64,000 bases of DNA, taken from assembly GCA_036337435.1 (NCBI GenBank), contig JAYZEG010000041.1:1-64000 (forward strand), given 5' to 3'. Of the stretch, positions 1 to 64,000 are shown in pieces. How positions within the stretch are numbered: the stretch's first letter is position 1; each line of letters starts with the position of its first letter. The notes under the pieces are model-generated. The model did no database searches and was not told the origin of the DNA. It worked only from the letters and a program-made list of their open reading frames with translations. This DNA is from Myxococcota bacterium (GTDB taxonomy: Bacteria; Myxococcota_A; Bradymonadia; UBA7976; UBA1532). The translations under genes and the position numbers were made by a program.

Positions 1-2
1 TG

Positions 3-362
3 CCATCAAATTGTCCCGATGGTGCTGACGAAGACCTCGAGCCGAATGACACACCTCAAGAAGCCAGTCGGATCGGTGCCGAGCGAATTCGAGGTGGTGT
101 GTGCGGACGACGCGGTGACTTCTATTTTATCGACGTGCAAGGCCCATGGCGCTTCGTACTTGAATTCAGCCATGCAACGGGTGACCTAGACGTGGTCTTA
201 TTCGAAAATGGCCAACCGATGGTCGGTCGGGATGGTGCCCCACTGGGTCCACAATCCAGTGACGATAATGAGGTATTCGAATGGGAGGGACCCCAGATGG
301 TCTACATCTACGGATACGACGGCGCGACAGCACCCTATCGATTAAGCATTACGGAGCTATAA
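3..362 (+). CDS. Partial (5'-truncated) secreted protein, C-terminal PPC-like (pre-peptidase C-terminal) beta-sandwich domain
   Basis: Frame is open from base 3: ..CPDGADEDLEPNDTPQEA..GGVCGRRGDFYFI..GDLDVVLF..SSDDNEVF..IYGYDGATAPYRLSI*. The EPND / C..D.Y / GDLD / Y.L.I pattern is typical of myxobacterial PPC-like domains. Confidence 0.75.
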   Translation, partial: PSNCPDGADEDLEPNDTPQEASRIGAERIRGGVCGRRGDFYFIDVQGPWRFVLEFSHATGDLDVVLFENGQPMVGRDGAPLGPQSSDDNEVFEWEGPQMVYIYGYDGATAPYRLSITEL

Positions 363-367
363 CGTCT

Positions 368-1873
368 ATGAGGCTTGGGCCAACTCGCGCTTCTTGTCGG
401 CGAGCGTTCCAGAGTTTGCTTCTACTGACCTCGATGAGTGTCATAGCCTACGGTCATGGGCCAGACCCTGAGGTCATCGCCTTATCCTCATCGCCCGGCC
501 CGGGTGCCAGCATTCATGCCTTGACGACCAACCAAGGGATCCTGGCCCATCTCAATTTCGAATATAAGTGGGTCTGCGAAGACGCCATTTATCCCTTTGC
601 GAGAACCAATGCACTCATCATTGACGTACAAGACCCATCCCGTTGGTTGGTTGCCACAAACCACGGTGTGCATTTGTCCAGTAATGGTGGCTGTGATTTC
701 TCCGCTGTCGAACACCCACTCGCTCAAATGCGGGCGATGGGTCTATGGCAGCGGCCAAGGGGGCAGAGAACGGTTGTTGCGGCCGAGGATGCTGAAGGTC
801 AATCGTCGCTGTTTTGGACTGATGATGTCGGCAGGACCTGGCACGCGTTCCCTGTCCATGTGTCCGGTCGAGTCATCTCTATCAGTTGGTTTGGGGCGGA
901 AACGGAGACCATGTTGGTCCACCATTCGGGCGGCTTATCGCTCCGTAATCTAGAGGGTGGACTCGTCAGAGAATTGGCAATCACAGACGCTCAGTTAGAG
1001 ATTCCCTTTGACTCGATTCGGCAAGTCGACATTTCGCCGGTGGATTCAGACGTGATGCTCGCCGTCATTCAAGTCGCCGAGCGGAGCCGGATTTTCAGGA
1101 CAGATGATGGTGGGCGTATTTGGCAGACCGTTGCTCTATTTGATGAGTCTGATGTCCAGATTATGTTCAACAGCTCCAATGGCAGGGCCATTGGTCTGGG
1201 ACGTCTCGGTGGCCGTTGGTCCAGCGACGACTTCGGTTTAACCTGGCGTGCTGATGAACCAGGAGAGCCCACCATCGGCTGTCTGTACAGGACAGACTCA
1301 TCGAATACGATCTATGCATGTGGCAATCCCTACGCTGGTGGACCTTGGGCACTGGGTCGTTCAACCGATTTTGGTCAAACTTGGACACCTGTTCTCCAAC
1401 AAATTGAGGACGCGAGTCATCGGAAAGATTGCGGCGAAGATGATCGTACATATCTCTGTTGTCGTGGGCGTTGTCCGGGTAACCAAATGAGCTGTGGTCA
1501 GCCTAATTTCGTCATGTGGCCAGAGGTTTGTTATGAGGGTGTGGACGTGCCCAGATTGGATGCGGGGCTGTCCAATTCGGAGCCAGATGTAGGGGCCGAT
1601 GTCGACGCGGCGATGCCAATGGACGGCGTTGATGGTGGCGAGATAAGTTATGACGATGGTGGCCTAAGACCACCTGCTGCTGCGGATGCAACCCCGAACC
1701 AAGAGACCGCGCCTGCGTCGACAGCGGGCAAGGGCAGTGGGTGTAGCCAAGGGGCTAGTGATGACAATCGGTGGCCTTGTCGTTCGATATACTTGCTCGT
1801 CTTCTTGCTTGTGTGTAAACCCATACACACTCCAAGGCGACCTGGCTGTTTTGTATCTCGGTCCCGAATCTGA
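368..1873 (+). CDS. Secreted BNR/Asp-box beta-propeller protein with degenerate MYXO-CTERM-like tail
   Basis: ATG at 368 just after the upstream stop; signal-peptide-like N-terminus. Five Asp-box motifs (SSNGGCDF, TDDVGRTW, TDDGGRIW, SDDFGLTW, STDFGQTW), an acidic linker, then GSGCSQG..hydrophobic stretch..basic residues. Confidence 0.7.
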   Translation: MRLGPTRASCRRAFQSLLLLTSMSVIAYGHGPDPEVIALSSSPGPGASIHALTTNQGILAHLNFEYKWVCEDAIYPFARTNALIIDVQDPSRWLVATNHGVHLSSNGGCDFSAVEHPLAQMRAMGLWQRPRGQRTVVAAEDAEGQSSLFWTDDVGRTWHAFPVHVSGRVISISWFGAETETMLVHHSGGLSLRNLEGGLVRELAITDAQLEIPFDSIRQVDISPVDSDVMLAVIQVAERSRIFRTDDGGRIWQTVALFDESDVQIMFNSSNGRAIGLGRLGGRWSSDDFGLTWRADEPGEPTIGCLYRTDSSNTIYACGNPYAGGPWALGRSTDFGQTWTPVLQQIEDASHRKDCGEDDRTYLCCRGRCPGNQMSCGQPNFVMWPEVCYEGVDVPRLDAGLSNSEPDVGADVDAAMPMDGVDGGEISYDDGGLRPPAAADATPNQETAPASTAGKGSGCSQGASDDNRWPCRSIYLLVFLLVCKPIHTPRRPGCFVSRSRI

Positions 1874-1888
1874 TCCAAGAGTTGATTT

Positions 1889-2569
1889 TTGTCCATCGAG
1901 ACTGAAACAAGCGGAAAAGGACCCAAGCCAAAAGGGCGGGGGATCTCCCATTTACTCGCAGCCGTGCTTGCCATTCCCGCTGCCATTTTTCTGATTCGGC
2001 ATGCTGTAACAGATGACGGCTCCTTCGCTGCCTCAATTTACGGTCCATGTCTCATCTCACTTTTCGCCGTCAGTGCTGTCTACCATGTTCCCATGTGGCG
2101 CCCACAGCCCCGCGCTCTACTGCGTCGGCTCGACCGTTCGATGATCTACATTTTCATTGCCGGCACGTACACACCCGTATGCATTGGTTTGGGGGAGTCC
2201 ATCTGGGCAGGCCTTCTGCCGACGGTTTGGGCAGCAGCTGGAGTCGGAATTGCGTTCACTCTACTTGGGCAGAATTGGCCGCGCTATGTCACGGCGACAC
2301 CCTATGTGGTGCTCGGTTGGGGAGCGGTGATGGTGCTACCCGCACTTTGGACGCATTACGGGCCGGCTGTATTCTGGCTCATGTGTGCTGGCGGCATTCC
2401 CTATACGGTGGGGGCGATGGTCTATGCGAAGCGCTGGCCTAACCCGTACCCACGCTATTTTGGCTATCACGAAATCTTCCATTTCCTCGTCATCGTGGCA
2501 GCCGTCTTGCATTATATGGTGGTGTATGTCGTGCTCACTCAGCCTGTCTCATTTGACGCGACCGTCTGA
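1889..2569 (+). CDS. Hemolysin III / PAQR family membrane protein (TrhA-like)
   Basis: KPKGRGISH, SAVYH, RRLDRSMIYIFIAGTYTP and GYHEIFHFLVIVAAVLHY motifs; about 7 hydrophobic segments; TTG start. Confidence 0.9.
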   Translation: MSIETETSGKGPKPKGRGISHLLAAVLAIPAAIFLIRHAVTDDGSFAASIYGPCLISLFAVSAVYHVPMWRPQPRALLRRLDRSMIYIFIAGTYTPVCIGLGESIWAGLLPTVWAAAGVGIAFTLLGQNWPRYVTATPYVVLGWGAVMVLPALWTHYGPAVFWLMCAGGIPYTVGAMVYAKRWPNPYPRYFGYHEIFHFLVIVAAVLHYMVVYVVLTQPVSFDATV

Positions 2570-2609
2570 CTGATTAGGTCACGCTGCTTCAAATGTAGGC
2601 GTCTTTCGC

Positions 2610-3731
2610 CTAGTAAGCTTCGGTCCCAGGCGGCATTAGAGTGTCGCCACCCGCTCCACCGGGCTTTGGCGCAGCTTGCTTTGCGCCACCCGAGCTCTCC
2701 CCAAAGCTCATGGCGTCCGCTCGTCCATCCTTCATAATGGGTTCATCCAACGGCTGGGTTTTTTGCGACTTTGCTCGTTGTGCATCGGTGCCCGGTTTTC
2801 CACCATGGCTCCAAAAGCCGTCAGGCGTTTTCTGGCCCTCCGCATGGGCATGGGCAGGCGGGATATTTCGAGCATGTTCTCGGTCAGAATGCACCCTTTG
2901 CATCGATGTATCAACGGCAGCTGTTCCTGGCGGCATCAATGAATCTTGAGGTTTTGAATGGCCTTCAGGCCTCGGTTTAACCGGCTCGCTCGGTCCGCGC
3001 ACTTCATCTCTTGTCGTCCGCCTGCGGTCATTCAATTTTCGTGGGTCACGGACGTCAGCTAGAGACCGCTGTCCTGCATAGGGCCGGCCGCGATCGTTGG
3101 TACAACGCCCGTTCTTAAGGCTGCAGTATCCACCGAGGCACACGTCGGATACATCACAGCTTACACACTTTGCTATGCTGCCTCTGAGCTGCACGCCGCA
3201 CAGACCGTCATTGAGACAGGCCTCTGTCTCCTCACAGCTTACGCATCGTTTGAGGGGTTCTGATAACATGCAAAGACGGTTGGATGCAGAGAGCTGAGCA
3301 TCTCCACATGCAGCGGAGTCGATGCAATCCTGATCATTTTGGGCAACACATGCCAGGTCAGAGACGCTGCATTGCCCGAGAATCCGGCACCCCTTACTGG
3401 CCTTACAATCTGCATCGGTCTTTGGTGCGCATCGACCATCAATTGCATGGCAAAACCCAACGGACCCATTGCACAGCTCTGATCGTTCGCAATCCGTATT
3501 GGAAGCGACGACACATTTGCCTGCTTTGGTTGTACACTTCCCTTCTCGCTCGCAGGCATTTTGGGTCGCGCATGGATCCAGGCAGCTTGAGTGATAACAT
3601 GTTAAGCCGGCGGCACAATCCTGGTTGGTTGAACACACTTTGGGCGTCCGCTTTTGGCAGCCGTAAAGACCAGCGGCGACGATGAATAATAGGCAACAAT
3701 GTTCAAGCCTCATTTGCTTTAAAGTCTCCAC
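2610..3731 (-). CDS. Cys-rich repeat lipoprotein with disordered C-terminal half
   Basis: Lipobox GLYGC; repeats of type CxxSxxCxxxGxCxxxxGxCxAxxDxD; low-complexity P/G/A/K tail. Start may instead be ATG 3713. Confidence 0.7.
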   Translation of the reverse strand: METLKQMRLEHCCLLFIVAAGLYGCQKRTPKVCSTNQDCAAGLTCYHSSCLDPCATQNACEREGKCTTKAGKCVVASNTDCERSELCNGSVGFCHAIDGRCAPKTDADCKASKGCRILGQCSVSDLACVAQNDQDCIDSAACGDAQLSASNRLCMLSEPLKRCVSCEETEACLNDGLCGVQLRGSIAKCVSCDVSDVCLGGYCSLKNGRCTNDRGRPYAGQRSLADVRDPRKLNDRRRTTRDEVRGPSEPVKPRPEGHSKPQDSLMPPGTAAVDTSMQRVHSDREHARNIPPAHAHAEGQKTPDGFWSHGGKPGTDAQRAKSQKTQPLDEPIMKDGRADAMSFGESSGGAKQAAPKPGGAGGDTLMPPGTEAY

Positions 3732-3739
3732 TCTCTGCC

Positions 3740-6700
3740 TTAGTCCACCGAGATGGTCAGGGTGAACGCTCCGTCTTCAAGCGCACCGGTTGAATCGATG
3801 ATAATCGCATGTTGCCCGGCTTCAAGCTCTCTCGTGATGTTGGCGTCATCAACGGGGCTGCAGTTCTCCTGGCCAAAGCACCCACCATCGAGCAATTTGA
3901 TCACGGGGTTAAATTCTGCCCCTTGTACAGATGCTGTGACTTGCGCTCGCTCGGCAAGGCCAAACAAGAATACGCGGTCTTTTCCGCCAGGGCCGGCCCC
4001 ATTGTCACAGCTTGCTGCGTTGGATGAATCTGTCGCGGTCGCCGTGGTGTCCTGTAACTGAATCTGTGTCCCGCGGGGGATAATCTCGCCCTCTTCGGCA
4101 GGCTCACACGTGTCGTCTAATCGGGGCCCGGCGTTATCATCGGGGTTGACCTGGAGTGTCAACTCCACATCGCCATCGCTCTCGACGATGACGAAATGGA
4201 CACCAGCGTCGAGGTCGGCTTCTAGAGTTGGTTGTGCACCTGCTTGACAGCTCAACTCACTGTTGGCGTCGTCACAATTTGTCCGCAATGACAAAGCAAC
4301 AGGGTTAGCTGCGCTGGTCGTGACCCTGACCCGTGATGCCTCTGCCAGCTCAAATCGATGGAGTGCTTGCTGATTGCCAACACCCAGACAGTTTCCACCG
4401 TACGGCGGTGGTGTGAGATTGAGTGGGCTTTCAACATTTTGTCCGTCAGCAATTGGGATTGCATCTGCACACGCTTGAGCTCGTTCGGCTAACGCGACGT
4501 CAACTCCACCCGCGTATTGCCCTTCGATCACGACGTAATAGGTGCCGGGGTCCACATCATGCTCCATGAACCCGTCATTCGATGGACAGGCGATAGCGGC
4601 CTGCGAGCAATCTTGATAGAGCACGGGTTGTGCCGCAGCGGCTGGCTCAGTCATGGTCACTCTGAGAGTCGACGGGTCAGCGACATCGATGCGATACGCT
4701 TGTTCGGGGGTATCACCGAGACCGCAAGCGCCGACAAATAGATTGTCAGCACCGCCACCCACATTGACATTGCTGAAACCGGTTGGCAAAACTGGGGCCT
4801 GCTGACACGCTTCCGCGGGTGTTTCGATCACCGGCGCGCCTGGTGGAGGATCGAGTTCGACCAAGAGATCGCCTTCGTTAACTCCATCGATGATAATGAA
4901 ATATTCACCAGCGGGAACTCGGTGACTCAGCGCACCGTCCTCGTCTCCACATGCGACCACCTCGCCTTCGCAATCGCGATAGAGCAGGAGACTCGTGCCA
5001 GGTTGGGGTTGCTCGAGGCGCGCATTGATGGTTGCTCGGCGGTCCAAGTTGATTCTGAATGCGCGGTCTATACTGCCTGGGGCTGCACAGTTAGGACTGA
5101 AATTGTCGGAGCGGCCGATGCTTTCCGCGGGTGACGGCACACCATGTTCCAGCTCAGGTGCTCGCTCGCACGCTTCTGCGGGCGTCGCACCGCCACCCTC
5201 GCCGGGAGGCGGATCTAAAATAAGGTCTATCTCCCCATCATTGGGTCCGTCGATGACGACATAGTAATCGCCTGGGTCTAAGTCCTGACGTAAGTTCGGT
5301 CCACCTTCACCACAATTGATTGGGTTTTGGTTACAGGCACCGTAGACCATGATGGCCGTGGTCGGGTTGGGGATCGACAGTCGTCCAATGAGTGTTGTCG
5401 GCTCATCAATACTGATTTGATAAACCCGGTCAGGATTACTGCCACCTCTACAATCAGGGTTGAATGAATCAAAGTCGTCTTCGAGGACATCCCCATTGAT
5501 GGGGCCACCGGCCAGATCATAAACTGGTGCCGCTCCGCAGGCATCTAATGGTGATGGAGGTCCAGGTTGGCCACCCGGCTCGATTGTCAGTTGCGCTGAC
5601 ACAGGGGCGTTGCCGTTGATGACAGCATAGTATTCGCCGGCGGGCATGAAACGTGTCCGCGTATTTCCATTATTGGCTTGGCACCTCAACTCGCCTGCGG
5701 CGTCACTGCAGACCGTCCGAATACTTGCGATGGCATTTTGGTCAGCACTATCGATGGCAAGACTGACCATGGAGTCTTGTTCCACTGAGAACCGATAGAT
5801 GGCTTGACCAGCGGCTTCATTGAGACAGCCACCACCGACGTCCGGATTACGCTGATTGAGTTCCACCTCTACGGGGTCGCCAGCAGCAAGTTGCGGTGCG
5901 GCCTGACAGACGGGGTTTTCGCCATCGAAAGTCAGGCTAATGTCACCACGGTAATTTCCGTCTACAATCAGGTAGTGTCGGCCAGCACCAACCGCGGCCG
6001 TCACTCGTCCGAAGTTGTCTCCACAGGCGATTGGCTCTTGTGTACAGTCGTTCATAACCCTTAACCGAGCATCGGGATCGAGGTTTTCTAAGCGGGCTGT
6101 TACCGTACCCGCTCCCGGTGGGTCAAAAGCGAATACAGCATCGGTCCCGTCTTGGAGATGGCAGTCTGCCGAGAATGTGTTGATCGGTCTGTCAGAAGAC
6201 CCATTAAATGTCGAATTCAATGGGACCACTGGGGCTCTTGCACAACGCGCTTCAGGCCGGTCATCCGGAGCGATACTCAAGGTATATGCACCCTCACCGT
6301 CGATTCGAATGATGCCTGGTCCGAAGGCTGTTTGAGGGAGTGGTTCACCGTTGAATGTGCCAAACACATTGCCCTGAACGCTGATTTCAACGGTGCCATC
6401 GTTGCCGCGATACTGAAAGTGATCGACGTCGTTATCACAGAGATTGGCATTGATTTCGCCCGCATCGATTTCCCTGGCATTGCTCGGGATGTCATTTCGC
6501 CACGGCCTTTCGAACTGATCATCCAGACAGCTGATGTTGCCCTCGGTGGTAATGCTGTAGACGCCGCTGCCGCCTTCGAGAGCGGTGACACGGATATAAT
6601 AAATTCCGGAACCAACATTGACCCAGTTTTCGTTGCCGATAGCCTCGCCGATATCCGTTGCATCTCGACCCAACTGCTCACGGGAGTAGGCGCGGATATC

Positions 6701-8914
6701 GAGTGCTGTTGTGGATGAGTCGAAACGGACGGTAACCCGAGCACCAACGTTGTCGTTGACTCGGTACCAATCGGCTCGTCCTTCGCAGGCCATGAGTTCG
6801 GGAACAGTGCCGTAAATTAAGTTGGTGGCAAATCCGAAGTCACCATTGTTCAATGTGTCTTCGTCGCAATGGTCTCTTGGCAGTGTACAAATGCCGCCGT
6901 TGCATTGATGTCCATCGAGGCAATCGTCCGCAACATCACATTGGTCTGGATTAACACAACGCGCACCATCGCAGACACCACGTTCACAATCTGCATCCGC
7001 CGTACAGTCGACACAGCGACCATCTTGAGCGCAGCGTAAGCCTTGTGGACACCCTTGTTCGCCCGCGTTGCCCTGTGCTTGTGCGCAGGGGGCTGGCTGG
7101 ACGCAATGGCCGTCCTCACACACCCAGTCCTCGGGGCAGTCACATTCACCGGGCCGGTCAGCCAGGCATGTAAACCCAACGCAGAAAAGGTCGCCACCGC
7201 AGTCTACATCCTGGCGACAATCGACCGTATAGCAGTGTGCGAAAAGACATTCTTGACCGTCGATGCATTGGTCTCCTGGTTCGCAGTAGCGCGGTTCCCG
7301 GCAAAGGCCATCAGGGCCACATTCCAAATTAGCAGGACATTGGACATCGACCATACATGGCTCCGTGCAGCGTTCAGCTTGGACGTCACACAGGCGGTCA
7401 TCATCGCAATCTCGGTCCCCTGCGCAGGTGGGGCCCTCAACACAGAGATTTGTTTGATCGCAAACTCGAGTTCCCAAGCATCCGCCATCGACGCATTCAT
7501 TACGGCAACTGCCATCGACGCATCGGCGCCCGACAAAGCAATCGAAAGCACCACGACAGAAGTCAGGTTCTTCACATCGGCCATTGACGCAGCTCATTCC
7601 ACCCGGACAATCTGCTGGCTCTAGGCACGGGTCGGTACACGCATTGGCTTCACATACTCGGCCTTCGAAACAACCGTCATTGCCATCACAGGGCGTCGCC
7701 TCCACACATTCACCCGTTTCTCTCTGGCAGAGCAACGCACCCTCACAAGGAACTCGCTCGCAATTATCCTGACATTGACCTTCGACACAGACTCGTCCTG
7801 GATTACAGTCAAAGGCTCCATTACAGAAGTCTGGTTCCGTACATTGACCGTCGACACAATCTTGCGCACCCGGACAATCAGCAGGCTCCAAGCATGGGTC
7901 ATTACACGCACCATCGGTACAAATCCGATTGGCAAAGCAGCCGTCTGCATCGGCACACGGGTCCGCTTCTTGGCATTGACCGGTGATGCGATCGCAGGTC
8001 AGGCCGCCGATGCAGGGGACGACACTGCATGGATCCTGGCAAGCGGCCATACCGGCTTGTCCGACGCACACTCGGTCACCCAGGCAATCGGTGTTGTCTG
8101 AACAAATGTTAGGCTCCGTGCAGATGCCATCAGTACACCGTTGTGCACCTGCACATTGAGCACTTTCAATACACGGTTCCACGCACGCTCGTTCGACGCA
8201 TCGACGACCTCCATTACAGTCTTGGTCCGCCACACAGTTGGCCGGCTCGAGACACCGCCCACTGTTGAGTTCACAGACCTGTAGACCAGGACAACTGTCA
8301 TCCATTCGACAGCGCGGGCTACATTGGCCATCAACACAAATATTGCCGCCGCATTGGTCGTCGCTCATGCACGGACCCGAGTCTGTACAGGTCTGCGTGA
8401 TCAAATCGCAGGTCTCACCGTCGGGGCAGTTATTGTTGTCTAGACATGCGTCCCGACACATTCCATTTTCGCAGAGTCGCGCCCCAAGACAATCGCGATG
8501 TGCTTCGCAAATATCCGGCTCGAGGCAGGTTCCGCGGTCACAAATCTGATTCCCAACGCAGTTACAGGCCGCATCTGCAGTTCCTGTGTCGGGCTCGATC
8601 CACATGTCTTCTTCTTGAGCCATATCCAGGGGTAATTGTGCGTCTACGCTGGCATCTCGGACTGATGTGTCGCGGAGACTGGCGTCCTGTGCCGCGTCTA
8701 TCGACGGAGTACTGTCCATCACAGTCGAGGCGTCGCTGGATACGCCACCGTCGACCATGCCGGTGCTCGTATCCATCTGACCCGTCAGTCCGCCAGACCC
8801 ATCATCTGAGGCGCACCCCGATAACCCGAGGGCCGCGGACAGGGTAAGTAAAACCAGGTGTTTGAATAGATTTCTCATACTGAGATTTAAGCGAGACTGC
8901 TTGTAACTGCGCAC
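3740..8914 (-). CDS. Giant Cys-rich lipoprotein (1724 aa): Cys-rich repeat stalk, two PPC-like domains, seven tandem beta-sandwich repeats
   Basis: GGAGG 5 nt upstream of GTG 8914; lipobox LGLSGC; D/S/T linker; many CxxDxDCxxGxxCxxGxC units; seven ~115-aa repeats starting xCxxAP and ending G.YYVVIDG. Confidence 0.85.
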   Translation of the reverse strand: MRSYKQSRLNLSMRNLFKHLVLLTLSAALGLSGCASDDGSGGLTGQMDTSTGMVDGGVSSDASTVMDSTPSIDAAQDASLRDTSVRDASVDAQLPLDMAQEEDMWIEPDTGTADAACNCVGNQICDRGTCLEPDICEAHRDCLGARLCENGMCRDACLDNNNCPDGETCDLITQTCTDSGPCMSDDQCGGNICVDGQCSPRCRMDDSCPGLQVCELNSGRCLEPANCVADQDCNGGRRCVERACVEPCIESAQCAGAQRCTDGICTEPNICSDNTDCLGDRVCVGQAGMAACQDPCSVVPCIGGLTCDRITGQCQEADPCADADGCFANRICTDGACNDPCLEPADCPGAQDCVDGQCTEPDFCNGAFDCNPGRVCVEGQCQDNCERVPCEGALLCQRETGECVEATPCDGNDGCFEGRVCEANACTDPCLEPADCPGGMSCVNGRCEEPDFCRGAFDCFVGRRCVDGSCRNECVDGGCLGTRVCDQTNLCVEGPTCAGDRDCDDDRLCDVQAERCTEPCMVDVQCPANLECGPDGLCREPRYCEPGDQCIDGQECLFAHCYTVDCRQDVDCGGDLFCVGFTCLADRPGECDCPEDWVCEDGHCVQPAPCAQAQGNAGEQGCPQGLRCAQDGRCVDCTADADCERGVCDGARCVNPDQCDVADDCLDGHQCNGGICTLPRDHCDEDTLNNGDFGFATNLIYGTVPELMACEGRADWYRVNDNVGARVTVRFDSSTTALDIRAYSREQLGRDATDIGEAIGNENWVNVGSGIYYIRVTALEGGSGVYSITTEGNISCLDDQFERPWRNDIPSNAREIDAGEINANLCDNDVDHFQYRGNDGTVEISVQGNVFGTFNGEPLPQTAFGPGIIRIDGEGAYTLSIAPDDRPEARCARAPVVPLNSTFNGSSDRPINTFSADCHLQDGTDAVFAFDPPGAGTVTARLENLDPDARLRVMNDCTQEPIACGDNFGRVTAAVGAGRHYLIVDGNYRGDISLTFDGENPVCQAAPQLAAGDPVEVELNQRNPDVGGGCLNEAAGQAIYRFSVEQDSMVSLAIDSADQNAIASIRTVCSDAAGELRCQANNGNTRTRFMPAGEYYAVINGNAPVSAQLTIEPGGQPGPPSPLDACGAAPVYDLAGGPINGDVLEDDFDSFNPDCRGGSNPDRVYQISIDEPTTLIGRLSIPNPTTAIMVYGACNQNPINCGEGGPNLRQDLDPGDYYVVIDGPNDGEIDLILDPPPGEGGGATPAEACERAPELEHGVPSPAESIGRSDNFSPNCAAPGSIDRAFRINLDRRATINARLEQPQPGTSLLLYRDCEGEVVACGDEDGALSHRVPAGEYFIIIDGVNEGDLLVELDPPPGAPVIETPAEACQQAPVLPTGFSNVNVGGGADNLFVGACGLGDTPEQAYRIDVADPSTLRVTMTEPAAAAQPVLYQDCSQAAIACPSNDGFMEHDVDPGTYYVVIEGQYAGGVDVALAERAQACADAIPIADGQNVESPLNLTPPPYGGNCLGVGNQQALHRFELAEASRVRVTTSAANPVALSLRTNCDDANSELSCQAGAQPTLEADLDAGVHFVIVESDGDVELTLQVNPDDNAGPRLDDTCEPAEEGEIIPRGTQIQLQDTTATATDSSNAASCDNGAGPGGKDRVFLFGLAERAQVTASVQGAEFNPVIKLLDGGCFGQENCSPVDDANITRELEAGQHAIIIDSTGALEDGAFTLTISVD

Positions 8915-8993
8915 CTTACCCTCCAGGGATACGACTGAGTGTCGTCTTTCAATGAATGCCTCAGGATTTAGAGACTGAATGTAATCAAAGTAT

Positions 8994-11900
8994 TTACTGA
9001 ATTGGTCTCACCCATAAACGCGAGCCATGATGCCAGCTGTTATTGCCACCAGGAACGCCCGTTCCGTAGTAATTGGAATAATGGTAGTCCGTGCCTGCTC
9101 GACCATCGATGTAGTTGTAATTACTGACATGAAAGAGCGTCAGGTAATTATTATTTGAATGGCGTGGATACCAATAATAATGGCCTGACCTCGAGTTGCC
9201 ACCTACATCCGTCCAGTTTTGAGCCGGAGACAGTTTGTAGAGTAAGTTGTTCCCAGATGTCAGGTCTTGGTCTGTTCCATAGTTGGGCATGATGTTTCGA
9301 TTGGCGACACGGTAAATGGCCTTCGCATTCCAGGAGTCCCATGGAATGAGGGCCGAACGCCCTTGGTCCAGAACAACGGCAAATTCGATGGGAAAGTTCA
9401 TACCGGCTAGATGACGCCAGTCTGTCCAGGCACCATCGCTGTCTGGATTACCGATGTACTCGGGACGCCCGTAGGTCTCGTTATTCCGAGCCTTCATGAA
9501 GTAGGCATAGTCGCGGCTGTTGACATCGGCTGGTGCGTTGCTCCGACCCGGGTGTCGGTAGTGTCCGACCAGAGTCCATCCACCGCCATCGGTCTCCATG
9601 TCGCAGTACGCATCGATCTCTCCCTGTGCTGTGTCCAAGCGATACAGACCGGAAACAATCGATGGCTCGTACGCCCCATTTCGTCCGGCGCGATACTCTA
9701 GGCAACTGTCCGATAAGCGCCCATCGGACCACAATCGTGCACCGTTTTCGCCTTCGACGATGCGCAGTACATCGACCGCTGGCAATTGCTCGATTTCCCG
9801 CATCAAGATTCGAGACCCATGATGCCAAGAGTTATTGCCGCCAGGAATCCCAGTGCCATAGTAATTGGAGTAATGGTAATCGGTGCCTGCCCGACCATCG
9901 ATATAGTTGTAATTACTCACATGGAAAAGGGTTAGGTAGTTGTTGTTGGAGTGACGTGGATACCAATAATAATGGCCTGACCTTGAGCTGCCGCCGACGT
10001 CGGTCCAGTTGTTATTTGGACTCAATTTATACAGAAGATTATCGGACGCCGTTAGATTTTGCTGGGTCCCGTAATTGGGCATAATGTTCCGATGTTTGAC
10101 CCGGTAAATCGCTTTTGCATTGTGATTTTCCCAATTGGTCATAAACGAGCGGCCTTGGTCCAATATAATCGCCATCTCGATGGGCCAGCTGATGTGCTCT
10201 AAGACACGGAAGTCAGTCCACGCACCATCACTATCGGGGTTAGCTATATACTGGGGTCGCCCGTAGGCTTGGTTGGTCCGAGCCTTCATAAAGTAGGCAT
10301 AGTCTCGGCTGTTGACATCGGCCGGTGCATTGCTGCGACCAGGATGTCGGTAATGTCCGAGCATCGTCCAGCCACCCCCATCGGTGGCCATATCGCAGTA
10401 CACTGGAATGCGGCCGCTTGGCGTTTGTATATAATATCGACCACTCAATAAGGTTGTCTCATCGCCGCCGTTAGGGACCTGTTGTAAGTATTCTTTACAG
10501 GTTCTCCGCACCTGACCGTTTGACCAGGATCGAACGTCGTTTTCATCAGCGACGATGCGCAAGCGGTCTGGGTCGGGTAGGGGCGCTGATTCACGGATCA
10601 ACATTCTCGACCCGTGGTGCCAAGAGTTATTGCCGCCAGGAATCCCAGTGCCGTAGTAGTTGGAGTAGTGGTAATCGGTGCCTGCTCGACCATCGATGTA
10701 GTTGTAGTTACTCACGTGAAACAAAGTCAGGTAGTTGTTGTTGGAATGCCGCGGATACCAGTAGTAATGGCCAGACCTTGAGCTGCCGCCGACGTCGGTC
10801 CAGTTGTTATTTGGACTCAATTTGTAAAGCAGGTTATCGCCTGAGGTCAGGTTTTGCTGGGTTCCGTAATTGGGCATGATATTTCGGTTTTTGACTCGAT
10901 AGATGGCCTTTGCATTGTAGTCTTCCCAGTTGGTTTGGTAGGCCCGACCCTGGTCAAGAATAATGGCAAATTCCAATGGCCAGCTCATGCCCGATAGCAA
11001 TCGCCAGTCAGTCCAGGCCCCTTCGCTGTTTGGATCTCCGTAATATTCCGGACGACCGAAGGCTTCGTTACTTCGAGCCTTCATGAAGTAGGCGTAGTCG
11101 CGACTGTTGACATCGGCTGGTGCATTGCTCCGCCCGGGATGCCGATAATGGCCCACCATGGTCCAGCCGCCGCCATCGGTCTCCATGTCGCAGTAGGCAT
11201 TGATTTCACCCGCAGGCGTGTCGAGTCGATACATCCCGGATAACAAGTCGCCGGTGTATGCGCCCTCTGGAATGTCGTTTTTGTATTCCTTACAGGAGCG
11301 CCGCAGGTCTGCGTCGGCCCACCGACGCCCACCGTCATCGCCCGTGACAATTCGTTCCTGATCTTCGGCTGGCCCATCACCCAATTCCCGAACCAGCATT
11401 CTTGACCCATAATGCCACGAATTATTGCCACCAGGCACACCTGTGCCGTAGTAGTTCGAATAGTGGTAATCGGTGGCCGCTCGACCGTCGATATAGCTGT
11501 AATTACTGACGTGGAATAGGGTTAGATAGGCATTTCCCTGATTTCTTGGATACCAATAGTAGTGACCTGACCTTGAGCTACTGCCCACGTCGATCCAGTT
11601 GTCCTGCGTGTTCAACTTGTAGAGTAAGTTGTCGCCTGCAGCCAGATTTTGCTGAGTGCCGTAGTTCGGCATGACGTTCCGATTCTTGACCCGGTAGACA
11701 ACCTTCCGATTATACGTCTCCCAGCTCGGGGAATAGAATCCTGTTTCATTGAGTACGATTGCAAATTCGATGGGAAAACCCATATCTTTCAGGGGCCTAA
11801 AATCCGTCCAAGCACCGTCACTGTTGGGATCGGCCAGATACTCTTGGCGGCCAAAAGTGCGGTCCTCCCGCGCTTTCATGAAGTAAGCATAATCCCGACT

Positions 11901-13725
11901 GGCCACGTCACCCGGCGCGTTGGTGCGACCTGGATGCCTGTAGTGACCGATCATGGTCCATCCGCCACCATCTGTGTCCATATCACAGTAGACGGTCTGT
12001 TCTCCTAGAGTATTGCGAATTCTGTACTTGCCGGACAGACGATCACCCAGATAGGCATTGTCTGGCGGGTCAAGGTAGCCCTTACACGAATTCGGAATTG
12101 AACCGTCTGACCAGGACAGAGCTCCATCATCACCCGGAGTGAGGCGAACTTGCCCTTCTTCGGGTGGTTCGCCGAGAGAGCGGAACAACATTCGAGAGCC
12201 GTGGTGCCAACTATTATTACCCCCCGGTACACCTCGTCCGTAGTAGTTCGCGTACTGGTAATTTGTATCAGCGCGACCATCTAAAAAGCGGTAGTTACTG
12301 ACATGAAACAGGGTTAAGTAGTCGTTATTAGCAGCCCGTGGATACCAGTAGTAATGACCTGATTTGGAGTTGTTATGGATGTCTGACCACCCACCGCTTG
12401 GCGAGAACTTGTAGAGGACATTGTCACCGGCAGCGATATTTTGGGTGGTGCCGTAATTGGGCATTAAGTTTCGATGTTTGACCTGATAAATCGCCTTGGC
12501 ATTATAATCTTCCCAGCCTGAGCTGTATTGCTCACCCTGGTCGAGGATCACGGCAAATTCGATTGGCCAGCCGGCATTCTCCAACGGTCTCCAGTCTGTC
12601 CAGGCGCCCTGGCTGTCCGGATTGGCAAGATACGTCGAACGGCCGAACGCCTCGTTACTGCGGGCTTTCATGAAGTAGGCATAGTCGCGATTTTGCAAGC
12701 CCGGTGGCGCATTCTCCGTTGTCGGATGCCGGTAATGACCCAGCATCGTCCAGCCGCCGCCATCGGTCTCCATGTCGCAGTAGACGGTAATTGCACCCGA
12801 TGTGGTTGTGATCTCGTATTTGCCCGAATCGATATTGCCCTGATAAAATTCTTCCGGGGGGTTTCGATAGTCTTGACAGCTCTTCGCTGTGGTTCCGTCC
12901 GACCAGCTGCGCACGCCGTCGTCATCGGTCTCGAGACGCGTCTGGTCTTCTGCTGGTGGGTCGACCATTTCGCGAATGAGCAAGCGCGAGTTATGTTGCC
13001 AGGTGTCGTTACCGCCGGGCACACCGACGCCAAAATAGGTGCCGTACTGGTAATTACTGGCCGCTTGTCCGTCGCCGATATAGCGGTAATTACTGACGTG
13101 GAACATGCCGAGATATTGATTTTGGGGGTTTCGCGGAAACCAGTAATACGTTCCCGATCGAGAGCCATCACCGACGTCAGTCCAGTTCTCGGCCGGATGA
13201 AACTTAAACATCAGGTTGTCGTTCGCTGCGATGTTTTGAGTCGTGCCGTAATTGGGCATTTGATTTCGGTTCTTGACCCGATAGATCACTTTTCGACCGT
13301 AGTTCTCCCAGCCCGTTTGGAACTCATCGCCTTGGTCGATCACGACCGCAAACTCCGCCGGCCAGCCGATGTTGTTCAAGACGCGCCAATCGGTCCAAGT
13401 ACCCGCACTGTTTGGATTGGCATAGTGCTCCCCTAAACCGAAGGGGGCATTTAGACGAGCTCGCATGAAGAGGGAATAATCGCGGTTGTCATGGCCCGGT
13501 GGGGAACCTGCAGTCCCCGAACGATAATGACCAACAACCGTCCAACCACCACCGTTGGTGGTCATGTCACAATAGACAACATAGGGCTGACCACCGTCAT
13601 TACTCAGCCGGTATCGGCCATCTCCGCCGCCAACATAGGCTTCATCCTGGAGATATTCTCGGCAGCTTGCGGCGAAGGTATTGTCGCTCCATTGGCGTGC
13701 CCCATTGACTTCAATGAGCTCTTTG
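8994..13725 (-). repeat. Six tandem intragenic ~795-bp repeats encoding fibrinogen-like domains
   Basis: YCDM codons near 13570, 12780, 11990, 11190, 10400 and 9605. Exact DNA matches 9979-10028 = 10774-10823 (50 bp) and 9823-9857 = 10618-10652 (35 bp), both offset by 795 bp. Confidence 0.9.
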
Positions 13726-15239
13726 TCGGCTGGACCGCCGTCGCCGCCAGCGACACCTCGCGACATATTGACCCATTCAGTCCCGTTACAGCCCTTGAAA
13801 CGTTGCTGCTCGATGTTGAAGTATACTCGGCCTCGGGTCTCCTCGTTGCATGGCCCCATGCCCTCTGTCGTCACATTGTGAATGTCCGTTGCACCACCGA
13901 AGCTGGTATTTCCGCGAACAGTGAGGTTTCCATTAATGACGACATCGCCGTCGCCACGTAGAAAAGCAGAACTGTCGATGCCATCGATGCGGTCCGCATC
14001 GACACCCGAACCTTGCCCGTCGATGGTCTTTAGGCGGTCTAAGACCTGTTGTGCTGTTCGTACGAATTGGCTTGAATCGATGCCATCGATCCGATCGGCG
14101 TCAAGACCAGAATTACTGCCGTCTACGGTTTTTAGAAGTTCAAGGATTTGCGCTGCCGTGCGAACGAACTCTGATGAGTCGAACCCATCGAGACGGTCTG
14201 CATCTATCCCGCTGCCCGTTCCATCGACGCGCAGCAATCGTTCCAGAACATGGGCGGGTGTTCGGACAAAGACATCCAGTGGTTGCCCGCCTAAAGTTGC
14301 CGCATCGACTTCATCGGTTCTTTGCCAAAATTCCTCAGAACTGAGCCCATCAAGAAAATCAGCGTCTAGTAGACTGTCGACGCCGTCGACTCTGAGCAAC
14401 AAAGTCAGCACCTGGTCGGCGGTTCGAACAAATTTATTGGAGTCGATGCCGTCAAAGTAGTCTGCGTTGATGCGAGAGCCTTCACCATCCACCGTCAGCA
14501 AAAGTTGGAGGACCTGCTGCGCTGTTCGAACGAATTCGCTGCTGTCGATTCCATCGAGGAGGTCGGCATCGATCTCGGATCCGGTCCCGTCCACCTGTCT
14601 TAGTTTTGCTCGAACTTGTTCCGGGGTATCTGGCGAGCCTTGTTGTCCCTCGGCACCGACCTGTCCGGCTGGCCCTTGCGGCCCCTGAGGTCCTTGTGGC
14701 CCGGGTGGTCCTGCAACACCTTGTTCTCCGTCCCGTCCTGATGGACCGCGCAGACCGGCCGGATTGCCAACCCAATTCCCTTGGGCATCAATCACCACAC
14801 CAACACCATTGATAGCGACACTGGATGGCGTAATGTCCCCGGTTACATTGATTGCATTGTCGGCAATAAACGCGGCTGGAACTTTCGAAATTTCGACCAG
14901 TGGCCTCAGTTCAGGTTGGTCACCTATCGCAACCCCGTAGAATAACGCATCCCGTTCAAATAGACCGGCTGGGAGTTGAACCTCGCTGCCGATCGAAATT
15001 GAGTAGATGCCGCGAGTGAATGTCACTCGGGGGTGTACTTCTTCGAAAAGAAGATTATTGCCTTCGACAGAGCTGTAAATTCTGACGCGGATGGAAAAAT
15101 CACCTTCGATAGGTGTTCCATTCGCATCGATAACGTACCCCTCTTGGTGAAAGCGATTCGGCAATGCGTGCGCAACCGTCAGACCGACGATAAGGCTCAA
15201 CACGCAAGCAAATATACCTGCAAACAGTCTGCTCAACAT
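8994..15239 (-). CDS. Secreted fibre-like adhesin (2081 aa): collagen triplets, DADxxDG tail-fibre-like repeats, six fibrinogen-like domains
   Basis: Signal peptide ending AHA; 14 GXY triplets; 34-aa DADxxDG repeats; six copies of SC..Y..G.Y..VYCDM.TDGGGWT, the N-terminal signature of fibrinogen-related domains. Confidence 0.85.
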   Translation of the reverse strand: MLSRLFAGIFACVLSLIVGLTVAHALPNRFHQEGYVIDANGTPIEGDFSIRVRIYSSVEGNNLLFEEVHPRVTFTRGIYSISIGSEVQLPAGLFERDALFYGVAIGDQPELRPLVEISKVPAAFIADNAINVTGDITPSSVAINGVGVVIDAQGNWVGNPAGLRGPSGRDGEQGVAGPPGPQGPQGPQGPAGQVGAEGQQGSPDTPEQVRAKLRQVDGTGSEIDADLLDGIDSSEFVRTAQQVLQLLLTVDGEGSRINADYFDGIDSNKFVRTADQVLTLLLRVDGVDSLLDADFLDGLSSEEFWQRTDEVDAATLGGQPLDVFVRTPAHVLERLLRVDGTGSGIDADRLDGFDSSEFVRTAAQILELLKTVDGSNSGLDADRIDGIDSSQFVRTAQQVLDRLKTIDGQGSGVDADRIDGIDSSAFLRGDGDVVINGNLTVRGNTSFGGATDIHNVTTEGMGPCNEETRGRVYFNIEQQRFKGCNGTEWVNMSRGVAGGDGGPADKELIEVNGARQWSDNTFAASCREYLQDEAYVGGGDGRYRLSNDGGQPYVVYCDMTTNGGGWTVVGHYRSGTAGSPPGHDNRDYSLFMRARLNAPFGLGEHYANPNSAGTWTDWRVLNNIGWPAEFAVVIDQGDEFQTGWENYGRKVIYRVKNRNQMPNYGTTQNIAANDNLMFKFHPAENWTDVGDGSRSGTYYWFPRNPQNQYLGMFHVSNYRYIGDGQAASNYQYGTYFGVGVPGGNDTWQHNSRLLIREMVDPPAEDQTRLETDDDGVRSWSDGTTAKSCQDYRNPPEEFYQGNIDSGKYEITTTSGAITVYCDMETDGGGWTMLGHYRHPTTENAPPGLQNRDYAYFMKARSNEAFGRSTYLANPDSQGAWTDWRPLENAGWPIEFAVILDQGEQYSSGWEDYNAKAIYQVKHRNLMPNYGTTQNIAAGDNVLYKFSPSGGWSDIHNNSKSGHYYWYPRAANNDYLTLFHVSNYRFLDGRADTNYQYANYYGRGVPGGNNSWHHGSRMLFRSLGEPPEEGQVRLTPGDDGALSWSDGSIPNSCKGYLDPPDNAYLGDRLSGKYRIRNTLGEQTVYCDMDTDGGGWTMIGHYRHPGRTNAPGDVASRDYAYFMKAREDRTFGRQEYLADPNSDGAWTDFRPLKDMGFPIEFAIVLNETGFYSPSWETYNRKVVYRVKNRNVMPNYGTQQNLAAGDNLLYKLNTQDNWIDVGSSSRSGHYYWYPRNQGNAYLTLFHVSNYSYIDGRAATDYHYSNYYGTGVPGGNNSWHYGSRMLVRELGDGPAEDQERIVTGDDGGRRWADADLRRSCKEYKNDIPEGAYTGDLLSGMYRLDTPAGEINAYCDMETDGGGWTMVGHYRHPGRSNAPADVNSRDYAYFMKARSNEAFGRPEYYGDPNSEGAWTDWRLLSGMSWPLEFAIILDQGRAYQTNWEDYNAKAIYRVKNRNIMPNYGTQQNLTSGDNLLYKLSPNNNWTDVGGSSRSGHYYWYPRHSNNNYLTLFHVSNYNYIDGRAGTDYHYSNYYGTGIPGGNNSWHHGSRMLIRESAPLPDPDRLRIVADENDVRSWSNGQVRRTCKEYLQQVPNGGDETTLLSGRYYIQTPSGRIPVYCDMATDGGGWTMLGHYRHPGRSNAPADVNSRDYAYFMKARTNQAYGRPQYIANPDSDGAWTDFRVLEHISWPIEMAIILDQGRSFMTNWENHNAKAIYRVKHRNIMPNYGTQQNLTASDNLLYKLSPNNNWTDVGGSSRSGHYYWYPRHSNNNYLTLFHVSNYNYIDGRAGTDYHYSNYYGTGIPGGNNSWHHGSRILMREIEQLPAVDVLRIVEGENGARLWSDGRLSDSCLEYRAGRNGAYEPSIVSGLYRLDTAQGEIDAYCDMETDGGGWTLVGHYRHPGRSNAPADVNSRDYAYFMKARNNETYGRPEYIGNPDSDGAWTDWRHLAGMNFPIEFAVVLDQGRSALIPWDSWNAKAIYRVANRNIMPNYGTDQDLTSGNNLLYKLSPAQNWTDVGGNSRSGHYYWYPRHSNNNYLTLFHVSNYNYIDGRAGTDYHYSNYYGTGVPGGNNSWHHGSRLWVRPIQ
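13953..14630 (-). repeat. Intragenic 102-bp (34-aa) DADxxDG repeats, six full plus one degenerate
   Basis: Consensus AQQVLxLLxTVDGxGSxIDADxxDGIDSSxFVRT read directly from the translation. Confidence 0.85.
14631..14756 (-). repeat. Collagen-like Gly-X-Y repeat (14 triplets)
   Basis: GLR GPS GRD GEQ GVA GPP GPQ GPQ GPQ GPA GQV GAE GQQ GSP. Confidence 0.9.
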
Positions 15240-15492
15240 AACGGACCCTTCCCCTGGACAAAGGCATTTTAAACCATCCAGGCAAGGATAGGCAAAACCG
15301 TTTTTAAATTTGCACGATAGTTTATCGATATTCGTGTTTTTATTGCTCTTCTAAACAGAGCAAACGTCCGGCTTTCGTCGGGATTTAAAGCCGCAATTTA
15401 CCGATGAGGTCGTTGATTTGTAGACTGTGAATTGGGCAGCCCTTGCGCGAGTTGCACCAAGTCGGATGAGACTGGTAGGTCACGCGCAGTGT

Positions 15493-15505
15493 ATGGTCAT
15501 ACCAT
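15493..15505. promoter_or_regulatory. Candidate GntR/FadR-family operator
   Basis: Perfect inverted repeat ATGGT-CAT-ACCAT matching the TGGT-N3-ACCA core of FadR-subfamily sites; lies about 105 bp upstream of the DUF849 gene in a divergent intergenic region. Confidence 0.4.
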
Positions 15506-15609
15506 GAGTGTGCTGTGCCCCCGGACAGCGAGTCTGCTGTCACCCTGAAGGTGAATGTGTCATACTGCCGTCCACAGACACCGACATCATGAGATCTGAG
15601 GAGGCTCCC

Positions 15610-16467
15610 ATGGATAAAGCGATCGTGACATGTGCGGTTACAGGCGTGTTGACGAATCCCGATAGATATCCCGTTCCGGTGACACCCGAAGAGATGGCTG
15701 CGTCGGCCAAAGAAGCTTATGACGCCGGGGCTTCGGTGATGCATATCCATTTTCGAAATCAAAATGAAGGCATGGGCTTTTTACCGACGTGGGAACCTGA
15801 TGTTGCGGCTGCGATTTCCGACGCCATTCGAGATGCGTGTCCTGGCGTCCTGTTGAATTTTTCCACTGGCGTCATGGGCGATGACATCTCCGGACCGGTG
15901 GCATGCTTGCGTCGTTGTAAGCCCGAGGTTGCGGCGATGAATTCTGGATCTCTCAACTATCTCAAGGTGAGGCGAAACGGGCAGTGGGCTTGGCCGCCCA
16001 TGTTGTTCGATAATCCCGTGAGCAAAATAGAGCAGTTTTTGAAGGTCATGTACGAGGAGGGGATTACACCTGAGTGCGAGTGCTTTGATACAGGCATTGT
16101 TCGGTCTATTGGCATGTTCAAACAGGCAGGCTTATTGCGCGACCCGCTCCATGTATCTCTTGTCATGGGCGTCGCGTCTGGAATGCCGGCCAAAGCCAGT
16201 TGGCTGCCTTTGCTTATGGACGAAATCCCCGAGGGGGCTAAATGGCAATCAATCGTGATAGGGCGGGACGATGTGTGGGATGTCCATCGAAAGACAGCTG
16301 AGCTCGGTGGCCATCTGAGAACGGGCCTAGAAGACACTTTTTATTTACCGAATGGCGATCGGGCCACTGGAAATGGACAACTCATCGAGAGTTTGGTGAG
16401 CATCGCTCGAGAATGTGGTCGAGAAATCGCCTCACCAGACGAAGCTCGAGCAGCCTTTGCCGTCTGA
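15610..16467 (+). CDS. Beta-keto acid cleavage enzyme family (DUF849 / 3-keto-5-aminohexanoate cleavage-like)
   Basis: KAIVTCAVTG, PVTPEEMA..A..AGASVMHIH, NSGSLN, ECECFD and GGHLRTGLED motifs; GAGGAGG RBS before ATG 15610. Confidence 0.9.
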   Translation: MDKAIVTCAVTGVLTNPDRYPVPVTPEEMAASAKEAYDAGASVMHIHFRNQNEGMGFLPTWEPDVAAAISDAIRDACPGVLLNFSTGVMGDDISGPVACLRRCKPEVAAMNSGSLNYLKVRRNGQWAWPPMLFDNPVSKIEQFLKVMYEEGITPECECFDTGIVRSIGMFKQAGLLRDPLHVSLVMGVASGMPAKASWLPLLMDEIPEGAKWQSIVIGRDDVWDVHRKTAELGGHLRTGLEDTFYLPNGDRATGNGQLIESLVSIARECGREIASPDEARAAFAV

Positions 16468-16490
16468 CGGCGTGTATGACCTGCTAGCCC

Positions 16491-16515
16491 AGGTGGTCGT
16501 CCGCCTTTTGATTTT
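16491..16515 (+). terminator. Possible intrinsic terminator
   Basis: AGGTGG-TCGT-CCGCCT hairpin (one G-U pair) followed by TTTGATTTT, 24 nt after the stop codon. The stem is short. Confidence 0.3.
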
Positions 16516-16677
16516 GACGACGTGAGTGCGTAAAACCCCTTCTAGACAGGCTTTCCTCATCGAACGCCGATGTGTCATGTGGCGCGACTTGCCATAAACG
16601 GTCAAGCCCCCTTATGCTTCAGCCGAGGATAACGATGGCTCATCGGATCCGAAGCATAATCGAAGGGGATAGACGCA

Positions 16678-17487
16678 ATGCGATTGATGGCGATTAAAGG
16701 CAGGCTCTTGGTCTTGTTTTTTGGATTTGGACTCACAGCTTGTGGTGGTGGAGGTGGGGCAGCTGAACCAGGCGAACCGATGCCCAATGACACTGTCGAC
16801 ATGGGCGTAGGCATGGTTGATAGCACGATGGATGACGTTGATGATCCCTTTGTCTTCGAGCCAAATGCAGACTGTGAATTCGATGAGAACCAGGCTGGAA
16901 AAGGCCCTGGTGCTCAGATCGCGAACTTCATGCCGGAGCAGTACAATGGAACCCTTGATGAAATGGGCGTCGAGACTGGTGCGCCCTTTCACTTTCATTC
17001 TTTCTGCGGCGGCGGTGCCGAGGTTGTTTGGGTGTTTTTGACGACGGGCTGGTGCGGTGCCTGTGAGACCTACGCGGACAAGGCCTTAGATTATCTGGAA
17101 GCGCATGCGCCCGAGGGCCTCAGAGTGGTGTGGATCGTGGGTGAGGATGCCGAGTATAATCCGCCATCAAAGGCGTATATGAGTCAGTATCGGCTCAACA
17201 AGTTGGACCGCGACAGAGATGGTGTGGTGAGCGACGCTGAAGCAGCCCTTCCATTTGTCATCATTCGAGACAACGACTTTAATAACACCCGGCGATTTAT
17301 CGATCCGAGTGCCGCAGGCAGTAGTTTGCCCCGTCAATACGTTCTCGACGCATCGAATATGCTGATGGTCTTTGCCAGTAACCCGCGAGCAGATCCACCA
17401 AGACCCTTCATTCAGGGAGAATGTGAAATGAGACGCCTTTTGGGTGTCCTCGATATCGATACCTGCGATGGCTATATGGGTCAGTAG
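16678..17487 (+). CDS. Thioredoxin-fold (TlpA/redoxin-like) lipoprotein with an inserted EF-hand-like loop
   Basis: Lipobox GLTAC; VWVFLTTGWCGAC active-site motif; SLPRQYVLD cis-Pro-type strand; DRDRDGVVSDAE loop. Confidence 0.75.
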   Translation: MRLMAIKGRLLVLFFGFGLTACGGGGGAAEPGEPMPNDTVDMGVGMVDSTMDDVDDPFVFEPNADCEFDENQAGKGPGAQIANFMPEQYNGTLDEMGVETGAPFHFHSFCGGGAEVVWVFLTTGWCGACETYADKALDYLEAHAPEGLRVVWIVGEDAEYNPPSKAYMSQYRLNKLDRDRDGVVSDAEAALPFVIIRDNDFNNTRRFIDPSAAGSSLPRQYVLDASNMLMVFASNPRADPPRPFIQGECEMRRLLGVLDIDTCDGYMGQ

Positions 17488-17685
17488 AATCGGTTGTTTT
17501 GTGGGCAGGTTGAGGGCTATTCACGTGAGAATGGCTCGGTTCATTCGTTCACGCCCAATGGTTTGTGAGTGGTCTGTTTCTCCGGCCGGCTTAGAGCTGG
17601 ATTGATCTGCGAGACGGTGACACCCCCCAAATGTTAAGGGCTGAAAAGAATCGGCGAGACTGCCTGAAATCGAGGACGCCCCAGC

Positions 17686-19116
17686 TTAGGAAACGAATTC
17701 AAACCATATGAGAAAACGCTGGAATTCAGCCTTAAGGCGATACTGATTTCCTAAGGTGAGAGTGGGCCTATTTTCTAAAATGGGCAGAAATGCTTGTCGC
17801 CAATGAGTGCCAGCTTGTCCCGGTCCCGTCGTCATGAAGGGCTCGCCATCTTGGAGCAGTTCGTACCAGAATACGATGCCATGACATGTGGCACTTGCCG
17901 TCGCGATAAATGCCTTTGTCTCGGCACCGGACAATGGGATGTCTTCGTTAAAGTTGAGTTCTACAGCCGTGTATGGTTCGGCCAGCGCTGTATACTCGAA
18001 GCGCTCCAGTTCAACTTGTAAGAGTCGTGGATCTCGCAATGCATTGAAGGGCGAAAGTGTAAAGCCGCAAACGGTGTCCACAGAGAAAGAGTGATTTAAA
18101 CTTTCACTGAAAACGGGTAGCGCGATGATGCGAACCCCATCGGGAACGAGGGTTGCGCCTGGCTTCAAGAGCTGGGTCTTGGCATGCTGTATGGTTGCGA
18201 GCGCATCCTCCCCAAAAAAACCAGCATCGAAGATCTCACAAATCAGTGCGTCCGCTCGATGAGCCATATCCTCACCGACGACCAATTGGGTCGACCTTTT
18301 CTGAATCACTTTGATTCGATCTTGGAATCCATTGGCGCGAACGACCTGTTTCGCTGCAGTTGTAATCTTTGGATTGTCGTCACATGCATAGACTTGACCG
18401 GCACCTGCATCGGCGGCCATCAGGGCCAGTAGGCTCGAACCAGTCCCAATATCCAAGACCACGTCATTTGGTTTGATGGAGGCGCGAATTGCACTTTGGA
18501 AAGCGGCATTGCGCGGTGCATCATTCATCATGGGGAAATGCCAACGCTGGATAGTATTGCCAATCAGTGCTCTCATCCGTTGTTTGGCCAAATTCTCGGC
18601 CGCTTGGTTAGGCTGTGCTGACGCACTGGAATAGCGTCTTAAGGCCAGACCTGACTGACCGATCAAACTCAGTATATCGCCCATGCCGATCTCTGCCATT
18701 GGGTGACCGGGACTCAATGTCAAAACGGCCTGAAATGAATCGACGGCTCGCTGATAGTCTTGAGCCGTTTGATACAAGTGACCTAAGCGCAGACCAACGT
18801 CGATTTGACTGGCTCCGAAATCGCGCGCTTGTTCATAACAGGTCTTCGCGGCGTCTGCGTTGGATGCTCTGAGTTCGTAGTCACCGCGAGCCAGCCAATA
18901 TCGACCGGATTGAGCCAGCTCTTTCTCAGCGCGTTTTAGATGACGGTTGGCCGTAGGCAACTCATTTTGTTGTAAGGCCAAATCGGCCAATGCGAGATTG
19001 GCGTCGCCGTGACTGGGTCTCGCTTTCAGAATCTTGCGATAGGTCCGACTTGCCTCGGCTACTTGTCCTTTCTTAAACAACTCGTTCGCGTGTTTGAGCA
19101 GACGCACTACATCCAA
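17686..19116 (-). CDS. TPR-repeat protein fused to a PRMT-like SAM-dependent methyltransferase
   Basis: N-terminal TPR-like helices; WHFPMMND..RN, VLDIGTGSSLLALMAA, VYACD, ALICEIFDAGFFGE (double-E loop) and GTHWRQ (THW loop); TTG start with purine-rich RBS. Confidence 0.85.
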   Translation of the reverse strand: MDVVRLLKHANELFKKGQVAEASRTYRKILKARPSHGDANLALADLALQQNELPTANRHLKRAEKELAQSGRYWLARGDYELRASNADAAKTCYEQARDFGASQIDVGLRLGHLYQTAQDYQRAVDSFQAVLTLSPGHPMAEIGMGDILSLIGQSGLALRRYSSASAQPNQAAENLAKQRMRALIGNTIQRWHFPMMNDAPRNAAFQSAIRASIKPNDVVLDIGTGSSLLALMAADAGAGQVYACDDNPKITTAAKQVVRANGFQDRIKVIQKRSTQLVVGEDMAHRADALICEIFDAGFFGEDALATIQHAKTQLLKPGATLVPDGVRIIALPVFSESLNHSFSVDTVCGFTLSPFNALRDPRLLQVELERFEYTALAEPYTAVELNFNEDIPLSGAETKAFIATASATCHGIVFWYELLQDGEPFMTTGPGQAGTHWRQAFLPILENRPTLTLGNQYRLKAEFQRFLIWFEFVS

Positions 19117-19255
19117 GACAGCACCCCTTCCTTTATTAGACTGATTCTACTCACGTAAGAGCCCCAAATACTCTTCCATTAGGTGGCAGTTTAGACAGGA
19201 AATAGCTCTTCGGTCTAGCTCGTTGATATCCTTTCCATCAAATTAAATGGCTGTC

Positions 19256-19927
19256 CTATCTTTGAACAAAGGCCATTGTATTTTGCCAGGATAGGTCCAC
19301 AAACGACACGGCGGCATCTAGACCCGAGTGCGCGTAGGCAATAATGAAGCCCGCGCTGATGAGGTTTGCGCTCGGCAGAAAAGCCCATGCAAATAGGAAG
19401 GTGGTTTTCTGAAGATCCGTTTGTTGTCGATGGGTTTCTCGGATCGTCGACGTAATGTGATACGCAAAGGTTGCTCCAAAGGCCGGAGCAACCCATACAG
19501 CCCCATCAAACTGGCCAAGACCACTGAGTACAATGAATGGGATACAGAGAGTGGGAAACCAATACGGGGCGATGGAGATCAACCAATTGCCTTGGCCGCG
19601 ATAGCGCATCTCGCCGCCTTGGCTCCAGGTCGTTTTCAAACCGGTTACGCGATGTAGGGTGAGCCATGCAAAAAGAGCATGGGTCAGTTCGTGTTCGAAG
19701 GTCGAGAAAAACGACCCCATGAAACGTCTTTTGAGGAGGATTTGCCACAAGATCCCATAAGCGATTGCACCGCCTGCAAAATAGTATAGGGGATCGGGCA
19801 CCCGGAAAATTTCAACCGACAATGTGCCGAGTGCCATCACGACGCCGGGCAGGAGTAAAACCATGAGCGCGGCAATTGGCCACTTTGTCAGCTTGAGTGT
19901 TGCATTGGGAATGGTCGATAAAGGCAT
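19256..19927 (-). CDS. M50B-like membrane zinc metallopeptidase
   Basis: FEHELTHA HExxH motif; GG..ISIAPY; TDL third-ligand motif; several TM segments; GAGAGGA RBS before ATG 19927. Confidence 0.8.
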   Translation of the reverse strand: MPLSTIPNATLKLTKWPIAALMVLLLPGVVMALGTLSVEIFRVPDPLYYFAGGAIAYGILWQILLKRRFMGSFFSTFEHELTHALFAWLTLHRVTGLKTTWSQGGEMRYRGQGNWLISIAPYWFPTLCIPFIVLSGLGQFDGAVWVAPAFGATFAYHITSTIRETHRQQTDLQKTTFLFAWAFLPSANLISAGFIIAYAHSGLDAAVSFVDLSWQNTMAFVQR

Positions 19928-19986
19928 GTGCGTCCTCTCTTTGTCGAACACGGCTACTACTGAGGTGCGGATCGATATTCGATAAT

Positions 19987-21393
19987 CTACCCAGGGAGCG
20001 AGAAGGCGCGTGTCCCATCGTCGCCAAAGCGCTCGACGCCGGCTCCCGCATCCGCAAGGATTCGCATGAAAAGATTTGCGACGGGTTCGTTGTTTGTTTC
20101 ATCGGCATTGCGCACATCGACGTATTGCCCCGTCTGCAACCCTCCTGCTCGGCCGGCGAGCACAATCGGTAGATTATAGTGGTAATGGCGGTTGCCATCC
20201 TCGACCTCCGAGGAAAAGAAGACAGTGGTCTCATCGAGCAAGCTGTGCCCCCCCATATCCGTCGTAGACAAGCGCTCCAGCAGGTGAGCAAGGATCGAGA
20301 TTTCCCACGCATCGATTTGAGCGATCTTGGCGAGCTTGGCCTCGTCCTGCTGATGATGGGACAATTCATGATGGCCTTCTGCCAGACCGATTTCAGTATG
20401 GGCTCGATTGCTGCCGCCGTTACCGAACATGAAGGTTCCAACACGGGTTAGGTCGCACTTCATTGCCTGGACCAGTATGTCCAGCATCAACTGGGCATAG
20501 GCCCGTCTATCGGTTGGAACGGCGAGGGGACGCTCGAAATTCGGTCCGCAGACCGTCTCTTCATTCGCAGCTGCGACAATGCGTTGTTCGATGTCTCGGA
20601 TGCCAGTCATGTAGGCATCCATACGATGCTTATCCGATTGGCCCAATCGCTGCTTGAGTGCTTGTGCATCACCCAATACAAAATCTAGAACACTGGTTCG
20701 CCGTCGTAATCTACGAGTGCGCTCAGCGGCGCTGGCATCGGCATCAAAACCGCCAAAAAGGCGTTCAAAAAGCAGCCTTGGATTGGTTTCTTTGGGTAGT
20801 GGCGTTTGGGCATCTCGCCAAGCAATGTTTCGACTGTATGCGCAACTGTAGCCCGAATCGCATGCGTTTTCGTTGCCACCGCCCTCGCACCCGATTTCCA
20901 GTGATGCATAGCGGGTTTGACCGTCAAAGTGACGAGCCAAAACCTGGTCCATGCTGGGTCCGATCTGTAACTGAGATGCGTGCTTGAGTGGATGTACGCA
21001 GGTCAAAAACGTTGAGGTTCCACGGGCATGGTCACCCGGGCCATCGCCCTGAGCAGAGCCTGCATGATTGTCGAGTCCATTGAGTAGCAGCAGCTGGTTT
21101 GCGTAGGGTGTCAGGCTGGACAAACTGGTTCCCGCTAGAGCATCGGCATTGAGAACGCCCGGGGCTTGAGGCCAAAATTGCGCCATGTTGAAGCCGTTGG
21201 GGACGTAGAAGCCCAAAAAGCGTTTTGGCCCCATCTCTTGTTGCGCCAGCGCTGTTCCGCCGCCAAAGTACTCCAGGTAAGGCAAGGCTAATGTCGCGCC
21301 CATCCCAGCAAGGAAACCGCGTCGGGACAGGCTGCTTCGAGGAATTAGAATCCGAGGGCTTTTACCAGACTTTTTCATATTTGACTGTCCCAT
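19987..21393 (-). CDS. DUF1552 domain protein (Tat-exported)
   Basis: LSRRGFLAGMGATLALPYLE Tat signal; FYVPNG, GDHARGT, SMDQV, CDSGYSCAY, NPRLLFERLFG, CDLTRVGT, HHELSHH; translationally coupled to the upstream DUF1592 gene. Confidence 0.9.
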   Translation of the reverse strand: MGQSNMKKSGKSPRILIPRSSLSRRGFLAGMGATLALPYLEYFGGGTALAQQEMGPKRFLGFYVPNGFNMAQFWPQAPGVLNADALAGTSLSSLTPYANQLLLLNGLDNHAGSAQGDGPGDHARGTSTFLTCVHPLKHASQLQIGPSMDQVLARHFDGQTRYASLEIGCEGGGNENACDSGYSCAYSRNIAWRDAQTPLPKETNPRLLFERLFGGFDADASAAERTRRLRRRTSVLDFVLGDAQALKQRLGQSDKHRMDAYMTGIRDIEQRIVAAANEETVCGPNFERPLAVPTDRRAYAQLMLDILVQAMKCDLTRVGTFMFGNGGSNRAHTEIGLAEGHHELSHHQQDEAKLAKIAQIDAWEISILAHLLERLSTTDMGGHSLLDETTVFFSSEVEDGNRHYHYNLPIVLAGRAGGLQTGQYVDVRNADETNNEPVANLFMRILADAGAGVERFGDDGTRAFSLPG

Positions 21394-23900
21394 TATTGAC
21401 CCCCCTCATTGGAATCCATTTGGCTGACACCCTTGATGGTAAACAACGGACTTGTGACGATTGCATCGACGATTGCATCGGGGCGGTAGTCCATCTCAGT
21501 GACTTGAGCTTCGACTTCGTCGAAGAGGCAACTTTCTTCGTCGGCTAGGCCACGACCGAGCGCATAGGTGATCACTTTGTTGAGCATGCACGGCCCCAGT
21601 TCAGGTCGTGCACGAATGGACTGGGCCATCTCCACAGCGGTCTCGAATGTATCTTCGCCGAGTAGAAGGCCGGCCGGGTCTATGCTCACGCCTTGGTCTT
21701 CTGTTCTGAATGCGCCGACAGCATCGAATTGTTCCAGTCCAAAACCAACCGCGTCCATGTGTTGGTGACACGCAGCGCATGCTGGATCGGCGCGATGCTG
21801 TTCTAAGCGTGTTCTGAGAGGTGCGTTTTGGTCTACATCTTCGATCAAACCTTCCACACTGGGCGGGGGTGGGGGTGGTGCTGAACAGAGAAGTTCCTCG
21901 AGCACCCATTTGCCCCGTTTTACAGGAGACGTTCGGGTCCGTTGAGATGTGGCCGCTAACCACGATGCATGGGTCAGTAATCCGAGCCGGTTCGCTTGTG
22001 GCAATTGGACTTCAACAAACTCTTCCCCCTCAATGCCTTCGAGCCCATAATGAGATGCCAATCGTTGGTTCAAAAAGGTGAAGTCTGCGTCGATTAGGTC
22101 GAGTAAGCTGTGTTGTCCCCGCCAGATTTCATGAAAGACGAGTCGTGTCTCTTCGAGCATCGCTTGCCTCAAGTCTTCATCAAACTCCGGAAAAAGCTCA
22201 TACTCTGGATCAACCAGGGCCGCTTGACGTGTGAGCAGCCATTGTTCTCCAAGGTCAAAAATCATGGAATTACCCCGCTGGTCTGCCAGCATATCAGCGG
22301 CGATATTGGCCAATCCGTCGTCTGTATCGAGTCGGCCCGCCGATGCGGCATCGAGCAAGGCTTCATCTGGGACGGACCGCCAAATAAAAGCTGCAAGCCG
22401 AGCAGCCAACTCATAGGGACTCAGACGTTCCCCGGGTTCACTGTCGGCCTCTACGCGAAATAAGAAGTTCGGAGAGAGTAGAAGCGCATGGATCCCTTGG
22501 CGCATACCCATTTGGAGTCCGCCAGGTTCATCTAATTCAGCACTGATCAACGTCCACAGTTTCTCCATTTCTGACTCTGTGAGGTCGCGTCTCCAAATCA
22601 AGCGAGCAACCCGTCTAATGGCTGTTTGGCCGCATTGAATGGAATCGTGTCCGAGGGCCAGATCACAGTCGTTTAAAAACGCTCTTTCGAACGGTGTTTT
22701 TGGCACATCGACAGCAACAGGGCCTTCAAGTTCGATATAATCGATGTGCATATTTCGATCACCTGGGTCCGGGCACGTCCCCGCAGCGAAGCGATCATCA
22801 GGGCAGTAGTAATCATTCAGAAAACGAATCCCAACAAAGGAGACCTCTGTGTTGAGCTCGACAAGCCCAAGATCCTGAATCTCGAATGCGGGTGCTTGAG
22901 CTGCGGTTTCAAACGACCCGAGCGCATTTCCATTGACGGTTACTTCGAAACGGACGGGTTCGGGACCCGCTTGAGTACCGCCCACGCGCACTCGGAGGGT
23001 GTACTCGCCCGGCTCATCAATCTCGATCTCACCTGCGAGAAGTCCCGACGACCAGAGATTGTAATAATTATCGAATGCGCGCCCGACAGGTGCCATCATG
23101 GATTCACCCTCGAGGCGAAGGAGACTGGGCTCTCCCATGCGGTTGGGCAGCACTTCTTCGGCGAGGCTGGCGGCTGCGAGGTCGTATTTTTCGATGAGCA
23201 GCGGGCTTACCGTTAGAGAATCAGCGATGTTGTCCAGACCAAAGCTGTTGTCTTCCGATGGGAAGTCATCTGCAGGCGCGCTCTCGGTCTTGAGAAGCGA
23301 TTGGATGGCGTGGTTGTATTCGAGTCGGTTCAAGCGATGAAGAGCTTTCGCAGTTGGTTGGGGCCAACAGACGCGGACCGGTGGTTCGCCGAGACTCTCG
23401 AGTCCACGAATCCAGTCCCTCAAGTCATTCAAGGTGGGTTTGGTCGAATCGCCTATGATGAGCATCTCATAGGACGGCCCAGCCGGTGGCATCTGATCGA
23501 ACAAACCGTCACCTTGACCGACCAGGAAATCCAGCAATGTGCTCTGGTCGGGTGCGCCCATCACGACCCATCTTTCATTGCCGACCAGACCCTGTTCGAA
23601 TGCCGTTAGACTGTCGAAAAAGGGCAATGATTGACCCTCCCCATGGCATTGAGCGCACATGGGTTCAAGTGCTCGAAATACCCGCTCTGTCGTCCAATCA
23701 GTGTTCCGAACTTGATCACCCCCATCAGCCATCGGCTCGGCCACCGTAAGGTCCGTGGGGATGCTGGTTCCCATATCGGATGGAACAGACATCTGTCCGT
23801 TTGGTTCGGGCCTGTCGCACCCGATGGTCCCGATGGTCAAGACGAGGTAAAGCGCCGCAGGCAGCGATGCGTAGATCGGCGTGGTTGGCTTTCTAAACAT
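21393..23900 (-). CDS. DUF1587/1595/1592/1588/1585 multi-domain lipoprotein with c-type heme motifs and a CBM-like insert
   Basis: HRLNRLEYNHAI, LLSPNFLFRVE, YELAARLAAFIWRSVPD, TSPVKRGKWV..LLC..PPPPP and CAACH; N-terminal CAQCH; lipobox TIGC. Start ATG 23900 (track gives 23942). Confidence 0.9.
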   Translation of the reverse strand: MFRKPTTPIYASLPAALYLVLTIGTIGCDRPEPNGQMSVPSDMGTSIPTDLTVAEPMADGGDQVRNTDWTTERVFRALEPMCAQCHGEGQSLPFFDSLTAFEQGLVGNERWVVMGAPDQSTLLDFLVGQGDGLFDQMPPAGPSYEMLIIGDSTKPTLNDLRDWIRGLESLGEPPVRVCWPQPTAKALHRLNRLEYNHAIQSLLKTESAPADDFPSEDNSFGLDNIADSLTVSPLLIEKYDLAAASLAEEVLPNRMGEPSLLRLEGESMMAPVGRAFDNYYNLWSSGLLAGEIEIDEPGEYTLRVRVGGTQAGPEPVRFEVTVNGNALGSFETAAQAPAFEIQDLGLVELNTEVSFVGIRFLNDYYCPDDRFAAGTCPDPGDRNMHIDYIELEGPVAVDVPKTPFERAFLNDCDLALGHDSIQCGQTAIRRVARLIWRRDLTESEMEKLWTLISAELDEPGGLQMGMRQGIHALLLSPNFLFRVEADSEPGERLSPYELAARLAAFIWRSVPDEALLDAASAGRLDTDDGLANIAADMLADQRGNSMIFDLGEQWLLTRQAALVDPEYELFPEFDEDLRQAMLEETRLVFHEIWRGQHSLLDLIDADFTFLNQRLASHYGLEGIEGEEFVEVQLPQANRLGLLTHASWLAATSQRTRTSPVKRGKWVLEELLCSAPPPPPPSVEGLIEDVDQNAPLRTRLEQHRADPACAACHQHMDAVGFGLEQFDAVGAFRTEDQGVSIDPAGLLLGEDTFETAVEMAQSIRARPELGPCMLNKVITYALGRGLADEESCLFDEVEAQVTEMDYRPDAIVDAIVTSPLFTIKGVSQMDSNEGGQ

Positions 23901-24212
23901 GCATGGACCCCCCCGGTTACTCGTTGTATGAGGTGTCGACACAACTCATACGTCTACGGAACATGATACCAGGTCTGTTGGGATAGATCGAAGGGTCATC
24001 CACAATGATTCCGTCAGCAAAATCAAAACTGAGTACCCATTGAAATGAAATCGGCTCCGTCTTGAAGGCCGGTAATCACTGCCTGTCCATCGATGGGTGA
24101 CGCCTCGTATTCGACTGATAATGTGCGATTTTAGTTGCGTTGTTGAGCCGCTTTGTTGAAGTGTTGGAGTCCCAAACGGCGGTCAGCTATTTTGACCCGT
24201 CGGCCGTATGTG

Positions 24213-25301
24213 ATGACCCGGAGCCCCCTGTTGGAAAAAGACTATAAAGAGTTAATTAAACGCCTTGTTTGTCCCATCACTGGGTCCGATAAATGGACAC
24301 TTAAGGGCAGCTATCAAGAGGGTCTTTTGTGCAGTGACCAGGCGTCTTACTATCCCATCATTGGCGGCATACCTAGACTGTTGCCACCAGACTTATTGGG
24401 TCCATTTCTAAGAGAGGCGTATCCGGAGGTTCTTGCCCTTTGGCCTGAATTGCAGGTGTTTACTGAAAACACACCGTCTCCTGAACAGGACGTTCTCGAT
24501 ACGTTGACATCTTACAGTTTCCAGCATGTCGCCATGGCAGATGATGTCGAACTCAGAGATGATTGGCTCGCGACCTGGAATCGGTTTCAGCCTAATTTAC
24601 CTCCCGAAAGCTTTTCTGGGCAGTCCGTTCTTGAAGTCGGGAGCGGCGAGGGACGCCATGCATGTCTCGTCGGCGAACATGCGTCCTTGATGGTAGGTCT
24701 GGACCTATCTCGTGGTGTTGAACTGGCGTTCAAGAGAGACCCGAATCCCAACAGTTATTATGTGCAAGGTGACTTGCGGCGGCCGCCATTTAAGGCCAAA
24801 TCATTTGATGCGTTGTACTCAAATGGTGTCCTTCATCATACCCCTGACCCTGCGCTGTCTTTCCGGTCTGTGACAGGCTTGGTGAACTCAGGCGGTGGGG
24901 TTTACATTTGGGTTTACGGACTGGCCGAGATGAGCTGGAGTTACCGATTGAGTCACTTGGTTTTTCTCCGTCCAATCACGAATCGGTTACCACAGTCTGG
25001 CCAAGTGGGCGTTGCTGCTGGGCTGACACTTGCTCTCGAGATTGGTCTGTGGGCACCAGCACGCATGCTGAAACGGGTCGGGCTTAATCGAATTGCGGAA
25101 AAAATACCCTACGTAGATGCGGCAGACAAAGATTGGCAGTACAAGCGGAGGCGGATGTTCGACCGTATCAATCCACCTATCACCCATTACATTTCAAAAG
25201 ACGACCTAGCGGATTGGTTTGAAAATTTTGACAACCTCGAAATCATTAATGCGTTTGGCCAAGGCTGGTCGGCCCGAGGCCGTGTGAGGACATCTGCTTG
25301 A
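24213..25301 (+). CDS. Class I SAM-dependent methyltransferase with N-terminal Trm112-like domain
   Basis: LVCPIT..LLC..YPIIGGIPRLL (Trm112-like); VLEVGSGEGRH, GLDLS, VQGD, FDALYSNGVLHHTPDP. Start codon uncertain. Confidence 0.85.
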   Translation: MTRSPLLEKDYKELIKRLVCPITGSDKWTLKGSYQEGLLCSDQASYYPIIGGIPRLLPPDLLGPFLREAYPEVLALWPELQVFTENTPSPEQDVLDTLTSYSFQHVAMADDVELRDDWLATWNRFQPNLPPESFSGQSVLEVGSGEGRHACLVGEHASLMVGLDLSRGVELAFKRDPNPNSYYVQGDLRRPPFKAKSFDALYSNGVLHHTPDPALSFRSVTGLVNSGGGVYIWVYGLAEMSWSYRLSHLVFLRPITNRLPQSGQVGVAAGLTLALEIGLWAPARMLKRVGLNRIAEKIPYVDAADKDWQYKRRRMFDRINPPITHYISKDDLADWFENFDNLEIINAFGQGWSARGRVRTSA

Positions 25302-25882
25302 ACGCGTTTTCTTCGAGCTTAAGGCCGTATGCAATGTGGATCTCGCTTCTACTGAGTGTTGGCCTATTCGTAGGGTGTGACGCGGTGACCCCCCCGGATA
25401 CAACCAGCAAAGCACGCGCCAAACCGTCCAGCCATTACCGACTCATCGATGCCTTTGAGACGATGGTCAAGGCTGTCAAAGAGGGTGACACTGCAGTCAT
25501 CCTTAAAACGATGGAATCGTATTTAATGACTCAGGCGGATCTAGACGCACTTTTTCCACCGACTCTTGCAAGTCAGCTATGGCCTAAATATCGCGATGTG
25601 ATTGCCTCTGATATGCGTAAGGAGGCGGTTTCGTTGGTGACCAGCCGGATTAAGGCTGGCTTTGATACCGTCGACTGTATCCGTGTCAGCACCGTCAAGC
25701 CAAAAGAAACGACACGGGGCGACCTCGCTATGATGAATGCGATGACACGGCCTCCGAAGATGTACACGATTCGTTTACGTTCAAAAAACGCGGAACTCGG
25801 GTTGAGATTCAATGGGTTTGTCTACGTCAACGGCCGCTGGCGGTCGCTTTTTAAAGCCTATAATCATCTGCCAAACCAATGA
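25298..25882 (+). CDS. Hypothetical lipoprotein
   Basis: Lipobox LFVGC; start overlaps the upstream stop; C-terminal FVYVNGRWR strand. Confidence 0.65.
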   Translation: MNAFSSSLRPYAMWISLLLSVGLFVGCDAVTPPDTTSKARAKPSSHYRLIDAFETMVKAVKEGDTAVILKTMESYLMTQADLDALFPPTLASQLWPKYRDVIASDMRKEAVSLVTSRIKAGFDTVDCIRVSTVKPKETTRGDLAMMNAMTRPPKMYTIRLRSKNAELGLRFNGFVYVNGRWRSLFKAYNHLPNQ

Positions 25883-27117
25883 TATCTTCTTGGCGTTCCG
25901 ATATGGCGGCGGCATCAAAACTGGGATTGGACAGCTGCCCGCATGCTCCTCGTTCATCGTCTCCGTGCCGAGGAGCGAAGCAGCTAAAAAAGACCTTTAT
26001 TGCTCTCAAAGTGGGCATCATCTTGGCTGGTTGCGGTGCGAGTCAACCCAAAGGGCCTTATTACGAAACCCAAGCGTTCAAACTTGACTCGGTTTCTCCT
26101 GCGGATAGACCAAAACTGGTGCAGGCGGCTAAGGTCATCCTGAGAACCCGGTCCTTAATGCTGATTTCAGATGGCCAACGACGCCGTGTTACTCAGACTC
26201 AAATCGCTCAGCTGCCACTGGCCGTTCTCAAGGCCTTCGCGTTGTCTGAAGCCATCGATCGGTCTGGCGCTGAGATGGATGTTCTGATTCCGCTTGCCGG
26301 GCAGGAGAAAGTGCCTGTGACCATCATTATGCAGGCGGACGGAGGCGTGACCATCTCGACTGCGACCAAGCGCGTTTTGGGCACGCGCCAGCCAGCCTAT
26401 ATTCCCCGTTTCAGAAATGGCGATGCTCAATGGTCCAACTCTCACCGACAAGCCCTCAGGCTGTCCATGTCACTTTTGCCCAAAACAGAAGCCAGCTTAC
26501 TCGAAGAGATCCCTTTGACCCGTTACCAATCCGCTCGCGATAAACGAAAAGGGGCTGTTTATCTACAAAAAGGTTGTAAAGCAGAAATTCGCGTTTATAA
26601 CCGCGCTTTTGAAATGGATGGACTGCAATTTGTTGGGCCCCCAAATCGGCCTTATCCGGCGTCCGTTCGGACCGTCCTCCACGAAGTAGGGCATGCCATT
26701 CATAGTAGACCTAGCCGAATGGCTGCCTGCCAACTGCATGCGCAACAACAGCGATTGCGCACCCGTATAAAAACCTACAATCGACGGCTTGCGATCGCAC
26801 GAAAACGCAACGATAGGCAGCTCGCCAAACGACTTGCGGGCGAATCGAGGTCCATTGGCAAAGCCCGGCAAAAACTGAAGAGATTAGCGCAAGCCGTTGA
26901 ATCTCTCGTGGAGCGCGGTCCCGTACTAGAGGCGTATCGCGCAGCCATTGGAAAATCTCCTGCGCCAACCGCCTATGGACGTTCGTCGTTAAAGGAATCT
27001 TTCGCGGAAGCGTTCGCTCTTTTCCGTTCTGACCAGGCCGCGCTCAAGCGCACAATGCCGCGCGCTCATCGATGGTTTAGCAGTGGAGGTCATCTACGCG
27101 CCGCTCAGACGAACTGA
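25879..27117 (+). CDS. Putative zinc metallopeptidase (HExxH plus downstream E.FAEAF), probable lipoprotein
   Basis: TVLHEVGHAIH and AYGRSSLKESFAEAFALF; internal lipobox IILAGC, so the true start may be downstream; ATGA overlap with the previous gene. Confidence 0.65.
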   Translation: MISSWRSDMAAASKLGLDSCPHAPRSSSPCRGAKQLKKTFIALKVGIILAGCGASQPKGPYYETQAFKLDSVSPADRPKLVQAAKVILRTRSLMLISDGQRRRVTQTQIAQLPLAVLKAFALSEAIDRSGAEMDVLIPLAGQEKVPVTIIMQADGGVTISTATKRVLGTRQPAYIPRFRNGDAQWSNSHRQALRLSMSLLPKTEASLLEEIPLTRYQSARDKRKGAVYLQKGCKAEIRVYNRAFEMDGLQFVGPPNRPYPASVRTVLHEVGHAIHSRPSRMAACQLHAQQQRLRTRIKTYNRRLAIARKRNDRQLAKRLAGESRSIGKARQKLKRLAQAVESLVERGPVLEAYRAAIGKSPAPTAYGRSSLKESFAEAFALFRSDQAALKRTMPRAHRWFSSGGHLRAAQTN

Positions 27118-27215
27118 TAAGCTCACGTGTCGGTTCCCGCCGAACCAAAGAATTCTAAAAACGGATCAATGATTGATCTTTACTTCCACGGGCAAGTATC
27201 GCAACAAGCATGTAT

Positions 27216-27310
27216 GGAGGCGCTTGTTCGACTGGTGTGGACCGTGGACTTCAAATCCATTGTGGAGCGGTGATCCCGTTCCGGGCGGGTTCGATTCCCG
27301 TGCGCCTCCG
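27216..27310 (+). tRNA. selC: tRNA-Sec (anticodon UCA)
   Basis: 8-bp acceptor stem GGAGGCGC/GCGCCTCC; 5-bp T stem GCGGG-TTCGATT-CCCGT; anticodon arm GTGGA-CTTCAAA-TCCAT; long variable arm GGAGCGG-TGATC-CCGTTCC; discriminator G; CCA not encoded. This is the bacterial 8/5 fold. Confidence 0.95.
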
Positions 27311-27408
27311 CTGTGTTGTCGGTGCGTCGACATGACACTAAATCGAAAGTCGTCGAGTGGGTGGATTGATTTAAGTAGGGCACGCGCGGTCGACATGTGC
27401 GGAAGCGC

Positions 27409-27436
27409 TTGCCGTCCACGGTCAGTCCTGTATAGT
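27409..27436 (+). promoter_or_regulatory. Candidate sigma70 promoter for the CDP-alcohol phosphatidyltransferase gene
   Basis: TTGCCG-16 nt-TATAGT ending 48 bp upstream of the ATG. Confidence 0.35.
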
Positions 27437-27483
27437 CCGCGCCGTTATCACGGCAACTCGTTTGATACGCGGGGAGACAAACA

Positions 27484-28077
27484 ATGACACCATTCGCTCG
27501 CGATATCCGAACCGTTCCGAATCTCTTGTCTCTCGGACGGGTCTTGCTCGTCCTGGTCACCATCGTGGTTATCGTTGTTTTCGATCAGATGGAAATCGGC
27601 CTTGCACTGGGCTTTCTGGCTGGCTTTACAGACTTTCTGGACGGATATTATGCGCGGAAGCTCAACCAGTCGACCGATTTGGGTGTCGTCCTGGACCAGT
27701 ACTCCGACCTGGTCTACGAGGGTCTCTTTTTCCTGCTTTTGACCACGTTTGGCACCGGACTCCATCCCATTTTTCTCGGTGGTTATCTCGCTCGTGAATT
27801 TTGGGTTATGTCCATGAGACGCCTTATGGCGGAACGTGGAATGGTCACGCGGAGCAGCCTCATCGGTAAGATTAAAACTCACCTCTATAGCTACGGGTTT
27901 ATCCTATATTGGTGCCACTTAGGCCAGCTCATGCCGACCGTCGACCTGTATGTGTATTGGGCCGGAATTTCTCTGTTCGCCGGTGGACTCGTGCTCTCTT
28001 ACTGGAGCGGGATTCTTTATACTCTGGATTTTATCCATGGGTACAATGCCAATGAGGCGCAAGATGAGCTCGCCTGA
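27484..28077 (+). CDS. CDP-alcohol phosphatidyltransferase (PgsA-like)
   Basis: TVPNLLSLGR, TDFLDGYYARKLNQSTDLGVVLDQYSD signature, AREF, GKIKT; GGGGAG RBS. Confidence 0.9.
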   Translation: MTPFARDIRTVPNLLSLGRVLLVLVTIVVIVVFDQMEIGLALGFLAGFTDFLDGYYARKLNQSTDLGVVLDQYSDLVYEGLFFLLLTTFGTGLHPIFLGGYLAREFWVMSMRRLMAERGMVTRSSLIGKIKTHLYSYGFILYWCHLGQLMPTVDLYVYWAGISLFAGGLVLSYWSGILYTLDFIHGYNANEAQDELA

Positions 28078-28084
28078 CACCCGG

Positions 28085-28810
28085 TCAGTCGATGGTCTTT
28101 GCTACGCTCTTTATCCAGAGACGCGACGATTCGATATTGTACGACAACGACTCAAAACCCGGCAGGATCACCGTATTGACGACCTCGCAGAAAACAGAGG
28201 TGAACGTTGGGGTATCGATAAGTCCGTAGTCTAATCGACTCTCGGATACGGCAGAAAGCGCATGGGTGTGCTCCTCCAAACAGTTTTTGAGCATCGACAA
28301 AATATACTGCTCTAGCCACCGCGTAGGCACTTTTTCGATGGCCGCGCCGAGATGCGCCCAACCGAGGCGCCCCTGCCAGATCTTCGCTTCCAGAATGATG
28401 TGTGCCGCGAGTTTGACAGAAGGCCACTTACTGCGTTCGTAGATTCGACCAAAGATGGCCCCATCTACAGCAGCTTGGACGCAGCAGCAGTAAATCACCT
28501 CGTAGAGAACCTTCTGTTCTACACCCATGGTGGTTGGGGCCAGCGGACCCGGACGGACAGGACTCGATAAATCATCGTTTGCCCCAAACTCCGCTGCAAC
28601 GCGGTTGGCCACTTTGATGTACTTCTCAATGTCTGCGCTCGCTTGTAAGGACAGCTTCAACACGGTTGACGTGGTTCCATGTACGCGAAGAGCCTGCGTC
28701 AACGCATCCATTCGCAATTTGAGAACTTGGGAACTCTCGGCTAGTTTTGTCCACTGGTCAGCGAGTTGTTCTTGCTGATTCGGTGTGAGCGGCTTGACCA
28801 TGGGCAGCAT
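28085..28810 (-). CDS. Helical protein resembling myxobacterial ferritin-like domains, metal ligands degenerate
   Basis: Pattern W..LA....L...L..HG....L.....A..D.......A..FG ... CCV.A..G ... IL.....GRLGWAHL ... VILPGFE.L; no ExxH motifs present. Confidence 0.5.
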   Translation of the reverse strand: MLPMVKPLTPNQQEQLADQWTKLAESSQVLKLRMDALTQALRVHGTTSTVLKLSLQASADIEKYIKVANRVAAEFGANDDLSSPVRPGPLAPTTMGVEQKVLYEVIYCCCVQAAVDGAIFGRIYERSKWPSVKLAAHIILEAKIWQGRLGWAHLGAAIEKVPTRWLEQYILSMLKNCLEEHTHALSAVSESRLDYGLIDTPTFTSVFCEVVNTVILPGFESLSYNIESSRLWIKSVAKTID

Positions 28811-28857
28811 AACGAACGTACCTCAGAATTAAATTGAGCGTCAGACTAGGTCCTTGC

Positions 28858-28886
28858 TTGCCATGAGGAAAGCGCAAAGTTAACCT
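28858..28886 (+). promoter_or_regulatory. Candidate sigma70 promoter for the DksA/TraR-family gene
   Basis: TTGCCA-17 nt-TAACCT. Confidence 0.35.
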
Positions 28887-28982
28887 TGGTTACCGTAAAC
28901 CGCGGCTCTGCTACTGGTGCTGCGCAGAGCGGGCACTATGGTCGACCATTTCACAAATTGCTGCCGGCTCTCGGAGCGTGTC

Positions 28983-29369
28983 ATGACTGATGAGGAATTG
29001 AAGCGATACTCAAGCCGGTTGTCGGCTTTGCGTGCGGCTCTGCTCGGAGACGCTGGCATCAAAGCACAACCCAATCGGAGCGAGCAGCCGGAGACCTCAG
29101 ACGATGATTTTCAGGCTCTCAATGAAATGCATCAGGCCATCGCGTCTGGCCGAAACAAAAATCGCAGTGAATTAGTCGCCCAAATTGGGGACGCCCTCGA
29201 TAAGATCAAGCATGACCCAGACGAATTCGGTCTCTGTGAAGAATGCGAGTGCCAGATTCCCTTGGGCCGTTTGAACCTAATGCCCTACGCACAAAGATGT
29301 GTCCGTTGCCAATCCTTGCTTGAGGATAAGAGCCCACAGGGGCGTAAGAAAATAACCGATTACATCTAA
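28983..29369 (+). CDS. TraR/DksA family C4 zinc-finger protein
   Basis: Coiled-coil hairpin followed by I.DAL.KI..FGLCEEC..IPLGRL..MPYA.RCVRCQ. Confidence 0.85.
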   Translation: MTDEELKRYSSRLSALRAALLGDAGIKAQPNRSEQPETSDDDFQALNEMHQAIASGRNKNRSELVAQIGDALDKIKHDPDEFGLCEECECQIPLGRLNLMPYAQRCVRCQSLLEDKSPQGRKKITDYI

Positions 29370-29399
29370 CGTCGGCCTCACATCAACGAGGTTTATCTG

Positions 29400-30845
29400 T
29401 TAGACCCAGGGCCCACTGATGGCGACCGTGACGTTCTCCGGTGTTTGAATGTTCACGAATAATACCTGCCCATCGGGGGAAAAACAGGCGCCGGTAAACT
29501 CACCGCCTGGCTTCGTCGAGTCGGGGAAGTTGTTGCGGTTGCGAGCGATGTCGTAAATCTCACCCTCAGCCGTCATGGCACGAATGTATTGATGTGTCGC
29601 TTCATTCGAGGCCCGATAGTTGTCTTCGGCCATGATGAGGTCACCCCACGGTGCCACCAAGATGTTGTCTGGGCATGACAATATCGAGCGGTCATCGACC
29701 TCATATCGCAGGTGGAGTTTGCCTCGGTCTGCCTTCACTGCATCCGGTTCATAATGAAAGATTTGCCCTGCGCCGACCGGACCGCCTAAGGAGGCTGAAA
29801 ACCAAACCGCCTGGCCATCCCAGGTGATCCCTTCCCCGCGCATGAATTGCGTTGCGCCCTTTGCTGCACCCTGTTCTCGACAGGTCTGCTTGGCGGCTGA
29901 TGGGTCCCCGATATCGACCCATCTTGTCGTCCAATTTTGATTCTTGGCCCAAACGGATGCCTGATTGGGCTTGTTCTCTGGTCTCTCGTACGGTGAAGTC
30001 GTCGTCACACCTGATATGCTTAAAGCCTGCAGTTGGCCCGCACCCATGGGTGCTTTGGGATCTTTGGGTACATGGCGATAGAATAGGCCGTCCTTACGGT
30101 CTTCGGTCATGTAGACAATGCCTGTTTTTGGGTCGAGTGCCACCGCTTCCCTTGGAAACCGACCCCAGCTGGAAATTCGACGTGGCTGGGTGAGCTTCGA
30201 ATCCGTTGGCTTGGTTAGGAAAGCATATCCATGGTCCGGTTTGCCGGATTCTTCGCAGGTGACCCATCCTCCTGGAATTTGACCTCCAGCACAGTTGACA
30301 TCGGTACCGGCTAAGACGAAATTTGAGCTAAGAACCGCTTTCGAAGAGGTGCTCTTATTCGTTTTGAGCTCGTCGAGCAGAGTGTCTTTCTGAAGAACAA
30401 CCCGCGTCACACCTCCGTAAAATCCTGGGGTGTAACACGGTGTTGGTACGTCTTTCGTCGGGTACGGATTCAGTGAATAGCCATACCGTTCTACGAAATT
30501 CTGGTCACCCAATTCGTGGTTACGCAAGAGGATATATTGACCCTCCGGCCCAGGGAAACAGGCCATGCCATCGGGTTGTTGTGGCATCTTGAAACCATCG
30601 GAGAAGGCATCACCTGCCGTTTGGATTACGGTGTATGAAAACCCTTTCGGCAGGTCGAGCAACTGGCCGACACGGTCTTCCAATGGGCCGAAGCCTGGCG
30701 TTTTCTGGCCGACAGCCTTTTTGACTCTAACAGTAGACGCGTCGGAGTTCGCCTTGGCCGTCTTTTTCTGCTTTATACATCCGGTCACGAAGAATGACAG
30801 TGCAGTGACCCCGGTTACGCCCACAAACTCGCGGCGACGTATCAT
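29400..30845 (-). CDS. phoX: PhoX-family (DUF839) alkaline phosphatase, Tat-exported lipoprotein
   Basis: RRREFV Tat motif plus VTGC lipobox; PDGM, RNHEL, NCAGG, WVTCEE, REAVA, YMTED, RGEG, PDN, AED and GEFTG motifs. Confidence 0.85.
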   Translation of the reverse strand: MIRRREFVGVTGVTALSFFVTGCIKQKKTAKANSDASTVRVKKAVGQKTPGFGPLEDRVGQLLDLPKGFSYTVIQTAGDAFSDGFKMPQQPDGMACFPGPEGQYILLRNHELGDQNFVERYGYSLNPYPTKDVPTPCYTPGFYGGVTRVVLQKDTLLDELKTNKSTSSKAVLSSNFVLAGTDVNCAGGQIPGGWVTCEESGKPDHGYAFLTKPTDSKLTQPRRISSWGRFPREAVALDPKTGIVYMTEDRKDGLFYRHVPKDPKAPMGAGQLQALSISGVTTTSPYERPENKPNQASVWAKNQNWTTRWVDIGDPSAAKQTCREQGAAKGATQFMRGEGITWDGQAVWFSASLGGPVGAGQIFHYEPDAVKADRGKLHLRYEVDDRSILSCPDNILVAPWGDLIMAEDNYRASNEATHQYIRAMTAEGEIYDIARNRNNFPDSTKPGGEFTGACFSPDGQVLFVNIQTPENVTVAISGPWV

Positions 30846-31022
30846 ATTCTACCTCCGATGACATTGGCGAAAGAGTACATCAAACATGTGTTCGACCACC
30901 AATAGCTAGAGTGTTTTTGCTACGCAAAAGTAACGAAACTTTATCAAATGAACCTATTGGTCCATAGGATTCCGTTAGCATAGATGGACGCCAAACACGA
31001 AGATTGATTGGGGCGGAGACCA

Positions 31023-31991
31023 ATGGGTTTATTGATAGATGGACTGTGGCATGACAAATGGTACGACACTGAATCCACCGGCGGCCGGTTTGTACGCAGT
31101 GAATCTCAGTTCCGTCATTGGGTGACAGCCGATGGACGTCCGGGTCCGACGGGCGCAGCTGGCTTTAAAGCGGAGCCAAACCGGTATCATCTCTATGTCT
31201 CGCATGCGTGCCCGTGGGCTCATCGGACCATGATTGTGAGACAGCTCAAAGGGCTCGAAGGGTTGATCAGTACGTCCGTTGTCAACTGGGTCATGAGGGA
31301 ACATGGCTGGACCTTCGCGCCGGGACCGGGCGTCGAACCCGACCCGGTCATGAACGCTGACTACATGCACCAAGTTTATACCGCGTCATGTCCAAACTAT
31401 ACGGGGCGGGTGACCGTACCAGTTTTGTGGGATCGCAAGACCAACCAGATCGTCTCAAACGAATCGTCGGATATCATTCGGATGTTTAATGATGCGTTTG
31501 ATGATTGCGGAGCACGTTCACTCGACTTGTATCCCGTATCCTCCCGAAAGGAGATCGATCGTTGGAATAAAGAAATTTATGCATCCGTCAACAACGGTGT
31601 CTATAAGGCTGGGTTTGCAACAGATCAGGCTGTTTATGAAGCTCAGGTCAAAAGACTATTCAGCACTCTGGAGACTATCGAGACGTCCTTGGGTCAGACT
31701 CGTTTTCTCACGGGCAGCCAAATCACGGAGGCTGATTGGCGGCTGTTCACGACCTTAGTTCGATTCGACGCTGTTTATGTGGGGCACTTCAAATGCAATT
31801 TAAAGCGGCTCATCGATTTCCCAAATCTTTGGGGGTACACGCGCGCCCTCTACCAACAGCCGGGCATTCAAAAGACTGTCCACATGGACCACATCAAAGG
31901 GCACTACTACCAAAGTCATCCACAGCTCAATCCAACAGCCATTGTCCCAAGTGGTCCTGAGCTGGATTTCGACCTGCCTCACAATCGCTAG
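31023..31991 (+). CDS. yqjG: Glutathionyl-hydroquinone reductase / GST omega-like (YqjG/ECM4 family)
   Basis: MGLLIDGLW, RYHLYVSHACPWAHR, YTGRVTVPVLWD, NESSDI, NNGVYKAGFA, RFDAVYVGHFKCN, HIKGHYY.SH. Confidence 0.92.
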   Translation: MGLLIDGLWHDKWYDTESTGGRFVRSESQFRHWVTADGRPGPTGAAGFKAEPNRYHLYVSHACPWAHRTMIVRQLKGLEGLISTSVVNWVMREHGWTFAPGPGVEPDPVMNADYMHQVYTASCPNYTGRVTVPVLWDRKTNQIVSNESSDIIRMFNDAFDDCGARSLDLYPVSSRKEIDRWNKEIYASVNNGVYKAGFATDQAVYEAQVKRLFSTLETIETSLGQTRFLTGSQITEADWRLFTTLVRFDAVYVGHFKCNLKRLIDFPNLWGYTRALYQQPGIQKTVHMDHIKGHYYQSHPQLNPTAIVPSGPELDFDLPHNR

Positions 31992-32118
31992 GCCGTGCGC
32001 TCGCACCATCGTCATGACGACGGTAAATGAGCCGCTGGCCACTTTTTTTTGTGAGATCCAGTCCACAGGGCGCGTCCCTTTACGTGACTCGTATATGACC
32101 CTGACTGGAGGACTTATC

Positions 32119-32520
32119 ATGAACACATTACGCGTATTCCTGATGGCCAGTTTTTTGGTGTCTGGTGTTGCGTCGGCGGCCCCAAACCCAAGGACGGCTC
32201 CCGTGACTGTTGCTCATACAGCGGCCTCCCAAGACCAAATGCAAGGGATTTGGTACTCCCTCAATGTTGCTGATGACGACGAAGAACGGGTTCGTGTCAT
32301 CGCATCGGTCGCACGGCAATATTACTTCTCGCCCATTCAGGCGGAGGCCTTGATTCAGGTGGTCTTTGATGGCGAGGCTCGGGCAGAACTGGTTCATTTA
32401 TATGCAGGCCGTCTGACAAAGGTCAGCGGCGTGAAACGGTTAATGACGCTGGTTCCCGAAGGCCGCGTGCGCGACAATCTAGCAAGCCGTTTGGCGGGTC
32501 GTTCTTCGGGTGCTCTTTGA
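32119..32520 (+). CDS. Secreted protein, DUF4476-like helical domain
   Basis: GGAGGA RBS; signal peptide ending ASA; DDEERVRVI....YYFS..Q...LI....D..R pattern. Confidence 0.6.
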   Translation: MNTLRVFLMASFLVSGVASAAPNPRTAPVTVAHTAASQDQMQGIWYSLNVADDDEERVRVIASVARQYYFSPIQAEALIQVVFDGEARAELVHLYAGRLTKVSGVKRLMTLVPEGRVRDNLASRLAGRSSGAL

Positions 32521-32531
32521 ACGCGATTTGA

Positions 32532-33632
32532 TCACTCGTCAGCGGCCAATTGTTTGGTCTCAGCAGCGATGTTGCCTTTCCACATATTATCGCGGTTGGC
32601 CCGGCCTGCATTGGCGCGTTTGGCTGCGCGCTGTCGATCCACCAAATCTGCATGGGTGGTAAAATAGGGCAAAGAATGCCCGATGCAGTCTGCGACGCTT
32701 GAAAACTCATGTTTGTCGAGGAAATCAGACAGGCCCGTACAAAGTTCTTCGATGAGTTCATAACCCCTCAGCATCGCACCCGTACAAACCTGGACGGTAC
32801 TTGACCCAAGCAAGATGAACTCGGCTGCATCGGCAGCGGTTTCAACGCCGCCCATACCGCTGACAGGGACATCGGGAAACATGCGTGCAAGTTCCATTAC
32901 GTGACGCAATGCGATGGGTTTGACGGCCTGTCCAGAATACCCACCCGGAACCGTATAGCCCTCGACCGTGGGCATGGGGCGCAGCGTTTTTAAGTTAATA
33001 CCGCACACACTCAAAATCGTGTTGATCGCTGATATGCCATGAGCACCAGCATCGATTGCCGATTTTGCGGGTACGGTGATGTTGGTGATGTTTGGGGTCA
33101 TTTTTGCCCAGACGGGAATCTTGGAGACCTCCATACACCAGCTGGTTACTTCGCCCACAATGTCAGGGTTCTCGCCCATGGCCATACCCATCTTCCGCTC
33201 GGGTAAACCGTGGGGACAGGAGAAGTTCAGCTCGAAGGCATCGACTCCAGTTTCCTGAGTACGCTCTATGATCTCGCACCAGGCGTCTTTATTGTATTCT
33301 TCCATGACCGAGGCGATCAGGATTTTGTCAGGGTGTTTTTGTTTGCACGATGCCAGGTCATCTAACCAGGCCTCGAACGGTCGGTCGGAAATCAGCTCGA
33401 TATTCTCGAAACCGATGACGGTTTTGTCTGTCCGACTTTTTAGACGTGCATAGCGGGGCACCGTGTTGTGGACCTTGCTGTTATCGAGGCTTACTGTTTT
33501 GCAGACAATACCGCCCCAACCCAGGTCAAATGACCGATTGATCACCTTTGCATTTGTACCCGGAGGCCCCGAGCCGAGAACGAATGGATTGGGGAATTTC
33601 ATCCCGTTTACTTCTACACTTATGTCCGCCAT
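32532..33632 (-). CDS. preA: Dihydropyrimidine dehydrogenase FMN subunit (PreA / plant PYD1 type, no C-terminal ferredoxin domain)
   Basis: NPFVLGSGPP, GFENIELISDR, ELNFSCPHG, WAKMTPN, INTI, GGYSG.AVKPIAL, VQVCTGAM; GAGGGGGA RBS before ATG 33632. Confidence 0.9.
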   Translation of the reverse strand: MADISVEVNGMKFPNPFVLGSGPPGTNAKVINRSFDLGWGGIVCKTVSLDNSKVHNTVPRYARLKSRTDKTVIGFENIELISDRPFEAWLDDLASCKQKHPDKILIASVMEEYNKDAWCEIIERTQETGVDAFELNFSCPHGLPERKMGMAMGENPDIVGEVTSWCMEVSKIPVWAKMTPNITNITVPAKSAIDAGAHGISAINTILSVCGINLKTLRPMPTVEGYTVPGGYSGQAVKPIALRHVMELARMFPDVPVSGMGGVETAADAAEFILLGSSTVQVCTGAMLRGYELIEELCTGLSDFLDKHEFSSVADCIGHSLPYFTTHADLVDRQRAAKRANAGRANRDNMWKGNIAAETKQLAADE

Positions 33633-34013
33633 TTCTTCCCCCTCAATGAACCGGTGATAGACTTTCACTATCTCGGCGACTGGCCATTTAAGTTCCCCAA
33701 ATACGCCGCAGCCACTTGGCCCCGTGGTACGGTCGTCTCCCGTCTTGTGGATACGTCACCTTACAATGAATGGACGCATCTGCAAATTGTCCATCGGCCT
33801 TGCCTTATGTTTTATCTAGCTCACGTGTTTACGAGAGCCTACGTTTAGTCGTTCAGACAGAGCCCAAGGCGCGTCTCATCAGCGACCGAGAGCTTCATTT
33901 ATCTCCGCCAGGCAGTTCGCTTTTTGAAGCTGGTTTTGATGATTTTGCGTCGGGTTTCTTGAGTAATCGTCGCTATCTCCGCTATGAATGTATCCTTGGA
34001 GAGGGAGAACTCT

Positions 34014-37000
34014 ATGACCTACGCCACGACACGATACGCAAGTTTAGCCCTTCTGTTTTTTCTGTCGGCCGGATGCGGGGATGACAAAGCAGCACCCGTG
34101 CGCATCCACGACGGGGGCACATCGAGAGATCTTGCGCTGGGCAGCGGTGGCTTCGGTGGCATGGCAACGCAGCCAATGACTGACCTGGGCTTGATCAACC
34201 CATCGGACGCGGGACCGGTTATCGACCGGGGCGGCACAGGTGGCGCAGCAGGAGCTGGCGGCGCAGGGGGGACCGGCGGGGCTGGTGGTACGGCCGGCAC
34301 GTCCATAATCGACGGTGGGCCCTCGGGACCCCAGTGCGGAGACGGTCGAGTCGACATCGGAGAGGATTGTGATGATGGCAATGTTCTCGATGGAGATGGC
34401 TGTAGTTCCATCTGCCAGCGAGAACCGGCGTGTGGTGATGGCGTCGTTGACCTTGGGGAAGCGTGTGACGATGGCAATGTCATCGATGGAGATGGCTGCA
34501 GCGCCAACTGTGCTCTAGAACCCCGATGTGGGGACGGTGTTCGAACGGCTGGAGAGCAATGCGATGACGGAAACAACCTTGATGGTGATGGCTGTTCATC
34601 CACGTGTCGTGATGAACCTGCTCCACGGTGTGGCAATGGGATCGTTGAGGCAGGAGAGGCGTGTGATGACGGCAACAATTTGAATCAAGACGGCTGCTCC
34701 TCTAATTGCCAAAACGAAGCACCTGCCGTATGCGGAGATGGCATCCAAACCAATGATGAAGCCTGTGATGATGGCAACAATCTCAATGGTGATGGGTGCT
34801 CAGCGCAGTGCGAAATTGAAGCGGAGGAACCTCGGTGTGGAAATGGTGTCCAGGATCCCGATGAAGCATGCGATGATGGAAACAATATCGACGGTGACGG
34901 TTGCTCTGCGAACTGTGCGAGAGAGGGGGGCCAAGTCATACTCGACGATGGACAGCTCGGTTGTGTCGCCATTTCTCAGTGTCTCGTCGCCTGCCCAGAT
35001 GGAGACCAAAATTGCAGTAATGCGTGCATCGCGACAGGCACACTCATAGGCCAAATCCGATTTAACGAACTTCGTCAGTGTATCGTTGAGAACGAATGCG
35101 TCGTCGGTAATGAGGTGGATGCTGACTGCATAGAGGCCAATTGTGCACAAGAGGAGGAGGCGTGCTTTGGCGCATCGGTCGATCCTGTTGGGATGGCGTC
35201 TTGTACCGAACTCATCGAGTGCGTCGAGAGATGTGACGGCCTCAATTGCATTCGTCAATGTATTCGGACTGGCAGTGAGATGGGCTATGAGTTGGCCTAT
35301 GCCCTTGACGAATGTGTTTTTGATATCAATCAGTGTGATTCCAGACAGAGCGACTGCGCTCTCGACAATTGTGGGGCTGAACTGACGGCGTGTTTTGGAC
35401 AAGCTGTCTGCGGGAATGGTCGGCGTGAACTTGGAGAAGAATGTGACGATGGAGATCGAATAGACGGCAATGTATGCAGCAATCTTTGCCAGGTCAATCC
35501 GTTCTGCGGTGATGGTAATCGCGACGCTCAAGAAGGCTGCGATGATGGCAATCGCTTAGACAGCGATGGCTGTTCATCCCTCTGTGTTGTAGAGCCGATT
35601 GTGGACTTGGAACAAGGCCAAATCGACTGCCGGACCCTAAATACCTGTTTGGGTAACTGTGACAATGGCGATGATGTATGCATAGACGCGTGTGTCGCGG
35701 ACGCGTCATTGCTGGGTGCGACTCGGTTCTCGGCACTCACGGATTGTGTGGTCCAAAATCAATGTAATGAGGCTGCTGACATCGATGACGATTGCCTCAA
35801 TGAAAATTGTCGTGACGAATATTTAGCCTGTTTTGGAGCTCAGATTTATCCGCGTGGTCAATCGACGTGTGAAGACCTGGTTGCCTGCGCAGACCGATGT
35901 GCAGATACCAACTGTGTACGGCGCTGCATTGGAAATTCGACGGAGCGAGCCTTCGAGGTGGCAGTTGCGCTCGATGAGTGTGTGTTTGATGAAAATAACT
36001 GTCCGAATCGGGTCGGTGATTGCGCCCAGGCCAATTGCGCGGTCGAGCGTTTGGCCTGCTTTGGTGTTGAACAACCAGCCTGTGGTGATGGCCGGGTCGA
36101 TGCGGGCGAAGCGTGCGATGATGGTAATCGCCTGGCGGGAGACGGCTGTTCGCCTGATTGCCAGATTGAAAATCAAGTTTGTCGCGATGACTTGTTTGAA
36201 GATAACGATAGGTCGGCTCAAGCGTTTCCGGTGGCCCCGGCCGAATACCGCGGACTGCAGCTCTGCGCCAGCGATGATGATTGGTATCGGATGGACGTCT
36301 GTGCGGGCGGAACGTTGACAGTCGAGCTCTCGTTTATCCATCGGCAAGGGGACCTTGACCTGGAGCTGTTCGAATCCGATGCAGGCCTTAATTCGCTGGA
36401 TAGTTCGTCCACCCTAAACGACGGGGAAGATGTTGCCTGGACCAACAATTCTGGTGACGCTGTTGGTATTTTCATCCATGTGGATGGATTTTTGGATGCA
36501 GAAAACACCTACGACATGACCATTACCGTGGCCGATTGCGGAGGCGGTGGCAATGGGGCCGATAATAACGCTGTCAATGGCGATGTGCGCTTGGCTGATG
36601 GTGCCAATGAGTCGACCGGACGCGTTGAGGTGTTCCTTGATGGTGAATGGGGCACGGTTTGCGACGACAGCTTTGACCTCGTCGATGCCCGAGTCGTTTG
36701 CCGACAGTTGGGCTATGACGATGCGGGAGGCGTCATTTCCAACTTTGGTGGCGGTGCTGGACCCATTCACCTCGATGATGTCAGCTGTGTGGGCAATGAG
36801 CAGCGTCTCGTCGACTGTCGTTCCCTAGGTGTTGGTGTCCATAATTGCGGCCATTTCGAAGATGTCGGTGTTGAGTGCCGCGACTTTGGAGACAACGATG
36901 TTGGCAATATGGATTGTCGAGATGATCAATTTGAAGAAAATGATGCTCTCGATGCGGCCTTTCCTATTTTTGCAGGTGCTTTTGACAACCTGATGCTCTG

Positions 37001-37274
37001 TTCCCAGGACGCCGACTTCTATGCTGTCAGCGTGTGTCCCGAGGGAACGGTTCGAGCCCTCATCGATTTTAATGGACTCACCGGCGATCTCGAACTTGAA
37101 TTGCTCGGAGATAACGGTGCCAGTTTAGATATTTCAGAATCTATTGGGGACCAAGAGCAGGTTGAGTGGACCAATATCTCAGGTGCCAATGCGGTGAGTT
37201 ATATTCATGTCTATGGCTTTCAAAATGATGAAGCCAGCTACGGATTGAGGGTTGATGTACAAGGCTGCTTTTGA
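34014..37274 (+). CDS. Cys-rich lipoprotein: nine DUF4215-type repeats, four 10-Cys modules, PPC-SRCR-PPC C-terminus
   Basis: Lipobox LSAGC; Gly-rich linker; nine CG(D/N)G....E.CDDG...DGCS..C units; SRCR signature at 36585-36878; two C.DD.FE.ND PPC-like domains. Confidence 0.88.
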   Translation: MTYATTRYASLALLFFLSAGCGDDKAAPVRIHDGGTSRDLALGSGGFGGMATQPMTDLGLINPSDAGPVIDRGGTGGAAGAGGAGGTGGAGGTAGTSIIDGGPSGPQCGDGRVDIGEDCDDGNVLDGDGCSSICQREPACGDGVVDLGEACDDGNVIDGDGCSANCALEPRCGDGVRTAGEQCDDGNNLDGDGCSSTCRDEPAPRCGNGIVEAGEACDDGNNLNQDGCSSNCQNEAPAVCGDGIQTNDEACDDGNNLNGDGCSAQCEIEAEEPRCGNGVQDPDEACDDGNNIDGDGCSANCAREGGQVILDDGQLGCVAISQCLVACPDGDQNCSNACIATGTLIGQIRFNELRQCIVENECVVGNEVDADCIEANCAQEEEACFGASVDPVGMASCTELIECVERCDGLNCIRQCIRTGSEMGYELAYALDECVFDINQCDSRQSDCALDNCGAELTACFGQAVCGNGRRELGEECDDGDRIDGNVCSNLCQVNPFCGDGNRDAQEGCDDGNRLDSDGCSSLCVVEPIVDLEQGQIDCRTLNTCLGNCDNGDDVCIDACVADASLLGATRFSALTDCVVQNQCNEAADIDDDCLNENCRDEYLACFGAQIYPRGQSTCEDLVACADRCADTNCVRRCIGNSTERAFEVAVALDECVFDENNCPNRVGDCAQANCAVERLACFGVEQPACGDGRVDAGEACDDGNRLAGDGCSPDCQIENQVCRDDLFEDNDRSAQAFPVAPAEYRGLQLCASDDDWYRMDVCAGGTLTVELSFIHRQGDLDLELFESDAGLNSLDSSSTLNDGEDVAWTNNSGDAVGIFIHVDGFLDAENTYDMTITVADCGGGGNGADNNAVNGDVRLADGANESTGRVEVFLDGEWGTVCDDSFDLVDARVVCRQLGYDDAGGVISNFGGGAGPIHLDDVSCVGNEQRLVDCRSLGVGVHNCGHFEDVGVECRDFGDNDVGNMDCRDDQFEENDALDAAFPIFAGAFDNLMLCSQDADFYAVSVCPEGTVRALIDFNGLTGDLELELLGDNGASLDISESIGDQEQVEWTNISGANAVSYIHVYGFQNDEASYGLRVDVQGCF

Positions 37275-37374
37275 CCGTTTGCGAGCATCAATTATCCATG
37301 GCTTAATCTCGGGCCTGGACGTTGACTATCGTGCCGAGTACACTCCATCTAATACTTGCATTGAGGATGTCTAG

Positions 37375-38136
37375 ATGACGCGCGGTCTCGTTTTTTTGAG
37401 TCTCTTACTATTCAGCCCAATTCTCATGGCCCAAGGGGGTTCAGCCCCAATCCTGGCCCCTGAGCCAAGCGTATTGCTCGCTCAAATCGACGACTCTGAT
37501 CTCAAGGATGAAGAAAGTCTAAAGCAGCTCATGCAAATCGAGTACAACAAGGACGCTATGTCCATGGGGGCTGCCGTCGGTTCAAGTTTCATACCCGGAG
37601 CGGGTTGGGGGCTGATCTACGCGAAAAAAGACCTACAGGCGTCCGTACCATTTGCCATTTCGATCATCGGGTATGGGCTTGGGATTGCTTATATGGCCGG
37701 TGCCTTTAACACATCATCGACGGCCATTTGTACCCACGAGCGAGATGGTCGGGTGAACGATGCTGAATGCACATATGCGGAGATTCCGCGCGATCCGAAT
37801 GCAGGAAACCGAACCGATAAGAATACACCCGATCCACGGTCTGAAGACGGCATGCAGCCTTATTTTCGAACAGCAGCCGACTATTCTACATCGGTGGTCG
37901 GTAAAGACTTTAATGGATTCGATACCGGCATCATCGTTTTGGTAAGCACCTATGTCCTGACCACCGCACTGGGGGCCGTGTGGGCCGGTTCGACTGTGTC
38001 TAAGCATAACGAGCAGTTGCGCAAAGACATCGAATCAACAGCTCAGCGCCGAACTCCAAGGTCCAATGTCAGTGCCAGGCCCATTGTTCAGGTCGACCAT
38101 CAGGGTGGTCTATTCGGCTTCAGTTTAAGCTTCTGA
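37375..38136 (+). CDS. Hypothetical envelope protein
   Basis: Signal peptide; Gly/Ala-rich hydrophobic segments (S.FIPGAGWGLIY); C-terminal alternating strand ending in Phe (GGLFGFSLSF); GAGGA RBS. Confidence 0.65.
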   Translation: MTRGLVFLSLLLFSPILMAQGGSAPILAPEPSVLLAQIDDSDLKDEESLKQLMQIEYNKDAMSMGAAVGSSFIPGAGWGLIYAKKDLQASVPFAISIIGYGLGIAYMAGAFNTSSTAICTHERDGRVNDAECTYAEIPRDPNAGNRTDKNTPDPRSEDGMQPYFRTAADYSTSVVGKDFNGFDTGIIVLVSTYVLTTALGAVWAGSTVSKHNEQLRKDIESTAQRRTPRSNVSARPIVQVDHQGGLFGFSLSF

Positions 38137-38256
38137 AAAACGACGTGCCACATGTATGTTTTCTTGCCCAAATACTCGGGCCGATGCGAAGCGGGATTGT
38201 GATCGTAACCCATTGCGGTTAGGTTGCGTCGTTCAGACTATTTGGAGAGAGGTCCT

Positions 38257-38811
38257 ATGCAGCGCTATCGGCTGTTGATTATTGGGTCAACGATCACGAT
38301 CATCCTCGATCAGATTACCAAGATTTGGGCCGTACGGGCGTTGTCGCGTTTAAACGGGACGTTGCCGGAGACAGCACGTGAAATTCGGACTCAGGTCTAT
38401 GTTGTTTTTGAATCCTGGTTCAATTTTCGTCTGACTGGAAACAAGGGCGCGGCATGGGGTATTTTTGGTGGTTTACCCGACGGTTGGAGGGTGCCGTTTT
38501 TCGTTGTCATCGGTGTCGTCGCGATCGCTGTCATAATTGGAATTTATCGGTCATCTGATGGCCAAAACCTGGTTCGCTGGGCGCTCACTTTAGTTTTGGG
38601 TGGTGCCATCGGCAATTTGATCGATCGCGTTCGCCTAGGCTATGTGATCGATTTCATCGATTGGCACTACAAGACACACCATTGGCCGACATTCAACATT
38701 GCTGATGTCGCCATATCGGTCGGTGTTGGACTCCTGATTCTTGATATGATCGTCAATCGCGATCGTGACGCTGAATCAGATTCAGTCGACGAATCAATCA
38801 AATCGATTTAG
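38257..38811 (+). CDS. lspA: Lipoprotein signal peptidase II
   Basis: LDQITK, NKGAAWG, GGAIGNLIDRV, VIDFI and WPTFNIAD catalytic motifs. Confidence 0.95.
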   Translation: MQRYRLLIIGSTITIILDQITKIWAVRALSRLNGTLPETAREIRTQVYVVFESWFNFRLTGNKGAAWGIFGGLPDGWRVPFFVVIGVVAIAVIIGIYRSSDGQNLVRWALTLVLGGAIGNLIDRVRLGYVIDFIDWHYKTHHWPTFNIADVAISVGVGLLILDMIVNRDRDAESDSVDESIKSI

Positions 38812-38839
38812 CTCACCGGGTGACTTAGAAAGCCTGCTC

Positions 38840-39802
38840 ATGCATCCAGTACTTTTCGAAATCTTTGGCGAGCCCGTGCATTTATATGCGGTCATGATCG
38901 CTGTTGGATTTGTCGTTGGGATTTGGCTTGCCGTTCGACACGGTGAACAGACCGGTTACGACAGAGATATGATTTTGGATTTATGCTGGTGGCTTCTCGT
39001 CAGCGGCTTGGTCGGGTCTCGAATCGTGTTCATGATGGTCAATTGGGAGCAGTACTACTATCCCTGTGTTGATTACGAACACTTCAATACCCTTTATCCG
39101 CAGTACGCAATCACCGAGCCAGACTGTACTCGTCTACTTAAATTCTGGAATGGTGGACTGGTTTTTTACGGCGGTGTCATCGGGGCCATGTTGACTATGG
39201 TTTGGTTTCTACGCCGAGAAGGACTCAAAATTTTACCCATCGCGGATGTTTTGATTCCCTCGCTCGCCATCGGACAATTTTTTGGCCGATTGGGCTGTCT
39301 CGCGGCGGGTTGCTGTTGGGGCAAATTGAGTGGTGGAGCCTGGACGCTGGAATATCCGGCCGGAACGATGGTGTATGCGCAGCATGGAAAAGCAGGCCTA
39401 CTGGAGTACGGTGCATCACATTCATTGCCTGTCCATCCGACCCAGCTCTACGACAGCTTGGCTGGTCTTCTGCTCTTTTGCATCCTCATCTACGTGCGTC
39501 ACAACAAACGCTTCCACGGACAGGTTTTCATTTGGTGGATGTTTGTCTACCCGCTCTTTCGCTCAACCGTCGAGATTTTTCGTGGCGATAACGTCGAGAG
39601 AGGTTTTCTCATTGACATCACCATTGAACCGCTGAACCGACTGCTTGGTTTCGAGCCTGGTTCCGTCACTTTTCTGTCCACCTCGCAATTCATTAGTTTA
39701 GGCATGATGACAACGGCAGCCATCATCCTATTTCGAAACCGTCGAAAGCCTGGAAGCGGCTTGCCGTCCGTTGACGACTTAAGGTCGACATCCAACTCAT
39801 GA
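38840..39802 (+). CDS. lgt: Prolipoprotein diacylglyceryl transferase
   Basis: MHPVLF, W.GGLVFYGG, GRLGCLAAGCCWG, HPTQLY, R.TVEIFRGD, STSQFIS. Confidence 0.95.
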   Translation: MHPVLFEIFGEPVHLYAVMIAVGFVVGIWLAVRHGEQTGYDRDMILDLCWWLLVSGLVGSRIVFMMVNWEQYYYPCVDYEHFNTLYPQYAITEPDCTRLLKFWNGGLVFYGGVIGAMLTMVWFLRREGLKILPIADVLIPSLAIGQFFGRLGCLAAGCCWGKLSGGAWTLEYPAGTMVYAQHGKAGLLEYGASHSLPVHPTQLYDSLAGLLLFCILIYVRHNKRFHGQVFIWWMFVYPLFRSTVEIFRGDNVERGFLIDITIEPLNRLLGFEPGSVTFLSTSQFISLGMMTTAAIILFRNRRKPGSGLPSVDDLRSTSNS

Positions 39803-40524
39803 GGCGTCTACCGCACTGTAGCCTGTGGATTGGGCTGCTCTGCTTCTTGCCGTTAAGCAGCGGTGACGTCTATGGGAAACCCCTTAAGTCTCCCCTGGAA
39901 TATATCGAGTTCTATACCGGGCCCAGCGACTCTGGTCGACGTGTCTCTGTGATTGCATTTCATGGGCTTGGCGATTCCCCAAGAAACTTTTCAATGGGTT
40001 TTCGGGCATCAAAGTTACCCGTCCACTGGATCATACCGAGGGCACCTCGAAGCTACGGTACTGGCTATAGCTGGTTTGACCTACCCCCTGATTTTCGTCG
40101 CCGGCGAGAAGCTATGGCACCCGGTTTAATGTCTGCGACACAGACCATCGAGCGGTTTATTGGTCATCTCAAGAAGAGTGGCAAAATCCGTGGCAAGCCC
40201 ATCATTATGGGTTTTTCCCAGGGCGGCATGCTCAGCTACACCCTTGCGTCAAAATACGAGCATTTGCTGAGGGGAGCCATTCCGATCGCCGGTTTCCTGC
40301 CATCAACTTTATTTCCTGATAAGCCGGTTAACATTCCAATTGTCGCGGTGCACGGAAAAGCGGACCGCGTGGTCCCCTATCATCTGGCGACAGCCACGGA
40401 ATCTGCTTTTTCAAAAACGGCGACCCGGTTTAAGCTTCATTCCTTTGAGGCGGTTGGACATCGGATTACAGTTGAAATGTGGCAGCTGATTGAAGAGAGC
40501 CTGTTGAGTATGTTGTCACCGTAG
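39799..40524 (+). CDS. Alpha/beta hydrolase (phospholipase/carboxylesterase family), secreted
   Basis: FHGLGD, PRAP, SWF, GFSQGG nucleophile elbow, HGKADRVVP, VGH.I; ATGA overlap with lgt. Confidence 0.9.
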   Translation: MRRLPHCSLWIGLLCFLPLSSGDVYGKPLKSPLEYIEFYTGPSDSGRRVSVIAFHGLGDSPRNFSMGFRASKLPVHWIIPRAPRSYGTGYSWFDLPPDFRRRREAMAPGLMSATQTIERFIGHLKKSGKIRGKPIIMGFSQGGMLSYTLASKYEHLLRGAIPIAGFLPSTLFPDKPVNIPIVAVHGKADRVVPYHLATATESAFSKTATRFKLHSFEAVGHRITVEMWQLIEESLLSMLSP

Positions 40525-40544
40525 ACGAGGCGGAGATAGGCTTT

Positions 40545-40745
40545 TTAGTGTTGCGGTATACATCGCCAAAGTCGGTTGCCGTCGTGCTCTTGTAAGCAGA
40601 CGCCCAAGGGGCCTTTCGGTGTTCTACACCGCTGACCATGCCGACTGCATTCAGCCTCGCCATCAGCGATGGGAATGGCTTGTTTAGGCGAACCAGGACA
40701 GCCGAGCTGAAGCACGACAACAGCGAGAACGAGTAGATGCCTCAT
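40545..40745 (-). CDS. Small Cys-containing lipoprotein (66 aa)
   Basis: Lipobox LQLGC; four further Cys (C...GQRC...GPLGVC....CIPQH); starts immediately after the SDR stop. Confidence 0.6.
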   Translation of the reverse strand: MRHLLVLAVVVLQLGCPGSPKQAIPIADGEAECSRHGQRCRTPKGPLGVCLQEHDGNRLWRCIPQH

Positions 40746-41567
40746 CTAGATGAAGAAATCGGGGGTCAGCGGTGTCCCAGGTACGACTGCATAGCTTTCA
40801 AAATCTGTGACACCGTGTTCCCTCAAAACGTCTTCGTCGATGAAATATTGGCCGGTCGCCTCGCTGGCATTTCGCGTGAGAATCGCGTGGGCCGCATCGG
40901 CCATAATCTCTGGTTTTCGACTCGACTTCATCATGTCGTCACCACCCAGTAGATTTTGAATCGCGGCTGTAGCGATGGTGGTTTTCGGCCACAGTGCGTT
41001 GACCCCGATGCCATCGCGTCGGAATTCTCCTGCCATGCCGAGAACACATAAACTCATGCCATACTTAGCCATGCTGTAGGCGAGATGGGGTGCAAACCAG
41101 CGCTCTTCAAAATTGAGCGGTGGGGATAGATTGAGGATATGCGGATTCTCTGCTTTCTTGAGATGAGGAATGCATGCACGAGACGTGAGATAGGTTCCAC
41201 GAACGTTGACTTGGTGCATAAGGTCAAACCGTTTCATGGGTGTTTGAGTCGTTCCGGCCAGGAAAATGGCACTGGCATTGTTAACGCAGATGTCGATTCC
41301 ACCAAAATGCGCAACAGCTTGGGCGACGGCAGCCTCCACATTGTCTTCGTGGCGCACATCCAAAACCAGCGGGAGGGCTTGGCCTCCAGCGGCTTCAATT
41401 TCTTCGGCAGCCGTGTAGATGGTTCCTGGTAGGCGAGGGTGAGGAGCCGCTGTTTTTGATGCCACGACAATGTTGGCGCCGTCCCGCGCCGCTCGGAGCG
41501 CGATGGCCTTGCCAATTCCACGACTCGCGCCAGTTACAAAGATGGTTTTTCCTGCAAGAGTTCCCAT
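40746..41567 (-). CDS. Short-chain dehydrogenase/reductase, HSDL2-like
   Basis: VTGASRGIG, HPRLPGTIYTAAEEI, VNNASAI, ILNLSPP, YSMAKYGMS, NALWP; AGGAGA RBS. Confidence 0.92.
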   Translation of the reverse strand: MGTLAGKTIFVTGASRGIGKAIALRAARDGANIVVASKTAAPHPRLPGTIYTAAEEIEAAGGQALPLVLDVRHEDNVEAAVAQAVAHFGGIDICVNNASAIFLAGTTQTPMKRFDLMHQVNVRGTYLTSRACIPHLKKAENPHILNLSPPLNFEERWFAPHLAYSMAKYGMSLCVLGMAGEFRRDGIGVNALWPKTTIATAAIQNLLGGDDMMKSSRKPEIMADAAHAILTRNASEATGQYFIDEDVLREHGVTDFESYAVVPGTPLTPDFFI

Positions 41568-41700
41568 GGTGCTTTCTCCTTAATCTGCTCATACAGCATC
41601 TCTGTACCAAGAAAAGCATGCAAGCGGATTCACCCATCGCGTCCATATCGAGCATCCGGTCGCCCTACTCGAGATAAGAAAAATAAAAAAAACACAAGAA

Positions 41701-41715
41701 TCATTCGACGAATGA
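41701..41715. promoter_or_regulatory. Perfect palindrome, candidate transcription-factor site
   Basis: TCATTCG-A-CGAATGA between the divergent SDR and rpmB genes; degenerate copy TCAGTCG-AT-CGAATGA at 41764-41779. Confidence 0.35.
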
Positions 41716-41827
41716 GTCTAAATCGTGTAGATAACCGCACTCTCTTCAATCGTCGTGTACTGTTCAGTCGATCGAATGAGAATTGTCTTTTTAGTCAAAT
41801 TTGTTGCTCGAAATGGAGGACCGACCT

Positions 41828-42106
41828 ATGTCCCGCCGATGTGAGCTTACGGGCAAAGGCCCGATAGTGAAAAACAAAGTGAGCCACTCCAACGTCAAAA
41901 CAAAGACGTGGATGACTCCAAACATTCAGAAACGTCGTCTTTTTAGCGATGCCTTGGATTCGTATGTGACCTTGCGCATTGCCGCACGGACAGTTCGATC
42001 GATCGAACACGTTGGTGGCTTTGACAAATTTATTCTGTCTCAGGACTCAAATACATTGTCGAAGCGCGCTCGCGCAGTACAGACTCGAATCCGAAAAACT
42101 CGCTAA
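41828..42106 (+). CDS. rpmB: 50S ribosomal protein L28
   Basis: MSRRCELTGKG...NKVSHSN.KTK...PNIQ..RLFS..L; GGAGGA RBS. Confidence 0.95.
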   Translation: MSRRCELTGKGPIVKNKVSHSNVKTKTWMTPNIQKRRLFSDALDSYVTLRIAARTVRSIEHVGGFDKFILSQDSNTLSKRARAVQTRIRKTR

Positions 42107-42222
42107 TCCCCAGCGTACTGAAGGTGGTTCGTCCACCTCACGTTTCGAACCCGCAAGACGCCAATATGACCGGTAAATAAGCCGGAGCGCTACTGGTCCA
42201 CCCCGAGCCTTTTACGGTTCAA

Positions 42223-42429
42223 CTAATCGTTTGTCTTCCGCCATTTATCCGACCGCAGCACCGCCTTGATCGCGGCCGCGAGATGGTCGACACCTCCGTT
42301 GTGTTCTTTCAACTCTATGAGGTCTTTGCAGGCCGCTTCTCGCCAACGATGATTGCCTTGTGCTTTTAGAGTCTTGACCAGGGCTTCACGCCGAAACGCA
42401 TTTTTTCGCGATGGTTTTTTCTTTGCCAT
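42223..42429 (-). CDS. Small basic hypothetical protein (68 aa)
   Basis: MAKKKPSRKN..; GAGG upstream of ATG 42429; fills the gap downstream of the 647-aa gene on the same strand. Confidence 0.5.
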   Translation of the reverse strand: MAKKKPSRKNAFRREALVKTLKAQGNHRWREAACKDLIELKEHNGGVDHLAAAIKAVLRSDKWRKTND

Positions 42430-42498
42430 GACAGCCTCAACGTTGAATGGCTCGGCTCGATCATAGCGAAAAATGTCTGTGAGTGCATGCACGACGAC

Positions 42499-44442
42499 TT
42501 ACTGAGGCACAATCCGAACGGTTGTAAAGCGCTCCCTTTCGGGGCCAAATCGAAGTTTACTGACGAGAACCATCGTGTCCGCCACGCTTGTTTCACCGGC
42601 AAGGCTCAGAACAGCCAAGCGGACCAACGGGGCTGCTCGACTCAGGCGATCGAGGCGCTTATCCAAGGCATCATAGTCGATTCGTCCATCTGCTAAGGGG
42701 GCAATCATCGCTAACTCACCACTTAGTTTTTCGTCATTTCGGCCCAAGATTTCTGCATAAACTCCCAGTTGACCAATGCGAACGGACAAATAGCCGATGG
42801 CGGGAATGTCTCCTTCGCCAGCCGTCAACGGAAATGCACCGAGACGGCCATCGTTCGAGCGCTCAACGACCAAGGAGAATTCAGCGTAGCCGGCAGCAAT
42901 GGCCGACTGACCGATCAGAGCGAGGTTTTTGACCACGTCCGTTGGTTTCAGCGCGACCAGTAAGGTGTCTTTCTCGCCAGGCATCTTGAGTCTGTCGTAG
43001 AGTGGCTTTGACACATATTGTCCGCCCGTCTTCTCGATTCGTTTGTTCAAAGCGAGCGTAGAGGTGAGACCTTTGATCGGTCCGAATGAGCTGTCCATAG
43101 CGCGCTTATTCATGGCGATAAATTGCTCATTTTGTATTGAATCCGCGCGGACCATAGGCAGCGGCCGAATGCCAAGTCGTACAATGGAGGCGTGCAGTTT
43201 CGATGTTTGTTGACGACCTTGCGTCTGCTCTGTAGGGACTTTTTCGCTGGTCAGAATTAACGCAATACCGGCGCCCATCGAGATGGCAAGAAAACCAAAG
43301 ATTGAATAATTAAAGATTAAATTCTTTCGTGGTTTTGCTGGTCGACTTGACTCATCGAGACCAGGACCTGGGCTCATTTTCTGTGCTGATTCAACAACAT
43401 CGGCGATCAGATCGTGACCCGATTGAACCTTGGCTTTGTCGAAAGGGTTATTCGTGATTTGTCCACGATGTCCTCCACTCACTTGTCCTTCGCGCTGGTC
43501 TCCGGTCGTTGAATGGGGGTGCTTTGCCACTGGTGTCGACGGGCGAGATTGACTGTTGCGTGCCTCTCTAGGCCGATTGATTGGTTTCGGTTTAGCTGCA
43601 TCTAAAGACCGTCGATGAGATGGAATTGACTGAGGCTTCGCTGTCTCTTTGGCCCGACGTTTAGGAGTTCGTTTTCTGGGTGTCGGATCTGGTCCACTGT
43701 CTCGGGTTTCGGATTTTTCCTTCCGATAGAGGTGATCGAATGGTGGAGGTGCTGCGAGCCGACCACCGGTCTTTGGTCTCGCACTCAATGCAACAGCCTT
43801 CGTTTTCATATCCGACATGTCATCGTCGTGTGAATGAAGGTCTCGGCCGGGCGAGGTTGAATGGAGAGGGTTTGTCGTTTCCGCCGTTGACCACACATCA
43901 TCGCTCTCATTGGACAGATGTGTCTCGAGCTGTTTGGGTTTTCTCTGCTCGTCGACCCATTCATCATGGGTCTGAACTCGGGTTGCATCGAGATCATCGA
44001 AGAGGTCACCATCATCACCTGGGGTAGAACCGCCACCAAGATTGAGGAGCTGAGTCATCTCCAGATGCTCTGGCCGTTGTACATCATTCGCTGTGCTTTC
44101 TCGCTCTGTAGCCGGGACCGATGAGTGGATGAACTCATCTTGGTCAGCCGCCGACCTATGCTGGCTTCTTCGTCTGGAGCCATGGGCACTCGATTTTGGA
44201 CGTTGACTGGGTACACGCCCTCTTGGTTCATCTAGGTCCGGCAGCGTTGAGATCAGTCGAGTGTGCCCGGAATTGGCCCCATTCGGCTCTGGTCGCGGTG
44301 GCATGGCAGCAGCGAATGTCCGTTTGGGTTTGTATAAAGAAAGTGGCGCATTACATTGAGGGCAAGGGACGAGGCTGTCGATGGCGACCTCAAAAATCAA
44401 TTTACACGTCTTGCATGCCTGGAGATTTTGGCTTTGTTGCAC
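42499..44442 (-). CDS. Bitopic membrane protein: Zn-ribbon, long disordered region, TM, tandem ExbD/TolR-like periplasmic domains
   Basis: CKTC..CPQC at the N-terminus; P/S/R/D-rich linker; TM IFGFLAISMGAGIALIL; two segments resembling ExbD C-domains. Confidence 0.6.
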   Translation of the reverse strand: MQQSQNLQACKTCKLIFEVAIDSLVPCPQCNAPLSLYKPKRTFAAAMPPRPEPNGANSGHTRLISTLPDLDEPRGRVPSQRPKSSAHGSRRRSQHRSAADQDEFIHSSVPATERESTANDVQRPEHLEMTQLLNLGGGSTPGDDGDLFDDLDATRVQTHDEWVDEQRKPKQLETHLSNESDDVWSTAETTNPLHSTSPGRDLHSHDDDMSDMKTKAVALSARPKTGGRLAAPPPFDHLYRKEKSETRDSGPDPTPRKRTPKRRAKETAKPQSIPSHRRSLDAAKPKPINRPREARNSQSRPSTPVAKHPHSTTGDQREGQVSGGHRGQITNNPFDKAKVQSGHDLIADVVESAQKMSPGPGLDESSRPAKPRKNLIFNYSIFGFLAISMGAGIALILTSEKVPTEQTQGRQQTSKLHASIVRLGIRPLPMVRADSIQNEQFIAMNKRAMDSSFGPIKGLTSTLALNKRIEKTGGQYVSKPLYDRLKMPGEKDTLLVALKPTDVVKNLALIGQSAIAAGYAEFSLVVERSNDGRLGAFPLTAGEGDIPAIGYLSVRIGQLGVYAEILGRNDEKLSGELAMIAPLADGRIDYDALDKRLDRLSRAAPLVRLAVLSLAGETSVADTMVLVSKLRFGPERERFTTVRIVPQ

Positions 44443-44733
44443 TGATTATCCCAGCTCGTTCGCGTCTATGCAGCCTTGGCACCGCCACTGAACAACATGC
44501 CCTTGGCGAAAAATTGAGTCTTTGTCTGACTCGAGTCTATCAGCGGCAGCAGTCGGCGGCCAATTTTGGCGGCCGGAGTAATGATGCCTTCGCTGTATGC
44601 GAGCGCAGTGAATGACCTGGGCTGTACACCGATTGTAATTAAGTCTCACTCGCGACCTAAGTCAATTCATGATAACCAAAAAAACAGCGTTTGTCGGATA
44701 CATTCGCTTTAATCGTGACTGGGAGGGACCAGG

Positions 44734-46056
44734 GTGTCAGACGTGGATCGCCATCACTACATAGGCCTGGTTTTGGGTGGGCAATATGAGGTCGTAAAAC
44801 CCATTGGAGCTGGTGGCATGGGTCAGGTCTATCAGGGACGTCAGCTGAGCACGGATGGTCGAGTGGCCATAAAGCTCATGTCGACCCAGGACCGAACGAA
44901 AAAAACCATTGAACGATTCAAATATGAGGCTGAAACTACGGCGCAATTGACTCATCCAAATACAGTGAGGATTCTTGATTTTGGCTCAGATAAAGATATT
45001 TTTTATCTTGTCATGGAGTACTTATCGGGGACTGATTTGACTCGCTTCCTGAGACCCGATGGCCAATCGGATGCATTTGTAAGTCACGTCCTATTTCAGG
45101 TTGTGTGCAGTTTATCCGAAGCCCATAGTCGGGGCGTTGTCCATCGCGATATCAAGCCCAATAACATTATGCTCCTTCATCACGTTGGCCATCCGTCTTT
45201 CGTCAAAGTGATTGATTTTGGAATCGCTCGTGCCATTGGTGGTCCCGGTCATGGGACGATGGGGATTCTGGGAACCATTGGCTATATCGCTCCGGAGCAA
45301 GTGGACGGGGAAGCCCAGCCGGATGCGAGAACGGACCTCTACGCTTTGGGATGTGTGGCTTACGAACTGCTCACAGGCCGGCTCCCTTTCGATGGGATTA
45401 CTCATAAAAGTGCGCCCATCGAGGTGCTCGAGGCTCATAAGACAGGTCAACCACGCCACGTGTTGCAAGTTCGTCCTGAGACGGATCCAGAGCTTGCGCC
45501 CTTGATTATGAGTCTACTCGCTCGCGACCCAGATGCGCGACCGCAATCAGTGGGGGAGCTTGTGGTTCCGCTTCACCGGATTCGTTCTCGTTGCTCGGCG
45601 GGCGTCGCCTATGCCATTGACGTTGATCAACCGATCTTTAATGAGCGGAGGGCATTTACCCATGAAGATGTTGTCTACGATGAACAGTTCAGCCAGTCCG
45701 TAGATGACCCGACGTTAGCCGATGGTTTAGGTCGTCTCGGTTTTGTTAGGACGGGGTCGATCGCTCACGACTCAGCCCCCCCTCAAGTCACTGTGACGTC
45801 GGCACCACCGGCCAGTGCGATTCCACCCCCGCCGGCGGCTTTTGACAGACAAGAAACAGGTCTCATCCCGGAGGGATCGATGCGGTCTCAGTCTGACGAC
45901 GATGAGTGGGCCTTGGGCGATGGTACGCCTCTTTTATCGGAGGTTGAAAAGGGGACATCAGACAGCCCACAGTCTAGTTCTAAAGCGGGTCTCGCCTTTC
46001 TGGCCGGCTGTGTCGTGACAGTTCTTGTTTGGCTCTTTCTCGGACGAGGCACGTAG
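44734..46056 (+). CDS. Hanks-type Ser/Thr protein kinase with C-terminal TM anchor
   Basis: IGAGGMGQVY, VAIK, HPNTV, HRDIKPNN, DFGIA, GTIGYIAPEQ, DLYALG; GGGAGG RBS before the GTG. Confidence 0.95.
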   Translation: MSDVDRHHYIGLVLGGQYEVVKPIGAGGMGQVYQGRQLSTDGRVAIKLMSTQDRTKKTIERFKYEAETTAQLTHPNTVRILDFGSDKDIFYLVMEYLSGTDLTRFLRPDGQSDAFVSHVLFQVVCSLSEAHSRGVVHRDIKPNNIMLLHHVGHPSFVKVIDFGIARAIGGPGHGTMGILGTIGYIAPEQVDGEAQPDARTDLYALGCVAYELLTGRLPFDGITHKSAPIEVLEAHKTGQPRHVLQVRPETDPELAPLIMSLLARDPDARPQSVGELVVPLHRIRSRCSAGVAYAIDVDQPIFNERRAFTHEDVVYDEQFSQSVDDPTLADGLGRLGFVRTGSIAHDSAPPQVTVTSAPPASAIPPPPAAFDRQETGLIPEGSMRSQSDDDEWALGDGTPLLSEVEKGTSDSPQSSSKAGLAFLAGCVVTVLVWLFLGRGT

Positions 46057-46174
46057 CTGATTTTTGTCTGTCAGCTTTTCGTAAGATTTTGTGGCGTTAT
46101 GACGTTTCGTGTACGATGATGCGCTCACATGGCAACTGGCTTAGGGCCACTGATGCAGATATGGAACTTACCGA

Positions 46175-47044
46175 GTGTATAGTCACAGTCTCTACGTTTT
46201 AACAAACCAGCCCTTCAGCGTGGATCAGGTCGCAGCTCAATTACAGCGTATGCGCTTACACGAGCGGGTGATTCCTCCACCGAGAGAGCACTGGAGCCGC
46301 ATGGCACCCGGGTTCTCGCTTCTTGTTCCCGGTGATGAATCAGCCAAACTTTTCGTGGACTCAGTTTCCGAACCTTGGCCATCGGGTCAGATGCTCGCCC
46401 AACAGCGTTCAATATCGGTGGCTTTTAGAATGGGTTTTTTCGGGCCCTCGATCCGACCAGATTGTTTTCATCGTGCACTTCACAGTGCAGATGAAGAGCT
46501 TCAAGCGCGGTTAATGCACCACACGGGCTTTGTCCGTCTTCGAATGGCTCAGACGAAGAATCTCGATAACGATGCAAAAAGTAAAAGTGCCGAGCGGTTG
46601 CACGCGCTCGCGTACATGTTACGAGCGGCTAATTTTATTTTAGAACACGACGCGGCAGTGGGCCTCTTTGTTCCAACAGCCCAGCAGTTTTTCTCGCCTA
46701 AAGAAAGTTGGCGTCGTTTTGATGCGGCGATGGGCAATTACGACAAGTTGTGGCCCATCTGGGTTAAGACGGCTCTTGAGACCGAGTCATCGGGAAAATC
46801 CTGTCTGGTCAGTTGGGGACTGAATGAACTGGGGACTCAGGATGTGCGACTCTACGATGCGCGCTCAGATGAAGAAGCGATGCGGGCTGCATTCGACCGT
46901 TACGTCATTGCAGGCCTCAGGCACGGGCACCTAGAGACTGATCATCGGACTTTGGCCAGTCTCAATTTATCTCTCGTAAGCGTCGCCAGTGCCCCTGTAG
47001 ATTACGGCATCCCTCGGATTCACCTCCTCACCCAACAAGATTGA
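46175..47044 (+). CDS. Hypothetical protein (weakly DUF4261-like)
   Basis: 289-aa ORF co-oriented between two kinases; H..FVRLR and SWGL..LG..DV segments. Start uncertain. Confidence 0.55.
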   Translation: MYSHSLYVLTNQPFSVDQVAAQLQRMRLHERVIPPPREHWSRMAPGFSLLVPGDESAKLFVDSVSEPWPSGQMLAQQRSISVAFRMGFFGPSIRPDCFHRALHSADEELQARLMHHTGFVRLRMAQTKNLDNDAKSKSAERLHALAYMLRAANFILEHDAAVGLFVPTAQQFFSPKESWRRFDAAMGNYDKLWPIWVKTALETESSGKSCLVSWGLNELGTQDVRLYDARSDEEAMRAAFDRYVIAGLRHGHLETDHRTLASLNLSLVSVASAPVDYGIPRIHLLTQQD

Positions 47045-47119
47045 GTTCGTAAGGCGCCATGGAGTCCTCGGGTTCATTAAATCCTTGTAAAAGTGGATGC
47101 ACACGACCAGCATAGAACA

Positions 47120-48874
47120 ATGAAACGGTACTTCTGTCGGACTTGCGGCCAGACATATGACGCACAACGGGGTGGTCTGCCATGCCCTTCGGACGGCACG
47201 CCGTTGATTGCGCCGGCTGCGGCTGAACTGTGTGCTGAGGCACCTTGGCTCGGACACGCCATCGACGATCGATACAGGCTGTTTGATGTCTTGGGCACCG
47301 GTGGATTCGGCGCGGTCTATCGGGCATACGATGCGGTCTCAGGGATCGACGTCGCCATTAAGGTTGTTGCCGATTCCAGCGAAATGGTTGCGGCCGATGC
47401 GAAAGAGCGCTTTCGACAGGAAGCGCGCCTCCTCGAAAGTCTACAATCAGACCACATCGTCGATGTACTCGGATTTGGTGAATACAAAAACGCCCTTTAT
47501 ATGGTTCTAGAATTAATCCCAGGCAAAACGCTCAAAGAAATGATGGAAGAGTCAGGTGCATTGGATCTTCATACCGCGACTCATATCACGAGCCAAATCC
47601 TCACGGGGTTGTCGACTGCACACGCGCAAGGCTTGGTCCACCGAGATTTAAAGCCAGCCAATATCCTGGTTGATGAAGACGCCAATCATGCCGTCACCTT
47701 AATCGATTTTGGTATCGCGAAAGTCATTGGTGCTCAGGAACGAGAAAGTCCGAAAACCCAAACAGGGATGGTTCTAGGCACCGTGCGCTACATGGCACCC
47801 GAGCAGCTTAAAAAAGACGGTCTAGCCGGTGCTCAGACCGACCTCTACAGCGTGGGTGTCATTTTCTACGAAATGCTGTCTGGACAAAGCCCGTATGCTG
47901 GTTCACAAGCCGAGATAGCGGCCGCGATATTGTATTCGGATTCACCCTCGTTGCTGGACCTGGGTCAAGCACCGGCTCTCAATGCTTGGTTCGGGCGCGT
48001 CATGTCCAAACAGCCCGAACATCGTTATGTCGACGCGCTCACCATGAAAGCGGACCTGATTCATGAAATCTGTGACGAGACCATTACGGAGCAACTGACG
48101 CAAAAATCTGTGCTGGGGGCCGAGTCTCTGACCGGCTCTCTGGACCGTTTTGGTCACGGGTCATCTGTTGATGACAGCGACCCATTCCATCATGACTCGA
48201 GTCGGTTGAATACCGATCACCAAATCGATTCAACCTCCATGAGCGATTACGAAGACACCGTATTGGAACCTGTGGATATCTCGAATTTTATTCAAGCGTC
48301 CGGGACAGAAGGTGGACGTCAACATAAACGACCAGGTCAGCCGACCGCGATCATCTCCGCGTCGACGAGACAGGCACCGAAGGTCGAGACAGCTGATCCG
48401 CAAGACGCCCTAGACGGGACTGACCAGGATGACCTTAAGCCTCCCGCGACCGTTCGAATTCCAGCCAAGGAATCTGAGCGAGTTCGCTCTATTGGGACCG
48501 AAGGCGTGAGTCATCCACGCGAGCAATTGGATAAAACGATCGCGACTGACGCTGCAAGTAACCGTGTTTATCGGTCTCGATTCTGGTGGATGTTACCCAG
48601 CCTAACCCTTCTGGTGTTGTGTGCATTACTGATGTGGTTCCAACTGAAAGCGAGCCGTCCTACGTCGAACCAAACACCGTCGGAGAGACCAACCATAAAC
48701 ACACATCGACAAGCATTGATGCGGGCTTTGGATGGGTGCCAATGTTTGAAAGCGCAGCAGACTCTGGCACTTTTGCGGAAACAATTTCCAACCGCTGGCC
48801 GAGACCTGATAGACCAAGTCAAAAAGTGTCGCCCCGCGGTCGAGGGGCAGTGCCGAAGGGGTACGAAAGAATGA
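47120..48874 (+). CDS. Hanks-type Ser/Thr protein kinase with N-terminal Cys knuckle, TM and small extracytoplasmic Cys domain
   Basis: CRTCG..CPSDG; LGTGGFGAVY, VAIK, HRDLKPAN, DFGIAK, GTVRYMAPEQ, DLYSVG; TM WWMLPSLTLLVLCALLMWF. Confidence 0.95.
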   Translation: MKRYFCRTCGQTYDAQRGGLPCPSDGTPLIAPAAAELCAEAPWLGHAIDDRYRLFDVLGTGGFGAVYRAYDAVSGIDVAIKVVADSSEMVAADAKERFRQEARLLESLQSDHIVDVLGFGEYKNALYMVLELIPGKTLKEMMEESGALDLHTATHITSQILTGLSTAHAQGLVHRDLKPANILVDEDANHAVTLIDFGIAKVIGAQERESPKTQTGMVLGTVRYMAPEQLKKDGLAGAQTDLYSVGVIFYEMLSGQSPYAGSQAEIAAAILYSDSPSLLDLGQAPALNAWFGRVMSKQPEHRYVDALTMKADLIHEICDETITEQLTQKSVLGAESLTGSLDRFGHGSSVDDSDPFHHDSSRLNTDHQIDSTSMSDYEDTVLEPVDISNFIQASGTEGGRQHKRPGQPTAIISASTRQAPKVETADPQDALDGTDQDDLKPPATVRIPAKESERVRSIGTEGVSHPREQLDKTIATDAASNRVYRSRFWWMLPSLTLLVLCALLMWFQLKASRPTSNQTPSERPTINTHRQALMRALDGCQCLKAQQTLALLRKQFPTAGRDLIDQVKKCRPAVEGQCRRGTKE

Positions 48875-49827
48875 CAGTGTACGCTGCCGATCTGAACGCC
48901 ATCAAAGCCGCAGCTAGGCGAATAGAAGGTCACGCAAACACAACGCCGGTTTTGACCTGTCAGACCTTGAATGAAATGACCGGCCGCTCACTCTATTTTA
49001 AATGCGAAAATTTTCAAAAAGTCGGTGCCTTCAAGTTCCGTGGGGCGATGAATGCGACAAGTCGTCAAATTGGGATTCGAAAACCCGATGCATTCGTGAC
49101 GCATAGCAGTGGTAATCATGCGCAAGCCCTGGCTTTGGCTGCGAAGGTTCACGGCATTCCGGCACATATCGTGATGCCAACGAATGCGCCTGAAATCAAA
49201 CGCAAAGCTGTCGAGTCCTACGGTGCGACAATCCATCCGTGCGAACCGAATTTACCGGAGCGGGTTCGTGTTGCAGATGCTGTTTGTCAGCAAACAGATG
49301 GCTTTTTGATTCCACCCTACGACCATGAGGATATCATTGCAGGTCAGGGTACAGTCGGGCTTGAATTGTTTGAACAAGCAGGTCGATTGGACGCCGTCAT
49401 ATGCCCCGTTGGGGGTGGTGGGCTTTTGTCCGGCGTCGCGCTGGCTTACCGGGACCTCGATCCCCTGTGCCACGTTCTTGCAGCAGAACCGTTTGGTGCA
49501 GATGATGCTTTTCAGTCAAAAAAACAAAACCGCCTTGTCCCTCAGACTAGCCCCGATACCATCGCCGATGGTTTACGAACCAGCCTTGGTCATCTCACCT
49601 GGCCCATCGTCAGAGATCTTGTACCTCGAATCTATCGCGTGACAGACAGAGAAACTCGGCAGGCCATGAGATTAATTTGGGAGCGAATGAAGATCATTGT
49701 CGAGCCAAGTGCTGCCATTGTTTTGGCGGCTGTCATGGCTGAAGATTTTGACCCAGAGCGCACGTACGGCCGCATTGGCTTGGTGTTGAGCGGCGGTAAC
49801 CTTGACTTGGATACAGTGTCGTGGTGA
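48871..49827 (+). CDS. PLP-dependent serine racemase / threonine ammonia-lyase family enzyme
   Basis: FKCENFQKVGAFKFRGA (PLP Lys), HSSGNHAQA, GQGT, PVGGGGLLSG, EPSAA, LSGGN; ATGA overlap with the kinase. Confidence 0.92.
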   Translation: MTVYAADLNAIKAAARRIEGHANTTPVLTCQTLNEMTGRSLYFKCENFQKVGAFKFRGAMNATSRQIGIRKPDAFVTHSSGNHAQALALAAKVHGIPAHIVMPTNAPEIKRKAVESYGATIHPCEPNLPERVRVADAVCQQTDGFLIPPYDHEDIIAGQGTVGLELFEQAGRLDAVICPVGGGGLLSGVALAYRDLDPLCHVLAAEPFGADDAFQSKKQNRLVPQTSPDTIADGLRTSLGHLTWPIVRDLVPRIYRVTDRETRQAMRLIWERMKIIVEPSAAIVLAAVMAEDFDPERTYGRIGLVLSGGNLDLDTVSW

Positions 49828-49906
49828 CACAGCCATACGATGAGGTTTGTGGGCAGGTCTAGAGACCCGACCCTGCAGGCCGAGTCCCTCGCTCACTGAC
49901 CGTCTT

Positions 49907-52546
49907 TTAGCGTCGGATTCGCGTTCGAATCAGCCCGAGTGCAGCAATCAAGAGAAGGGCAAAGGGCGTCGGTGCATCGTTAGAGCCGACATCACAATCA
50001 CATCCTTCTCCCTCACCGTCTGCATCAGAGTCGCCACCGGTTTGGTTGTCAGAGTTATTGCCACCCGTTCCGGCCGTACCACCGTCAGCATCGGAGCCGC
50101 CACCGCTGCCACCAGCACCACCGATTCCGCCATCGGAATCAGAACCACCGCCGCCACCACCGGCACCACCCATACCCGCATCGGTTTCTGCACTACCCAT
50201 GTCGGTCTCGGACATACCCATGTCGGGTTGTTCGACGTTCTGGTTCCAATCGGCCACGCATTGCGCTGTTCCATCGATGACCTGGCAGCGCTGGTTGGCA
50301 GGGCATGTCACACCACTGCACGGGTCGTCAACGCATTGACCACCAAGGCAGGTTCGACCGGCCCCACATTCGTCTGGGTTGCAATTGTCTTCCTGGCATG
50401 TTTCGTCTGCGCAGGCTTGTCCCTCGGCACATACAACGCCGCCACAGTTGACTTCGACGCATTGCCCGTCAACACAGTCTTGACCGTAAGGACAAGAGAT
50501 TCCGGCGCAAGAAAAGACGCATTGGCCGTCTCGACAGAAGCTTGTATCGCCGCATTCGATGCCATCACACGGATTTGGAACGCACACGCCTTCACGGCAA
50601 AGCTGCGTACCCGGGCAACCCGCTTCATAGCAGTCACCTTCACCGTAGCATTCTCCGTTTACACAATACTCGTCATCTGAACATTCTACGCCCTCACAAG
50701 GGTCCGTGCAGAGCCCGTTTGCAGGGTCACAGGGCCGACCAGCAGGACATTCAACACCGGCACACAGGGAAACGCAACTGCCCTCAGCACAGTATTGTCC
50801 ATCAGGACAGCCTTGTCCGCCTTCACAAGCACTTGCACATTCTCCGAGAACGCACTCGTCCCCGCCGCCGCACAGGTCTGCTCCCTCGTCGATCAAGCCG
50901 TCGCAATCATCGTCATTGCCGTTGCAGCTCTCACTTGGTGTTGCACCGCATGTGCCGCAATCATTCAGCAGTCCCTCGTCCGCTGTTCCGTCACAGTCAT
51001 TGTCGATCAGGTCACAGACCTCCTCGATGGGGCTCGTGTCTGCGCGGCAGACAACACGTCCGGCAGCGGAACATTCCAGGTGCCCTTGGCCGCATTGGCC
51101 AGGGAGACCTGTTGCGCACGCTGTCGGATCGATAACTGGTGAGCCATCCGGCAGCGCATCAACGAGGTTGTCGCAATCATTGTCCACACCATCGCAGACC
51201 TCGGGGTTGCCGTCCGGTACACAAATGTAGCGGTCGCACGCATCGCCAACACCATCCATATCGGTGTCATCTTGGCTGCGGTTGATGACTTTCGGACAAT
51301 TATCACACGCATCACCAATGCCGTCCTCATCTTCGTCAGCTTGGTCTGGATTCGGTACGTCTGGGCAGTTGTCATCAACACCGCACAGTCCATCTTCATC
51401 CGTGTCGAGGCAAACGCCTCCCAGGGAGCGTTCGAGGATCAAGAGCGCAAACGCGTGACTTGAATTTTCCGTCCAACCACGCGGACTGCCATTGGCCTGG
51501 GAACCCCACGCACCATTGTTGTCCTGCCATTGCAGCAGTGTGTATGAGTAGTCGAAGTAGTGGGATGGTTCTTCTTCCGGATAGCCCAGAGCGGCGGGGT
51601 CGCGATCACCAAATGCATCGGAGTAGATTGCACCACCCAAGCCATCATTCTCAGACACTGTCAGTGCTTTTTCCCCAGCCCACATGTAGTAAAAGGTACT
51701 GGTCGGATTAAAGGCATTGCCGACCATGCGGTCGAATGTGTAGTTCTGCCTGAGCCAACTCAATGAATTTTGGGGGCGTGGGTCACCGGCGGGAATTTGG
51801 GCCAGTCGATAGCACCAAAGGGCTGATGCGGCCATCGATGATGTCGACCCTTGTCCTGGTCGATATGCGCTCCCACCATCTGCATTCTGGCTTGCCATGA
51901 GAAAGTTGACAACATTGGGCAGTGCTTGGTCCGCACCGTCGATTACATTCGCCGCGGCGGACAAGCCAGCGACCGCGAATTGGGTCGTCGACAGGTCACC
52001 TGATGCTTGAGGTGCGCCGTAATTCCAACCACCGTTGTTGTTGGGTGCCTGGCGACCTTGATTATTTTGAAGTGAGAAAACACCGTTGGCAATGGCTGCA
52101 GATGCCGTGACTGGAGCACCCACTTCATCTGGGCCGCCCGTGGCGACGTACGCTGCCAGTGCCATGAGATTACCGCCCGCCACGTAAATGTACGGCACTG
52201 CAGCACCATTGGTCATGCTTTGCTCATTGGCGATCATGTTTTGAATCAGGCGAATGACCATCGCTTGGTCATTGGGGTCCATCCCTTGAAAACCTTGGGC
52301 TCGGCCGCCCCAGCCTACACCTTGCCGCTTTTCGAGGAAGGTGAGTGCGCCAAGGAAGTTATGCCGCGAATTGGCTTCGTTAAAGTTGCCAGCACCGCGC
52401 TCTTGATTGCGAAAATGTTGCAGACCCGCATTAATGGCGTCATCGACAGCGCAGGCGAAGGGCGTTCCCTCGCAGCCTTGAGCTGACACAACTGAGAGTG
52501 TGCCACTCCCTAACAATAAGAGTCCTGCGAGAATCAGTACGCGCAT
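49907..52546 (-). CDS. MYXO-CTERM surface protein: prenyltransferase-like alpha/alpha toroid, TSP3 repeats, MopE-like and Cys-rich repeats
   Basis: Signal peptide; QW-like motifs ([24 protein letters not shown]); [24 protein letters not shown]; three E.C(D/N)..D(N/D)DCD...D units; tail [25 protein letters not shown]. Confidence 0.85.
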
Positions 52547-52706
52547 GCTGATGCCCCTTCTTCAATTACACTGTGGAACCGACTGCCCCTCCACCCGTGA
52601 GAGACACCGAACCCTTCAAGTGTCACACCATACGTGAAAATACCTATCAGATCCACTCGACAGTGCGTCTCGAGGTCGAATTTCGATGATTGATCTTGCT
52701 GCCGAA

Positions 52707-53885
52707 TTAGCTGAATGCTGAGTGTCCTGTCAGTGCACGTCCGATAGCGAGGGTGTGAACCTCGTGAGTGCCCTCATAAGTGTAGACACTTTCAAGATTG
52801 GCCGCATGTCGCATAATCGGATACTCAGCCATAATGCCGTTGCCACCCAAGATGCTCCTGGATTCACGTGCGATGTCGAGAGCGAGCCCAACATTCTCTC
52901 TTTTAGCAAGACTGACTTGGATAGGGGTCAGACGGCCCGCATCTTTGGCATCGGCGAGGTGTTTGGACAGTAGGTGACCCGTCACGATACGCGCGCCCAT
53001 ATCAACCAGTTTCTTCTGAGTGAGTTGGAAAGACGAAATGGTTTTTCCGAACTGGGTTCGCTCGTTTGCATAATTTAAGGCTGTTTCGAAACAGCACAAC
53101 GCTGCACCCAAAGCACCCCATGAAATTCCATATCGTGCTTGTGTTAAACAGCTCAAAGGCCCCTTGAGACCCGCAACGTCAGGCAGCATATTCTGCTCTG
53201 GCACAAAGCAATCCTCCAGTACGATCTCGCCCGTCCAGGATGCTCGAAGACTCATCTTGTCTTTCATTTTAGGGGTCGTGAAGCCATCGAAGTCTCGCTC
53301 AACGAGAAAGCCTCGGATACTTCTTGCTGAGTCACTGTCAACCTTCGCCCAGACGATTGCGACCTTGGCTATTGGTGAATTTGTAATCCACATTTTGCTG
53401 CCATTGAGTATGTAGCCGCCATCTACTTTCTTGGCGACTGTCCTCATTGAACTGGGGTCGCTGCCGCTGTCCGGCTCCGTTAAGCCAAAGCATCCAATGA
53501 TCTCTCCTGCCGCCATCTTTGGCAAGAATCGTGTCTTCTGGTCCTCGGTACCAAACGCCCAGATCGGATACATACACAATGCGCCTTGCACACTGGCAAA
53601 ACTTCGGAGCCCGCTGTCGACGTATTCCAACTCGCGCATAATTAACCCGTACGCGGTGGCATCGAGGCCGGCACAGCCGTAGCCCGTTAGGTTGGCTCCT
53701 AAAACACCCATCTTCCCCAGACCTGGGATGAGATCATTAGGAAATGTTTCGTTGATGTACCAAGAGGCAACGCCGGGTTCGAACTCATTGCGTGCAAATC
53801 GACGGACATTGTCGCGTACCATGCATTGCTCTTCAGTCCAAAGATGTTCGATATCGAACAGATCAAGTAGGGGCGTTGCATTCAT
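52707..53885 (-). CDS. gcdH: Glutaryl-CoA dehydrogenase-type acyl-CoA dehydrogenase
   Basis: GYGCAG...YGLIMRELE.VDSGLRSFASVQ, GCFGLTEPDSGSDP, KMWITN, ARYGISWG, LESVYTYEGTHEVH. Confidence 0.85.
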   Translation of the reverse strand: MNATPLLDLFDIEHLWTEEQCMVRDNVRRFARNEFEPGVASWYINETFPNDLIPGLGKMGVLGANLTGYGCAGLDATAYGLIMRELEYVDSGLRSFASVQGALCMYPIWAFGTEDQKTRFLPKMAAGEIIGCFGLTEPDSGSDPSSMRTVAKKVDGGYILNGSKMWITNSPIAKVAIVWAKVDSDSARSIRGFLVERDFDGFTTPKMKDKMSLRASWTGEIVLEDCFVPEQNMLPDVAGLKGPLSCLTQARYGISWGALGAALCCFETALNYANERTQFGKTISSFQLTQKKLVDMGARIVTGHLLSKHLADAKDAGRLTPIQVSLAKRENVGLALDIARESRSILGGNGIMAEYPIMRHAANLESVYTYEGTHEVHTLAIGRALTGHSAFS

Positions 53886-54661
53886 CGTATTTGCTCCAAA
53901 TGTTCTTGTACTTCAGTCACGACCATCGTTCGCAGCACACTATAGAGTCGCTCACCCTCGTCGCTGGTTGCAGTACCGGGTGTACCGGTATAGGCCGAGT
54001 CGGCTCCAGCCTCAAGGAAACTCGTCTTGCCGGCCTTAATCGCTTTGCTTAAACTGATGTCGACACCAGGCAGCTGCCGCGCAGCGTCGTGCCGAAAGAG
54101 TTCAGGTGTCGCCGCTAAAATCAGCGACCCTTCATATTCGCCAGCATGACATGCACCGCTTCGGAATTCATCCCCCAAGAGCCGACCCCATCTGCGATCG
54201 ATGACCAAGGGGAGACTGGCATGGCCCGGTCCGTGCTGGTCATTAATCAGCGTTTTCGATCTTTGCAATGCACTGAGCTGCCCGGGTTCTAAATGGTGAT
54301 TTATCAGGCACACATGGGCAAATCCATTGTTGAGGAAAGACGTCATTGCAGACGTTAAAAAGTCCACCAAGGTGTCCTCGGGAATGGTGATGGCACCTGA
54401 AAAACCGGCGGCAAATTCGGTGACGCCATAGGGTAAATCCGGTGCTACAAGCGCATAGATGCCAGCACGTCTCAGCTCGTTTGCTGCGTCGATAGCATTG
54501 CGTCTGGATAAGATGATGTCCGTGGCCAATGGAAGATGCGGGCCATGGGGTTCGGTGCTTCCCACGGGCCACAGGAGGACAGCATCGTTTGTTTGCTCAA
54601 GTTGTGCACGCAGTTCGGTGGTCGCTATTTCACCGAGGAATATGGTCTCTCGATCAGTCAT
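53882..54661 (-). CDS. Creatininase/MftE-family amidohydrolase
   Basis: PVGSTEPHGPHLPLATD, YGVT.FA.GF.G, INHHLE, CHAGEYE; overlaps both neighbours. Confidence 0.88.
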   Translation of the reverse strand: MTDRETIFLGEIATTELRAQLEQTNDAVLLWPVGSTEPHGPHLPLATDIILSRRNAIDAANELRRAGIYALVAPDLPYGVTEFAAGFSGAITIPEDTLVDFLTSAMTSFLNNGFAHVCLINHHLEPGQLSALQRSKTLINDQHGPGHASLPLVIDRRWGRLLGDEFRSGACHAGEYEGSLILAATPELFRHDAARQLPGVDISLSKAIKAGKTSFLEAGADSAYTGTPGTATSDEGERLYSVLRTMVVTEVQEHLEQIR

Positions 54662-56228
54662 GTCGCAAGGCCTTTTTATCCACTTTACCACGATCATTTC
54701 TCGGTAATTCATCGACGAATACGATCTCTCGTGGATATTTATATTTTGCCAGATTGTTACGCACAAAGTCTTTTAATTCGTTCGCCAGAGCCTCACTGGG
54801 TGCTGTTCTGATTTCGACATATGCACGCGTGGACATGAGTTCTTTGACAGTTACTCCGATGACGGCCGCCTCTGCGACCAGTGGATGCTCTGCCAAACAA
54901 TGCTCAATTTCCAATGGGCTGACCCATTGCCCAGAGACCTTCAAAAGCTGGTCCGCACGCCCACAGAACCAATAATAGCCAGCTTGGTCTCGTCGGAAGA
55001 GGTCGCCTGAGCGACACCAATGTCCGTGAAATGTTGTCCAGGATTTCTCCCGGTCCAACCAATAACCCGATGCAACGCTATCGCCTTTGATCCAAAGGAC
55101 GCCAGGCTCGCCTGTCGGAACCTCCTTGGCACCGGGCCCTTCGGCATCAGCACTTAGAATTTTTAGCTGGTAGCCATCGACCGGTCGACCCAATGAGCCC
55201 GGTTTTATGTCCCCGGGTCGGTTTGTCAAATAGATGTGGAACATTTCGGCACTTCCAATGCCATCGAACACGGGGACATCGAATCGGGCGAGCCATCGCT
55301 CGAGTAGGGCCGGTGGCAATGCTTCGCCGGCACTCAGTGAAAACCGAAGCGAAGAGAAGTCTAAACGTTTTTGTTGATCGGCGTCGAGGAGGCGACCCAT
55401 CAGCGTTGGCACGTTTGTGAGTACCGTCGCTGAATAATAATCGATCGCCCAAGCGATCCTCTCCGCTGTCGGTTTCTCGGTGAACAATCCAGCACACGCG
55501 CCAACGGCAAACGGAAACATGAGATTTGTCCCCGTTGCATAGCCGAAAAATAAGCGTGGAACGCTGACGCAAACATCGTCTTTATCATAGCCAATCGTCT
55601 CTTTTGCATAGCGTTCCGTGTTGAAATAAAAGTCCCTGTGGCAATGCATGGCGGCTTTTGGGCGTCCTGTGCTTCCACTGGTAAAAAGCCAGATGGCTGG
55701 CGAATCTAGATAGGAGGTAGGAAATGACTCATTGACCGTGAGTGAGTCGAGTGCCGTGGATAGGCAATCGTCGGTGTCGAGTTGCCGCTCCGGATCCTCC
55801 ATCGTCGATGCGTCGGGAACGACAAAAAGTTTAGGGGGGGAGATCTGCATAGTGAGGAGAGGTCGAAGTATATCAGCAACCGATTCGGTGGTAACCAAGA
55901 CCCTCGCTTGGACATAATTGGTCACGTAGATGAGCTCCTCAGGCTTCGACAATGGATTCCCCATTGCAATGGTTCCACCCGCTTTCAACGCCCCAAAAAA
56001 AGCCCATGCGAACGGCGGCATGTCGGGGAGTATCAGATAGACCCGGTCTCCTGAGTTCAAGCCCGATTGAGTCATTAATGTGGCTGTCTTCAAAGCTCGG
56101 TCCGCGATTGTCTTGTAGGAGTACGACCGGTCACCAAATCGGATTGCGGTTCGGTCTCCCATACCCTCGGCAATCCGATCGAAGAGGTAATAATCGGCCA
56201 AGTTAAATTCGGTTGCAATCGTCGACAT
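54654..56228 (-). CDS. Benzoate-CoA ligase family (aryl-CoA ligase)
   Basis: WLFTSGSTGRPKAAMH, PRLFFGYATG, SAGEALP, DGIGSAEMFHI, SGDLF, GRAD..LKVSG, LPRNDRGK. Confidence 0.9.
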   Translation of the reverse strand: MSTIATEFNLADYYLFDRIAEGMGDRTAIRFGDRSYSYKTIADRALKTATLMTQSGLNSGDRVYLILPDMPPFAWAFFGALKAGGTIAMGNPLSKPEELIYVTNYVQARVLVTTESVADILRPLLTMQISPPKLFVVPDASTMEDPERQLDTDDCLSTALDSLTVNESFPTSYLDSPAIWLFTSGSTGRPKAAMHCHRDFYFNTERYAKETIGYDKDDVCVSVPRLFFGYATGTNLMFPFAVGACAGLFTEKPTAERIAWAIDYYSATVLTNVPTLMGRLLDADQQKRLDFSSLRFSLSAGEALPPALLERWLARFDVPVFDGIGSAEMFHIYLTNRPGDIKPGSLGRPVDGYQLKILSADAEGPGAKEVPTGEPGVLWIKGDSVASGYWLDREKSWTTFHGHWCRSGDLFRRDQAGYYWFCGRADQLLKVSGQWVSPLEIEHCLAEHPLVAEAAVIGVTVKELMSTRAYVEIRTAPSEALANELKDFVRNNLAKYKYPREIVFVDELPRNDRGKVDKKALRHD

Positions 56229-56298
56229 CAACACGTCCCCGTCTCTCTGCATCAGCAAAGGCTTACCGAAGTATAACCACTGTCGTCAACGCCACAAA

Positions 56299-56327
56299 TT
56301 GACAGGTGGCCTTTGCGGTGCGACATT
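56299..56327 (+). promoter_or_regulatory. Candidate sigma70 promoter
   Basis: TTGACA-17 nt-GACATT with TGn immediately before the -10, ending about 70 bp upstream of GTG 56399. Confidence 0.4.
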
Positions 56328-56398
56328 TTGGTTAGCGAGTAGGGGCTTTGTCTGAGCCAAATGGGTTTGATTCACGCTGATTCCTAAGGGGGCACCAC

Positions 56399-57805
56399 GT
56401 GAAGTTTAATTGTCCGAAATGCAATACGCCACACATGTTTCCGGATGCCGAAATTCCTGAAGAGGGACTGGTTGTCGAGTGCACTGCGTGTGGGCACCAT
56501 ATCGGTTTGGACTCTTTTGCAGCTGAGGGTGATGACAAGACCAACATACAGTTTGAACAGCAGCCAGCAGACGATCCGCGCGCTGTCCTCTCCGCACGCA
56601 TTAAATTGGACGATGCTGATTGGGCGGAGATGGAAGATTCGAGAATTATGCCTGCCCTGGAATCGGGTCAGCCGACATCTCGGCCCAAACCTGAGGGGAT
56701 CGGTTCCAAGCAGCCTGGGCAGCAGCCATCGCCCGTCAGCGAAGCCTTGATCTCGTTGCAAGGTGCCGTTGGATTTAATGAACCTGGCTTATCCGCTGGC
56801 CATACACCCTCTCCGAGCTCAGACAGCGCGGATGTTTCCGATCGCTTGGGTGGCACTTTTTTTACATGGCGTGACTTGATCCAAGCTCTCGCCGCTCCCT
56901 TCGAGACCCGGCGATTTTTGGCTGTCATGGGTGCCATTTGGGCCGTTCTGATTATTCATTCATGTCTCACTTGGCTGGCCTTGAAAGTAACCCTGAAAAG
57001 CGGTGCTTTGGGTGGCACTTTGGCACTTGTCACCTGGTCGATTAGCGTCGTCCTAGGCTGTTTGATTTGTGGATTCTGTGCGCACCAAACCTATCGGGAA
57101 TGCGTTGAAAAACAGTCCACCACAATTCGCTCGAGCGTTGATTGGGTTCGGGGTTGGCTTTCGAGTATTCTTGGAGCACCTGTGGTCGCGGTCGGCGTGA
57201 TCGCCATCATCGTCGTCCTCGAATCTTTGGTCGGATTCATGGGACGCATTCCGTACGCAGGTCCAGTCATCTGGGGCGTTTTGAGCATTTTTGTGGTTTT
57301 GGTGAGTATCGCAGGTGGATTGGCTTTGGTTGCGATGACCTATGGCTTACTTCTCTACATTCCACTGATTATTGCCGAACGCACCGGACCGATTGACACT
57401 CTCAAAAGGATCCTATCGCTGTTTAAAAATCACAGTTCCAAGATCATTGTACTCGGCACGACATCGATGCTTGGGATAGGTGTATTTTTGGGACTTACAT
57501 TAGTCCCCGCACTTTTCGTCGGTCGAGAATTCACAAACCGAGTTGCGCAAATTAGCATGGGCGGCGCATTTCAGATGACGGTTGACCATACGCCAGGCGC
57601 ATTTGGCTTGATGAGCCGCTTATTCTTTAGACCTGGATATTCAGAGCTCACTACAGCACCCAATATCGGTCATGACATCGGCGGTTTTTTCACGGGGATG
57701 GCCGCGTTGATCGTGCCGTCGGTTACGCTGACATTTGTCGCGTTGATGACCACCTGTGCCGGTGGTCTGATCTATGCCATCGTCATCGGACGCACTAAAA
57801 GTTAG
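56399..57805 (+). CDS. Zinc-ribbon (MJ0042-finger-like) protein with polytopic membrane domain
   Basis: MKFNCPKC...IP..G..VECTACGH; disordered linker; six or more TM segments. Confidence 0.8.
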   Translation: MKFNCPKCNTPHMFPDAEIPEEGLVVECTACGHHIGLDSFAAEGDDKTNIQFEQQPADDPRAVLSARIKLDDADWAEMEDSRIMPALESGQPTSRPKPEGIGSKQPGQQPSPVSEALISLQGAVGFNEPGLSAGHTPSPSSDSADVSDRLGGTFFTWRDLIQALAAPFETRRFLAVMGAIWAVLIIHSCLTWLALKVTLKSGALGGTLALVTWSISVVLGCLICGFCAHQTYRECVEKQSTTIRSSVDWVRGWLSSILGAPVVAVGVIAIIVVLESLVGFMGRIPYAGPVIWGVLSIFVVLVSIAGGLALVAMTYGLLLYIPLIIAERTGPIDTLKRILSLFKNHSSKIIVLGTTSMLGIGVFLGLTLVPALFVGREFTNRVAQISMGGAFQMTVDHTPGAFGLMSRLFFRPGYSELTTAPNIGHDIGGFFTGMAALIVPSVTLTFVALMTTCAGGLIYAIVIGRTKS

Positions 57806-57819
57806 GTTGCCCAAGGTCT

Positions 57820-58779
57820 CTAGACTGTCAATGGCCCTTGGACAAACCACCCCTCCGATTCGGCAGCCTTGACGAATTCATCATCGCCGTTGTCGATCGC
57901 GATGGAAACGCCTTCGCAATTTTCCAGGAGTGCGAAATCATTCATGGAATCGCCGATTGCGAGCACGGGGCTCCGGCCAACTGTATCAAGGAACAACTCT
58001 AATTTGCCCTCGTTGATCGGCGCTGGTTCGACAACCCTGTCTGTAAATCGACCGCCTTGGGATTGTAATTCGATTCCCAGAACCCGCTCCTCCGGCAGAC
58101 CAGCTCGTCGAGCCAAAGCCTTGACAATGTACGCGTTCGAACTCGATACGATCCAGGTCTCAAACCCATATGCATCTAAGACCTGCAACAGCTCTATCAT
58201 CTCGTTGAAAACACTGATTCCAGTCGGGACGACACATCCCGAAAACGGGGGTCCTGAGGGAATATCCTCGCTTGCTAGGGGACGGTCGAGCTCGTAGTCC
58301 AAGACTTCTTCTACCAGATCTGCAACCGTCCGCTCGTGCAGGCCTCGAAGCAGTTTTGTTGCGTAGAGATAGGCTTCTTCGATATCTCGGGCTTTCAAAT
58401 TTTCGTACAGGCCCATCATACCTGCGCGATAGCGTCGATAGGCTGCTGTATCATGAACTTCGCTGTCAGCCCGTCCAGCCACGGCTTTGTAAGCTGCTTG
58501 CAATGCATCGCGGCCCATTCGCTCTGGAATCACGTGATTCCAGAAACCCCGGTCGGTATTGAGTCGGCGTCTGGTGACCATGAATCGCATCATGGCTTCG
58601 CCGATGTCGTTAAAGATAAAAGTGCCATCGCAATCGATGGTGACGAGCGGCGGTCGTTCTGGATCATAATTCGGACTTGTACTGCCCTGGGTTTGTATCA
58701 GATTGACTAATGCTGCATGTGCTGCTGGTGTCCATGCCCCTGCGGGCAGGATGCTCTCGTCGATAGGTTGTTCGCTCAT
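57820..58779 (-). CDS. HAD-superfamily phosphatase
   Basis: Motif I IDCDGT, motif II WIVSSS, motif III GK, motif IV IGDSMND. Start ATG 58779. Confidence 0.85.
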   Translation of the reverse strand: MSEQPIDESILPAGAWTPAAHAALVNLIQTQGSTSPNYDPERPPLVTIDCDGTFIFNDIGEAMMRFMVTRRRLNTDRGFWNHVIPERMGRDALQAAYKAVAGRADSEVHDTAAYRRYRAGMMGLYENLKARDIEEAYLYATKLLRGLHERTVADLVEEVLDYELDRPLASEDIPSGPPFSGCVVPTGISVFNEMIELLQVLDAYGFETWIVSSSNAYIVKALARRAGLPEERVLGIELQSQGGRFTDRVVEPAPINEGKLELFLDTVGRSPVLAIGDSMNDFALLENCEGVSIAIDNGDDEFVKAAESEGWFVQGPLTV

Positions 58780-58789
58780 GATAATCCGT

Positions 58790-60091
58790 TCACCGACGCG
58801 TTCGTCTGGTGTTGATTGGGTACAGGGCCAGTAAAATGATGAGGAGACTGAGGGGGAGTGATGAATCACTCCCTGACATGGTGCAACCACCGCTGCCACC
58901 GCCCGACCCGGATTCGCCTTCTACACCACCGTCGGCTAACGCTAAGATGTTTGCGTCGGCGTCGTCAATAGACCCGTCGGACCCGGCAATTCCGCCATCG
59001 GTATCGGAATTGTCCGCTCCAGAATCTGGGTCCGCAGTGGACTCACAGATGGAATGGGAGACCTGGTGGTCACGGGTGTAGTCGCCCGTCGGTTCAGTGC
59101 GTAAGGCGATGATTCCTTGTGCTTGGGTTTCGGCCCGTAGTGCCGCTGGTGATATCCGGGTGTGGAGGCGAGTCAGAAAAGAGGAACCGCTTTCCGAAAT
59201 AGCCGTTTTTAGGGCCATATCATTGAGCGTTGTTGGGTCTAAATTTCCAGCATATTCCACGACGGTCATTCGAGTTTGGTGGACACCCAACTGCGCATCC
59301 ATTTGCTCTATATAGTTTGTTTCGTTGTCATTTAGGAACTCGACGGAATCGAAATTCAGCGGCACTGTGCGCGAAATCATCTTGGTCCTATCGGTGTTCA
59401 AAACGTAGACGACGACATCAGCCAAACCCCCATTCAAATTGGGAATCAATGTTTGAAGTGCTAGGCCTTGCCGGTCGTCGCGCGCTGCAGGGTATGAGAT
59501 GCTAATAATTGGATCGATGCGAGGCACACCCAGGTCCGCCACATTCACTCGGGCTGCGACCAACATCATGTTCTTGTTGACGATATCATCGATCATCGTC
59601 TGAGTTTCCGCGTTGATTTGGTAACCCTGGCCCGTCACAAACTCATTGAGCTCACCCGCTGTGATCTCTGCTGCTGTGTAGTAGGAGATTGCCGGTCTCA
59701 TGTCGAGTCCTGGGCCAAAGCCGTCTCCCTGAATCCACTCCCAGACCGCACCCGTCGGTCCATCTCCGTCGCAAACCGCTTGTAATCTCGGGCGGGAAAG
59801 TTCATCGAGTTCATTGAGAGCACTATTGGGGAAAATTGTCGCGCTGACACCCTCGTCCTCTGGACGATTAAAGTTTGGAATCGCCACCAACCAAATGAAG
59901 TTTTCGGCGGGCAAACCATATTTCACCTGAGTCACCAGCTGTAGACTGTCCGCATGCCGAACTACAAGCGTTCTGGACGCTGTGATCGTGGTTCCATCAG
60001 TTGTAATCAACGTACCTAAAGCCCAAGCCGATTGGCACGAAAACAAGACTGCGAAGACGGCCGCTACGACATAAAATTTGGTGGTCTTCAT
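58790..60091 (-). CDS. DUF2330-like protein with MYXO-CTERM-like tail
   Basis: Signal peptide; QVKY...ENFIWLVAIP, FLTRLHTRISP; tail GGGCTMSG..LSLLIILLAL...RRTRR; AGGAG RBS. Confidence 0.75.
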   Translation of the reverse strand: MKTTKFYVVAAVFAVLFSCQSAWALGTLITTDGTTITASRTLVVRHADSLQLVTQVKYGLPAENFIWLVAIPNFNRPEDEGVSATIFPNSALNELDELSRPRLQAVCDGDGPTGAVWEWIQGDGFGPGLDMRPAISYYTAAEITAGELNEFVTGQGYQINAETQTMIDDIVNKNMMLVAARVNVADLGVPRIDPIISISYPAARDDRQGLALQTLIPNLNGGLADVVVYVLNTDRTKMISRTVPLNFDSVEFLNDNETNYIEQMDAQLGVHQTRMTVVEYAGNLDPTTLNDMALKTAISESGSSFLTRLHTRISPAALRAETQAQGIIALRTEPTGDYTRDHQVSHSICESTADPDSGADNSDTDGGIAGSDGSIDDADANILALADGGVEGESGSGGGSGGCTMSGSDSSLPLSLLIILLALYPINTRRTRR

Positions 60092-60127
60092 GAGCACTCC
60101 TAAGAACGAAATCGTTTAGGTCGCGAG

Positions 60128-60157
60128 AAACTAAGACGCAAGTGGACTAGATGTCAA
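60128..60157 (-). promoter_or_regulatory. Candidate sigma70 promoter for the DUF2330-like gene
   Basis: Minus strand TTGACA-18 nt-TAGTTT. Confidence 0.35.
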
Positions 60158-60161
60158 TCTA

Positions 60162-61622
60162 TCAGTCACCGGATTCGAGTTTGCGAACCCGAAATTGATA
60201 CGGATCGGATGATTCCAGCCAAATAATGACCTGGCCGTTGAGCCCGACCTGCAGTGAGTTGGCGAGTGCTTGCTCGACAAAACGGGTTTCCTGTCCCGTG
60301 ATTAAGTCGAAGGCGATGATGGGGCCTGGGCTGTTTGCGATATCTTGCACCAAAAGGGTTTGCTTTAAAAATGTGATGGGTTCCAGTCGTTGTCCGTCTA
60401 GAGGAAGTTGGAAAGCTTCAAATTGTCCACCTTCGGCCAATCGACCGAACCAGATCGCCCTCGAGTCTTGGCCGAAACTCCATGCCGCATATGAATCGGA
60501 TACAATCGGGGCCCCCGCACCGGATGGACCCAGGTTAATTGTCGTCACGTTGAGTTCATCCAATTGCTTCATTTCCACCTTGGGTCCCAACTCACTCGAC
60601 CATGTACGCACGAAGAGCGCATTCGCTGATAACGAGATGGCAGGGTCTGATGAGCCAACGATCAAAGGTGATTCAATCTCGAAAGAATCATTTGCGAGCA
60701 AAATGCGATCGATCGTTGTCTCTTCGATGACAGAACCGGTTCGATGAAGATACAATTCGTCGCCGAGTAAAGCGAGGCCACCATACTCCAATTCGCCGGT
60801 AATTCGGCGGATCCGGTCGGCACCTAAGTAGCTGACTTGTCCTCGGCATGCCCTGGGCATAAGCGGACCCATTCGGCACGGTTGCAGGGCCTCGGCACGA
60901 TTGACCCAAAGCAGGTGGTTTTCGTTGCAGACCAGGTCAGCGATATGGACGTCTTCGGCAATCTGATAGGGCTCCATTTGAAGGGCATCCAGTTCAACAC
61001 GGTATAAACCACTTTCAGTGGCCAAGACGACGCCGCTGCCGCAGATTTTAAGACTGGTGATCTTGTGGGGAATGGGCTGTGTCAGGCAGTCTTCGTCGAT
61101 CTTTTGGTCACAATCATCATCCATTTGATTACACGTCTCCGTAACGACATCTTGAGCGTTACTCTGGCCTGGCGCGCTGCTGCATGCGACACCTGAGGCG
61201 TCGTCGACAGCACACTCAAATACACCCGCCTGACCACAGGAGTCGCAGGCTTCACCTAGGTCAAAGCCCTCGTCTTCAAGGGCGTCACAATCATCGTCTA
61301 ATTGATTACAGCTCTCCGGCGCATCGGGAAAAATGTCTGCGTTCCGATCGTTACAATCGACAAAAGATTGCCAGAGGGATTTGTCGACCTCAGCACTACA
61401 TGATTCCACGAAACAATCGTTATCGGCATCCACGCATGAATCGCCTAAGGCGTCGCGCATTTCGCATGTCCACGTCCGCATTTGACCACCCAGGTCGGGT
61501 TGGTTGTAACGCATATCGAAAGAGGCATCGCGAAAGCCTGTGACATCGCCGAGTTCCCCGCTGCAGGCAGTGCAGAAGAGCAACCAGAAAATCTGCGCTG
61601 AAAGTGCTCTATTCAAGGGCAT
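60162..61622 (-). CDS. Lipoprotein with MopE-like/metal-binding repeats and probable beta-propeller C-terminus
   Basis: Lipobox CTAC; DCNDRNADIFPDAPESCNQLDDDCD and ETCNQMDDDCDQKIDE; beta-rich repeats ending LLW/AAW/IIW; GGAGG RBS before ATG 61622. Confidence 0.75.
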   Translation of the reverse strand: MPLNRALSAQIFWLLFCTACSGELGDVTGFRDASFDMRYNQPDLGGQMRTWTCEMRDALGDSCVDADNDCFVESCSAEVDKSLWQSFVDCNDRNADIFPDAPESCNQLDDDCDALEDEGFDLGEACDSCGQAGVFECAVDDASGVACSSAPGQSNAQDVVTETCNQMDDDCDQKIDEDCLTQPIPHKITSLKICGSGVVLATESGLYRVELDALQMEPYQIAEDVHIADLVCNENHLLWVNRAEALQPCRMGPLMPRACRGQVSYLGADRIRRITGELEYGGLALLGDELYLHRTGSVIEETTIDRILLANDSFEIESPLIVGSSDPAISLSANALFVRTWSSELGPKVEMKQLDELNVTTINLGPSGAGAPIVSDSYAAWSFGQDSRAIWFGRLAEGGQFEAFQLPLDGQRLEPITFLKQTLLVQDIANSPGPIIAFDLITGQETRFVEQALANSLQVGLNGQVIIWLESSDPYQFRVRKLESGD

Positions 61623-62892
61623 GGTAGTTGACCCTCCATCCTTGGCCAATGGTCGCTTCCGTCCACAAGAGATAGTGTCGAGTGAGCGTTGGATTGTACA
61701 AACGTCCGGTCCTAATTTGAGTCTGTTGCCCATTGACTAGATCGATGAGTGAGAGCGTATACGGGCTCTGATCCAGTCGATAGTGGATGAGCGCGAGGAC
61801 GCCGGTCTGTGCTTCAATCGAGACGGGGTTTCCTCGTCCAGCCCCTGTGAGTTCAACTTGTTCGGGTTCTTGCCCTCGTTCAGTGTGTTTCCAGCGATGA
61901 ACGCCGTTGGCTTCACCGTCGACCGCGCTGATCCACCAAAGATCAGCACCGGTTGTCTTCAAAGATTGCGTGTCTAGGGGGGGTCGACGCAAGAGTCGCT
62001 CACGGCGCCGATTTCGGTCCCCACAGTCGTCAGGACGGCTCACGACCAATCGTGCTGTTTGAGCACCCCGTCTACGCTCGAACCAGGCGAGCCACCCGTC
62101 GGTGGCAATCAGTCCCCACTGATCGGCGTTTGGTTGTGAACAATCGATCAACCGGTCATCGTCGAACTGAACTTTTAATGTGGTGAAATTGCCATCGATT
62201 TGTAGGTAAGCCGTGTAATTTGAGGCGCGAGAGACCTGGAATTGGCGGCGGCTCCTCGGATTGATGAAATAGCCATTATCCGCACTCAGGTCTTGCAACC
62301 AGATATTGGTGCTGTCTTCATTGGGATTGAGTCGCGGAACAGCAAAATAGCGTCCATTCAACGACGGGACACCCTGAATCCCATCGAGTGTCTTATAGAT
62401 GGGATCGAGCTTGGACGTGACGTATTTGAGCTCCACTTGGCCTGTCTCAGAACTCCAGGTTGTGAGAACAAACCCAAACGAGCCGCAATCGCTCGCTGGA
62501 ATATGACTCGTCAAAGACGGGGTCATCTGGGCCATATTCTCGTCTAAGGGAACAACACCACCAGCCCCCCTGTAACAGAGTTCGTCTGCAAAGGGCTGTT
62601 GGGGTCCAGCGGCGTCTTGAATGGGTGGCGTCGATGCGTCGGATGCATCGCCGAGTATCTGAATGCCCGCATCCAGTGCGTCAAGTGAGGCCGAATCGGA
62701 ATAAACATTGCCATCCAGCGGATCATCAACAGTTTGCATGTCGGAACCGGCGGTGACGCATAGGCCTGATTGACAACTTTCGCCGAGAACACAATCTCTT
62801 TCATCGCGACACTCTTCGTCAGACCCACTTTTCAGCAACAGACTACATCCTTGGAGCACACAAATCGATAAGAGTAGCCAATGCGTCTTCAT
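61609..62892 (-). CDS. Lipoprotein with one Cys-rich unit and probable beta-propeller domain
   Basis: Lipobox LQGC; CRDERDCVLGESCQSGLC; D/A linker; beta-rich repeats (TAYLQ, LAWFE, LLWTE); ATGA overlap with the upstream gene. Confidence 0.7.
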   Translation of the reverse strand: MKTHWLLLSICVLQGCSLLLKSGSDEECRDERDCVLGESCQSGLCVTAGSDMQTVDDPLDGNVYSDSASLDALDAGIQILGDASDASTPPIQDAAGPQQPFADELCYRGAGGVVPLDENMAQMTPSLTSHIPASDCGSFGFVLTTWSSETGQVELKYVTSKLDPIYKTLDGIQGVPSLNGRYFAVPRLNPNEDSTNIWLQDLSADNGYFINPRSRRQFQVSRASNYTAYLQIDGNFTTLKVQFDDDRLIDCSQPNADQWGLIATDGWLAWFERRRGAQTARLVVSRPDDCGDRNRRRERLLRRPPLDTQSLKTTGADLWWISAVDGEANGVHRWKHTERGQEPEQVELTGAGRGNPVSIEAQTGVLALIHYRLDQSPYTLSLIDLVNGQQTQIRTGRLYNPTLTRHYLLWTEATIGQGWRVNYHALE

Positions 62893-63998
62893 TGGCCCGC
62901 CTCGAATTGACTCCACAGCCAACCGGTCAGAAAACTCAGTCCGCTGCTCAAAAATAAGGTGTCGGCCGCCAAAGCAAATCGGTCTCGCTCGTCGGTCAGC
63001 TCCTTTATGGAAATTCCCTCGTCCCGTTTACTCGTGTAGCCTGCGAGTCGCCCATCAGCCTGAATTGCGAATCCGCCAACGACTAAGCCTGCGGCTAAGG
63101 CCAGGCCACCGCCGAGATAAAAATAACGTGGAGCCGATTTGGCGAGCCCGGCGGACTGAGCTTTGTTCCGTGTCCCAAACTCAACCTTCAGGACCGCAGG
63201 TGGACACGGCTGTTCAAGGCATGCGGCGAGATGGAAAGCACCCGTTTTTGAGCCAAGTTTCGAGTGGAGCGCGGCATAGGTATAGTGTCCAGGCTCAACG
63301 GCGAATCCGAGCACGTTCACAGATTTACCGTCAAGGACCAACCGGTCGATGGACACAGCTTCAGACTCGGCATTTACAGCTTGAATCACCACGTGCCGAG
63401 GAAGAACAATGGCCACTTGATGGCGTTTATCTGAGAGACACTCAGCTGGTCTTGGGACGTCGATGGTCCGTGTAACCGACTCATGTCCAGGCGATGATGC
63501 AGAAATTTGCCGTCTTCCCCAAGGACCTTCGAGTTGACCAAGCAATTTCGCGTGTGTCGGCACCGCCTGAATATCAAGGGCAACGGTGCAGCGTTTTAAC
63601 GCCACTTTCACATTTTTCTTGGCCCCGACGGAGATCACTTTCGTTTGATATCCTGGTGCTCGGACTCGGACGCGCCCGTAGGCAGTCGTAAACTCGCGTC
63701 CCTCTAACCTTTGCCCATCCATAGAGTCTACCGTGACCTCTTTTGGATCGAGCCCAGGTGTCGTTATCTCTAAGGAAACCGGACACGGTGGGCTCTCGGG
63801 CTTATCGATTTTGTCACCGGGCGATATCAGGGTCGGCGTCTTATTGTATCGTTCGCCACACTCTGTTTGATGTCCAACCAGATAGGCACCTGGCCGAATT
63901 TGAATCTCTGTCGCCATCGGGTCCTGGCCGGGAATCTTTATGACCGTGGTGCAGTGGGGTTTTCCTTGGCAAATCCGTTCGGCCACAGCGTTCATGGG
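62889..63998 (-). CDS. Partial (5'-truncated) PEGA-like domain protein with C-terminal hydrophobic hairpin
   Basis: Frame is open to the window edge; VRAPGY, ASSPGH and EPGHY PEGA-like units; C-terminal GGGLALAAGLVVGG..ADTLFLSSGL..GWLW. Confidence 0.65.
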   Translation of the reverse strand, partial: PMNAVAERICQGKPHCTTVIKIPGQDPMATEIQIRPGAYLVGHQTECGERYNKTPTLISPGDKIDKPESPPCPVSLEITTPGLDPKEVTVDSMDGQRLEGREFTTAYGRVRVRAPGYQTKVISVGAKKNVKVALKRCTVALDIQAVPTHAKLLGQLEGPWGRRQISASSPGHESVTRTIDVPRPAECLSDKRHQVAIVLPRHVVIQAVNAESEAVSIDRLVLDGKSVNVLGFAVEPGHYTYAALHSKLGSKTGAFHLAACLEQPCPPAVLKVEFGTRNKAQSAGLAKSAPRYFYLGGGLALAAGLVVGGFAIQADGRLAGYTSKRDEGISIKELTDERDRFALAADTLFLSSGLSFLTGWLWSQFEAGQ

Positions 63999-64000
63999 CT

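Follow-up and report, generated by a model that had tools for sequence, protein, structure and literature searches.

The gene described here lies on the minus strand of the window, the whole 64,000-nucleotide stretch of DNA that was analysed, and encodes TPR-PRMT, a protein in which an array of TPR repeats precedes a protein arginine methyltransferase (PRMT)-type module (Table 1). It is a real, intact gene under purifying selection. In the comparison with its orthologue from genome G002, pN is 0.11 for the catalytic part and 0.18 for the TPR part, with pS values of 0.72 and 0.68, respectively, indicating that the gene is maintained. Scans for promoters and terminators stayed at chance level (3 versus 2.8 and 4 versus 3.7), and three metatranscriptome runs, which contained 5–6% of the region's words and 10 short contig pieces that all lie on flanking DNA, are uninformative either way.

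Table 1. Positions of TPR-PRMT features in the window
Feature	Position	Strand	Basis and remarks
TPR-PRMT gene	17686..19116	minus	476 aa, TTG start, one catalytic module; genome sequence and ORF list
Purine-rich, putative ribosome-binding stretch	19124..19133	minus	ends 7 nt upstream of the TTG; function suggested by the sequence
Five predicted TPR helix pairs (residues 3–166) and capping helix (171–186)	18559..19110	minus	Pfam TPR families, secondary structure of the model
SAM-binding Rossmann domain (~residues 187–325)	18142..18558	minus	holds the RWHF-M-ND-RN helix, motif I, post-I and motif II
Double-E loop E294–E303 with PRMT7/9-type Asp297	18208..18237	minus	alignment
PRMT beta-barrel (~residues 326–476)	17689..18141	minus	model and fold matches; Pfam PRMT_C below cut-off
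Predicted short dimerisation arm (~residues 338–360)	within 17689..18141	minus	putative, assigned from the model
THW loop T437-H438-W439	17800..17808	minus	sequence, alignment

Genes for DUF1592, DUF1552 and M50B-peptidase proteins lie upstream on the same strand, and this order is kept in both same-genus genomes examined that have the flank. In two genomes of the same order without it, the start of the PRMT gene overlaps a Ser/Thr kinase ORF. A Pfam search of 40 of the larger ORFs of the 64-kb window revealed no biosynthetic cluster, and inspection by eye gave no convincing small precursor ORF adjoining the gene.

Elsewhere in the window, positions 8994–15239 (minus strand) encode a 2081-residue protein with a collagen-like stretch, short repeated motifs and several fibrinogen-C-like domains; the adjoining positions 3740–8914 hold a 1724-residue ORF with no Pfam match. 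A tRNA-Sec gene lies at 27216–27309 (plus strand; Rfam, 71.9 bits), and the 1096-residue product of 33984–37274 (plus strand) carries DUF4215 repeats together with a scavenger-receptor cysteine-rich domain.

Domains, active-site motifs and predicted fold

Pfam TPR families match the protein from residue 7 to approximately 165, with a class I methyltransferase core behind them, and PRMT_C gives a sub-threshold match (E 4e-4). None of the 25 NCBIfam matches listed exceeds its own cut-off. The PrmA equivalog model TIGR00406 scores 40.3 bits against a cut-off of 183.15, and hence TPR-PRMT does not qualify as a PrmA. ApyS, a weak NCBIfam match, was dropped because the paper describing it links it to MppJ and to C-methylation.

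The earlier note had read a full set of PRMT motifs, preceded by TPRs, from the letters of the gene, and all of them are present in both the sequence and the alignment. The HxxMxND..RN helix (RWHFPMMNDAPRN) occupies residues 191–203, followed by motif I (VLDIGTGS, 220–227), post-I (VYACD, 242–246), motif II (ADALIC, 288–293), the double-E loop E294-IFDAGFFG-E303 with the spacing E294-x2-D297-x5-E303, and the THW loop within GTHWRQ (436–441). The double-E loop reads EIFDAGFFGE where type I enzymes have EWMGY, and TPR-PRMT thus lacks the EWMG-type signature of type I.

Residue conservation was read from an alignment of 120 rows (the query and 119 of the 120 listed homologues, the self-match being omitted). 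His193, Asp199, Arg202, Gly224 and Gly226 are invariant, Glu294 and Trp439 are each kept in 119 rows and Glu303 in 118, and Asp297 is found in 95. The acidic post-I residue is Glu in 112 rows and Asp, as in TPR-PRMT, in the other 8. His438 of the THW loop is kept in only 56 of the 120 rows, and Cys takes its place in 31.

Bacterial PRMT relatives have been described before, together with PRMT-like peptide methylases that are embedded in NRPS proteins or linked to operons (Aravind 2012). The NRPS-embedded domains belong to the same superfamily but are remote (E 5e-11 or weaker) and lack the THW loop, and TPR-PRMT, unlike the operon-linked methylases, lies outside any biosynthetic operon. The loss of the THW loop in these remote relatives might suggest that the PRMT fold has here, too, been turned to an acceptor other than arginine, such as lysine, histidine, an amide or a small amine. 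We regard this as very unlikely, given that both glutamates, Asp297 and Trp439 are kept in TPR-PRMT and throughout the family and that the PrmA model stays so far below its cut-off (40 bits versus 183). AerE and PoyE were also considered as PRMT-like enzymes and set aside, as the structure paper on them refers to GenN and PrmC and contains no mention of PRMT.

An AlphaFold model built from a 76-row alignment has a mean pLDDT of 96.5; in it, five TPR helix pairs and a capping helix lead into a Rossmann domain, which is followed by a beta-barrel. The absence of a predicted barrel had been set beforehand as grounds for giving up the PRMT assignment; the barrel is present in the model. Judged by this predicted structure, TPR-PRMT is a true PRMT-fold enzyme with a barrel. 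Over the catalytic module, the model matches PRMT structures with Z scores of 28–32. The top folds in VIA-align are PRMT7 from Trypanosoma brucei (TbPRMT7; Z 31.7), mouse PRMT7 (31.1) and PRMT9 (30.8), which are effectively tied, and type I enzymes reach at most 28.8. Foldseek puts bovine PRMT9 first (E 1.8e-24, TMq 0.59, rmsd 9.2) because the TPRs align as well.

Sequence searches of the PDB give the same picture: mouse PRMT7 (E 1.7e-37) is followed by PRMT9 (8.7e-34) and TbPRMT7 (1.1e-25), and type I enzymes match at 5e-20 or weaker. With a profile of the family, the best natural PDB match is PRMT9, unbroken over the TPRs and the first module (profile positions 82–471, E 4.9e-114). The affinity to PRMT7 and PRMT9 is thus borne out by both fold and sequence, and the stretch from TPRs through module matches PRMT9 end to end.

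For the definitions of PRMT types, we follow PMC8399567, PMC12153873, PMC12808985 and PMC10578352. There, TbPRMT7 is presented as a homodimer with monomethyl-arginine as its sole product, and Asp258 of PRMT9, which aligns with Asp297, as a residue confined to the PRMT7 and PRMT9 subfamilies. TbPRMT7 (type III; PDB 4m38, 4m36 and 5eku) is the top structural match and, like TPR-PRMT, has a single module and, by subfamily, an Asp inside the double-E loop. The superposition covers 305 residues with an rmsd of 3.4 (model residues 153–475 onto chain residues 41–374), and in it the last TPR and the capping helix overlie the N-terminal helices of TbPRMT7. The two proteins differ in that their identity is 26% and in that the match, instead of spanning all five repeats, is limited on the N-terminal side to the final TPR and the capping helix. 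Moreover, a protein substrate has been demonstrated for TbPRMT7, whereas TPR-PRMT is known here from its sequence and model.

Animal PRMT7 (PDB 4c4a, 6ogn and 3wst) provides the best sequence match and superposes with an rmsd of 2.3 over 289 residues. It falls on the same branch as TPR-PRMT relative to type I-like genes, but it has tandem modules, no TPRs and a clade of its own, whereas TPR-PRMT combines one module with TPRs.

PRMT9 (type II; PDB 8rbk, 6pdm and 7rbq) shares with TPR-PRMT N-terminal TPRs that run directly into the module, the RWHF-M-ND-RN helix and the E-x-x-D-AG-F-GE loop. PRMT9 is described with three TPRs and an inactive second module, whereas TPR-PRMT has five predicted TPR pairs and one module: the ORF stops after the barrel, and a search of the host genome (4.38 Mb, 87% complete) gives one module only. 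Furthermore, PRMT9 has TCW where TPR-PRMT has THW. The PRMT9 layout proposed in the earlier note therefore stands for the front half, in which TPRs lead straight into the module, and fails for the missing second module and for the His at the PRMT9 Cys position.

These points also bear on a PRMT9-like function, in which the TPR array would recognize one folded partner and a single arginine would be dimethylated symmetrically. The profile match to PRMT9 from TPR through module, the first rank of PRMT9 in Foldseek and a helix that is nearer to that of PRMT9 than to that of PRMT7 all speak for it. However, the catalytic module fits the structures of PRMT7 and PRMT9 equally well, there is no second module and His438 occupies the position of a Cys that is reportedly needed for symmetric dimethylation by PRMT9. 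We therefore consider a PRMT9-like function improbable.

Distribution and relationships of the family

The protein search was passed by 162 relatives, and at least 572 of the 600 GTDB-contig pattern matches listed encode relatives. The best 80 GTDB loci come from Myxococcota, Bdellovibrionota, Pseudomonadota, Cyanobacteriota, Bacteroidota, Actinomycetota, Acidobacteriota and Thermodesulfobacteriota. In the ESM Atlas, eight bacterial clusters with 51–762 members rank before eukaryotic clusters, one of them named PRMT9. Cultured strains carry members, and in Tistlia consotensis two TPR-PRMT genes lie back to back (L054:6831-10827). A link to phages or viruses is limited to 2 weak matches among 283 pattern matches. 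The statement of the earlier note that the double-E and THW loops define eukaryotic PRMTs is not supported, since hundreds of bacterial genes carry both and bacterial PRMT relatives are in print.

Among the matches listed, the closest named relatives are a protein labelled 'Myxococcales bacterium', with 80% identity over the catalytic part, and a 'Bradymonadia bacterium' locus that has six neighbouring genes in common with the window. In 40 related genomes, clear orthologues (E <1e-58) occur in 3/3 genomes of the same genus, in 3/3 of one sister family and in one further genome; in 21 other genomes of the same family none was found, with only short matches at E 3.7e-6 or weaker. Across the phylum, 33 of the 201 genomes surveyed have a PRMT-like match at E <=1e-40, and only 3, including the host, have one below 1e-100.

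Two genes from the same phylum, L106:1315-2400 (genome G174, a single contig of 9.4 Mb) and L107:1417-3243 (G203), carry the full type I signature (EWMGY and THW), and the first of these matches human PRMT8/PRMT1 at E 4e-80. Their GC3 fits the surroundings, their neighbours include an ABC-F-like ATPase and a fumarylacetoacetate hydrolase, and no biosynthetic cluster was seen around them.

Trees were built on excised catalytic modules (a FastTree of 113 rows, a careful IQ-TREE of 57 and a quick tree of 56 with type I-like outgroups). The rows were hand-picked for spread out of several hundred; they include neither PRMT9 nor eukaryotic type I sequences, and PRMT7 is represented by unnamed relatives of a single named shark PRMT7. 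In the IQ-TREE, TPR-PRMT falls into a clade of its own closest relatives (99/99), the named members of which are Myxococcota. This clade is separate from that of PRMT7 module 1 (100/98) and does not group with PRMT-like genes that adjoin sznF (see below). When two type I-like genes serve as outgroup in the quick tree, a single branch of 46 rows (SH-aLRT 97) unites the stand-alone bacterial family with PRMT7 and algal tandem forms; this branch leaves out type I-like, NRPS-embedded and distant bacterial genes and has a weak internal backbone. By its sequence, TPR-PRMT belongs on the PRMT7/9 branch and with neither type I nor PrmA.

The earlier note had further suggested that the lineage might be informative on the origins of PRMT7 and PRMT9. 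On this, the trees point neither way: TPR-PRMT sits in a separate clade of the best tree, a constraint that joins this clade to PRMT7 is not rejected (p-AU 0.09), and no direction of descent emerges. A nesting of PRMT7 within bacteria, as seen in free trees, did not hold up under the AU test: a tree with PRMT7 beside the NRPS outgroup is better by 3.4 log units (p-AU 0.61).

Tandem proteins also occur among the relatives. P0124, P0125 and P0248–P0268, as well as P0122, P0161, P0202 and P0205, are intron-free and bacterial-looking and have a degenerate module followed by an active one, many with TPRs in front. The intact module is second, the reverse of animal PRMT7 and PRMT9. Their sister group (99/91) is a green-algal TPR-tandem 'PRMT7' family, with which they appear by eye to have a C-terminal helical tail in common. 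In P0404 and P0423 (679 and 695 residues), both modules score as near-complete (230 and 305 bits).

According to a PRMT7 review, how PRMT7 arose and was duplicated calls for further work. With its intact PRMT7/9 active sites, this widespread bacterial family opens both bacterial arginine methylation and the origin of PRMT7 to testing. The interest sits in the family rather than in this copy, which is one of hundreds and comes from an uncultured genome. Bacterial PRMT relatives as such are already in print (Aravind 2012); what is novel is the form with multiple TPRs and a single module.

Gene neighbourhoods and the free-arginine question

We divided the best 80 GTDB loci according to the N-terminus of the PRMT-like protein. 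In 56 loci, it scores more than 50 bits to a profile built in this analysis (multi-TPR class), and the remaining 24 encode a short N-terminus. A SznF orthologue is present in 0/56 multi-TPR loci versus 8/24 short-N-terminus loci, a split that we treat as a pattern and to which we attach no statistical test, since the loci are best matches, some are cut by contig ends and the relatives are not independent. One of the eight SznF orthologues was checked against the PDB and matches at E 2e-155. Five of the eight sznF-adjacent PRMT-like genes retain one TPR-like repeat.

The eight loci are L040, L064 and L070 from cyanobacteria, L065 and L080 from Acidobacteriota, and L034, L041 and L062 from Actinomycetota; L034 and L041 have two sznF-like genes each. 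Genes for Rieske, ATP-grasp, permease or carbamoyltransferase proteins lie near the pairs. From their gene content, these loci are candidate N-nitroso- or NO-forming clusters.

No neighbour is common to the TPR-fused genes overall across the 80 loci. In 9/56 multi-TPR loci, there are genes for a TPR-fused GT41 protein (six loci) or a TPR-fused sulfotransferase (four loci), one locus having both. GT41 is the OGT/SPINDLY family of protein glycosyltransferases. Islands of such TPR-fused genes, which also contain other methyltransferases, occur in L008, L019, L038, L042, L053 and L063 and in L025, L030 and L043. This neighbourhood is known from other phyla and is absent from the host genome: in the 87% complete assembly, we found no match to SznF, GT41, sulfotransferases or the NRPS condensation domain. 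The two haem-oxygenase-like matches in the host genome are DUF3050 proteins. The product of L120:796-2205 (G000:C92) joins a DUF3050 haem-oxygenase-like domain to a DUF420 membrane domain.

SznE, which we take to resemble the eukaryotic PRMTs, is the sole tested bacterial arginine-guanidino methylase that we found in the literature searched. The same search, which covered few subscription papers, returned no biochemical study of a TPR-fused bacterial PRMT. According to a review, SznE/StzE is an arginine-guanidino methyltransferase that lets SznF use N-omega-methyl-L-arginine (PMC11705231), and a preprint reports that SznE was used to locate the saskemycin cluster, which was marked by a homologue with 31% identity (PMC12637814).

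The PRMT-like gene beside the SznF orthologue in L040 is PRMT7/9-like, with PRMT9 as its best match (E 1e-42). It is 40% identical to the catalytic part of TPR-PRMT over 256 residues and has the same active-site motifs. The sznF-adjacent genes nest among TPR-bearing relatives in the tree. As it was these genes, and not SznE itself, that were compared, the label SznE-type rests on their adjacency to sznF. Since they share the motifs, the presence of a PRMT signature in a bacterial protein is on its own no proof of a protein substrate, and since five of the eight keep one TPR-like repeat, a single TPR is not diagnostic either. These putative SznE/StzE orthologues are bacterial proteins with all the motifs, encoded next to sznF and equipped with no more than one TPR, whereas TPR-PRMT has five TPR pairs and a host genome with no sznF match.

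It is possible, though not likely, that TPR-PRMT works in the manner of SznE and feeds an unlinked metabolic route by making N-omega-methyl-L-arginine or by methylating some other free guanidine; the TPRs would then have a part in folding, dimerisation or the binding of a partner. The supply of N-omega-methyl-L-arginine to SznF by SznE/StzE, the 31%-identical homologue that marked the saskemycin cluster and the nesting of genes beside clear SznF orthologues among TPR-bearing relatives argue for such a role. On the other hand, no sznF or NRPS match was found in the host genome (87% complete) and no biosynthetic cluster in the window, none of the 56 multi-TPR loci is linked to sznF, and the clade of TPR-PRMT (99/99) is set apart from the sznF-adjacent genes. 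If TPR-PRMT does methylate free arginine, it is a SznE-like enzyme of modest interest.

Proposed function

The reading we prefer, with a probability of roughly 55%, is that TPR-PRMT is a cytoplasmic, SAM-dependent protein-arginine monomethyltransferase. The multi-TPR array, the split in gene context and the lack of a partner pathway in this genome speak for a protein rather than free arginine as the substrate. A single methylation is the favoured outcome, since monomethyl-arginine is the product both of PRMT7 and of the SznE pathway and since the PRMT9 Cys is absent. The cytoplasmic methylation of a TPR-selected substrate put forward in the earlier note is thus upheld as far as a PRMT-type enzyme is concerned; the motifs, which the sznF-adjacent relatives share, leave the protein substrate unproven.

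By analogy with the PRMT family, Glu294 and Glu303 would clamp the guanidinium group, and a terminal guanidinium nitrogen would attack the methyl group of SAM. Two copies would form a head-to-tail dimer by way of the short arm, in the manner of TbPRMT7, and the docking surface would be provided by the last TPR together with the capping helix, both of which overlie the N-terminal helices of TbPRMT7. This overlap may account for the single repeat that survives in the short sznF-linked genes. With less certainty, the outer TPRs might hold the protein substrate or a partner, and the product might stop at monomethyl-arginine.

Within the close clade, the TPR array is 38–68% identical versus 59–81% for the catalytic part. 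Among these close relatives, the first repeats diverge quickly and the last is better conserved. An array so poorly conserved even among close relatives gives no hint of one conserved docked substrate. The host genome contains no histone-fold match and only one ORF with at least four RG in 40 residues, and hence no substrate candidate stands out. Methylated lysine and arginine sites are reported to be common in bacterial proteomes, where they are called understudied.

A eukaryote-like enzyme with a patchy distribution and with relatives in Bdellovibrionota and Myxococcota could instead be secreted as an effector and methylate prey proteins or those of eukaryotic hosts. The possible effector use raised in the earlier note is without support, and we judge this role highly improbable. 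In the model, a TPR helix begins at residue 3 with no extension before it. In the 87% complete assembly, which was searched for the FHIPEP export gate and for TssC, the type VI secretion sheath protein, the only FHIPEP match is flagellar FlhA and no TssC match was found. Moreover, the GC content of the gene (0.52) equals that of the contig, gene order is kept across the genus and the family is common in free-living bacteria.

Extending the preferred reading of TPR-PRMT as a protein-arginine monomethyltransferase to its relatives, we tentatively suggest that the multi-TPR, single-module enzymes are bacterial protein-arginine writers in many phyla, in the pre-duplication, homodimeric state of PRMT9 and PRMT7. 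They would then be part of a set of TPR-fused modifiers together with the O-glycosyl- and sulfotransferases, and the SznE-type enzymes would have derived from them by trimming of the TPR array to one repeat.

The Cys that replaces the THW His, as in PRMT9, takes the form SCW or TCW in the 31 of 120 rows noted above, including P0022–P0057 (short, Bacteriovorax-type) and P0037, P0043 and P0047 (Pseudanabaena-type). Their loop sequences make these Cys-bearing forms natural candidates for symmetric dimethylation.
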